This document shows positions 1 through 64,000 of a stretch of DNA of 64,000 nt, in pieces. The notes beneath the pieces were generated by a model. The model was not told where the DNA came from. It saw nothing but the letters and a program-made list of their open reading frames with translations, and searched no databases. The first letter of the stretch is position 1. The number at the start of each line of letters is the position of its first letter. Source of the stretch: Podarcis pityusensis. Lineage: Eukaryota. Location: assembly GCA_964106645.2 (NCBI GenBank), contig OZ067048.1; one strand, written 5' to 3'. The position numbers were made by a program, and so were the translations under genes.

Positions 1-427
1 ATTGCCCTAAATCCGCCTCTGCTTAGTTGACAGAACATATTGTGGTGGCTGGTGCTCATTCAGACTGGTAGTGCAGGGGGGGGGGAGATCAAACAGTATG
101 TGAAATCAGAGCCAGAGCAAACAAACAGAGCAAACAAGTTCTACTCTAGTCCTCATCCTCCTCTCCGCTGAGTGTTGGCTCCTCTTGCAACACTGAGACC
201 AAGGAGGAGGACACTGATAGGCCGTGCTACCCCCTGGATTGATTGTAAATAAGAAGATAGGTCAACAGGAAGACAGATTGAGGCTGGTTGGGCAGTGCTT
301 CATGCAACCTAATAGAAGCAGCCTCCACTGTGCGGTGGCATAGTGGATCCAAGTCACTTGGGGTTAACTTAAAAACATTGACCTTGAATTCTGCCTTGGA
401 CACAGTAGGAATGCAGAGCTAATACTG

Positions 428-565
428 GAGGCTTTCTCAAACTCGGCCCTCCAGATGTTTTGAGACTACAATTCCCATCATCCCTGACCACTGGTCCTGC
501 TAGCTAGGGATCATGGGAGTTGTAGGCCAAAAACATCTGGGGGGGGCCAAGTTTGAGGAAGCCTG
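428..565. mobile_element. Non-autonomous hAT-type MITE (palindromic)
   Basis: Long inverted arms (AGGCTTTCTCAAACTCGGCCCTCCAGATGTTTT...CAATTCCCATCATCCCT / AGGGATCATGGGAGTTG...AAAACATCTGG...CCAAGTTTGAGGAAGCCTG). Flanked by an 8-bp TSD with one mismatch: TAATACTG (420-427) and TGATACTG (566-573). Confidence 0.85.
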
Positions 566-1019
566 TGATACTGGAACAGCAACACTATCATTATGCTGCT
601 GGTGACCCACCAACCTAACCCCGTTGGGAGAGAGACAAGTTTCCAGAACAGTTCTACACAAGCTGAGACCTTTTATGCAATGTGACCTAAAAGTTTCCAT
701 AGGCATGGACAAGTAAGATTCTGAACCTGGAATCAAATCCCTGCCCAATCTTACTTGGGACCAGTAATAGTCTCTCTGCTACCATCTGAAAACGAAGAAG
801 AACTGTGGCCTAGCTCACACCACAAGGTCATGAGGAAAGCAAATGCTCCTCATGATCCGAAAGCTCTCTAACCCTTCCAAGCCTAAACTTTATACCATGC
901 CAATAAAAAGTTAAGGTACTGGTTTTTAGCATGAAAGCCTTAAGTGATCTGATTCCAGCATACAGCCACCCCATCTAATATCAACCAAGAGTGTCTTACA
1001 TTATGAAATGCATAATGCA

Positions 1020-1407
1020 GGGACGCAGGTGGCGCTGTGGTCTAAGCCACTGAGCCTCTTGGGCTTGCCGATCGGAAGGTTGGCGGTTCGAATCCCCGCA
1101 ACAGGGTGAGCTCCCGTTGCTCTGTCCCAGCTCCTGCCAACCTAGTAGTTCAAAAGCATGCCAGTGCAAGTAAATAAATAGGTACCGTTGTGGCAGGAAG
1201 GTAAACAGTGTTTCCGTGCACTCTCTGGTTTCCATCACCGTGTCCTGTTGTGCCAGAAGCGGTTTGGTCATGCTGGCCACATGACCCAGAAATCTGTCTG
1301 TGGACAAATGCTGGCTTCCTCAGCCTGAAAGTGAGAAGAGTGCCGCAACCCCATAGTCGCCTTTGACTGGACTTAACCGTCCAGGGGTCCTTTACCTTTT
1401 TTTTTAC
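1020..1407 (+). mobile_element. Sauria SINE (tRNA-derived, lacertid-like), full length
   Basis: Head GGGACGCAGGTGGCGCTGTGG (A box), B box GGTTCGAATCC at 1085-1095, typical Sauria body (GCAAGTAAATAAATAGGTACC, CATGCTGGCCACATGACC), 3' tail GGGGTCCTTTACCTTT. Confidence 0.9.
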
Positions 1408-3206
1408 TTGAAAGCAATGCAAGCTCTCTGAGCCCCTCAGCCTTCCTCCCTTACTCTCCCAACCTACCCCTTTCCCTTTCCTCTTACCTCAGCAGTGGCA
1501 TAATTATAGATCTTGCCTTGAAAAGCAAAGGGGAAATATAGCTTCTTCTTAATTTCTTCAGGAATAGCTTAAGTACTGCAGGGAGCAAGAGGGGGAAGGC
1601 AAATGCTGTGTGCTGACAAGGGGCTCCATGGGAGAAAAACAGAAACACACAAATGAGTCCCTAAAATCCACACTTCCTCCCCCATACACCCCTATGCTGT
1701 TTGCAAGATATGTTGCAGGCAATTTGATTAGTGCATAAAACTGAGCATATTTGTCCCCTTGGACTAGCAGTATCATCATGGATATAGCTGCCATTGAATG
1801 TTGGCCTTACAATCCTTACCCTGGCTTACCTATGACTCTGTGCACAGAACTTAGCTTTGGGTTCAAATCCCTGTCTTAATTGCAAGGCGGGGTTTAACTC
1901 AACCAGTGTTCATAGAGGTCGATCTCCAGAACCTATCCACCCTAAGGCTCCAAACCAGTCACAAACAAGAATGCTTCTAAATATGTGCAAAGTGCCTTTC
2001 CCTCATCATTGAGTATCTAAACTCACAGTTGTGAGCCCACCCACCCCCCCCGCCCTAGCCTTAAAATACAGGACTTGCCATTCACAAGATCAGCTAGTCA
2101 CTGAGCCTGAGTAAGTTTCCAGGATACCTTTAAAAATTGCATATCATGACACCACAATAAGAGAAGCTATCTGTGTTCAGCGAACTATTCCTCCCTTGCC
2201 TATCACAATCTAATAGCCAAATAAATGAATAAATCTTTAAGGCGCCCCAGGACCTTAAAGACTTATAAACAATAGTTTTGGGACCCCTTTCAAGGCCTAG
2301 AGGAAATCCTATTGTTGGGGCAGATGAGATAATGGTGTTTTAGCCATGGTCCACAACAACTGTTTTCTTCCCACTGGGGATAGGCTTGTTGAAGAATGTG
2401 GTCTCACCCCTTCAAGTCCATGCTGTGTTCAAGTTTTTCATCTTTAAAGAGCTGCCTAATGCAAGGACCTGGAGAAGCTCTTGGGGTCGGGAGAAGTATG
2501 CTAATTGGGAGGGCCTAATTGCTTCAAGATATTCCGGAGAGCCTCATTGATGGGCTTGGCCTGTTCCTAATAAAATGAAGAAGCAGCACGGACTTCAATC
2601 CCAAAAGCAGGAGGACTCCTGGAGTTTCCACAGGCAAACCAAATGACTTCACCTAGCCCCTTATTCCCCCCTCAGATGACATCTTGAGGGAAAGCAGACT
2701 CTGTTCATCCTCCAGAGTCATAAATTGGCTGTGCCGAGGCCAGTAAATCTGGATTGATTTAAAAAGGCTTTTTCATCCTCCCAATCAAATGAAGTCACTG
2801 TTAATTAGATGTTTTTTGTTAACAGTGTCACTCCTGCCTATATTACCTGCTCACACATCAACCGGACTTATTACAACATCTGGCTCAGCACTTTGCTTTT
2901 ATTACAAGGAAGGAGATATTCCAATCGTTTTTGATAGAAGCAGGTTTCAAAATCTCTTGGCAGCGTTACCAGAAAGAACCCTGGGCTTGCTGGTAACACA
3001 GCCACTGTCTTATGAGTGGTGCAACACAAACAGAAGCTGCACAGCTTAACTCTGAATTAAGTGTTTTGAAACAACATTTAACTCTTCAGCCTATGTTCAC
3101 AATCACTAGCACAGCTTGGAAAAGAAAGAAGAATGGTTTCACCTATAATCATGTACTGGGAATGGTGGGGGAGGGTGCCACACTTGAGCTATCAAAATAA
3201 TAAGGG

Positions 3207-3341
3207 CAGTGATGGGCAACCTGCAGCCTCCAGGTGTTGTTGAACTTCAACTCCCATCAGCCCCAGCCAGCATGGTCAATGATCAGAGATGATGGGAGTT
3301 GCAGTCCAGCAGTTTCTGGAGGACCACTGGTTCCCGGACTC
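3207..3341. mobile_element. Older related hAT-type palindromic MITE
   Basis: Inverted arms AACCTG..CCTCCAG..CAACTCCCATCA / TGATGGGAGTTG..CTGGAGG..GGTT, same core as 428-565. Confidence 0.75.
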
Positions 3342-3380
3342 CCTTTAAAGGGTGGTTTAAGGAGCAGTCAATTCAGATTG

Positions 3381-3613
3381 AGGCTGAAATCCCATACAGG
3401 AGTAAGGCCCACTGAAACTCCTTGGAGCCTATTCTGAGTAAACATGCTTTTGCATGTGTTAGACCTATTCTTACCTATACATCTTTATGCTATATCCACA
3501 AGACTGAAGCCCTTCATTGGGGCAGCCCAGTCCTATTCATGTTTACTTAAAAGTAAGTCCTGCTCATTTCGATTGGACTAACTCCAAAGCAAGGGTGCAA
3601 CGTATTTCAGTCC
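3381..3613. repeat. Two degenerate copies of a short squamate palindromic interspersed repeat (GCAATCCTA...AGTAAGYCCC...GAC/CTTACT...TAGGAT type)
   Basis: Shared cores GGAGTAAGGCCCACTGAA / TCTGAGTAAACATGC (3381-3452) and TTTACTTAAAAGTAAGTCC (3523-3613). Confidence 0.55.
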
Positions 3614-4692
3614 TAGAATCCTTGATCTGGAAAAGACCTGAACTTTCCTGAGTAGTCTATTTAAACACTGGGTTGCAAGCTTAAGGAGATATTACTCTGC
3701 TGTATTGGCTGGCATCTATAAATAGCACAGAATATATTATGTCAACAATATTATTATGTCAACCTAAGCTAATGTCAAACAGATTGCAGAGGTTAGAAGC
3801 GGTCAGTTAATCGGTATGATGACCCAAAAGGCTTAATAAGAACAGGTTGAAAATACTCTGGGCAGTCCAAGCTCTTTCAAATCAGTATGGAGTGGATTGC
3901 ACCCATAGCTATTTAAATGGGATTTTAATCTATAAAGCAAAATAGTAGAGAATAAAAACCTGCCAAACAGGACACTGTTATAAGCCATTTCCTGCTCTGG
4001 ACAATCCTTTCTGTTGTGGGGAGGGGGTCCTCCTAGTGAATAAAATAATAGCCATGATTTATTTTTGGAGTTTGGGAGCCTATCTACTCTACATTAAAAA
4101 TGCTCTTTCAATATTGCTGCATATTGCGTAGAGAGATAAAATGACATCTCTTGTAGAGTGACCTACCTAGTTAATCGGTTAAAAGCATGATAAGTTGAAT
4201 GACTCAAAATATTTCCTACTTTGCTGTGTGTATGAAAGTCTGGTGACAGGTAGCTCAAAATGCTTGGTAGGCCAAATTATGGATTATAACCTTTCTAAGC
4301 AAGATTTATGGCATATTCTCCTGTGTAGACACTAGGTGTTCAAGGTAGGGAGGAAGAGATTTTGCATTTAAAAATTAAGACTATGTACAGTATTGCAAGT
4401 TGTCCATAAAAAAGCACCAGCATTTTTTGTGGTGGTTTTCATTTTTTAAAAAATCTAATCTACCTTTCTGGACAGTGCCCAGCCAAGGTAGCTTACAACA
4501 GTAAACATTTATAATATGACAATACCAAAAAAATATACAGTTTTCAATCCCTTCTCCAGATAAACTCAATCAACATACTCAGTCAGCAAATTAAAACACT
4601 TTTTGCAGAACTATTTAATGTTGTGCTCAGTTATATACATATATATATGTCTTGCATACTTATTGTCTGTTAATTGCAAAGAAGATGTTTTC

Positions 4693-4771
4693 AGGTTGCA
4701 ATCCTTGCCCAGCAGTAAGTCCCACTGAATCCAGTGGGAATTACTTCCAATTAGATGTTCCTGGGATTTCA
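4693..4771. repeat. Copy of the same palindromic repeat
   Basis: GGTTGCAATCCT...AGTAAGTCCCACTGAATCCAGTGGGAATTACT with internal hairpin CCCACTG/CAGTGGG. Confidence 0.6.
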
Positions 4772-7517
4772 CAGAAAGCCCCCTGCCTTTCTCAATAATC
4801 TTCAAGGAGGCCTCAAACAGGCCAACTTTCAGATCTCAAGAGTCTTACAATCCACCAGGTGCAACATAATAGAGGTTAAAGCCAGAAACGGGAGTGTGTG
4901 TAACACACACATTTATAATCTGTACACACACACACACCTGAAAAATCTCTATGCTTCAGGCCTGGGAGTTGGCATATCAGAGTGACCATCCCAGAGATGA
5001 AGGACACAAAGTGTCTGCTAAGGAATCCAAGTAGGGCTGCCAACTTTTTTTTCTAGCATAGGTCTTTTGTATAGACCCAGAGGCAAAAAATAAACAGGTG
5101 GAACTGTTTCTATCACTCCATCTCTGTGTCTGGAAAAGCTCCACCTGCTGAATTTCTGCCACTTAGGTAATTGTTGAAGGCAAAGGGTGTGGGATATATT
5201 ATTACTAGAGCATTGAATGCAAGGAGAAGCCGACAAGGCGTTGATGGGCATTTCCCGGGTGATGCTCCTCCTCCTCCTTGGGGCTGCGCAAACCTCCGAG
5301 GTCAGGTTCCCAGCACGCGCCCCTTCCCCTTTGACGGGGACTCTAGAGGCTTTCTCCTGCTGGAAGGAACAAAAGCTTGGGCCCCGCTCTGCTCTCACCG
5401 CCCCTAAAGCTGCTCTGCCCCCGGCCCCGTTGACCTCTCGGCCAAGGCCTGGAGACTCCGCAGCGGCATGATGTGCCTGCTGCCTGCCAGTCTCTGTAAC
5501 GCTCGTCCAAAAGAGGCTGCGGAAGTTTGCTTGGAAGTCCCTTCTTTTTCTAGTAGGAAGCCGGCTTGAGAGGTCGCAGCCACGCGACCCGATTCCCCAC
5601 GCGCGTCTCCTCGGAATCAAGTGCCAATGAGTTCCAGGGGATTTACTCCCGAGGAATGGTGCGTGTGGTTAGTAGGGCAGAAGGCCAAGGAACGTCCTCA
5701 GACAGGCTCCCAGAAGGCGGCCTTGCCCTGCCTGCTCTCTTGCTTCGTGGTTTATGGATCCCAGCCTCCCCCCCCCCCTCTCTAGTTGCTAGCACGCTGT
5801 GCCTAAAGAGCTGTCCTTTCCCCCAGGTGGAGAATATGCTTTATTAGTTTCATAAAGGTCTCCGTTCGCCGGCTCTCCGTCTTTTTCCCCTTTCTTCCCC
5901 TGCTCCCGCAGTCTGTTTTACAGGTTCCAATCTAATTGTGCCTTATGAGCTGCAAAACAGCCCAGAAAGCCTAATCATAACAGAGAGCGCTCTTCGCCTC
6001 TCCTTACCAGCCGGTGTTCTCCAGATCTATGTCCCAATATACACCTGGACAGGCGCAGATCCGTCACACAGGCGCGCCGGTTACGGGTGCATCGCGTTTA
6101 ATGGGAAGCTGCGCTTCTCTGCTCCGACGCGCAGGGAGGCAGGTGCGGGAGATTCGCTTCTGTTCCAAGTTGCTCGCCGTTCTCCTTCTCCTGCCCCAAA
6201 GGCCAGAGACTTAACAGCGGGCCGGCTCAGAAGCAAGTTCCACGGAACTGAATGGGGCTTACTCCCGCCCAGAGAGATCTCAAAGCTACAACGATCGCCG
6301 CAGGAAATCCCACCCGCAGGCAGGAGAATGAGCAAGAGGAACCCCAAAGACATCCCACATTTTGACCTGAAAATGATACACGTTGCCATCTAATGGGGCG
6401 GGGGGAGCTCCTTAATACCATTAAGTCTAGCATTACCCGCGCTTGCCCTCAGTGAACCTTGCTTCTGAGTAGAAGGTGCATAGGATCGGGACGAAAGCTG
6501 CCACTCACGTCCCCGCTCAGCCGGGTCCACGAAGCCGTTATGTCGGAGAACTTGAATGAAAAGGAGGACTTCAAAGTCGACCTTTCTAGTTTCACTGCTT
6601 CAGAGAAGGGGTTCTGACCAGGCCTGAGTCTTTACGGGGTCGAAATTAAACCAGGACTTCGCTGGTTTACAAGGTTTATTGCCAGGATTGCTTTCTGCAC
6701 TCAAAGTCGAGATGATTCCAGATACGGAGGATCACTACACTAATGAGAAACTGAAATAAATTAAATCGATACGATTCTAGTTGTGCACGCGGGACATATA
6801 CAAATATAGCCGCCTCCTTTTTTGTTGCTGAAATCATAGCAAACTTGATTCTGCAGCAGAGAGAAAATCCACACAGGGGATATTTTAATGTACATGAAAG
6901 GGAGACGGGGATCCCTCCTTTCTGACACATGGAGTCAAACACTCTAGAATCCAGGGATGGACAGAGCTCATGAATGGGAAATGGATTCCAACATTTGGAA
7001 TGTTGGATCGCACGCTTAGAGTGCTGGCGAAAGGGGCGAGAGTGCGGACAATTTCTGCAAAACCCAACCTTACGGCCTTCCTTTAATCTTACTCCGAAGT
7101 CAGCTCCCTTTTATGTTAGGAGGCTTCCTTCCATGTAAGCGGGCACGGAAGCTGTCCAGTTAACGTGACTCTCTCAGGACAGAGGTCTGGTCAGTCTGAA
7201 ACAAATCCAAGCAACTATAAGGCCAAAAGCAACGAGATGGGGCAAGGGAGGGAGAGAGCCAAGGTCTGCATTTCTGAAGTCGAAAAGCAGAGAAATGCTA
7301 CCTTGCTATAATTTAAAGAGGTTTGGTTTGGGGGGGGGAGGTTTCCGTCTCCCTTCCTCCCACCCCTGTATAACGTGAGAAGCGAGCCAGAACTCGACCT
7401 TAAACGCCCGGCTTTATGTGGGCAGAGCTGACACGTCCCTAGGTAGGGATCTAAACTGGCTCAACCTGGATTGTGCACCACTAAACTGGTTTCCCCATTA
7501 AACCCCATAGGCTGAGC

Positions 7518-7572
7518 GGATGGGAGTTGTAGTCTAAAGCTGATTGGGAAAGCTCCAGGTTGTGGGAAGCTG
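7518..7572. mobile_element. Degenerate half of the same MITE family
   Basis: GATGGGAGTTGTAGTC...CAGGTTGTGGGAAGCTG matches the right arm. Confidence 0.4.
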
Positions 7573-8952
7573 AACTAGATCCCTGCCCCGGGTGCCGGGG
7601 CGTGTGATACGGGGTCTTTCTGCTTCGGGGATCTGAGAGATGCAGATGAAATTGCGACAGTTGGAGCTAAAACACCTGCGATCGACTTTAACTCCCTCTC
7701 TCTGCTTTCTGAAAGAACTCGAACATGAGAGATGAAGGTTCGGATCCATTGGAAGCATAAATCGCTTCCGCAGCTCCCGAAGCAAAAGCAAAGGGACAAC
7801 AGGGAGGGAAAGGTCGAGTTTGTGCGTGACTTTCCTGGAGGCCCTGATCCCAGGACACGTCGGGTGCCTTTAACATATATTAGACGGTGATTCGTAACAT
7901 CCCCAGCCAAAACACTTTCAGCCCGATCCTATGCAGAGTTAAGCATCCATTGATTTTCGGTGAGTTTGGGTGCGTCTAACGATATAGGGCTGGACAAATT
8001 CACTTGGAAGCAATAACATCGATTCCAAATTCCAATAGCTCTGGTTTCCTAGTAAGTCTTGAAGATCTGGTTACTAAAGAGTCAGGACGTCAACATTTCA
8101 TCCGCGGGAGCGCGGGGAGAGAAGAAACTGGACTGAGGCAAAAGGAAAAGTTTAACAAAGCACACAGGAAAGGGAAGGTGTTAAGTTTCACTTCATTTTC
8201 CTTGCGAGATGTGGGAAAGTAACAGAGACACGGCGAAGAGCGATGACCTCGCGCCGGAGTGTTTACCTTCCTTTATTCTACCGCTGTAACCCCTTGGGCG
8301 ATATTTGCATGATCTGCATGAACACACATGCACACTTTTCACATACGTGTACACTTTTACCTATGTGTGTGTGTGAGAGAGAGAGCGCAATGTGTTCGCT
8401 AAAATAGGGCAGAGGTACTGCATGCGGTGTGTCTATATAGCAATATGTGTATCTGTGCAAAGTTATCTCCTGTGCATGTCAAAGCAGACCCGTGTGCACA
8501 GTATATAGGGGCTCCAGTAGGAATGTACGTCGCAGTGGTGTCAAAGGGGTTAAAATATTGCGGGGGGGGGGTCAGGCAATCCCCGCATCACAGAATCGAT
8601 CACAAGATGCGGCGCACAAACACTATTTGAATGGTGGCCCGGCCCCCTCAAATCTTTTCTGGGGGGGGATGAAGGGACCTCGGCCCCTAGTAGTTGGCTC
8701 CTGTGGTATGTAGATAGAGAGATAAATAAATACACAACACAAGCGAGTAAACGCTCTATAAAAGTATTGGACATAACACACTAGAGACAGCTGCAATCTT
8801 CTGCTCCCTTGGTTGGGAGAAAGTTCCATTGATCTAAGTGGAGCCCTAAGGAGAATTGCAACCAGAGCGAAGAGAGAATTTCGGTTTCACAAACACGCGT
8901 TCTGTTAGTTTCTGTGACTGGTGCGTTTCTCAGATGCCAAGAAATGCAGGCA

Positions 8953-8955
<3 letters not shown>

Positions 8956-8991
<36 letters not shown>
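8956..8991. repeat. (GT)n microsatellite
   Basis: Direct read. Confidence 0.95.
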
Positions 8992-8994
<3 letters not shown>

Positions 8995-11900
8995 GAGCTT
9001 TGTCACTGATCGTATACTAATAGGCGAAGGTTGGATTTGGACTGCGAGCACATCGCAGTCTTACGCTCTGCCAAATCTTTATCAGTTTCTCCTTACCTAC
9101 GCTGCACTCTTTACTCTTGCATATGACCGTAAGACGTTCAGGATAGGACGAAGTGCCGGAGGATCCTATTGCATGCTTGCTCGGTATCCAAGCCATAGGG
9201 AGACTCCCTCCCCGTGGAACAACATCCCAATTCACTTTGTCTTTTCCCCAACCGAAGGACAGTCGGCTGGCACTGAAAACTCCACGCCACCGCTTGAAAG
9301 GAGTGAGATCTGATCCGGCTCTGCAGTCGCAACCTTGACTTCACGCCCAGCTAGCATGGCCTAAAGGTCGGCTGCTGGGGGGAGAGGCCGAGTGTAGGAG
9401 AGAGAGAATCACTCACCACCTTTGAGTTTGGGAAAGAAGGATGAGCGGACCCCTGCTTAACGTTGCTTCTTTGTATCTCGCCTTCCTCCGGTGGAGCTCA
9501 GTAGAGTACGACAATCTTGAGAGGTAGGCCGGCTTGAAAGACCGTCATTTCCCAAGACCAAAGAGCTTCTCGGGCCTTTATCCCCACCCTATCATTCTCC
9601 TACCATTTACTTTCTCGGTTCGCACTTCCCCAATAAGTTTATTTACTCAATCTTAAATTCATTGCCTTTAAACACAGAAACACAAACTCGCTCCCTGCCT
9701 CCCTCTCCCCTTGTTTGCGCAGATCATCACGTTCCAGGGACAAATTTGTTTCCTACGAAGACCACTTTTAAAATGCTCCTCTGCAAAGCGATGCCATGTC
9801 ACCCGTGTGCGTGTGCTTCTTTAAGGTACATTAAAGGATCATTGCAGTCTCCCTGTGAAGTCATTACGCCTTTATCCCCACCAATTAACCACACCTCAGA
9901 GGGCTGCTATTAACAGCTACATTGAGCTTAAAAGTGAGGTATCCCATTTCAGAGAGATGTCGTGATCTCGCTCAGGAAATCCCAGCAGGCAGCCAAAAAT
10001 GGAGCTCTGACTCCTGATCTCTGCCTTAACAGGTCTTTAAAATAAAATAAAAAACACCACTCCACGCAACCCCGATAAGGGGAGAATTAAATATACTAGG
10101 GGAAAATCTGAAGGCTTTCTAGAAAGTTCAGAGGTAGAAGGTTGGAGCGGGAAGGGTCCTGGAAGAACTTGCGGAACAGCTTGAAATAAAGGAGAAAGAA
10201 TTTCAGGTGAAATTGCAGATTGGGAGGAGATCGTTTGTCTCAAAAAAAAAAAAAAAAAAAAGCATCCACAACTGAATTGTAAATTAGCAGCAAGCGCTGA
10301 TTAAAAGGCAAGTAAATGCACGTGCACACGTTTGTGACTCTGAGAACTATCCAATCCTCCTAAATTGGTTTTGTGACATCCGATTTCTTATCTCGCTCTC
10401 TTTCTCATCACACAAAACAGGAATGAAACCCCATTGATTTTCGGTGTGGGTGTGACTTCCAGGTGTCACAGGTGGGTTGGCGGGGAGTAACAGAAGACGT
10501 GATGGGGAAACTCGGAGAGCTTGAGGAAGAAAGCAGAAACCCTCCTTGCGCTTCTCCAGCAACTCTGCCCAGAATTTGTCTTGAAAGAGACGGGGGGAAT
10601 CTCTTTCTCTTTATCTCTCTCCTAGCTCGCTCACGTACACACACACACACCCCAAAGGAAAGAGAAAGTGTGGGGAAATGCCCGGAACAGAATGTTGCCG
10701 GTCAGCAGCGTGTTCGAAGGCAGAGGGTCTATTCCCTGCCACTTTGCCTCTGTTTCCTCTTCTGAGTAACCCATGAGGTTCCAGGTTAAAAAACTCCCCC
10801 CAATGCTGGCAAGCTTTTTTCTTTTCTTTAAAATAGTAACAACAACAAGCCTCATCTGAGTCTTCTGCTTCTATCCCGGATACTTACCAGCTCTGTGCTA
10901 TCGCCTTATAATAGCACTCTTATATAAACTAGAAAACCAACTTTCTGCTGTTGGGTGGGTGATAATTGCTTTTTTGGGAGCTCTGAACACCTTATGTTGC
11001 TCTTTTTTGCCCCCTATGGTATTTCTCTTACTCGTGTCCTCGTTCTTAAAAAAAAAAAAAACAACTAACCCATCCAAAGGCAACAGGAGTCCTCACTCTT
11101 CCCGCCTACCCCCACCCTTAAATGAGGCGGATTTAATTTTCAATATTTGGTACACAAAATTTAGCCAGCCGAAAGGAGATTAATTTTCTAGAATAATCCA
11201 ATTAAAAGATTTCTAAACTAATCTTTTGGGGTGGGGAAACAGGCTGGGGTGGGGGAAAGGAGGGAAAGTGATTTATGGCCGTGGTTGATTGAGAAGACCG
11301 GACGGCTCCTTCTGCGGCTCTCTTAAAACTAAGCGCTCGCATCTGAAATTGACCAATGTCAGACAACCCTCCCTCCCAAAATTCAATTAACCCAAAGCAG
11401 TATGCTTTGAAGATTGATTTGTACCCGTCCTCACTCCAGTGGCACAAACCCGGTATAAATCCCCTACTCCGGCTTGTGGGTCGGGCCGCTTGTTTGCATT
11501 GTCTTCCCGGATGGGTTTAATTCAGATGTTGCATTGGGGAAGAGAGTCGCTTATCACTCACACCATTCTTCCCCTCAAATCATAATGTGGAAAAGGAGTT
11601 CGTGCTGCTTACAAGCCCCATGGACTTTTTTTCAAGTGCTAATAGATTTATGGTCTCCCTTTTTTTTTTCCCCNNNNNNNNNNNNNNNNNNNNNNNNNNN
11701 NNNNNNNNNNNNNNNNNNNNNNNNNNNNNNNNNNNNNNNNNNNNNNNNNNNNNNNNNNNNNNNNNNNNNNNNNNNNNNNNNNNNNNNNNNNNNNNNNNNN
11801 NNNNNNNNNNNNNNNNNNNNNNNNNNNNNNNNNNNNNNNNNNNNNTGCACCCCAAACTAGCCGGTTTGAGGTTTATTTATTCATTTGCATTTGCATTTGC

Positions 11901-12326
11901 AAGCGGTCATCGCACCAAGCTCAAACTTTTCCAGAGCTTAGATCAGCTTTGAAGATTCTCTTCGACTGCCTTGATTTTCTCTCTCTCTCTGCCATTTCTG
12001 CCCCTTCCCATCGAAACCGAGAGGTTCAGTGGTTCCCAAACATTTGTTCCTTCTGCTGCGGCGGTTTGTAAAAACAATATTTCCCCAGCCACTCGGGAAT
12101 GGTGATCAGTGTTGCCAAATGGAGGAGGCTTAAATGCTGCTTCTAAGTTTTGTTTGATTTTTTTTTCCTCTTCGCCCTTCTCCTTTTCAATTTTAACTCT
12201 GCATTGGGGGATTGCTTAGGGTGTCTTCGCTGTGGCCCCAGAGCACTAAATCAAATAAATCAGATGTTCTGCTTAATACACCGCCGGTCATTTTCTTTGT
12301 GACAAATGGGATGATTGGAACCCCAG

Positions 12327-12359
<33 letters not shown>

Positions 12360-15300
12360 GCATGCATTCAGCCAGGAATTCCGGATCAGTTAGCAACGTT
12401 TATGTTTACTTTTGAGTGAAGAAAATGAGGCCGGGGGTAGGTGAGGGAACAGGCGAAAAGCCGACCTCCCCGCTCCTTTCTGCTGAAGATGGGGAGGGGG
12501 GGAATTAAGAGGGTCTTCCTGATGAAGACTTGTGCACAGTGGGGGGAAGCAAGGCGTTAAAAGTGACGCCTGGACGCGCCAGCGGAGCTTCACACGGAAG
12601 ATCCGCCAGGTTTCTCCGCCACTTAATTTAATCTTCGCGGCACTGGGCCGGGAGATGAGTTGGGGCTTCCCGCCCCCGCCTCTCCGAAGCCCTAGGGTCG
12701 AAGTCAAATGGGGAGCTCTTGCTCTGACCTGCAGCCTTTCGGAGGCGTTTAAACGCGAAGGCGCTCCAAAGAGCGTGGTGGCCAGGAGGTGGCCTTCAGG
12801 GAAGCCCGGTTGGCCCTGGGAGGTAGGAGAGATTCATGGGTGGGAACGGGCAGCCCCTAGCAACCATGCCACCATTCGGAAGTATTTCCAGCTTCCAAGC
12901 ATCCCTGGACTCTTCAGACAGCAAAGGTGGCTCTTTCTAGTCGGAGGGGCAGCAGCAGTAGTAGAGAGGTATTTCCCGCCCACTCCCTGGCAAAGGGATT
13001 TGGAAGCTGCCTCTGAAATGCTCTTGGTTCCTTGCAGCCAAAGCCATTAGGCTATTAATAGGAAGGCCTTGTCTTTTGATGCAAAGGAACAAATAATTCT
13101 GTCTAACCAGGTTCTTTTTTCTTTTCTTTTTTGCCAAAAAAGACACATACTCATCTCCCACACACGGGTTTGGGGGGGATAAAAAAAATCGTTTCTGAAC
13201 AAACAGGGACTTGGCTTTCGTGTCTTGTGGGTTCAACTTTAGCTTAGCATGACAGCTATTGGGAAGGAAGAGATCGCTCTCTCTCCGCCCGCCCCCTTAT
13301 CAGTTTATTTCGGATTCACTGGGTGTCCTCAGCAGCAGTGGACGAAGCAGGGCCTCGTGCGAAGCCTACAAAACAAGTCCGGGATCTGGAGTGCGGATGG
13401 ACGCTCATTTTTTATTTTTTTTTTACTCGCCAGACCAACAGTTCCGTCCTAGCCTTGAGAAATTTGTTTCGGCTCCCAGGGACTTTGCAAAAATGGGAGA
13501 GGCGGGAAGCCTCTTCGAGGTTTGTTCCCTGCTCTGGTTTCCTTTGTATCTGTTTGCCAATGGGGAGTGGTGGTTGGAAGGGACATTTTATTTTATTTAC
13601 GGAACGAGTCCATCAATGAGGCCGAGGGACTCCTTCCATCCCAACCCGGCTTGCTGCCAGGGCGAAATGCAGGCAAGGGGAGCAGGCAGCGCGCCCCTCT
13701 CGCCACCTTCTGCGTCTCCAACCGAGGCGCACGCGGTGGGGATCGAGGCATTCCTCCGCTCGCCGCCGCCTGGCTTGAGGCCTAGGCGCAATCATGCAAG
13801 CCAGTCCCCTCCTTCCTAGAGTGAAGGCATTTTCGAGCCTTGCCCCACTTTCTTTCTATGAAGAGCGATTAGATGGCGCCTATTCAAAGCTGCTGATCCA
13901 GAGAGAAAAGAGGAGTAGATAAAAGGCGATTTCAAGTGACCTCTTCGTCCTTTTCACACCAACCTGAGTCCCCAGAATAGCCGAGGATCAGCTGGGACAA
14001 AAGAGCGTCCCCTCCTTTGCCCTTTCAGCTTCAGAAGCCTCCGTGCAAGGGGTTAACAATAAAGCAGATTTCTCTTCCCCCACCACACACACACCACACA
14101 CACAGCTTTGCCAGCCCCATGTCTTCCAGGGTACTTTTTATGAGCCCCCCCCCCCACAATCGCTGCTCTCTCTCGCGCGCGCGCGCACCCCCTCCATGCT
14201 CCCCATAGCCAGCTTCAGTGTGGCGCGATTCTTTATGGTCTGCTTGAGCTGTTTCATTGACTTTTTTTTTTAAGCCCAACTTAAAAGTCCTCCCGCCCCA
14301 TCTCCTTAGCTGCCTGAACAGGCCTGTAATAAACACATCTCGGACCCTGACAGTTTAAGGGAAAAGTCAGATTTATTAGTTATATCAAGTTTAGGAGGAG
14401 CTCAGGGTGATGCTCACACCAGCAGCCAAGCCTGGATTCCCTCCCCCACCCTTTGACACCCTCTCGGCGCCTCTAAGCGATAACTGAACAATCGGTGGGG
14501 CAAATCTTTTATTTTCTTACACAGAGAGAGAGAGTTCTTTTAATTTTTAGCCTGGAAAAGAGAAGTCCAACTGAACTCATCTCCTGATGGGCTAATGCCT
14601 ATGATAAAAGAAATGGGAGCTGTGACAGGTGACTATTATGGGAAATGATTCTACAAGCCAGAAGATCGTATTGTCAAGACACGGGGGGAAACTTCTCTCG
14701 CAAGTGTGCCCCCTTTTCATCCCCAGCATAGCCAGATATTAATGTCTACACACACGCACACACACCCACACCTACTAGATCTGGGCATCAGCTTGCCTGG
14801 GCCTTACGTGATGCGCGCATGACAAGACTGGTCTCCAAACGAAGGGCAGATCCTCAGAGAAGCCAAAGGGAGACTCTCCAGCGCTGCCATCTACACTCAT
14901 GGAAAGTCCTCACTCCCCACCCCGCTCCCTTCCTGGCATCCGCACACACTTATGTCGCTTCGCTTCCCGCATTAAGATCCCCGCAGCTTTATTTGTGCGG
15001 AAAGTCAATATCTGGTTGTGAGAATTCGCCATTTTGCGCAGGGAACGGGGTGGGGAGCGCATGGGATAAGACAGCTCTGACGCAGGAAGGCTGCAGAGCC
15101 TGCTGACCGCCAGTTTCCTGTGTCCTGCTAGGATCTTCCGGATCCATCTCGGCCGTGAAACAAGGCACACTATAAAAGCTGGCCAATATGGGTCCCTCTG
15201 TTAGCTGGGAAATTCCTGCGCCCCTCGAGGCCACTCGACTACGGCGCCTGGTTTAAGAGGCCAAAGGACCCTTTCCTGGAAATATTCTCCAGGGAACATT

Positions 15301-16100
15301 AGAGGGATTTACTCCTGAGTAAGGGCTGTACTGTAAACCTGCAATCCTACCCCCCCCCCTTCTTGGGAATAAGTCCCCCACTCAGCTCCGTGGGACTTCG
15401 TTCCAAAGAAACAGCTGGTGTGGGATCGCGCTGCCCCTGACCTCTGCACAGTTTTCAACTTGTTTGGGTTTCCTGGCTGTTGTGTCGGCAAATCCACGAT
15501 TTCAGTGGCCAGCTGCCGCCGTCTGGTTGAGAGGAGACCGCCGCACTCTGAAAGCACCTGGTAACTCAGCGCGACATTTCGCTAGGTGCCAAATGACCAA
15601 GTCGAGCCCAGAATACGGCCTAATGGCTCCTAGTGAGGCCCGCGGGGGTTGGCGGGACCTTTGGGAAAGGTATTTTGCTCCTTTGCCTTGCTTCTCTTAC
15701 AACTCCACAACAAAAGCATAAACCCAGACTCTCGGCAGCCTATTTTACAGGTTTCATTTTAGCCTTCGACCACTGGCGGGTGCCTAACCGGGAACCTTTG
15801 CCCAGGTTAGAGCCCCTGTTTCCTCCAGACGCTCTCCTCCCTTGGCCCAGCTGCCTTTATAGTAAACACGCAGCGTTTTCTCTTTTGTAAGAAAGCCTAG
15901 AAGGAATGGTATCCACATATTTTCTTGGAAGTAAGTTTCATGGAATTCAGTAGAATTTACTTTCAAGCCCCAATGGGGTGTGCAGACATGGGATTCCAAG
16001 AAAGGACTGCTTTAAGAAGTAGGTCTGATTAAGATGTTGGAAGTAAGTTAACTAGAACTTATATCACATGTGCACAACACAAGCCAGCTTCATTTACATT

Positions 16101-16210
16101 TATGTAATTTTAATATTTTGCTGGAAGCCTCCCAGAGTGGTTGGGGAAACCCTTCCAGATGGGCAGGGTATAAATAATAAATTATGATTATACATTATTA
16201 TTATTATTAT
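16101..16210 (+). mobile_element. 3' end fragment of a squamate LINE (L2/CR1-clade-like) with (ATT)n tail
   Basis: CCCAGAGTGGTTGGGGAAACCCTTCCAGATGGGCAGGGTATAAATAATAAA followed by an (ATT)n tail. Family assignment from memory. Confidence 0.6.
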
Positions 16211-19200
16211 GGAGGAAGGATTTGCTGGAATATCTCGTGCGCGTGTGTGCGTGTTTGTTTGTTTCCAAACAGGCTTTAAAATGGGAATCATCTCGCACTT
16301 GGTCCCCTGAAGTGAGTAAGGACATAAAGGAAAGTGAGTACAGATCAGTTGAGAACTCTCAGGGATCCATCCAGGCACTGGTGAAATCCTCCCTCCCTCC
16401 CATGCACACGAATCTGAGCATCCGTGTGAGTGCATCAGGCTTTGTTTAGAGAGAAGGGGCCCCCCGAAATATTAGGTGGCCAGTGGCTATTTATTTGCAA
16501 ACGGGCGTTGTAATCCACTGGGTCTACTTTGGCTGGGATTCTGGGAATGGCCAATTGTGTATAGGATAGGGATGGGGGGGGGTTGAAATCTGCAGATTTG
16601 TGCAGATAACAAACGACAGTCGAGGAAGGGGCAGGCGCGCCTCGTTTTTCCACCCGGGCAGGAGTTCCATTGCGCTGGAAGCCTGTGACCCGGCACTAGT
16701 GCAGACGGTGAATGAGGCCTACTTCCGCTAGTCGTGGCAGCGGCGTTGCTGGGCAGGCTTCCCTGCCAAGGCCTGGCTCGCTGACAGTCTTGCCCTGCTG
16801 GACACCAAGCCCTCGCCAACGGAAGGCAGAGGGAGGAACCAGCAAGGCCGCCGCCACTACGCACTTTGCTTGAGGAGGGGGCTTTTGGGGGGAGGTGGGG
16901 GGGAGGGAAAGAGGTGGGTCAGCAATGTTTACACTGCAATTAATATTTGACGAGGACTGGAAATAGTCCTCGAGGGGAGGGATGCCCCTCGACAGGCTGG
17001 CTTCTCTGATGGATCAGGCATCCAAAAGCTGGAAGGCAGAGCTTGTCAAGAGTTCGTCGAAAGCGCGAGCTCGCTGATTTGTGGGGCAAGCGGCCCAGCA
17101 TGCTGGTAGCGTGTGAAAGTGAGAGAACAGCATTCAAAGCACGCCTTCCGTATGGCTTTCTGGGTCTGTTTTAAGTTGATCTATGTAGAACGGGGATGGC
17201 ATATGTGTGCTTTAAAAAGCACTTCCCAAATGTCATGTCCTAACGAAATGCAGCTGGATCTCTTACCAGAACGGGGAGTGAGTTGCTCAAAGTTGCTAAA
17301 AGAATGTAACAGATTTTTTTTCTCTCCACTTGGGAGAGAGAGTGAAGATCCCTCCTGTGCTATTTTCCCCTATAAGGATTCTCGAATACACAGCCAGGCA
17401 CAAACACACAGTCAATATGTATTATACAGTGCTGCATTGAAAAACCACACATACGCCATACACTTGATTTTTGCAAAGGAATCGGGCCTTTGAATTAAAA
17501 AAAGCAAAGGTTACTGCAAGCGGATAAATATTTCTGGATACAGATCATTTCCATCCCCCAGCTAGGCTTTGCTATTACCTTCTCTTCAGCCCATATTTGG
17601 TTTGGGTGTTTTACGGAGGGAGGAGGTTTCGTTTTTTAAATGCCCCCCCTCCTGGTTCCAGGAAAAGTTCTGACAGACACAACGTTTTCCTCTGGTCCAG
17701 TGAAGATGGGTGTCTCCGAAAACAACCCCAGAGAGGACAGCATTTCTTTTCTGAACCCACAAAGTGACTGTAAGTCCCACCATTTCAAATGAACAGAGGT
17801 TACTTCTATGTAAGTGTGCTGTGGCTCGTGGTCTTAAACTCAGCCTGTCTGCATCTCTGTTCTCCCATAAAATGACCTTATCAGATTACAAAGCCTTGGC
17901 TGAAACATCGAAAGAGGAATCCTGATTGGCCCCACGCAGGAAAAAACAAAACCCCTTAAGCGGAGCCCGTGCATTACTTCCAGAATATTACAACCTCGTT
18001 GAACATAACTGATCTGCTTTAATCTACCACCATCCCAGTTCGCACGCCTATTGAACACCATGGATGCGCCTTATTTTAAATTCTTCACACACACCCTCGC
18101 TGGTTTGCATCTGAAAATGCCATTCGGCTGTCCTGATATTTGAAGTTCAACCGGTTTAGCAACTCCCCTCTGCTTAACCAATTTGCCCATTGCGGCCCAA
18201 GATGGGATTCTAAACACAGACAAGAGACGCGGAAAACCTATGCGATTTCCATGTAAATATGGTTAGGGCAACATTGGGGTTGGCAGTCTTGAGGAAGTTA
18301 GAGCTCGCTTCTATTTTTCGGGGCATACTTTAGGCACCGCAAGAAGCTGGCGGGGAAAGCCGGATTTTCCCAATTAATTACATTGTGGCCACATTACTTT
18401 TCTTTATTTCCTTTTGCTCTCGGAGAGAGAGGAAAGTGAGCGTTTGAGAGGGAGGGAGAAATTGACAAAGGATTTCTATATTTGAGCCAGCTTCTTTTGG
18501 AGAGGTTAAGGATCCCCGCTTCCAATGAAGGATCCATTCATTTCTCGCGGCCTGAATTCTTATCCATTTCCCATTCAAAGACCCAGCCAGATCCCTAAAA
18601 GATGGGATTTCCTGAAGGACTCATAAAATTGGCTAGGCTTCGCTCTATTTTCGCTGAATAAAAGCAGAGATTGAGTGGGTTCTGTTTTATACCTATTCTA
18701 AGAGAAATGTGGTATCCTTAGGGACAGCAAAGGCAATCTTGGAGTGGGGGAGACAGAACATAATCGGAATTAAGGGTGGGTTTTGTAATTATTTTTAATG
18801 GGCCTTTCCTTGTCATAAAGGTCTTTCTGTCTTCCCCTCTCTCTCGTTCGATGGATCTCCCTGTTGTCCCTTTAATCTGTTGACACTCCCCACCACCACC
18901 CTAGATAAACAGGCTGCCATCGATCTTTTCATTAGGTGATCAAATAACAAACAGAGCAGGTGAAAGACAACAGCATTAGCACGCTGACACTCGTCTGCAA
19001 TCCCTCTTTAGGGGATGAAAAGTCCTGGCATAAACACTCAGCCCCACTGAATGGATCTGTTCACCTCTTCCTTAAGCCTACCTAGGCAATAGGAGGACTA
19101 TGGGATTCAGCTCTGGATCTGGACAAGTCGATCCCTGCTCATTCCCATCTGAGGTTGTTCCCGGAGGCAGCTGGTCCCATGATCTTAAGGACTGGGGATG

Positions 19201-19735
19201 GGGGGTTCCACAACATTGTTCAAACAAAAATTATTAATTTTTGCTACCTCTGCTTCTGCTTCCTAACTTCTTACATCTCTCTCTCTCCCTCTTCTCCGCC
19301 CCCCCCCCCCGCCCCCATCCCTGCCGCCTCTCCTTCAGATGAAATCTGGCGGGGAAATCCCAGCCAGGCCTGAACTGGGTGCCTTTTCAGGGTCTCCGAC
19401 AAAGCAGGCGAGATGGTTGAGGAAAGCGGAGAAGGAGCGTAGGTGGGGGGTGGTTTGTGTTTTTTTTTATTAAAAAAGTTACATTGCCCAAGTGGAACTC
19501 TATCAGAAGAGGATGGGGTGGGGATGAGAGATCCCAACTCCCTGCTGCCGGATGCTGCTTCACAGCGTCTAAAAACCCACCAGAAACACAAGTTACAGAA
19601 AGCAAAAGCTACTTGCCTTGGCCAGCGGAGGTTCTGCTAGTTGCTGGTGGAAGCGATCCGGACTCCGACGAAACCTTGTCAAGAAGCTGGTGCTTCTCTG
19701 TGCACCTTCTCCCGGGCTTTCTTTCTCTCTCCCCT

Positions 19736-19769
<34 letters not shown>

Positions 19770-19858
19770 TTTGCTCTGCCTCTTTTTTCCCCCTCTCTCC
19801 CTCCCTGTCTCTCCATAGTCCGGAGAGTAAAACCTTAGATGATATACATACAGAGCTG

Positions 19859-19860
<2 letters not shown>

Positions 19861-19904
<44 letters not shown>
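19861..19904. repeat. (GT)n microsatellite
   Basis: Direct read. Confidence 0.95.
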
Positions 19905-19906
<2 letters not shown>

Positions 19907-20580
19907 TTTAATCTTATTCGTTTCACCTTTTCAGTGACCACCAGAAGACAGGACCGAGAGTTTATTGGGAAAGAAAAGAGAGGCGAGGAGGCAGGCGAGA
20001 GAGAGCCCACTGTTGCATAGTCAATAACATCCTTTTTATCAATGCAATCTACAATAGGGACGGCTTGGCAGGAAAAACTGATGCGGAGGGTGGGGGGAGG
20101 GAGGGAGAAAACCACCCTTCATTATTTCACCACCAAATCGCAAACCGTGTCTTCGGGTGCGGGACTCTCCTCTCTAACTGGTGCCTAATATTTTTACAAC
20201 CTGAGAAGGGACGCACACAACGCTCTCTTTCTCGCCCTAGGCTCTAGTGCGCTGCGCTGTTTTGGAATAGCCCCTGCCCGCCCGCCAACCCCGGCTCTCT
20301 GCCGGTGTGGAAACTTTGATGGAAGTTGAGAAAACAAGGAAAATAAGGAGAAGTCAGGAGGGGCAGAAGATCTAGAAGCTAATGGAGAAATATTCCAATG
20401 GGAAGGATTACTCCCCATAGAAACATGCAGGCAGGGGACAAATATTAAGGGAAAGAGCCATTCAGATATTCTCGCGTCCCTTTCTGCTCCTTCATCGGAG
20501 GCTCAAGCTTTTTATTTATTTTTTAACTACACAAGGAAGGGGGGAGCTAAACAAACTGTAGTTTCACCGCTTACTTCCTG

Positions 20581-20598
20581 TCCGCTAGATGGCAGCAC
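20581..20598 (+). promoter_or_regulatory. CTCF-like motif upstream of the NR2F1 promoter
   Basis: CCGCTAGATGGCAGCA closely matches the CTCF core CCASYAGRKGGCRS. Confidence 0.5.
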
Positions 20599-20698
20599 GA
20601 ACCAGCGATTCTTCTAGGACTGGCGAAGGGGAATTTGTGTCGTCGTCGCGCCCCCCCCCCCAACTACCCGGTTCCCAGAATACACTTCTCCAAACTCA

Positions 20699-20702
<4 letters not shown>

Positions 20703-20737
<35 letters not shown>
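20703..20737. repeat. (CT)n microsatellite
   Basis: Direct read. Confidence 0.95.
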
Positions 20738-20740
<3 letters not shown>

Positions 20741-21479
20741 TGAACTTTCCTTTACAGGCATTGATCCTTTCATAAAGACGGCAAAACCGATCACTTACTT
20801 ACGTTATCCATTAATCATTACTGAGGCTGTTTAAAAACATTCGCGAAAGCAAAACACAAGGAGGACGGACAAGTTAATTTAATATATGTATCTATATATT
20901 AATAGTAAACAATAAATAAAAATAATGGGAGTTGGAGTGCAACCTCCATGTGAAATGGGGTTGTCGATTTCTGACCGGTCGTATTGCGACGGGAATGAAA
21001 TCCATTCTAAAAAAAATTACTAAATCCTGGAGAATATTTAAAGTGAGGGGGAACAGGCAGCGAGGTGGGAGGGGGAGACAGGGGGCTGCTGATGAACTGG
21101 AACATATGGGACCATAAATGTATTTTTAAAATACTCACAGTCCTTATGGACTCTCCTTAGCCATCTCCTTGCAGTCATTAAACAATAGAATCCAGTCCAA
21201 GTATCGTAATTCCTAATAGGGTTATTTTTGGAAGGAAGGAAGACCGGAGGGGGGGGCGAAATATCCCAAAGAGAAATCTGATCATTTAAAAAAAAAAAAC
21301 TTTTCAGAATGAGCCAAAATAATTTCCTTTAAATTCCCCTTTCCCCCTATCGCAATGCATCTCTTCCCCGCCCGCCCCCCTTTCTTTTGTCGTGCGTGTG
21401 TGTCTGTGTGTGTGACCATAGACGACCCATACTAATCAGGTCTCAAAGTAAATAGCAGAGCAGGGCGATCTCAATGTAA

Positions 21480-21506
21480 ATTGTGCTTGTCAGAAGAATC
21501 CCCCTC

Positions 21507-21546
<40 letters not shown>

Positions 21547-21910
21547 CCTTCCCTCTCCTTTCCTCCCCCCTCCCTCCTTCCCATCTCAGTCAGTAGGTAG
21601 CAAAGAATAAAGGCGGAGGGGGGGAGCGAGAGAGAGAGAGAGAGAGAGAGGAGATCTCAGCCAATGGAGTGAAGGAGGCTTGGCTAACCTTAGCCTCCCA
21701 TTTTCTCTCCCCCCAATTCAGGGCTCTGACCAGTCAGTCGCCTTTGATTATCAGTTGCCAGCAGCCCCTCTCTTGGNNNNNNNNNNNNNNNNNNNNNNNN
21801 NNNNNNNNNNNNNNNNNNNNNNNNNNNNNNNNNNNNNNNNNNNNNNNNNNNNNNNNNNNNNNNNNNNNNNNNNNNNNNNNNNNNNNNNNNNNNNNNNNNN
21901 NNNNNNNNCC
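21480..21910 (+). promoter_or_regulatory. NR2F1 proximal (probably bidirectional) promoter
   Basis: CCAAT box (AGCCAATG, CCAAT at 21661), TCF/LEF-like CTTTGAT at 21742, CT/GA tracts, directly upstream of the CpG island. Exact TSS not determinable; 21777-21908 is N. Confidence 0.55.
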
Positions 21911-22399
21911 CGTTTAAACGCATTCATTTTTTGGTTCTCTCTCTCTCTCTCTCCCTCTCTCTCTCTCCCTCTCTCTCTCTCTCTCTCCTTTCTTGCATAT
22001 TCTATTAGTTGAAGGCTGGTTTTTTTTTCTCTTTATCTCCTTCTCTCTCCACTCCTTTTCTCCTTTTCCTGGTGCCTCTCGCTTCCTTCCTTCATGAGAC
22101 CAGAGAGAGGGAAAACTTAAAAGAAAGGGGAAAGACCGCAAAAGAAAAAGAGCAAAAAGAAAGAAAGAAAGAAAAAGAAAGAGAGAGGGGCGCCTTTTGA
22201 ACATCTTCATATCTTCAATTTTTAAACACTTTTTTATTGTTATTTTGGGGGAGGGTTTTGTTCTTGGTTGCGGAGGTTTGTTTTCTTTTTCTTTTTCTCC
22301 TCCGAAATTTACTTTGAAAAGAAAAGAAAAAAAGAAGAAGAAAAATAAGAAGGTGTGTTTTTTTTCCTCCTTTCCTTCCCCTTCCTCTTGGGCGATCTC

Positions 22400-24480
22400 C
22401 AGTGATTATTGTCAGCAGCACGGAAGAAGAAAGAAGGCGAGGAGAGAAGGAGCTGCCGCGCGAGCGAGCGAGGAAGGCGCCAGGAGGAGAGCAAGCCGGA
22501 GAAGCAGGAGAAGGGGCTTTTATTTATTCGACCTACTTTGGATCTCTCGCTCGCCTTTCGGCTTTTCCCCTCCCCTCGGCGCGCGGCTGACATTCGCTCC
22601 GCTTCTGCTCTCTCCATGATCGCCTTTCGCTCCGCCACTTGGCTGGGGATCCTCGGTCTGCTGCGCCTGGGCGAAGTCGAGGGCGCTGCTGGGGTTTCTC
22701 CTTTGTATCTTCCCCAGCGAAATTGACGAGGGAGAGAGGCAGAGAGAAAGAGAGAAAGCGGCGCGCACGGAGAAAGAGAGACACAGCTAAAGAGAGAGGG
22801 AGCCCGGCGGCAAAGCAGCGGCGGCGGCCGGAGCCCAGAACAACGGCGGCGTCGGCGGCGAGAGACCCCCAAAGTGTCTCGTCCAGTCTCCTCTCGCGTC
22901 CTCCTCGGCGTCGTCGCCCTCGGGCTGGTCGGCGGAGCTTCCCGAAGCGCCTTTCCTGCATGGCTGACGCGCTGCCTCGGACTTGGCCCCCGGACACCCG
23001 CGCGCCCTGAGCGGCAGCCGCGCCTCGGCTCCCCGTGCGCCTTTGCCGGCCTCCCTGCGCGCCGACGGGCGCGATCCAGCGGCGGCTCTCCCGGCCGGGC
23101 CCCAGCGGCTTCGGCGGCGAGCAGTGGCGGCGACGGAGGCGGCCGCAGCCCCGGCAGAGAGACCAGCTTCTTCACCAGCAGCAGCGGCGGCGGCGGCAGC
23201 AGCAGCTTCGGCGGCGGCAGCAGCAGCAGCATCGCGCGGCTCCGGGCTCCTTCCTTGCTGCCGCTGCCTCTTTCGAGTCGACCGGCCGGGCGGGCGCGCC
23301 GCTAGCCCGCCGCGGACGGTGCGGGGCTGGCTGGCCAGGCAGGGTGTCCGGCGAGCCGGTCGCCTCCTCTTCCTCCCTTTCCTCCTCCTTCTCCTCCTCC
23401 TCCTGCTTCTTCCCCCCGTCGCCCTCTCTTCCCTCTCCTCCCCAGGGTCACCCTCCTGAATGCCTCTCCCGACAGCCCGCTTCGCCCTGGCTGCTTTTGC
23501 AACTTGAAAAGGGACACGTTTCTGGGGGGGAGGGAGGGAAGGGACTGAGAGAAGAAGCAGGAGGAGGAGGAGGAGGAAGAGAAGAAGAAGAGCGGGGGAC
23601 ACCATCCTGCTAGTCCCTTTGGAATTCCATTNNNNNNNNNNNNNNNNNNNNNNNNNNNNNNNNNNNNNNNNNNNNNNNNNNNNNNNNNNNNNNNNNNNNN
23701 NNNNNNNNNNNNNNNNNNNNNNNNNNNNNNNNNNNNNNNNNNNNNNNNNNNNNNNNNNNNNNNNNNNNAGAAGCAGAAAAAGATCGGCAGCGGGAGCAGC
23801 GGAGAGGCGGCGGCGGCAGCCACAGCAGCAACAGCCGCGGAGAGGCGGGAGGAGCCCCGATCCCTCGCCTCTGCCCCCCCCCCCGCGACAAACCCAGGCA
23901 GCCGCCCTTCTTTCCCCCCTTACCCTACCCCACCCCCTTACCCACCCGACCCCCCACCCCTCCTCCTCTCCCGGCCTCTTCTCCGGCAGCCCACCATCAC
24001 CACCAGGCACCCCCCCTCTTTTTTTTCCTCCGTGGGCCCGAGATATGGCAATGGTAGTTAGCAGCTGGCGAGATGCGCAAGAGGACGTGGCCGGGGGCGG
24101 CCCCACCGGAGCAGCTCAGCCGGGCCGGGACCCGCAGCAAGGGGCCTCGGCGGCCCCCCACACGCCGCAGACGCCCAGCCAGCCGGGCGCGCCGTCCACG
24201 CCGGGCGACAAGGGGCAGCAGCAGCAGGGATCGGGCCAGAGCCAGCAGCAGCAGCAGCACATCGAGTGCGTGGTTTGCGGCGACAAGTCCAGCGGCAAGC
24301 ACTATGGGCAGTTCACCTGCGAGGGCTGCAAAAGTTTCTTCAAGCGAAGCGTCCGCAGGAACTTAACGTACACTTGCCGGGCCAACCGGAACTGTCCCAT
24401 CGACCAGCACCACCGCAACCAGTGCCAGTACTGCCGCCTCAAGAAGTGCCTCAAAGTGGGCATGAGGCGGGAAGGTGAAT
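22400..24480. promoter_or_regulatory. CpG island covering the long GC-rich NR2F1 5' leader and exon 1
   Basis: Very high GC and CpG density with (GGC/AGC)n runs. Confidence 0.85.
24045..24474 (+). CDS. NR2F1: NR2F1 (COUP-TFI) coding exon 1: N-terminal A/B region and complete C4 zinc-finger DNA-binding domain
   Basis: ATG at 24045 gives [10 protein letters not shown]... then [69 protein letters not shown] (NR2F P-box CEGCKS). Ends GAA G|GTGAAT, a phase-1 donor at 24475. 430 nt. Confidence 0.98.
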
Positions 24481-26364
24481 ATTATTTCTTCCCTATTCGG
24501 ATCCGGATTGTTTGTGTGTGTGTCCAGGGCAGGTTGGGAGGAGGAGGAGGAGGGAGAGAAGGCTGGTACCCCCTCCCTCTCCTCCGAGCATCCCCCTCCC
24601 CACCAGACAAACAGACACACTTTCGCAACCACTACACTTGCTTCCTTTAGAGATGCGTAATGTTGCTATTACTCTTACTCTTACATTGAATGGTGTCTAT
24701 TCCTGGGTTGGGGGCTCTCTCCTTTCTTGGCTTGGAGCTGGTGGGGGCAGACAGAGAGAGGGAGAGAGAGACCCTTCTTTCAGTCTCCCTTTCCTCTCTT
24801 CATTATTTCGCCCCATTAGAAAGATGGGGGGGGGGAGAGAAAGCACAACAGTTCACGTTAGATCCTTCCCCCACCACAACCCTGGCCTCAAAGCTGAAAG
24901 AGACGTGTGTTGTGTGTAAGTTTGTTTGTTTGTTTTAAAATCATAATAATATATATTTTTAAAAACAAATTGGAGGGCCAATGGTGTTTAAATTGCTCTG
25001 TTTGTGTGGCTGCTTCCTTGCACCTTCGCTCTCTGCTAGGCGATCCCACCTAGCCAAATCCGGCCTTGTTTGGACTCCCTCGTGCTTTCAAAGGAAGTTT
25101 GTGAACGATCACTGCTTTTACAGTTCTGTCATTTCCCACCCCGTGTGCATGCTGCTTGTTTTATTTCTCCATCAGACGCCATCGTCGCTTTATACTGCAT
25201 CCCAATAATACTGGTTCTTATTAGTCTTATTATTTTTAAGCATAGCTTGCCTTTGGAATGTGGTGCTTATTTGAAAAGGAATACCTCCAGTGTTATGATG
25301 GTACTTTCTTTCTGTGTGTTTGTGTGTGTGTGTTAATTCCGAGAGAGAGATCTATATTTATATGAATGAAAGGAATAGTTATTATATGTATTTGTATGTG
25401 GGGAGGGTGTACGTGTGTGCTTGTGTATATATAGTAAGAGCGATTTACTGCGGCGGTGTTTTTGGTCTCCACACACATACTTGTATAGATATATACACAC
25501 ACACACTATTTAGCTGTTTGATGCTGAAAATTCAGCCTCGTGACCCTATTTAAAGAGGTCCTTAGGAGTCAAATGAGCCAAACACTTTCGGCAATGGAAA
25601 TGGCTTGAAAATAATAGAAAAAATAAAAAATAAAGCACATCTCTCCCGGGTGCCACAAGGAAAGAATGGAAATCCTTTTAAAACGGGCCACTGATGACTT
25701 CATTTAGGAGTTTCGGAGAGCTGTTGTCAGGATAGGGGTCTCGGGGAAAAATGTATATATCGAGAGCGAGGGGGAGCACAGGGATATATATGTATAGCAG
25801 CTAACAGCCCTCTCACAGCCTTTGAACTGTGTTTGCATTTAATTGAAACACAGAACTGCCAGGTTTGGAAGTATAATTTGCAGAGGGAGGAGGGAGGAAA
25901 GGGGGATTCTGACAGCTCGATGGGAATATTAGAATTTTTTTCCCCATCAAAAGTATGATTAACAACAGGAAACCCTGAAGAAAATAACTCTTCCTGTGAA
26001 ACAGAAAATATTAATTTTCTGCGCCTAAGAAATAACTCTCAGTTGTCCTCTCTTTGCTCTAAGTTACCTTTGTTTACATGCCAGGAGTGTGAATTGCTGA
26101 CCCAGATTAAGCAGACCCGGACACACACGCGCACACACACACAAACTTTGCTCAGCTTCGGAAACTCCAAGCATGCTGGCGTTTGGGGCTCGGGTGGTTA
26201 ATGAATTCCGTGAGTTTGTGTGCCCGGCGCGTCTCTTTTTGCACAGTTGCAAACGTGTGTTTTCACTGGCCAGATCGTGGGCATATATTTCCCACCCTCC
26301 TTTAATTTTCATTTTCATGCATCTGCAACCACGCAGAGAATTATTCGCCCTTCTCCCCACACTC

Positions 26365-26377
26365 ATGTTCGGCTTCC
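26365..26377 (+). CDS. NR2F1: Putative coding part of an intron-1 alternative first exon of NR2F1 (MFGF+P), giving a DBD-less isoform
   Basis: ATG TTC GGC TTC C|GTAAAT. The phase-1 donor matches exon 2 (C+CG=Pro, then VQRGR). Resembles, from memory, a mammalian short NR2F1 isoform starting MFGYSVQRGR. Confidence 0.6.
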
Positions 26378-27180
26378 GTAAATCGAAATCTTCATTTTGA
26401 CCTCCTTTTTAATAACAACAACAGCAGTCAAACCTTTCCTCCCCCCCCCTCCCCCCGTCCTCCTCCAGCCAGGGAGAAAGAACTCTGCTGCAAACAGGAG
26501 AGAAGCTTCCTCAGCTGAACCTGGGAACTGTTTAGGGAGAAGGCGCTTTAGGGGGTAGCTCTCCCACCCCTCACCTCACCTCACCCCACCCCACCCCCAC
26601 TCCAAGCACTTTTGCAAGCCTATTTGCTGAGTGGGACTCCGGACTGGCAAATAAAGCGGGGAGCCTGCGCGGGATGGCCTTTCCGGATTCCCAATCCTCG
26701 GAGCGCTAAATCGGCCGAGAGGTGACCAAGGATGGCTACCTGGCTATCAGGCAAGGCTAGGAGGGAGCAACTTGGAGGTGGGCCCTGACTTTGGAGAGTT
26801 CTTTCAGGGACTGCCTCATCATCATCATCATCATCATCATCACTATTTTCATCATTCCTCTTATTATTACTATTACTACAAAGAGAATGGCAGTCTTGTA
26901 AGGCAGTATACATGTCCCCATTTGCACAACAATGCAAGCTGAGGTGGGGGGGGACAGGCTTGCATTGTGCGTGTTTGCCACCCTCCCGGCCGGATTTGTG
27001 CGTGTCTGTGTGAGAGAAAGAGCCGACGCCTGTGTGTGTGTCTGTGCGCCTGTGTGCGCGCGTTGCTGTGGGAAGAAGGCTCCGCTTTGTTGCGCGGCGG
27101 CGGCTAGCGGGCTGGGTTTCGCCAAGGCTGCTGGATGCACATTTCCTCTCCTTTTCTCTCTCTCTCCCTCTTTTCGTCAG

Positions 27181-27881
<701 letters not shown>

Positions 27882-30800
27882 TGAGGCCAAACCTGCCAGC
27901 CTGCTGCAGAAGGTTTGTGCAGTAGACGCACCAGAGCCTCATCCAAATTCACTTTGCGTTGGGAAAACGAATCCCTGCCCTCCCCGCAGCACGGCTGCAG
28001 CTTCCTCCTGCGCTCCCAGTCGTCTTAAGCATTCGTTGGATTGTTCCCCTTAGGCAGGCGGGTGGCTTTGGCAGCTTCCAGTAGGCCTTGGGTGAAATCG
28101 ACTAACTCGAAGGTGTAGCGTTGTGTTCATTGTAGAAGGTGGTATTCGGCCTCAGGTGGGGGAGAGGGGGGTGCGGTAGGAGCATAAATTCCCCCCACCC
28201 TTTCCTCGTGCGTTTGTGTGTTTATTTGTTTGTGGAAGGGAAGAGAGAGTGGTTAGGCCTCGCTGAAAGGGCTTCTCGCCAGATCTTCTTCCAATAAGGC
28301 AGGCAGGAGCACAAATAAATCATAAATAATACTGCTTTATTGCTGCCTGATCCCCCCACCCCCACCCTTATCGGAAGCCATTCATATTTGCAGTTGCTGT
28401 GGTTAGTGACGCTCGTAAAAATGGATTCGAGCGCCAGAAAAGGACTTACTTCCCTCCTTCAAAATAAAGGAAATAAGACCCAGCCTCAGGCTTTAGAGTA
28501 CCAACCTGCAGATGCATTTCCTCCCTCCCTTCTTTTTCTTCTTTTTTTTAAACAATGCAAAACCACGCAAACACTGGGAAATGTAACAGATTGCCTGCAA
28601 AAATATCAAATTAAGGGTAGGCGGGGGTAACGTGCATGTTAGCAATTTTGCTTATGATAGATGGTTCAAATTAACTTTGCAGGAGAGTGCATTAACGTCG
28701 CCTTTGAAGTGCTCCGGTTGGAGCCTATAAGAATACAAGACATCCTTTATTATTGTAACCTGTGGGAGAGACATATATACACATCAACCTGCAAGGAATA
28801 AGGAACAAAGACAAGGGGGAACTTGGCGGAGCCGTTTGGGACGGGGGGGAGCGTTGTGTTTGCGAGGGTGGAGGGGTGCGGCGCTAGTCTGTTCACCGAG
28901 CACTTTTTGCAAAACTTTTCTCATATATATATATGGATATATATATATATCCTTCAGGTTCTTATACCATTAAATCCGCCACCCCCCCTAACCCCGTTTC
29001 AAACTGGCCCGAAAAGATATACAAAGCTTTTTGGAAAACAAAGCTGTTTCCGAGGGTCTGGCTGGAGGGGAGAAACCCATCAATATTTGTTGCCTTTCAT
29101 GCACGAGAAATAGTATTTACATTGTAGTCAAATGACTCTTAAATTTGCACAATATTGTAATGTAGCAAATGTAGTATTAATATCGATTTGAACATCGGAT
29201 TATTTATTTAGACAGGGGGATCTCATTGGTATGCGTGGTGCTGGTAGACATGGACTGTGACTGCCCCCCCTTGTTCTTCAGGCTGCAAATGCAGGCCAGA
29301 GCGAGGGTGGGAAAAGGCCGGGCTCTTTTTTCGCAGAGAATCAAGTACAGGTCTTAAAACAAGTGGGGGAGATTTACTGAACAGCCGCAGAGACGTTGGG
29401 GTGCGTTTTATCTTCAGGAGCCTGGCCTGACGGAAACGTGTTTTTCAGAACTGACAAAAAGAGACCCTGGTGGCATTTTTCAGGGTGATTTAACTGGAGG
29501 GTCCTCCCGCAGCCCCTCGTGCTTTTTTATTAACTCGTTTATTCATTGGGGGGGGCGGTTAGATCTAAACTGGGCGGGAATAGCCCGGCCATTTGGAAAA
29601 TGCAGCTTTTAGGCCGCAGCGTTAAAGAAAGAAGGCGGCCTGCTTTATTGACTTCACCGCCAAAAGCCCTTGCCTAAAAGGTTTGACCCCCCTCCGCCCC
29701 CTCGAAAGGCGCTTTCTTCCTCTTTTCTCAAATCCAGGATGGCTTAGTGCTAGCTGCATCTGCTATATTTATGTGTGTCCATATATTTTGATGGTACACA
29801 ATGCAACATTATTTTTTTAATCGAGGCAGTGCAAATTGGCGACATCCCAATATAAGCTGAAATAATAATAGCATTTTCTAGCACTCGGATGGGGTAGAAG
29901 CCCCAATGGCGGAGACACAGAATTCCCACTCTAGTTATGTCCTGTCTTTCTCCTCCTCCTCCTCCTCCTCCTCCTCCTCTCTCAAACGCCGCCACTTCTA
30001 CCCCCTACACCCATTTCCACTTGGGCCTGATCTTGTTTTGATTGCTAGCCAGAAGGTAATTGATGGCCCGGCTTTCGCCCAGTCCTCCAACTTTTTAAGG
30101 AAACTTTGATGGATGGAAAAGACATTTTTAGCCACCTGGTCCCAGGGGCTTTAACTCAACAACCTGATCCCAAACGTAAAATGCTTCCAGATCACTGGTG
30201 TTTAAGATCAGCAGGGGTCACTGGCTTGGAAGTTATTCTAGTTTCTTGCTTGCCTCTTCTTCTTCTTCCTCCACCACCTCCTGCCCATTTGGGTTCCGGA
30301 TATTATTTTCCATCCACAAAAGTTTGGAGCCTGTCCCAGGAAGGGGCATTGTGTTGAAAGTAGCGCTGGTTGATTTGCTGTTTTCCCACACAGAGAGATA
30401 TGCAAACTCCATTAAAGAATTGCCTTTCTAATTCTGACACCACCCCGCACTTCGATATATAAAATCTTCCACGGAGGGGCCAGGTTAGATAAGATCAGCT
30501 CAATAAATCTATCTCCTGCGCCATAAGAACTTTGATTTCTCGTTATATGCGAGCTGATTACGTCTATATTTTCTGAGCACTAAACTCTCCTGGATGCGTT
30601 ACATGAAATACATTCCCTGTACTACAAAGGCCCAGGTTGGCGTGTGCTGAACAGTAATGATTATTTATTTACATCATTTCTTCGCCATAGACTGGAGGAA
30701 GAAATATTGAGAAATAATGACTGCAGGAAGAAATATGATCATCTTAAAAAGTGGGACACGCACAATTTCCACCCAAACCCACCCTTCTCCCGTCCCAGCC

Positions 30801-33273
30801 CGCCCCCTTCATCCTTGCTGAGATGTAATTCACAGAAGGTGAATATGCATCGCTTTCCCTTCTTTGGTCTATTTCATCTTAACTCAATCAGCTAATCGAT
30901 CAGATAGCATAGATTGTTTAATTAATTTTCAGATCCTCTTGCTTCGCGGTGGAGATTGAAAGCATCCCCCGATCCTAGCGCTATTTGTTTGAAATGTAGA
31001 GGGGGGAGATGAGTCCCTCTGAGCTGGCTGGTGTTTCGAGTAAGGGGGTGCGGAATAAAATCCAAGCGTGCCTCTCATATATACCTGAGAGGACCTTTCT
31101 TTCTTTTTTTATAATAAAAAATGAGAGACAGGCTGAAGAAGCTATCTGATAGAAGATGCACTGGAAATACGACAGGAGAATCTCCGTTCTATCTGGTCTG
31201 TGCCTTTTCTCAAAGATCCGGTGGTGGTCTTTGCGCCGGAGGTGAAAGACGGGATAAATATTTCACCCCCTCCCTAAGGAATGGGACCTCCCAGATAAAT
31301 GTGAGGAAGAGGCAATCAGGCCCTGAAGTCCTGCCGTGTTTAAAAGTTGGGTAGAAACCTTTCGCGTGAGTGGACGAGTAGCAATACAAGGCAAATAGCA
31401 AAGGAGAAGTTAGCTGGTGATCTCTAGCAATCCCCGTCCGAGGAGGCCAGGGACTCTCTCGGCTATGGACCACGAAGAAGGGCAGTCCTCCGCTGTTGGG
31501 TGTGTGTGGGTTGCAAGCTGGCTCCCTCCTCGCCCACCCGTTAGATGTTGCAAATGATCACTGCATTTAAGGCAAAAGTAGAAATTAGCACAACAGTCAG
31601 GCGTAGGTAATTGCGGATCTAAGCGCTCCTTAGGCCGTGGCTAGGGTCATGGGGGTCTTTTCCTCAGAAGAGCCAGAATTACAGCTTGGTTGCTCTCTGT
31701 TTTCGCTGGAGGCCAGAGGCCTGGAGATGAAGATGTTTGACATGCTTTTTTTAAAAGCCACTTTTGGAAACTAGGGAGAGGGATACCCCACCCCGCAAGT
31801 TCAACAGCAGCAACAACAACAACGAAATCCACTTGCCACAGTTTCCCCTTTTTAATGGATTGCTATGAGGAATAAATCTGGAGCGCCTTTGCAGGGTCAT
31901 CCTTATTTTACATGGGCAATTTCGTGAATTCCTTTTGGGGGCCATTACTCTGCGATTAATTCTTATATAGATTTCTATATTAGCAGAGGCCGCCTTTGAT
32001 CTGCGCTAAACCGTCCTGCTAGCTGACGGCCGCCTTGTGATCCGGGTGTTTTGAAATATTTATTATTAATATAAGAAAAACAGGCCGGGGGTGGGAGGAG
32101 GAGGAGGCGGCCTGCGGATGCTTGAGCTCAAAGAACCCACCGCCTCGGTGGGTGGGGGGCTTCCTCTGTCCCTCCCCCAAAATACTATGTGGTGTCTGTA
32201 TGTGCGTTTAGGCAGTGGAGAAGGGGTCTGAATAGTCCTTAACACTTTCTGCTAGGACTTCTAAGACAGAAGGAGAAATATCTGGCGAGGGAGTTGGGTG
32301 TCCTTCCTCTTACTGCGCCTTTTGCTGGCTGTGCCAGATGCCCGGGATCTCGGGGTCCTGGGCGCCAGAGCTGGGCCTCCTGCCTTGCTCTCTGGCGAGC
32401 TTGATCGAGCCTTAGCGGCAACTGCAGCGAGGCAGCCGGCGCAGCAGCTTTGTGCGTGCGAGCGAGGGCGAGAGCAGCTGCAGACAGACGGCTGCTTAGC
32501 GCGCAGGGTTGGGGTGCGGGAGGGGGGCAGCTTGGCGGGGCTGGAAGAGGCAGCCCGGACCGAGCCGTCTTCCCGGCGATGATTATATAGCTTACAGAGA
32601 TGTGACCAATTTTCAATTACTCGATCCGAGAGATCCCCAGACAAAGCAGGGCCTCCCCTTCTCCTTCTCCCTCTCCCCCCCCCCCCACGATCGGAAATGG
32701 AAGCGCGGCCGCCTTTCGTGCGAGCGACTCCAAATCCTCGCCTGGCTTTCTCGCACGCGCGCTCCTGGCCCGGTTTCTTGCACCCCGAAGCCCTTTTCTT
32801 TTAGCTGAGGACGAGGCTGCGTGTGCTTGTCTTGGGCGGGATGGGGGTGGGGAGGTTGGAGGGAGGAGAGAGAGAGAGAGGGGGGGGGGGAGAAAGTACT
32901 TGGGAGAAACGGAATCCCTCCCGGCTGGCTGTATCTGTGTGTCTGTCTGTCTTGGGAGATGGTATATGTCAATGGGATGTAACAATAGGATTCAGCAGCC
33001 GAGGCCTCCGTCCTTTCCTGGCTGATGGGGGGGGGGGCAGGTTGCTGGCTGGCTGGGGAAAGATGGCTCCGGCTCCCCTCCCGGCTGCCTTTCCGCGTCT
33101 TCCATTATTTATTTGCAAGGTGGAGGAAGCTGCACAAAGAGAGGGGGGCGGAGGGGGCGTCCGGGGTCGCGGAGGCCGGGTTGCTGCTGCTCCTGCTGCC
33201 TGGTTATTGCTGCTGCTGCGCTTTTTGGGGGGGGAGTGGGGAGAGTTGTGGGCCTTGGTACCTCCCTGGCTAA

Positions 33274-33624
<351 letters not shown>

Positions 33625-34600
33625 AGCACCTCCTGGGCTCCCCCGCTTAGAGACCCTGAGAGGAGGAGGAGGAGGAGGAGGAGGAGGAGGAGGAAGGCCT
33701 CCAGCCCAGCCAGAGACCGGCCCAGACAACCACCACCTTGGGGGCGCACGCAGCCGGGTGGGGGGATCCGAGGAGAGAGAGAGGCAGAAAGAAAGGGGGG
33801 AGGACCGAGAGAGAGATAGGAGCAGACCCCTCAGACACTGCACGAAAGACTCGCTTAGGATCAGACCCCGGCTGAGAGAGGCGGTGATGATGATGATGAT
33901 GATGATGAAGGCGAAATGGACACCTAGTATTTTGTGGAACAAACCATTGACACTGAGATGGGAAACTTTAAACAAAAACCATTTTTAAAAAAGGACCGAA
34001 GAGATTAAAACAAAAACTCCCCCCTAAAAAAAGAAGACTAGAACGGATTTCCCTGGATTTATGATGGATGGACTGAGGTGGATCTATCGTCTGTACAGCA
34101 AAACAAAACACACAGTTTAAGAGACAGAACAAACAAAAACCTGGAGCCGAATTGAACTGGTGGACGGGGTGAGGGAAAGAGGGAGGGGGACCCAAAGGCG
34201 AAACACTTTCCACGAACATTGTTCTTCATTTTGTAAGATATTAGTCTTTATTTTCACTTTTTTTGTAAAATTTAAAACATCGTATGCGCATAAAGGAGGC
34301 GAGAGGGGAGGGGGAAAAAACACCACAAGAAACAAACAAGAATTAGGGGAGGGGAAAAAATAACATTTTCCAAATAATTATTAAAAAAACAACAAGGAAT
34401 TGTTCTGTGTGTATGTATCTATATCTGTTTTGTATTTCTTTCTGGTTCCAAACCAGGCTTCCTGTGATTCTATACTAATAATTTTTTATATAACCCTTTG
34501 CTTCTTATATTGAGTGCGATATATGTTGTCGAAGCTGTTCTTCAAGAATTAAAATTGAAGTGAGAATTTAAACAAAAATAAAAGAATTTAGAAAAAAATA
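33625..34600 (+). other. NR2F1: NR2F1 3' UTR
   Basis: Follows the TAG. Purine-rich proximal part with (GAG)n and (GAT)n, then an AU-rich distal block resembling the mammalian NR2F1 3' UTR (from memory), ending near AATAAA. Confidence 0.75.
34577..34582 (+). terminator. Polyadenylation signal AATAAA of NR2F1
   Basis: Canonical AATAAA about 950 nt after the stop, at the end of the AU-rich block. Confidence 0.7.
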
Positions 34601-37023
34601 ATTACAAAGGCAACCCAAGCGCAACATCCAACACAGATTCCCACGCCAATCCATGAGTTCTTGTTCCTTGAAGCAGACCTAAAGTTTGGGTTTGCGGGTG
34701 GTGGGTTTCTTTCCCGCCCCGCCAAGGCTTTGTGCCTTATATAAGAGGTCCAAGGTGTGGGGTCTTTGTTCAAAAACAAATAAATACAGTGATACAGTGG
34801 TCATGCTGCTGGTAAGGTGCACACACCTCTCAGTATTCCCAAGCTGCCTGGTTTTAATGCGATTCTGGAGACTGATGCTGACGAAATGGGGGTGGGGGGA
34901 CAGTTAAGAGGAATTCCCTTAGGTTGCAATCCTACTTTCATTTAACTGGGAGGGAGTCCCATTAAACTTCTGCGTGAGCCTACTGGCGTTCTATGAGAAT
35001 AATCCGGAATAGGAAACAGGGCCAGCCCTACCACTAGATAGAGTAAGGAGAGTGACTCAGGCAGCTGATTCTGAGGTGCCTTGAAAGGACAGTGGATAGT
35101 TGTTGTTGTTTTTAATTTATTAGTATTATATTTTTGCTCCCAGCGAGAGGCGTTTGTGCTAGTTGGCTTTTTGTTTTTCTCATTGGGTTTGCACCTTGGA
35201 TTAATTGAGAGGAGATCCATTTGCTGTTCTGCCTGCAATGCCTAATAAAGGTAAGGCGAAGTGAACTATTCTGCCTCGGGTGGCGAAATGTCTTTGGCCT
35301 GTCCTGAAAGTAAATTTCCACTGCTCTGGAGCGCTGTGTTGTCACGTCTGGACTGAAGCTCTTATTTCCCTTCCCCACCCCTTACACTTTGTAAAGGTCT
35401 CTGTGTCAGGTGCGGGCAATTTCCTCCTGGTACAGGTCTTTTCTCCGGGCTGGTGAGTTTCCCCTGAGTTCTAAAGCCACCCTCAGAGAGAGGGAGGTGC
35501 ATATGTCTGGTCGTGTGTACTGATCCAAGGACACGCGTGCGCCCCTATTCCCGTGGGCTCATGGAATCCTAAAGCTGTTAGTCTCCTTCAAATGACTGTA
35601 GGAGCAGCTTTCCAAAAACACCCCCCCACACACACACACACTCACACGCACACATTCCCCCCCAACATACCATTCGTTCTCCGAGTGGAGCCCCTTTTGA
35701 AGGTAAAGATTTTCCCAGAGCTTGGAGCTGGTCGCTGCAGATCTCTGTAACAGCTTTCAGTGCATTAATGTTTTATAGGATCTGAGACGGAGCTGTAAGA
35801 ACACACACTGCCAAGGGAGCTCTTTCTTAGCGTATTAATAAAGCCGGATCTTTAAAAATAACATTCGTGTGTCTTCCCCCCCTCCGCCCCCCGCCTCACA
35901 TTCTCCAGTTTCTCCCTCGCCCTCCAAACACATCCAGGATGAGGCAGGATTTTCAATTGGAGGAGTCACTGGCAGTGTTTTTTCTGTTAATTTGCTGTCT
36001 ACACTCCCCAGATTTTTTTTTTACTTTTTTATTTTGCATTAACAAGATCCTTCAGCCTAACCCGCTTGGGGTTTTTTAATATTCTAGACGCAGTAGATCC
36101 CTGGAGAGAGAGAGAGAGAGAACGCATTTTCTATATGGCGGGCACTTACAGCTGCATAATAACATTGCCAACAGCTACAGTCTATGGACTAGTCAGTTTC
36201 AATAGGCAGGCTGTAAGAATGCACATTTTGGCTCTTAACTAGCCAGGACGAGCTCTGAAAAAACCGATGTAGCTGCCAAAGCCGGAGGTAGCCCTGTTTT
36301 TGCATAGACCGGGTAGGGAAAGGTCACCTCAACGCCCTGAAGACCAGGCAGCCCTTGAAGATTTAGGCCCGGATAGGATTAGGATCTTGCGAAAAGGCCG
36401 CAGAAAGTGTCCTCTTCGCACCAGAAGTAAATCTAAGCGCTGGTATGTCATGCACCCCTGGTGAAACCCGAGTAATGCTTCGTCTTTCCCACCCCACATT
36501 CATTTTCGACCTTCTGGGGAACGATGATATTAAATAATATTTTGTAACACAATAATGCCGGGAGTGGAGAAATCCTTCCAGTTCTAGACAAGGTGTAGAA
36601 AAGGAAGTTGATATTCTGGGCGCATTTTCCTTACTGACGAGCGCAACAAAGCCTGACCGTTTCCTTTGGGAAGGGTGTTCACTGTTCAGATGATGCTTGG
36701 TGGATATTTTCCGTTAGTTTGGCCCAAGGATTTAACACGAATTAGGCTGTATAAAGCGCTAAAGAACTAACTGATGTCGTTGGACCCTACCCTACATATT
36801 ATGATGAATCTGTTAGTCAATCTGAGACTAAAAACCAATCCTTTCTCACATGGCGTTCTCTCCATTAGACATGCCACCCAGTCACGAATCCGTTGCCCTT
36901 CTACAGAAATGGATGCTCTGTTGGGATACACCTTCTTCTAGAGCCTGTTTAAGACCAGAATACTATCTGTCTACTGCTTTGTCATGATTCATCTGCTCCT
37001 CTTTGCTGCAGTTACAAGACCTT

Positions 37024-37024
37024 C

Positions 37025-37059
<35 letters not shown>
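37024..37059. repeat. (AAT)n microsatellite
   Basis: Direct read. Confidence 0.95.
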
Positions 37060-37060
<1 letters not shown>

Positions 37061-37833
37061 TGGCTAGGTCTCTCCCTCTTTCCCTTGTCTCATACGCACA
37101 CTCTCTCACACAAGCATCCTAAGCAAACCTCACTCGCTTTTCGAAAGCGTTAGGCCACAATAAGCATCGCCTTTTGCCTACTCTCAGGGTGGCTGACCTC
37201 CTTTTCTCCCACATCCCAGCTAAGTCTTTTCTAGTCATTCTAATTTTGGGGCTTCCTTGGCGATGGAGCTTGAGAATTGCAGAGTTCCTAATGTACATAA
37301 TAATTGTGAAATAATAATAATAATAAACAACTAGTTCTGCAATGTGGACATGTGGCTGCCTTGAAGTCTTCAGTCGCATTTAACGAGAACAACCCCCCAA
37401 AAGCGGAGGTGCCCTGGTGTGAGACGGATTTAGACCCACCACTGATGTTAATGGGACTGCACATTTGGTCAGGAATGTTCATATATAAGAGTGGAATGTA
37501 GTGGCCTAAAACGATGTACTTGGAAGTGTCTTGTGTGTGGATCATCATCGCTCGCCCGGAAAGGAAAAGGGATCTGGCAAGCCAGTTCCACTCCCATCAT
37601 CTGTGAGGCTTGATTTAAACGTAAGGTGTTTGTGGGTCTTCAGCCCAACTGGGCAGACGACAGAGCCCTGACAGTTTTTTTGACAAGGGAAGAGGGAATA
37701 TGTCTCAGGGCTTCACAGCGCTCTGGTTCACCTGCCAACGAATAACAGATTTGTTCCTTTTATAAGAATCTAGGAGCCACATGTGGATGTCTACCAAATT
37801 AGGTGAGAGAAGAAGGAAGGAAGGAATGAAGAA

Positions 37834-37869
<36 letters not shown>

Positions 37870-38686
37870 TTTGTTGAGTCACGTTTAACGTCATGGAAGG
37901 GAGGGGGAACGGTTAATAATTTTATTTCAAACGCAGCTCTCCATGTAAGGATGCTCTGGCAGAGATCGATAATACCGAGAAAGCATTTTGGTCGAAAGCT
38001 TGAGGTTGTGGGCCATTCTCCTTGGGAAAAGGCAACTTGGGTTAACTCCTTTTCGTTCTAGACATCAATAAGAACATAGATCTGAATGCTTTAATCCGAA
38101 GTCACTCTTTTTGGCATAGATCCCTCTCTTTTAAATGTGCATGCGTGCGTGATGTGCAAGTCAAAGGGTTCGTTTTTTGCAAGCAAAACGTTCTCGGGGA
38201 GAGGGAGAGCTTAATATTTCTTTGAAGTGGTTGCAAAGTGTTGTAGATTCAAGCTGCTTTTAGAACCCTCCGCCAGCCAAAAAATTTTTTAAAAGGCAGA
38301 GGATGGGGGTCGGACAAAAGTTTCCCCCAGGAATTACGGGTGGCGTGAGAGAGAAAAAGAGAGAGAGATCCCTTCCCCGCCTCGTGAATCTTGAGAGAGA
38401 CAGGCAGACAAACAGAGAGAAGACAGACCTACACCAGCTCCTCCCTAGTAATGAGAAGACCTTTTGGAGCTAAAGCTTCGGCCCGAAGCAGATTTGCCTG
38501 AAACTAGTAAGTCTCGCTGATTCGTGGCGTGAGATTGCGGTGTTCCTTCCCCAGAGTGAAGTCTGAGTAAAAGAGAAGGGCCTTCTCTGCTGGTTGGGCT
38601 TCTAGACGAGGTAGGGGAGACTCAATACCTTTGGAGAAATGGATTCTGTCCCTCTTCCACCTCCAGTTTACATAAATGGGTGTAAT

Positions 38687-38746
<60 letters not shown>

Positions 38747-38748
38747 AA
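38687..38748. repeat. (AAAG)n microsatellite
   Basis: Direct read. Confidence 0.95.
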
Positions 38749-41299
38749 AGGCAATATCGTCCTGATGCTAGGGAAAAAATCTTTTTTAAAAGAAAAATAA
38801 TAATACAGTCGGTTCATATTTTCTACTGAGTTTCTAGCGGGAAAGGCAGGCAGCCAGAACCAGCCCTGATAATTCTGGCAGATTTTCAAGTTTGCCAAGT
38901 GGCTACTACACCTTTCGGAACCTGACAAGTTTTTGCCTTCTTCTTCCTTTTTTTTTTTTTAACTAGTCAGTTGGTGCCTTGACGAGGCCTCCCTGCGGGG
39001 GTGGGAGGGAGGAATTGGGGAAAGATGAGGGCTCACAAGTGGAAACCAATAAAACTCTTGTTTAAAAGGGCTCGCTCAGGATCCACGCCGTTCCGGGGCT
39101 CTTTGACTCGGGGAGCCGGAGAGTTTTATTCCTAAATGAGTTAAAGAGCCATTTACCTCTGTCGTGTTCTATTCATCAAGCCGCGAGCCCTCGAACACGG
39201 CGGCTATTTGTTTGCTTACACAACCAGCTGGGCGCAATTTCACGTCTGAGATATCTATCTGAAAGCGCCTCTAATTTATTATCCTTACTTGTCAGCGAAT
39301 CCATTTTCAAAGTTGGGTTGTGTGGCTTTTAAAAGAGAGAGAGAGAGAGAAGAAACCATTGAGGATTCTGGACTTAAAATATGCTCCCTTAATGCCCTCC
39401 TCCCAATTTTTTCTCTCCCCACCCCGCGAGCATATCGCATAGAAGAGTCAGCACAAAACAGCTGGAAAGGAAGGAGAAATTTGCAGAGAAGCTGGAAGGA
39501 AGGCAAGGTGACTCTCTCTCTCCAGAACTGCCTCTCTTCCGAGCCGCGTCACGTTCTCCGCTCCCCTCTCGCCTTCCACCCACTCTGAGGCTTGGAAGTT
39601 GGCGGAAGCGCCTCCAAGGACTTCAGCCAGACTCTCATCCTCTTTTACCCCGCTGCCTTCCATGGCAGCCCCTTCCCGCGGAGACGGCAATCGCGAGCAC
39701 TCCGAATGATCTCTGTTGAGCTCGTTGGAGATGGCTTTGCCAGTCATTCTGCCTACAACTTAGGGCTTCAAACGCGCACCTAGCGTTGCACCCTTGTCAA
39801 GGTTGCAGAAACAAGTGGAATAAATTGGGCTGGGCTTCTCCAGTGGGCCATGCTGGCAGAACGAGTAAAGGAAGGAGCGACTTGCTAGATCGACTAGGGG
39901 CGTCTGCATGGGCACCTTTGTTCCTCTGGTGCCAAGGGCAGCCACCTGTAGAGGGAGCCAAGGGAGATGAACGTGAATGGGGAGTAGGACTGGCAGATGA
40001 GCTGCCTTGAGGGTCCCCATCCTTTGTCTGGTCATGCCGGAGCAATTCGGTGTTGGGTCAAATTTCTGGGTATGGTGAATTTCACCGGAAGGCCCCGATC
40101 TGGTTGGCTGCCATACATTTGAAAATAAGTGTTGGCCGCCTTGCTCAGAAGCACATCCTGCTAAATGCCGTGAGATCTACTCCCAAGTAAGTCTGAGATG
40201 CACTGCAGCCCTAAGGACCGACGCATATTCTAAGAAGGGGGTGGGATGCATTTTGCCTGTGTGGGGTGGGGGGGAGATGGCTGGTCTCTTCTCTCCCCAC
40301 CCCCAACCCCCCTCAAGTGGTTTGCATTAGAATCACAAAGCCATAACATGGAAAGGAGCAAATCGGTTTATACATATAATTGCAAGGAAAGAAAGCAATT
40401 AACAGAGAGGACAGTGGGAAATTAGATCTCCTCCCCACCCCCATTACAAAAAAGGGATAGCGTTGAGCAGCCTTTAAGCAGCCCAGCCAGGCTGACAAGC
40501 GAATCCCTGGAAGAAACAGCAAGCGGGGTTGTACAATCGTGTATCTATAACCTCTTGGCTGCAGAGCCCACCATCAAGCTTCAAACAGAGGATCCCGTTG
40601 AAAACTACGGGGTGTAAAACGGGCCCCGGTTGTTGTGGAAAGCGGAGGAGAGGGCAAGAGGCAGAGCGAACTTCCTGAAGGCAGAGCAGCTTGGCTGCCG
40701 GGAGATATCCTTGTGTGTTGATTTAGGAAGACATTTGCTGTATATAACGTTTAAGGTTGATAATATCATTGCTCGGGCAGATAAATAAAGCACTGGCCAA
40801 ACCGTGGGGTCAGCTATCGATCCCTCTGTTTAGAGAAGGAGGTAGGAACCTCTCTCTCTCCCCCCCCCTCTTTCTTTCTCTCCCTCCCCCGCCCCCTCTC
40901 TGTGTGTCAGAGCAAAAAAAAGACCGAAGCTCGGATAGCTATGGAGGAGTGAACAATTACAACATGTTAATTTGTGATTCGGTCTCGCCGGTGGAGCCCA
41001 AAGAGCCACCCTGTCTGGAACAGTCATAACCAGTTAGAGGAAAAACCCTTGGGATTCCAGCCGATGCGAGCCGTTTGCTGGAGTGGCACTCAAACTGCTT
41101 CCACGCAAACCTTTCCTATGTCACCCCAGGGGGAGAAGAACGAGGAATAAAGCCCGAGTAGCATTGTATGTGCGTATGTTGTGTATGTTTAAGGATTGTG
41201 TTTCTTGAGTACATAAAGATCCAGGGATGGGTGTGTAGCTGGTGGACGTGAGTGCAAAAAACCAAGCAAGTGCCCTGGGATTGAGAGCGAAACAACCGT

Positions 41300-41300
<1 letters not shown>

Positions 41301-41352
<52 letters not shown>
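41301..41352. repeat. (GA)n microsatellite
   Basis: Direct read. Confidence 0.95.
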
Positions 41353-41356
<4 letters not shown>

Positions 41357-43956
41357 GTGACTATGCGAGAGATCTGCAGCCTTTAGCCCCTCTGCAATGG
41401 CTGATTAGCATTCCTCGCCTGCCCCTGGACCTGAGCTGACAACTAACAGAGATATCCAGCTCACCACTAGGCCTCCTCTCCTTTTGTCTTCAGCTGTCTA
41501 GGAGAGAAACAGGCTTCTCCGCGGGCCCCGCACACACTAAACGGCCCCCTGATCCTGGGGCTGCCGAGGATCCCACCCAGTCCAGTCAAATCGCCTCAAC
41601 GTCAGACCCGCCCCCGCTCCTTCGCCTCCCCGCTTGCGCCAGCTGCCCCCGCCTCTGCCCAGCCTGCGCCTGCTTTCCAGATCTGCGCCAAAGGCTGGGA
41701 AAGTTAACTTGCTGCGACTTTCCTGACGCGTATGCGGCCAGAGAGGACGTCTCCGCATCGCACACCGGCCTTTCTCCCCCTCTGTCTCTCTTTTTGAAGC
41801 TTTTAATGTGATCGTATTCCAAGAGAGGAAAGAGGAGGATCTTATTATTTCGCTGCAAGATAAAACCTTATTGTTAAGAAGGTTGCGGTGGGCTGGGGGC
41901 TGGGGGGGGGGCAACAGCATCTCATGTCACTGTGTTTCTTTTGGCCTTTGTCGCTGTGCCATTGAGACACGTTTATATCCCCCCCATCTCGAAACGGTTT
42001 ATAAAGAGCTGAGAAAGGGGAGCGGCTGAGAGGAGGACTGTGGCCTAGGGTGGAGAGGGGAGAGGGGAGAGGGGGCTTTAATCCGAAGGCCAGAAAGACC
42101 TTTCAGGTCAAACTTCCCCGTTTGGTTTGGTCTTAGATCCATTTTAGGAACTTTCTAGGATTAAACACTCACATAAAAGCGGGGTGGGAGGGGTAGGGGG
42201 CGGGAGGTTAGAGACAAAGATCCCTGCATCGACCAACACAGACCCTCACAAAACTAGTCAGTTTCTCCTCGCAGCAAAAGCTTACAAATTAGCTCATGTT
42301 GACAGATGTTTGTCACTTAGTAACTTCTCTCCCAGTCCCCCCCCCCGCACTATTTCCCCTCTTCTCTCGCTCTATCGCCCCCCCATCCCTTCTTTGGGGG
42401 CTCGCTTTGTTGTTTTTAAAATATGCAGGCCTCTCAGGAATGCCAGTCACGAGTCCAAACTTTGTGTCCAGCCTCCCTCGCGAAATGACCCTTTTATAGG
42501 GATCCCGATATGTCTCAATCTGCACTTCGCTCGGAGGCCGGGCTCCCTGCTCCCAAGCGCGGCAGCAGAAGCGCGCGGCTACCTCAGCAGGGAGGCCAGC
42601 AGACGCGTCCCCAGGAAGATGCTCTCCAGGGGATGGGATGGGATGGAACTGCAGCCCTCCTTCTTGCAGAAGGTGCCAAAGGACAGCGGAGCCTGGGAAA
42701 AAGAAGGGAGGGGGCAGGGAGAGAGGGGGCAAATGAAGGAGAGAGAAAGTTTTATTTCTCTTCTGATCGCTATGATTGGCCTATGACTACCCGAGCAAGC
42801 CTTTGCAGCCCAGGCTGAGTGGCCTGGGAAGGCAGTGCTTGAGGAAAGGAAGAGAAGAAGGAACAGCCGAAGGAAAGGCTCCGCTTTCAAAGTAAGTGGT
42901 TAATGGGATACTGATCAGGGGTGGCTGGGGCGGGTGGGGGGGTCCTGGCTGTGAGCGATTTGCGAGCCAGCTAGGGCCGCGCACCCTCAGCTCAGAGGGA
43001 TGCTTTGCAAGACGGAGGAGGGCCAAGTGGGGAAGGAGGCGGGTCTGACACCAGCGACCCTTCTGACAGAAATATGGGGCCAAAGGAAGGCGGTGAGGGT
43101 GAGAGATGCGGTGACAAGTCAGATGAGAACCCTCCTGTGCGCAAGGGAGAGGGAGAGAGAGATGCAGGTCATCTGCTACAGGTCTCTGCGTGGGTCAGGT
43201 TCACCCGGAAGGGTTTGTTTAATACATTTTCTCTCTCCCCCCCCCATTCCCACCACCTGTTTTCCCTCCTTTTTGCCGCGTGCTCTTAAATCGAGCTATG
43301 CATTGCAGTGGGGGGGGGGTAATAGATACCCCAGCTTAAACAAGGATGGAGGGAACGGAGAGATAAGCGCAAAGGGCTAATTTCCGATGATTATTATTGA
43401 GTTGTTACTCTTGCTGCTGCTGCTGTTCCAAGCAAAACTTCCCAACTGTAGAGCCCAGCAGGCAAGAAGCTTCTCTCTCTGCCTCCCCCGCGCCCTCCCC
43501 CGCGCTCCCGGTTCCTCTCCTGCGCGATGGGGAGTGACGTCAGCCGGCCCCCGACCTATCCGTCTCCGCGACCAAGGGAAGGGGGTGGAGCTCTTCCCTC
43601 GCTCCCTCCTGCGCTTGGGACCACCTCCCAGCAGCAGGAGGCGAAGCGGCGCTTGGCGCGCGTGGAGAGGTTCCTCGGGCTGCTCCGGGGCGGCAACTCG
43701 CTTGCTTGCTTGCTCGGCGGGTCCCGAGATCACCAGCCTCAGACCATCGTCCAAGTTTAGCTATAGGCCGGGGAGCCAAAGGGAGGGGGGAGCCTGCAGG
43801 CCCCGTGCGCTTCTAGGAAGCTGCGGATGGCTCCGTTCGCTGCCGTCTCCACCGCTTCTCTTGCGCACCAGATGGCTTGCCATTGTGTTGCCCCAGCCGG
43901 CGAGATCCTGCATTTAAAAAGGAAAAAAAAGAGGGGAGCGGGGAGGAAGAGGACAG

Positions 43957-44014
43957 AGAGAAAGAGAAAGAGAAAGAGAAAGAGAAAGAGAAAGAGAAAG
44001 AGAAAGAGAAAGAG
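43957..44014. repeat. (AAAGAG)n hexanucleotide repeat
   Basis: Direct read. Confidence 0.9.
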
Positions 44015-46293
44015 AGAGTCCTGTTATTATTTTTGTAACAATCACACCAGACCATTTTGACTACCATTTTGACAGACGACCATGGTCCCCCCCCCCCCCC
44101 AGTTTTGAACCATAAAGAGACATATATATTTAAAAGCAACACTGGCCACAACCCTCGCTCATAGCTCCTTCCACATGGGGTGTGGGGATATGTCGGGCAA
44201 GGAATCTGGATGCGTCCCCGGGGATCTAAGGGTGCAGTCCTAACCTTTCCAAGCCGCAGGGAACTTGGACCGGTGGGAATTAACTTCAGTAGGAGGCCAA
44301 CTGGCTGGCTAGAGAGCCCCCACCCCCGCCTCCCCTCCCGGCCCGCCCCTCCTCCGCGGACTCCAATGGCATTTATTTCTCACTCAGGATTATCGCCTAA
44401 TAGTCAGAAGCACAGACGTGCGCATAAAAAAAAAATCCAGGCATGTTTATTCATTCTATTTGATCAATCTCTGGGTGTCTGTTTATTAAACTTCCACCGA
44501 TTTTACGTTTGGTGTTTCCTGATGGCAAACATTGTCGAATGATAAATATTGCATACAGTTAATTGTGATGCCAGGGAAAGCTCGGCTCCGGGTTTGTGTG
44601 GCGGTGCCGTCGCTGTCTCAAGCCCTCCCATGTCTTCTGCTCCCCGTGTAACTCAGGGCAAACAAGAACCTTTCTCAAACATATTAGTTAATGGGGCGAA
44701 AAGAGGAGCGGGGGAGGGAGCGAGAAAACGATGGGAACCCTCAGACTTGATCCCTCAGCTTGGAAGGGAAGGGAGGCTGCCTGGAGAGAATGGGGATGTG
44801 AAAACAGCTAAAAAAGGGGGGTGCTCTGAAGTAAAGCATTTCTTGTCCAGGAATCACTTCCATTGGTTTTTGGGGGGAGGTGTCCCTCCCCCTAAAACAG
44901 GGGGGAGTGACCTAGAACACTGTTTTCTCTGTGTCTGTGGGGAGCTGGCAATCATATTTGGCACCTCCTCTTATTTTATTATTCTTTTTTACTTATTTCA
45001 CTGAAAATACACGCCTGTTTGGCCAGGCCCCCAGAAAGGCTCTTTCTATCTTGAAAAATATCCACAGGCCGTTTCTTTTTCCGGCGCGGCTGCAGGTGTG
45101 CTCTCTTTCCGCATCCATCCCCAAGTCCCCAAGACCCTTTCCCCCTCCTCCCATTTTTATTGCAACTCTTTCCCTAATTTAATTTTGTTGTTGTTACGGA
45201 AAAAAAAGGGAAAGAAACCCAGATGTGTGTGGGGTTTTTATGGCTCGAGCCTCGTCTCGGCTGGTGCTGCGAAGGCTCTAATGCGCCCGGGCTACTAGTC
45301 ACTGAGCAAAGCGCAGGGCGCCGTTGGCTCCTTTCCAACAGAGTTGGTCATAAAACAAGATGTGGGGAGAAGGGAGGGTGGAATTAACATCTGCTTTTCT
45401 AAACTCAAATATGTCAAGGAGCTTTTTTATTATGATGATCATGAATGCTTTCCTCATTTGAAGAAGAAATATGTAGAGATAAACTGACATCCACATGTAT
45501 AGAGTATTTATAATGGTGTTAGGATTTAAAGGTAGCTATTCATTGCATAAGCCATTTAGAACTGACGTTTTAAAAGCTACTTAACCTCATACATCCTTGA
45601 ATCTTAGCGAAGGATTCCAAACGATATTATTTAAAAAGGAATTTGCTGTAATTTAATTGCATATCAAGGCGGAACGAGGCGCGAGCTTTGCACCTTCTGC
45701 GCTGTTTAATAGCGTTTTAACTGGCGTTTTATTCGCCCACGTTCTCGGCTGCCCTCGCCTTTCCTTGGGAAGGGGCCGCGCGGGTCCCAAGTTAGTGGTC
45801 TCTCTCTGTGAGTGTCTGTGAGTGTGTGCGCGTGTGTGTGCGCGTGTGCGCGTGTTTGTTCACCATTTGCAACGGGTAGTCATCTTTGCGTCTGGAGCTT
45901 TGCCCTCTTAGGGGACACAGTTAGTACCTCGGTTCATTAGTGCCTATTTATTATTGCTGCAAAGAGAAAATAACATGTCAGATTCTGTGGGTGAATCGAC
46001 CGTTTGCCCCCACCCTCAGATCGTTCCTCTCACCTTTCCCCCCCAAACCTGCCCACAATTCGGTAATGCCGGCATTTATTCAATCTGCCATCCACTTGAA
46101 TTTCCGGGGGCCCAGGGCGCCTGACATCCCAGTCCGATGCCCTTTTATTTACATTTCTCAGAATCCCGGAATCGAGTCAGAGGTGTCTCTGAGTGGGGTG
46201 GGAAATCAGCTGGCAGGGAACTACTGCGGCTTAATCTGGGCGAGGATCGAGCCGGGGAGGGGGGGCTGACGTTCTCTCAATAGTACCTCGGAG

Positions 46294-46296
<3 letters not shown>

Positions 46297-46341
<45 letters not shown>
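46297..46341. repeat. (AG)n microsatellite
   Basis: Direct read. Confidence 0.95.
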
Positions 46342-46345
<4 letters not shown>

Positions 46346-47912
46346 GGCCCCTGGCTTATTGGAGGCGGCGGTGTAAGGCATGCACCCTCAACAAGGTTAT
46401 GTATTTCTCTCCATCCGCTTGGAAAGAACGTGTGCATTTGGATCAGAGATCGCTGGGATGAGGGGGCAGCTGGTGACGCCCATCATGCCAGAGCAGTGCC
46501 GCGGGTGCCCCTTGCAAAATGGCTCTCCCTTGAATACAGGCCGCCTGTGCACGGTTCCTTGGGATTAAGCCTCATGAAATTGGGAGGCAGGCGGGCTGGC
46601 TTGCTTGTGAGTAAAGGAGGGCAGCAGTAGAGATCTTGCTTTGAACCATTTCTCCGTTTGCCTGGTAGAGTGGCTACTCCAACTCTAAAAATATCCCCAG
46701 CACACGCACACACACGTATGGCAGCAGCTAGTTCGTAGTCTTTGCTGGCTCCTATGAAGCTGGTTGAGGCCCCTGAGCCATCTGTAGCCCGAGCCTCCTC
46801 GAAGAGGAATCCAAGCCTTCGGACTTGAAGAGGGCTTAATTCCCTCTGGTTCACCACTGTGGCATAACTGGGTAGATAAAAAAAGGGGGGAAAGAAAAGA
46901 TCCATCCTAATTCGAATCCATAGAACGTCGGTTCGATTTGAAAACGTCTCCATGCAGTTTTCTAATCCACAAAAAGGTATACTGGGGCATTCCATCCTTT
47001 CTTTAGGATGACAGATTGAATTAAGAAAAATCATCCCACTCCCCAAAAGACTAATTCACCACCAATCCTAGGCCCTCCATTTCTTTGGGGCATGGCTTCA
47101 GTGAGGGGTGGGGGAGCCCAGGGGTCCGTACGGCTCTCCAGGAGCCCCGGGGTCTATCCCGTCGGGGACCAGGGGACGTAGCCCGGCTTATGATCTTCTA
47201 CTGAAGGCAGCGGCGACGGCCTGAGCCTAGCTGGACGGGGATCTTGTGCCCTGAAGGGAGGGGGGCATGAGGGAGGGAGAGGGGAGAAAGGCTGTCGATC
47301 TGTGAGGGCAGAGGAGAGAGATTAAAGAAATGGCCCTTAGTTCTCTGAGTGACACGGCCCCATTCAAAGGGCAAGCAGAAAGAAATGCTGCTAATATGAA
47401 TAGAGGGATGCTCAAGAGCCTTGCCCCCTTTTCTTCTTTGGCTCCACTTCGGGTCGGATCCTGGGTGCATTCTTAGAGCCGTGTATACGCTATCTGGGCA
47501 CACGCACGCGCGAATGGCAAAAAAGGTCTTATCGATTCGAGTTCGATATTGATTCGAGATCGATCTAGACCGATGTAGCTGACTGACCCTACTACCCTCT
47601 TTCTGGCTCGGTAAGATACTCTTCCAAATAAACGCTTTGGGTTTCTTTCGCCGGTCTGGACAACAAGTGGGAAAGGCGGGTGGAGCGGCTCTCGGAGCCC
47701 GGGGGGTCTGGCCTGAAAGGTAGTGCATTTATGGGAGACTCTCTACAAAGAATTGCTCCGACTGATGAGGATAGCAACCCCCACCCTTCCTTACATCTTC
47801 ACTTTTGCCTTGCAAAGGGACAGTCCTCAGTTGACATCTCCAAAGTGATTATTAGACGCCTCTGTGATAAATCAGGTTGGGGGGTGAGTAGGGGAGTCGG
47901 AATAAGGCCAGG

Positions 47913-47914
<2 letters not shown>

Positions 47915-47961
<47 letters not shown>
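47915..47961. repeat. (AC)n microsatellite
   Basis: Direct read. Confidence 0.95.
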
Positions 47962-47963
<2 letters not shown>

Positions 47964-48671
47964 GTCTGGCTAACGCTGTATGACTGCCCGATAGCCCTTT
48001 CCAATTTTTCCACCAACACCCCTGAAATAGCACATTGCTTCAACAACCTCTCTTGTTTCTCTCTCTCTCTGTGTGTGCTCAAAAAAAAAAAAAATCTTTA
48101 AAATTCCTGTCCACGGATTTCCCTCTCCTGCCTCTCTTTCTCATCCCCTCTAGCTTCAGCCCCACCCCACCCCAAAGAGCCTCGGAGCCCTTCTTCCCTG
48201 ATAAGTTGTAAGAACTTTGCTTTCAAGAGTGTGAAATGAAGAACACAGACAGTATATCAGTGAAAAGAATAAAGTGGCCTTTTAATGAGAACTAAAGACA
48301 ACAAAAACGTAGATGAAGTGTACCGTAAAGACTGTTTCAAAGTGCAGCTCAATCCCCTGAGAGCAACCATCCCATAGGCTGGGTAATTGGGACTTTACTG
48401 CGCAGAGGTAAGTCAGAGTGGTAGGATTATTTTTATTTTGCTTTGTTTGTTTTGTTGCATTATATTTTTGCTTCTCAGTAATGGATCTGTTGCAAAAGAG
48501 TTTGTGCAAAGAGCTTCAGGCCTTCTAGCAGATGAAGTGTCTTGTGTCTCTTAAAACAAATCACTCGAACATTCTAATTTGTGAAAATTAGTATTTTCCT
48601 GCTCTTCCGCCCTGCTCCCTTTTCCCAAAGCCCGGGACCTGCGAGGTGCGCCTATATTTCTTCAAGTCAGC

Positions 48672-48702
<31 letters not shown>

Positions 48703-50683
48703 TCCGTAATTTCCCCGCTTTCCACAGCCTTCTCTCCACTCACCCCTTCCTCAACAAACCAGGTAACAAGAGCAATAAATCCAAGCAGGGGGGAAATAAG
48801 ACAGATTTCCTCATTGATGTGTAATAAAGTTAAAGGACATTGTTTTGTCAGACAAGCGCTAAGCAGAAAATAAATCTTAGGGTCTGGGGAAACAAAACGG
48901 AATGATGTTGGCGTGTGTGTAAATTTACTTTTAAACGCAATAAATCAATGTTCATTTAAACAGCTGGGGAACCCCACCACGGAGCAGGTTTCATGGGTAA
49001 GAAAATCTGGACGAGAACAGGCGATAGAGATGAAACCACCCAAAGAGAGCAGCCTTCTCCCTGCCCTACATACACCCCGCTCCCCCAATATAGTTCTCCT
49101 TTTTTCCAAGGAACTTCAAGAGCTGGACAGAGCCCAAAGGCCACCCTTCTGCCCCGTATTTCCCACGGATCTCACAGAACGGAAAGCTCAGACCTCGGAA
49201 AAAAAGAAACTAGAGGAGGAAGGGGGAAGACCACCCTCTTTTTCCTACAGGGAGTTAGGCAAGCAAACACTAGAGCTGGTGGATCGGACCCTTGTGGTTG
49301 TTACGACGGACACGTTCTGAGACCCCTGTTAGTTTCAAGCCATGTTAATCTCAAGGAACTGAATGGCCGGGGAGAGGTGGGGGGGGGAGGTTTTTTTGGG
49401 AAGGATGCAAGGTTAGCTGAGATGTTGAATACTGGGCTTCTAAAAGGGGAATGTCGAAAGATGCTTGGCCAGTTGAAAGGCGAGTGGGCGCCAGAAGCCT
49501 GTTCTGAAGGGTGGGCGCATCTGGAGACAATCTTTCACAGCCCAGACACTTCACAACAACATCACAAGAGCGACGGGTGACATTTGGGCTTCTGATACTC
49601 CGCAGGAACATTTCTCGAGCAGGTGGCAATAAAGAGCTGTGAAGGCAAAGGTGCGCCTTATTTGTCTTAGTCGCCTCTTCCTAACCCGCGACGATTTCCA
49701 CGAAGCCTCGATAATGACTCTCCCTTTATTAGAGAGCCTTCCGCGTGCTTGCAGAGTGGCAACAATTTCTCTTCCTCACAGTCATTTGGTGTCTTTGTTT
49801 AATTTTGCAGAACTAATGTAAACATGGCTTGCAAATACCCAGAGGTGGATTATTTGGTTTATTCTCTCTGCTCCCCCCCCACACCCTTTCCTCTCTCCCT
49901 CCACCATCCTTTTTTTAAAAAAGAAAGAAAGCCGCAGAAGATTAATCGAACAGCAAAGATTACGAGAATGGAATATGCCCTGCCTTTGTTTTGTAGTCCT
50001 TCGAAAGCCATGCAAATACACATCGAAGGGCGTTGCTTCCCTTGAGCGACGTGGCCACCGCCTGGCATCTTAAGTTTGTGAAAATATATTACATCTATTT
50101 CACGGAGCGTTTAAACGCCTGCATTTCACCGGACCAGCAAAGCAACCAAGCAGCCACCAACCACCTTGGCTATACTGGGGTGTGGTGGAGATGCAAGGAT
50201 AGAACAGTCAGGGGACCTGGTGACTTTTGTCCTTTCTGTACTGCTCAATTGACTTCTCTCACTCTTTCCCCATCCCTAAAAACGAGAGCTGGAGATAACG
50301 AGCAGAGAAAAAGTTATTAAGCGCCTGGCAGGTGCGTGTACCTCGGTTGTATACATCCCAGGGACCAGATAGTGCTAGTAATATCTGACCTTGATTAAGG
50401 GAAACCTGCCTGTCCTAATACTCAGAAGCGAAGCGCAAACGACACGGAGCCGAGTTGCTCTTTCAGAAGCAGGGAGGGAAAGGGCAGAGCCCTGCGAAAC
50501 ACTGAACGGAGTGCGGATTGTCTGCTGGGGGGGAGGGGGGAGCTCTGCTCAGGTGAAACTGACGAGGCAGTGTAAGTTTCCTGCTCAGTCTCTCTCTCTC
50601 GCTTCTCTCTCTCTCCCCCCCCCTCTTTTTCTATGACTGCCCGAAGGGCCTCGCCGATTCCTCGCCTTTGATTCTCCGTTTGT

Positions 50684-50700
50684 TTGCTAGATGGCGCTGT
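50684..50700 (+). promoter_or_regulatory. CTCF-like motif downstream of NR2F1
   Basis: TTGCTAGATGGCGCTG. Confidence 0.45.
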
Positions 50701-53700
50701 GTCTCTCAATACATTCCGATTCAGAGCTAAAACGGCCCCTTTTCGTATATCCTCCCCCAGATAAATCAGATTACCTACCCCCGCTTCGTTCTGCGAGGAA
50801 CGCACTTTAGTTCCAGCAAAAAAGAAAAAGTGCTATTAAATAATGTTAAGAATCATACAGAATCATCATATAAATATCCCGATTAAAATAAAAGACAGCC
50901 TGCAAGCAAAATCTGAACTATGGCGTCTTTACTCTCTGCCAATTCATGTTGTAATCATGTTGTAATCTACTTAATGATTTCCCTCCTTTTTGGTGGCTGG
51001 ACCAAAATGTAGCTAATTTGTATTTGGGGAAACCTAATAAAAAAAAGCAACACACAACCCGGAGATTTGATACATGTTTTCATTAGTTGCAGGCAATGTA
51101 AATACGCACATGAGATCTAGCTTCACCAGAAATAGAAACTGGTCGTATTAAGTTAGCCTCCTTGTCACTCTTTCATGAATAGATCAAAACAATTATGAAC
51201 GATTTAAAGTGAAAATGCCACAAAATCAAATGTACGTTCTCTTTTCATCTTTTTTTTTTTTTTAGGTTTGTAAAGCCTGGGGGTCTGTTTCTGTATCTCC
51301 TACAGTCTAAATTTATTCTGCAAAATTACCTTCCGTGTTCTAAATTTATTCATTTCATTAAAGTAAGAAAACTGTTTAGAAATTTAAAAGCCTCGGTTGT
51401 TTCTATTGATTATATGATTAGGGATTCATTATATGGAAACTCCTCTCCTTAGAAAAAGTAATCTGAAAGTTTTGTATTGACAGGTACATGTATTAGAGTA
51501 TAAAGTACTTTTAATTTATTATTAATTCCAGATTTCAAATACTATTATTGTGATCGTCGTTACGTTTATAGAAACAGGAAGAGCGTATTCTTAAGTGTTA
51601 AAACAGCAATGCATATTAAAGACGTTCCTTTTTCAGAAGTCATTTTGTTGCATTCTCTTTTCTGGCTCAGTTTCTCAGAAATGCAGGTCTTTAACAACAA
51701 TCCACTACCACAGGGGAAGAAAAATAGGCTGGTTTGGTGCGACTCGCAACATTCGATAAATTACATGGTTGTTATTTCATTTTCTCCCCTTTAGTTAGAG
51801 CCTTTGTAAAATCTCAAAGTGTTAGGCTGTAACTAGGAGGCGCTGAAAACCTAAGGCGGAAAATTTACAACTTGATCAACTTCAAACCACACACACAGAG
51901 AAACACACAGACACACACACACGGCGCTACAGTTGCAAACATATGTTCCGGATTAAGTTAAGCAAACGGGTCTCGTTTTCCAAGGTAGAAAGCTGATAAT
52001 GAAATCTTAAATGCTGCAGAGTTTGGCTCTTGTTACGGCTTCACTTGCACCAACATGAACGAATCCCTCTACCTTTCTGGGACATTCCGGTTTTAGGTGC
52101 AGCTCCAGCAGAACCTCGCTCTGATTCTCTCCCTCCCTCCCCTAAAGCAATTCAAAGCGCACAGGTATCTCTTTCAGCAGTTGATCTCTAAAGAGCAGTG
52201 CTTTAAAGCAGGCAAGGCTCTTTCCCGTCTTTTGTGGGCCAGGCAGAACTGCCCATGGAGAAAGAAGCTGGGTTGCCTTGCTTAGTCTTAGAATATGTGC
52301 CTCCTCCTCTGAACGCTCTGGGGTCGTCAGCTTAAGCATCGTGCGGGTATGAAGGGAAGTAGAGAGTAGCAGAAAGAAACCTCTTTCAGAGAGCCGGTCC
52401 TGATGAGCAGGGAGCCACAATTATAATCGTTAATAAGGTGGGCCGGAGTGTAGCTTCTACTCAATAAGTGTATAGAGTTCATCTGCACATCTGAGGTTCA
52501 TTTCCATTGAACAGAATAAAGTTTGTCTTGTAGGGGCTGAAAGTCGAACCCATTATTACAAGGATGCTAGCGAATAAATGTGTGATATATGTATTTGTGC
52601 GTGCTCACACACAGAGAAACTCACACTCACATACTGTAGCACGTTAAAAGTAAAAAAAATTACTTAGGCTTGAGCACAGATAGATAAACAGGAAAATGAG
52701 AAGGAAATATCCACAATCATTCAGTGGAAGAGAGGCGACAGAAATGTGTTCCTGAAGCAAGACAGAGCTCAGAAGCAGCATCTGGTGGCAGCCCCATGTT
52801 TTCAAAACTTCCCTAAATGTAATTACTCTTGAAAATGTTCTTTGTCAAACTCCGCTATCCCAGTGGACTGTAATGAGGATCCTGCAACTTTATCCCAGAA
52901 TATTATACCCAAGGAGCTGACTATATCCCCCCCAAAAAATACCCAGTAGGCACTTAGGACATTAATGGGTGTCTATTGATTTCCGGAAAACTCTATTGAG
53001 GAATCCTTTCATATATCTAAGATATACATGAAACACTTTCATTTCACTAGATAGCCCAGGTAGTTTTGACGTTGACAAATGGCCAAAAGACAAGAAAAGT
53101 AATTTCAAACGACTTTGAAGGGTTACAAGAGGTAAGAAAGGGGGGGGGAGGAGAGAGAGAGAGTAATATTTTTCAACGCATGTCACGAATAAGAAAAAAA
53201 GAAAATAATCACAAGGTAAACCATAGCTGGGGAAAATAATTGAGGAGCAAATAATTGAAAATGCTTTCATGTTGGACACCCAATCTCTAGTCCCTTTTCT
53301 CTTTCCCCTTTCTAAGATTCCATTATTTTCTATATGTCTCCCATTAAAAGTTATTTTTAAGATTACTAACACGGACATGCACTCGCTAAATTGTTCAGGA
53401 TATGTTCAGGATATGTATGTTCAGAATAATGGAGGTGGGGGAGACACAAAGCAAAATTACCAGAAGAAAGAGGATTTCGTAAGAACTGAGATGAGAAGGT
53501 TTAATGCAGGATTGACAAAAGGGATTTTTTTGTTAGTCAGTGAGGCTCACGCTCCGGAGAAACCTAATATCCTAATATAGATCAAAGAAAGGAGCAAATA
53601 TTTAATACCGAAGGTGAGCTACCTCGAAACACAAATCCTTCCCCCTCTTAAATATGCAGACATCTAACTTTCACTCGGCCAATTAGTTGTCAATAATAAT

Positions 53701-56700
53701 AAGAATAACAATAATACAAAACTGGTTTATAGTAACATTGCTCACTATAACAATGTCTGAATTATGGTCTGGAATCAATTCGATTACTGATCAGAAAGCT
53801 ATCAGTATCCACGCTATAAAATATCCTGGTTAGATAGAAGATACCACGAATTAAAAAAATAAAAATAAAATACCACGGTGATCTTCACTTTCCCCAAATC
53901 AGAAGCGTGCAACAGGTTATTCCTCTGAAAGTTTAATTCCTAACCGTTCTGCCTCGGGGTTCCCTCTTACAAAAAACGAAAGCGGCCCCCTCCTCCTACC
54001 CAGGGCCGGTTGGCTAGTTGGGGGGAGCGAGTGGACCCTTTCCTTGGACTTTTTGTGGGTGCAAACGAAGATCAAGCAGAGAAAACAGAATTCCCCCTAC
54101 GAAGCTGCCCTATAGAGAACAGTGAAAACGGTGGTGCGCGTGTGTGTGAGCCGAACCGACTACAGGTGGGTCGAGAAGAAGGGATTCCATTTAATCCATC
54201 GTAACACGGATAAGGGGTCGTGATGACGAAAAGGGGGTTCGAGGTTTCCCTCGTGAACTTGCCGGCAAAGTTGATGCTGAAAACAGAATAATTTGACTCG
54301 GACGTTGGAGCGAACCCTTTTAATAAGCGAACTATGTTCTCCACAAGCTAGCAGAGAGAAGGCAGCGGTTTCTTTCATTTGAGGGGAGGAAAATAACCCT
54401 CAAATAACCCTGTTGTGGATATCTAAATATCCGTTTCCATGAATCTGGCTCATGATCCGTAATAGTATTTAATATTAGTAAGAGCACTGGGCTATAACTT
54501 TGCTTTCCTAATGCCCCAAAGCCATTCCAGTAAGTTCCTCCCCAATAACTCAAAAGCAGGGAGGTCTGTAACTCCTCGCTGTCGTTGCTCAGCTGGGGCT
54601 GGGGGCATTTATATTAAGGGGAAGCCAGAAAATCCTTAGCTATCCAACTTGCTCATCCCCCCTTACCCCTTTTTTTGTAATTTTGGACGGATCGGGGAAG
54701 CAAATGGGAAGGAATCGGATCTCTCAGCAAAAGAAGGCAGAGCGAGAACATTTTAATGAACAGAGAGCATCTTGTTGCATTTAAATAGCGAACACGTAAA
54801 TAGCTTGACTTTACAAGCTTGCACGGCTGCAAGTTGTTTGCTAAACTGGCAGGGATGTGATCAAAGAGGAAGAAAAAAGAGACATTATTTCTCTCTCTCT
54901 CTCTCTCTTTCTCCTTGCGCATAACTTGAATTAAAGGATGCGGAGACTGAGAGAGGGCTTAAAGTCCCGACGATCACAGCAGGTGGCGGGTCTGGAAGGG
55001 GGAAGTTGAAGGGAGGTAAAGTTACGGGGTTGAGACGCGCAGACTGGCCGACCCTTTAGCAAAGCGGGGAGGGTGGAGAGGGAGAAAGGGAGGGCTGCCA
55101 GGCTCTTAGGGCTCTGGCTCTGGGGTGCCTCTCCCGAGGCTGCAATTAACCAGCTGCCTGGCAGTCAGTGGGGTTGCATCGAGTAGGCGCGCATCAAAGA
55201 AGGGAAGCGGATCTGCTTTGCAACCAACCAGGAGGACCTCAGATCCCCGCCCCCACCAGTATCGCCTCTATAGCCAAGGGAAAGATGAAGATCGCATGGG
55301 AAGGGGGAAATGGCATGCACGCATCCCCGCAATGAGAGAGAGAGAGGAGGAGGAGGAGGAGGAGGTCTGGTTCTGGGCAAAGCTGGAAACCAAGGATGGG
55401 CAATGCGGGAATCTTGGCGGAAGGAGCTTAGGGAAAGGACAGAGGATGAAAACGAAATCGGGGGCCTGCGGGCAGTGGCATCAGACCAGGGCAGTGGCAT
55501 CGGACCAGAAGAGCACATGAGGTGGAAAGTCCTGAGAAGGGGGCATAAATGCATGGTTAACTCTCCCCCCTTCAAGGGAGATGAGAGGAAGCGCGGAGCA
55601 GGCGGGATTCAGGATACAAAAACGTCGTCTCTGAGAGCGAGGTCTTCCGCAGCCTGCTCCAGGCTTGGGCTGAACGAGGCAAGGAGAGGCTTGTTTAGGG
55701 CGAGGGCAGCTCAGAACTAGGAGCTGTCCATGGTGCTACAGAGAGTGGATGGCGCAAACCCAGCTCCGCTCCGCTTTTTCGGGTTCCCTGGCAGAGAGAC
55801 TGTCACAGCCTCAGTTGCTCTATCAAGGGGTTCCCAATTCGCATCCCTACCCCAGCCTGGTAAAAGTTTGGACACCTTCCCGCGGCTGACATGGTTTCTC
55901 TATTTTCTAAATCTTAACAGCCCAACTTGGGAGGCTCAGAAAACACCCGTATCATAACTGCCCACCCACTTTGGAAGCTGAAGGACTGAGTCGTTATCTT
56001 CCAACTTGCTTCCAAGTAGCAGATTAACATGGAAACCTGATCCTGATTCTTTAACACACTGAGTTTTAAGGAAAATCAAGGGTGAAATGAGAGATTCAGC
56101 AGGGCTAAACCGAGGGTTCCAGGGTTCCAGATTTCTTAGGTATCCTTTAAAGTGGCTTTAAGATGTGCAGATAGAGATGCCCGAATGAACACATGGTCAG
56201 CGATCCATGAAGCAGCTATTACGTCTTTCTTTATCCTCTCTTTTCTAGTCTATCTCTCTGTTAGCAGAAAAGCTACTCTGATTTGTGCCAAAGATCAGGA
56301 AAGGCGCACAGGAGTTAAATCGACGTTACTAATTAACAGGCTCTCAAGGTTCCCCTAGTTAGAAGAATTAATTAGGATGCAAAAGCAAACTTTTTAAGAT
56401 AAAGCCCTGCACCTATATTTAGGAAACGGAAAGTGAATTAACCAACTGGTTAATAACTGAGGGACAAGCCCAAACTTTTTTAAAGAACAAAAAAGTTCGA
56501 GGAGAAAGAGGAGGTCCGCCCGCGCACCCAGCCTCCAAACACTTGCACGTGAAGGTATTAGATACGATGTTACCCGCAAGATGCTTCTTAACTTGTTTTA
56601 AGTAGGAGTAAATCGCAGGCGGAACTGGGGCGAAATTAAGACTGGTGTGCGCTCCTTCTGGGTCTAGGGAACCCGTTCAAGGAATTCATTAAACGCAGAA

Positions 56701-58204
56701 GCAAAGAAACTTCTCTCATATTTTACTCTTTGTTCAACCGTGGTGATCCGAAGGGGCAGTAGACATTGCACTGGGTGGGTCGAAGCTCTGCTCTACTGTT
56801 CCCCCACAGGGGGAATTCGAAAGCAAAAGTTAGACGAAGGGCGTGAGATGGGCTTTTTGGGAGGGGGCAGAAGGGATTATGCGGAAGGAAGAGTGAAAAG
56901 TCTCCCCCCCCGCCAGCCAAGCAGGGCCTTTCCTTTCAAGCCTCGCGGGTCCAGCCTGGAGGGGGGAGCCGGGAACTGCTAGCCGGTCGTTCTCGTCGCC
57001 TGACCTCAACAGAGACCCAGGCATGTCGGGGCTGCAGGGAGAGCCTGGGAGGCAGGGGACCCTCTCATGGAGAGGCTAGCAAAACCTCGGCCGTCGGGGC
57101 GAGCGACCTGCTCCCTTTCCCCCAGGAAGCCGGGCCAGAGGCAGAGGGAACCTGAGGCAGGCTGGTCCTGAGCTGTCCAGAGCGGTCCCCCTTCGTGCCG
57201 CGAATATTCGCCTGTTGGATTCTCCCTCTCCAGCTCCCTGCGCTTCTTTTGAAGTTTCCCTCTTGTGAGGAGGAATGTCAGATGCTACTCCTCCAGCTGA
57301 GAGAGCCCGCATTCGCCATGGAGGTGAAGAGGCGAGGGCTTTTCTCTCCTTCTTCCCCCAGATTATTCTCATCTGATGCTCTGAAGGGGAAGAAGGCGAT
57401 CAACGGCCTTTTCATCCAGGGCGCGGGCAGCTCTCGTGGCGACTCCGGCCAAACCACCGCGGCTCCTTCCTGGGCGCAGAGGCTGCCTTGGCGGCGGGAC
57501 AGGCACAACTCCTGTCGGCTCCAAATGTCCAGCCTGCGCTCTTGCTCGAGGCTCGGGCTTAATCGTCCTCAGCCGAAGCTGTCGGGAAGCGAATGCTTAG
57601 TAAAGATCAGGAGAAATGTCCTACTTTCTCATCCCTTCGCCTCATTTTAGTTTTAAGTCACTTGCAGAAGAAGGACTCCGAATTCAGTTCCCCCAATGAA
57701 GGGGGACCAGCAGACCCCCAGGATGGGTTTCCTGCTCCGACCTCAACACCCACCCCCAGCCCCGCGACACACACTTTCCCCATTTTACCCCACAGGAATT
57801 TCCCGCCTGTTCTGCAGCGTCCTCAGTCAATTGGGTGTTTTTTCTCTCTCCTGTCCTTCTGGCTTGTGATCACTCCTAAATCCATTCTTCGCTCCAACCA
57901 TGCACGTTGATCACATTCCAAAATGATGGGGCCTCCCACGGATTTGGGTGCATTCAAGGACCAGAACAAATCCCGTTGCGAGGCTGGGGGTGATTAAGGT
58001 CGTCTTTACGTTTATTTAATTTTAAATATGATAGATCGATAGATTAGATGGCTTATACCCTCCCATCCCATCACTGATAAATGGAAGGAAAGCGGGATCC
58101 CAGCTTTAAACCCATGAGTTGTATATGGGAAGCAAACAACACGAACAATCCTATTTGGGGATCCGAGTGGGTCTGCGGGCCCTTTCTTGTTGCGAATGAG
58201 ATTT

Positions 58205-58279
58205 GGCTGCAATCCCGGACCCACTTTACCGGGAGTAAGCCCCGCTGAACGCTCAACATACACGTATAGGATTGGCCCC
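58205..58279. repeat. Copy of the same palindromic repeat
   Basis: GGCTGCAATCC...TTTACCGGGAGTAAGCCCCGCTGAA...TATAGGATTGGCCC. Confidence 0.55.
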
Positions 58280-60900
58280 TTACAGTATTTGGAGCAGGCA
58301 ACTGTCAACACGCAGAGGCGCTTCTTTTTGGAAATCTACTTTGAAGTGATGCTCGAGGGTCTCTGCCCCCGCCTCACTCTCCCCAGATCTACGTGTTAAT
58401 CTCTGGTTTCCCCCTTCAAACAGAATTCAGTTACAAAGAGCTTGGAAAGATTTTGCATCTATTGANNNNNNNNNNNNNNNNNNNNNNNNNNNNNNNNNNN
58501 NNNNNNNNNNNNNNNNNNNNNNNNNNNNNNNNNNNNNNNNNNNNNNNNNNNNNNNNNNNNNNNNNNNNNNNNNNNNNNNNNNNNNNNNNNNNNNNNNNNN
58601 NNNNNNNNNNNNNNNNNNNNNNNNNNNNNNNNNNNNNNNNNNNNNNNNNNNNNNNNNNNNNNNNNNNNNNNCAAACACACGCAATCCGAAACTGGAAAGA
58701 AAAGTGGAAAATGTGGGGGATTAGGAGCAATGACAGCGTTTGCAAAGTTTGGGGAAGTTCTTTTTTCACACTTTGGGGGACTTAAGTCAACAATTAGCGT
58801 GATCTGTCTATCAGATACACACAGAAATACACTCCGCATCCTTTAACAGGTTACTTTAACTTCAACTGGAATAGAAATTCGAGCGCAGGCACACAGACTG
58901 CCGTCGTCTTATATGACAGCTTTCAATTGTACTTGAGAATTGGTTCCTGAGGGGGGGAGAGAAGGGGGGGAGAATAAGTGCGCTTCCTCTGAGAAAAGAA
59001 ATATTTAAACGTCCCACTTTAGTTGATTAGGAATCCACGTCAACTCATATATTAGAATGAAGGTACTAAGCTGCATAAAAGGACCTTGCGGCATGCACAG
59101 AAACTCTCTTTGTCATGAACCCAAACAGAGTTTTACTTTAAAAGGACAGATACTAGCCAGGGGCCTGTCGACCTTATTTGTTCATCTGTAAAATGGGAAC
59201 ATTTTCTCAGGAACAAACTTCACGGGGTTATTGGGTGGTTAACAAATAATATGTTCGGTTAAAAGGAGACGGGGGTCCTGCAGAAATAAATCCTGGGATC
59301 ATATACTACAGATAGATATAGAGATATGGAGATATGGATACAGGCCCACCCAACCAGAAGTTGAAACCCGGTGCAACCTTTGATGTTAAACAGATCCTCT
59401 TAGCCGGCAAAACTAGAGCCCCATAGTCAGAATGTGTTCATAACTGTCCGTTCAGTTGCTTTGGTGCAAAACTGGGACATTCTTACAGGTGTTTTGCCTA
59501 GTCAAAGTAGAATGGAAAGTAAGAGCTTCTTCCACCTTCCTTTCGCGTTGCCCCTCTTCTTTCGCTCCATCCAGAGTTCGGCGTAACTACGAACTGGTCC
59601 AGTTGTATCGATTCTCTCTCTCTCTCTCCTTTAAGGCATTACAGATCTATGGCACTAAACTTGTTCTAAAACTTATAGCGGGGTGTTTCCTGGGCTGCAG
59701 CTACTTCACTGTCCCAAGTGAAAGAGGGACCCACTTTCAGGAGCCCAGTTCTATCCTGACAGCCTTGACAGCCTTGTTACCAGGAACAATCCTCTGCCTT
59801 CGCCCCTACCCCTTCCCGGACTGCCGGAGCGCTGTTTCAGCCGAGCGGTTTTAGCCCAGATTTATGGTAACTCCAGAAGACATCAGTTTGTGAACAGACC
59901 AGCGGTGTGAAACTTGGAGCCACCAATCCAAGGAGGAATCAATTAAACCAACCATTCGGTCATTAATTCCTCCCAAGTGTGTTTTAAAGGAGATCGTTGC
60001 TACTGCTACTGCTACACAGCTCAGGTGTCGAGCTAAAAGCTAAAATGCTTCAAGGGTGTGTGTGTGTGTTTCAGATATTTTGCATCACTGTCCCTCGACT
60101 AGGAGGTACACCGCCAGTCACAAACGCACGATCACAGTTTAATGCTGCTACAGTCTATAGCTGACTCTCTTACTTTTCCTAGAGTAATGAAGGCCTGGGA
60201 GAGGAGGGGATGCCAAGGGTCATTCGGGTGCTGTGGGATCCGTCCATTCTCCAGGGCCCACAAATTATATTCATGGAAAGGAGTTAAGAGACCTCCTTTG
60301 CAGTGGAGGGAAAATCTCTAGCCAGCAGCAGCAGCAGCAGCAGCAGAAAGGAGGGACAGGATTCCTCGCATTTCTGGGTCAGAATGTGCACTGATTTGGA
60401 TGGGGAAGCTTTTAGCTCAGGCCACCTTGGCAGATATCAAGGACATGCAAGTTCCCCCCCCCCTCCCCGCCAGAGGTAGTCAGGTTCGGTTTGGGAGCTA
60501 AGTTTTGATCAGGCTTAGCTCAGCAGACACAGAGCGGAGTCCATTGCACCAGGCATCCAGAATCACAGAAGCCACCAAAAAAGGGGACACGCCCCCTTTT
60601 CCCATCAGATCCTGGAGCTACACATCTCTCCCACCTTGTTGGTCCCATCCCAGAGCTTGGGCAGCAAACGCCCACTTGGAGGTCCTGCTCGTTAAACTGC
60701 CCGGCTTGTCCTTTATCAAAGATCCTGTAGGTCGATTTGGAGGTTTTTTAATCGATTTGACCCATTAGTAGGTAAGATTCAAATGCACACCAGAGAGCAG
60801 CGTGTCCAGAAAGGGCAGACTGCATAGCGGCGGTGGCTGGGAGTGAGCAGGGTCCCACGTGGTCGAAAGAAAGAAATAAGAACTGTGTAGGTCACGTGAA

Positions 60901-60990
60901 GGCTGCAATCCTATCTCCACTTACCTTCGAGAGAGCCTCATCCAACTCAGTGGGAGTAAGACTGACTTGTGACATGTCTGGGATGGATGG
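60901..60990. repeat. Degenerate copy of the same palindromic repeat
   Basis: GGCTGCAATCCTATCTCCACTTACC...CAGTGGGAGTAAG. Confidence 0.5.
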
Positions 60991-62214
60991 CTTACAGCGA
61001 AATTCTATACAACATGTCCCCTGTGAACTAGGTACTATTGTTCTCCAGGTAACCCTTCTTAGAACTGGACCCATTGCTAGAAGTCCCGGTCCAGGAATCC
61101 GCACTTCAGAATGAGCTTCTCCTTCTGTGACCTCAGGAAACTAGAAGGCTAGCTGGGTGGCGGAAGGGCTACTCCTTTGGGGAAAGGTCTTGGCCCTTCC
61201 CCTGGTGCCATCCATGTAAAAAGTGATTTCCACACCCAGGATGCCCCCTTTCCCAGCTTCTCCCACTTTCTAACGCCAGCAAGTTGCAATAAGAGGACAG
61301 TTGTGCAAGGAAGGAAAGCCACTCTTCCTTGGTTGGGGCTGACAAGCCTTAAGCGCCTTCCTAGAAAAGACCAGCGATGGCTCCAAGAGGAAAATGAACG
61401 AGCCTCATCCCATGCAGGCATCCCTTGAAAGACCCCTTGATTTAAACTGGGGAGAAGCCCATGTATGACCCTAAAAATGCTTCATAATTTGCTACTCGGG
61501 ACTTTAGCAGACGCGTGAAAGGTGTGGAGATTTTTATACATGGTAGAATTTCTGGCTCGGGTGAAATAAACGCTAAACTGGGAAAGCTCAAGCCCCGGAA
61601 CCTTTGCTGGATGCCACACAACACTTTCAAAGGTTTCCTTTTTTTGTTTTGGCTTTTGCACTCATATACGGAGGTACTGGGGATGCAGCCCCTCGGAACT
61701 TACTGGCGCCTCGTTTTGGGTAAGCGTGAATGGGACCGAACTGCATCACACGCGATTTTTTTTTATTTTTTTTGCAAAAGCTGGGGATATAATTTGTTTG
61801 GATAAAATGGTTCCTAAACATACCCTCCGCAACACCCATTTCGCAGGAATTCCCATGCACTGTGGTGCCCGATTCATCCTTTCGCTCTATATGTGCCTTT
61901 CCTCCCCAGCCCTTTTAACAGTAAACGCGATTTCCCCCGCCTCGCATTTTTGCAAGGCCTTGGATATTCGTAAACACGTTCAGAGGCCACGCAAATAATT
62001 CCCAGCCTTAAACGGCCCAGGTGGAGGAAGATCTTTCTTTCGCGGCTCGCTCTGCTGAGGGGCAACCGAGTCCGAGCGATCCTTCCTGGAAGCTGCTGCG
62101 CTCCCCTTGCTCCTGGCAAACGGGTTTTGTCCGGCCAGCAGCAAATGAACATCCCTTTGAGTTGTTGCGCCTGGCACAGTTGCTTAACAAGACCAGAGAC
62201 AAGAAAGTCACACC

Positions 62215-64000
62215 CGCATCTTAAAAGAGAAACCATTTTTTTATTGGTTCAGTGTAAACAGAAAGAGACAACCCTTTTAACAGCTCCCTGTGTGCTTTAC
62301 AGTTGGGTCCAGAAGCAGCGAGAACACAACCCAGGCAACGGCACGAGATACAGAACAAGGGGCTGGTGGGACCACACCGGAAGGAGTAGAAACCTCAACC
62401 GTGACACTTTGGAGAGGAGGAAAAAAACTCATTTGGTGAGATTTGGCACTTTGCAGAGCCCCAGAGGCTTTCACAAAAGACAGGGTAAAGTCTAAGGGTT
62501 GCTGTGGAAAAAGCCCACAAGATCACAGCTAAGGAAAGAAAAAGCATGGATAAGAAAAAAGACCAGGTCGACCGTCTACCACCCTGAAGCTGACGCTAAG
62601 GTGGGCCCAGGCGGGTGAGAGAGAGGAGCAGTTCCAGAGAACGGGGAAACAGGAGACGGGGACCATCAGGTGGGGGAGGTGGTCACCAGGGAAGCGATCA
62701 GGAGACTATTCCTGCCGCAAGCCTGCCCGACTATGGCTCGTTCATTCTCCCTGCACAGAAGAGTAGGTGTGCAACTTGCCAGTCTGAAAGGCTACCCCTT
62801 CACAGAGGAGAGGTGGTCAGGCGAGGAAGCCGACGCGCCGAGACAGGCCACCTTCACCTCTGCACTTGGAGCCACTTGACTCTGGCTTTGAATCTGCCCC
62901 CAGAGAGATGGCGCTGGCAGGTTTCCGATGGAAGGGAAAGCCCTTCTCTCTCTCTCTCCACTTTGCACCGACAGGGCCCCTTAACCCGAATTGCGCCCTT
63001 TGGGATAATCTTAACAGCAGCGCTTTCAAAGACGTGCGCCAACACGTCTGTTCTGAAATCCCAAAAGCTTCCCTTTCAAACGAGCTGGTGGTGGTATCTA
63101 ACGAAATCGCCCAGCCACTGAATGCATGCATGAGATGAAATGTGACCCCCTCTTTCGCTCGGGTAACATCTGAGAGGGGAGGCCAGGAAAAGTTCAAACG
63201 CTCCTTGGTGCCCCGGCGCGCCTACTCGAGCACCAGCCAGGCGCTGCTGCTCTGGAAGAGGCCGGGTCGCCGTCCGCTGGGGATCCCTCTGCGCAAGCCG
63301 CGCGCAGGGCAGCCACTCCCGGCAGTCAGCTGAGCCTCGTGGCCTGGCAGAGAAGGCGGAGAGGGCGCCCCAGGCTTGGAGTCCGGGTCGGGCAGAGCTT
63401 TGGGGGGTGTGAGATGAGGCCCATAGGGACCCCACTCCTTTTAGCCACACTGGCCACGAGTTTGGGGCTTAGAAGCCCGTGAATTTGCGGCGTTGGGTGG
63501 AAGGCAGACCCTACTGAGCATCATGGTAACTGGAAACACTCGGTGACAACCGAAGGACTTTTAGGTCTGCGTGGAATTATAAAGAGTCAGGACTCATTGA
63601 AAGCCATGAGGAATTTAAGGAATGTAAAAACGACGTCCTCTTGCTTATAACAAAAGTGATTAGCAACGTCAGTAATACATGCTTCTTTTCTTTCTTTCTT
63701 TTTTGCTATTAATATTTCACAGTGTCACCAGACGGTGAAGGTAAATCGAAACTGGCTTCAGGAGTTCAACAGACTGAGTGAGAAAAAAGATCTTTCGGCA
63801 GGGAGGGGGGAAAATCGCCCCTCCCGGCAAAGGCGGACCCTGTTTCAGCAAGGAATGGAAAACTCTGCTGCCCCGGCCTCGAACCGGGAGGCCCAGGGCG
63901 GAGAGGCGGCGTCCTGGGAGCGTCCAGGATCTTTAAAAAAGTTCTTCGCTATCTGATTTGTCACAAAATAGAGATTCTGTTAGAATAAAAAATAAACGTT
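62215..64000 (-). other. Possible distal 3' UTR end of the convergent neighbour FAM172A/ARB2A
   Basis: Minus-strand AATAAA (TTTATT at 62240-62245). Synteny expectation only; no coding sequence of that gene is in the window. Confidence 0.25.

Follow-up and report, generated by a model that had tools for sequence, protein, structure and literature searches.

Organization of the NR2F1 locus

The window analysed here, a stretch of 64,000 nucleotides from Podarcis pityusensis, contains a vertebrate NR2F1 gene on the + strand (Table 1). Exons 1, 2 and 3 together encode the canonical protein of 412 amino acids, with translation starting from the ATG at position 24045. Exon 2 carries an internal ATG at 27198, with an A at position -3, from which a 263-aa form would be produced. 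The same exon-2-start form is annotated in mouse as 'isoform c' (P0027), and letter names of this kind mark curated records. The exon-2 variant MPPSQ of the lizard gene also occurs in the Anolis, Sceloporus, tegu and cobra proteins and in the tinamou model P0252.

Five runs of N, of 132-206 bases each, are present in the window, one in exon 2 and four elsewhere. The run in exon 2 reads as a mask and not as an assembly gap, because the exon length yields the same 273 residues for a short isoform (see below) as the annotated model P0121. At the junction of exons 1 and 2, one Ala is absent from full-length models of shark, paddlefish and crocodile (P0249, P0342, P0350 and P0352); these model sequences suggest a tandem acceptor, which is absent from the lizard window. 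No annotated model for Podarcis pityusensis was found among the proteins that we fetched, and a metagenome scan with a 19-nt motif from exon 2 returned unrelated chance matches (15 of 15), with no BLAST hit to NR2F1.

Table 1. Coding exons of NR2F1 and candidate features of intron 1 in the window
Feature	Position	Strand	Remarks
Coding part of canonical exon 1, with AF-1 and zinc-finger DBD	24045..24474	+	430 nt; phase-1 donor
Modest CpG-rich patch; candidate internal promoter or 5' portion of the alternative exon	26075..26374	+	GC 0.50, CpG o/e 0.80
Conserved block of alternative exon	26173..26377	+	Frame open from ATG 26173 to donor; use of this ATG would give a 337-aa form
CAG acceptor with pyrimidine tract, for use as an internal cassette	26224..26246	+	Exon start 26247
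Cassette form, 131 nt	26247..26377	+	Frameshifts exon 1; TAA at 26303; would give a 162-aa DBD-only product or undergo NMD
Short-isoform start: conserved ATG, 13 coding nt	26365..26377	+	ATG TTC GGC TTC C; amniote match
Alternative donor GTAAAT, phase 1, weak	26378..26383	+	Matches 5 of 9 consensus positions; lacks -1G and +5G
Second mini-exon of intron 1, with phase-1 donor	26732..26777	+	Predicts 284-aa DBD-less form
Exon 2 (hinge and LBD)	27181..27708	+	528 nt, 140-base N run inside
Exon 3, coding part (LBD end, stop)	33344..33624	+	281 nt

A short-isoform exon in intron 1

The initial annotation had drawn attention to an ATG in intron 1 that opens a very short coding stretch, ATG TTC GGC TTC C at 26365-26377, followed by GTAAAT and in phase with exon 2. 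We reproduced these coordinates, together with the arithmetic and the translation that follow from them: splicing would join 13+528+281 = 822 nt, encoding a predicted 273-aa protein with hinge and LBD and without zinc fingers. As in a DBD-less COUP-TF isoform, the zinc-finger DBD is missing and hinge and LBD are kept, according to the translation and to Pfam on the orthologous model P0121. The in-frame junction to exon 2 is present at the sequence level, and orthologous models carry it in five amniote lineages. The initial annotation had not mentioned two upstream in-frame ATGs (26173 and 26317), the acceptor at 26247, the internal-exon use in bird models, or the lack of G at both -1 and +5 of the donor. 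Depending on the start used, the predicted product has 337, 289, 273 or 263 residues, all four without the DBD.

The ATG at 26365 has a weak start context, while the ATG at 26173 and that in exon 2 each have an A at -3. We scored the donor against a nine-position consensus, which it matches poorly (Table 1), and donors that lack G at both -1 and +5 are uncommon. Judged by these signals, the weak donor and the weak ATG context count against strong use of the 26377 site in the lizard.

The arrangement of an ATG and a donor means little by itself, since intron 1 contains 41 candidates of equal form (an ATG whose frame stays open up to a phase-1 GT[AG] donor no more than 40 codons away), and the case for the exon at 26365 therefore rests on conservation. 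The amniote-derived pattern ATG-TTY-GGN-TWY-N-GT has one match on both strands of the window, at 26365; chance would give 0.016 matches in the whole window, and 0.0003 in intron 1 alone.

We searched for the start peptide among 373 proteins, obtained from two protein searches (the best 120 of 933 and the best 120 of 177 matches) and three cluster look-ups. The sequence M[FY]G[YF][SPA]VQRGR, joined to exon 2, occurs in 16 of the 373 and never behind an intact DBD. Its carriers are guinea pig, dog and two mustelids among the mammals; the chicken/pigeon group, duck, eagle, owl and parrot among the birds; and gharial, crocodile, alligator, painted turtle and tegu among the reptiles. The MFGYSVQRGR model that the initial annotation had mentioned for mammals exists (Cavia XP_023417240, dog A0A8C0MYI8, Mustela XP_032191647 and also chicken isoform X3). 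From squamates to mammals the models keep the ATG, the phase and the junction peptide, as had been conjectured; the count of 16 in 373 proteins comes from gene models, not from reads. Such models may be carried over from one species to another by homology. Among the 373 proteins, which include the 15 of 144 members listed for the main cluster, the start motif occurs in no amphibian or fish model.

One 273-aa model, P0121, recurs in identical form across 85 contigs; for chicken and pigeon it bears the name isoform X3. It contains PF00104 and lacks PF00105, and its residues 30-271 match the LBD chain of NR2F2, 3cjw_A, with an E-value of 6.5e-157. The lizard form shares its length, domains, exon-2 junction and start-peptide class with the annotated amniote isoform (Gallus gallus and Patagioenas X3; Cavia XP_023417240; Salvator A0A8D0BL17), but differs by Tyr>Phe, also present in tegu, by Ser>Pro at the junction, and by a frame that stays open 64 codons further upstream.

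Sequence upstream of the conserved ATG

The roughly 550 bp preceding the ATG had been described as complex and motif-dense, and neither description held. The 5-mer complexity of 25790-26364 (575 nt) is 0.70, compared with a median of 0.69 for 104 N-free tiles, 48% of which are as high. Four of nine motif classes exceed the window average, in uncorrected counts: TATA-like motifs (2 versus 0.31, both TA repeats), FOX-like motifs (2 versus 0.24), homeodomain cores (8 versus 3.5) and nuclear receptor half-sites (2 versus 0.93). The other five classes are near or below average. The CpG-rich patch listed in Table 1 compares with CpG o/e values of 0.21-0.71 in other 300-nt intervals wholly inside intron 1, and of 0.86 in the interval that reaches into exon 2.

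We used the N-terminal extensions of the mustelid, crocodilian, turtle and tegu models as probes for the upstream DNA of the window. Of about 128,000 positions tested, 26173 came second and third with the mustelid and crocodilian N-termini. The middle segments of tegu and mustelid ranked 26237-26240 first, but in a shifted frame; the tegu segment scored 60 at 26237, versus 29. The expected site was not ranked first by the crocodilian and turtle middle segments or by the four short segments that end with the start motif, and it was missing from the top four for two of five acceptor-region segments from the crocodilian, turtle, mustelid and tegu models. Upstream of the ATG at 26365, homology can be followed back to about 26173 and no further; the exon extends beyond its 13 coding nt. 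The two blocks (26173 and 26237) lie in collinear order but are frame-shifted between lineages, which points to non-coding constraint from about 26173. All four groups of models have their start ahead of the acceptor-like site, as expected of a first exon.

Ahead of and through the conserved ATG, 92 codons (26101-26377) remain open in its frame, and the upstream ATG is in frame in the mustelid and crocodilian models as well, though the middle block is frameshifted in the lizard; this could be chance. A protein search with the 68-aa upstream frame of the lizard, a weak search, gave 10 candidates of which none scored, and no model with the lizard N-terminal extension was found by it.

Likely internal use of the exon

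Between 25700 and 26364, two YAG sites are preceded by at least 13 pyrimidines, and one of them is the acceptor of an exon starting at 26247. Four bird models (eagle twice, owl and parrot) begin in a shifted exon-1 frame and run on into the alternative exon, and the exon-1 junction that they imply coincides with this lizard acceptor, directly ahead of the second half of the conserved block. The exon thus has a usable upstream 3' splice site, as the four bird models indicate, and the route from exon 1 through it stops at 26303; it is therefore likely, on these sequence features, that the alternative exon is a hybrid first/internal exon.

By the NMD rule, a stop is recognized when more than about 50 nt separate it from a junction further downstream. 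The cassette stop at 26303 lies 72 nt before the cassette donor and 600 nt before the last junction, far enough for the lizard cassette to act as a poison exon. The implied cassette lengths are frameshifting in birds (116-119 nt, 4 of 4 models) and in the lizard (131 nt). In 6 of 6 models from the other lineages they are divisible by three and contain no stop: 108 nt in mustelid, 114 in crocodilians, 111 in turtle and 138 in tegu. The length landmark is itself deduced, and the sample is biased toward open frames, since these six could be seen only through an upstream frame without stops. Given the in-frame lengths in these lineages, poisoning is not shown to be conserved. No in-frame model combining the DBD with the cassette occurs among the 373 proteins.

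The hybrid exons described by Fiszbein et al. (PMC8769537) are likewise single exons that serve some transcripts as first exon and others as internal exon. They are reported to have strong splice sites, in contrast to the weak 26377 donor, and the case for dual use made here comes from gene models in several species rather than from junction reads in a single one. NR2F1 is absent from one supplement of that paper.

Other predicted DBD-less starts in intron 1

Of the 41 candidates in intron 1, the second mini-exon at 26732-26777 is the best match for the N-termini of the Anolis (P0128) and Sceloporus (P0133) short isoforms, with scores of 37 and 34 versus at most 1 for the next. Its donor has G at both -1 and +5. 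A further phase-1 donor, a full GTGAGT at 26209, would with the ATG at 26173 give a predicted 281-aa product, for which no model was seen; from their sequence and phase, this donor and the one at 26777 may compete with the donor at 26377. Additional DBD-less NR2F1 models with other first exons are annotated in turtles and some birds (P0003, P0122, P0123, P0125, P0126 and P0131), and ungapped scans of the window with the alternative N-termini of turtle, cuckoo and manakin gave no convincing site.

Comparison with NR2F2 isoforms

The nearest known parallel is found in the paralogue, where NR2F2-Iso2 (COUP-TFII V2, NM_001145155), Iso3 and Iso4 resemble the lizard form in having an alternative start, a short or no unique N-terminus, a shared hinge and LBD, and no DBD (PMC10073109 and PMC5785710, in the text available; P0150). 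NR2F2-Iso2 is made from an upstream start and enters the nucleus, according to the accessible parts of PMC10073109, PMC7016888 and PMC5785710. The first of these papers further reports that it co-precipitates with full-length Iso1 and raises or lowers the chromatin binding of the latter depending on context.

NR2F2-Iso2 has an upstream transcription start site and a 15-residue N-terminus, whereas the lizard exon lies in intron 1 and contributes five residues. We ruled out the lizard exon as a direct counterpart of the Iso2 first exon on the grounds of its intron-1 site and of the low scores of Iso2-type peptides, which nowhere on the + strand exceed 22 of 68-79. The two exons are, by sequence, likely of independent origin. 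The intron after the DBD is in phase 1 throughout the family (PMC8608329), which would make alternative starts easy to gain independently.

Discussion

The observation in the initial annotation is partly confirmed, and its interpretation is partly supported. We consider it somewhat probable that the exon ending at 26377 is an alternative first exon, and that the resulting protein of hinge and LBD modulates full-length NR2F1. The use of this exon somewhere in amniotes is highly probable, and its use in this lizard is probable. The transcription start would lie within intron 1, probably close to the CpG-rich patch (26.1-26.35 kb), and the transcript would be spliced onto exon 2. Translation might begin at 26365, at the upstream ATGs (26173 or 26317), or, by leaky scanning, at the ATG of exon 2. 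By analogy with NR2F2-Iso2, the short protein could pair through its LBD with full-length NR2F1, NR2F2 or RXR, or compete for cofactors, and would raise or lower receptor activity depending on context. A small fraction of the transcripts from exon 1 would likely take the exon through the 26247 acceptor, giving truncated or degraded products.

Modulation of the full-length receptor is thus likely, as far as the analogy with NR2F2-Iso2 carries. The initial annotation had spoken of a modulator or dominant-negative; the latter term is too narrow, as NR2F2-Iso2 both raised and lowered full-length binding (PMC10073109). Two reports count against the proposal: wild-type NR2F1 dimers were hard to detect by co-immunoprecipitation (PMC10955615), and one study states that in its human cells only ENST00000615873.1 was endogenously expressed, with bands of 44-46 kDa, the 44 kDa of a single isoform being a size that includes the DBD (PMC11982218).

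The exon could instead be mainly an internal poison cassette, by which splicing from exon 1 to 26247 would cause a frameshift, followed by degradation or a DBD-only fragment, and lower the NR2F1 dose. The four bird models that enter the exon from a shifted exon-1 frame, the lizard acceptor with its stop 600 nt ahead of the last junction, and the frameshifting lengths of 116-119 nt (birds) and 131 nt (lizard) fit this idea. We nevertheless regard it as improbable, because the mustelid, crocodilian, turtle and tegu lengths, on a deduced landmark, are multiples of three without a stop, and a poison cassette has no need for an ATG and four codons conserved at its donor. The frameshifting of upstream homology between lineages, a mark of non-coding constraint, is what an intronic regulatory element (an enhancer or an RNA-protein site) would show; transcription and splicing would then be incidental and of low level, the short protein negligible, and the models spread by annotation. 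The coding signal of only 13 nt and the weak donor and start context agree with such an element. So does the annotation of several further first exons without a DBD, each confined to certain lineages (Anolis, turtles and cuckoo are examples), which hints that the intron is permissive. It would not account for the retention together of the ATG, the F-G-aromatic codons and the donor phase in five amniote lineages, or for a start pattern that is unique in the window, and we hold this explanation to be rather unlikely.

Very unlikely, in our estimation, is that the exon functions in other amniotes and has weakened in the lizard, with the 26732-26777 exon or the 26209 donor supplying the DBD-less transcript. 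The donor strengths (no -1G and +5G at 26377, both at 26777, a full GTGAGT at 26209) and the Anolis and Sceloporus short models seen, which use the 26732-type exon, are in line with it, but the ATG, codons and GT are intact, the tegu model P0281 uses the same exon, and the weak donor may be ancestral.

Returning to the alternative first exon, its likely hybrid nature allows a further speculation. An amniote-old hybrid exon might serve as a two-way dose switch for the haploinsufficient NR2F1, supplying an LBD-only partner when used as first exon and, when used internally, removing or truncating the full-length message (birds, lizard) or inserting 36-46 residues between DBD and LBD (other lineages). 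We consider such a switch unlikely.

The initial annotation had further held that this isoform has had little study. Our literature searches, with most subscription journals outside their scope, found no functional study of a DBD-less NR2F1 isoform, and the statement stands to that extent; it does not stand for annotation, as the short isoform is already annotated across amniotes in the model sequences. The accessible text of PMC8715095 contains none of the terms 'isoform', 'splic' or 'exon', that of bioRxiv 2024.11.28.625692 does not contain 'NR2F', and term searches of the available parts of PMC11417824 and PMC12352279 gave nothing on a short NR2F1 isoform. Among the material listed in the supplements of PMC11014633, NR2F1 primers are given for ENST00000327111 only. 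Most NR2F1 isoforms are functionally uninvestigated, according to the available text of a 2025 paper (PMC11982218).

The DBD-less form of NR2F1 is a known kind of isoform, already in public annotation; what is new is the comparison across lineages, the likely dual use as first and internal exon, and the mini-exon at 26732-26777. NR2F1 is dosage-sensitive in human disease, as in BBSOAS (PMC10955615, available part). If kept across amniotes, the short isoform would escape mutations in the DBD exon and N-terminal antibodies, yet carry LBD variants, and could therefore bear on variant interpretation and on exon-1 knockouts.
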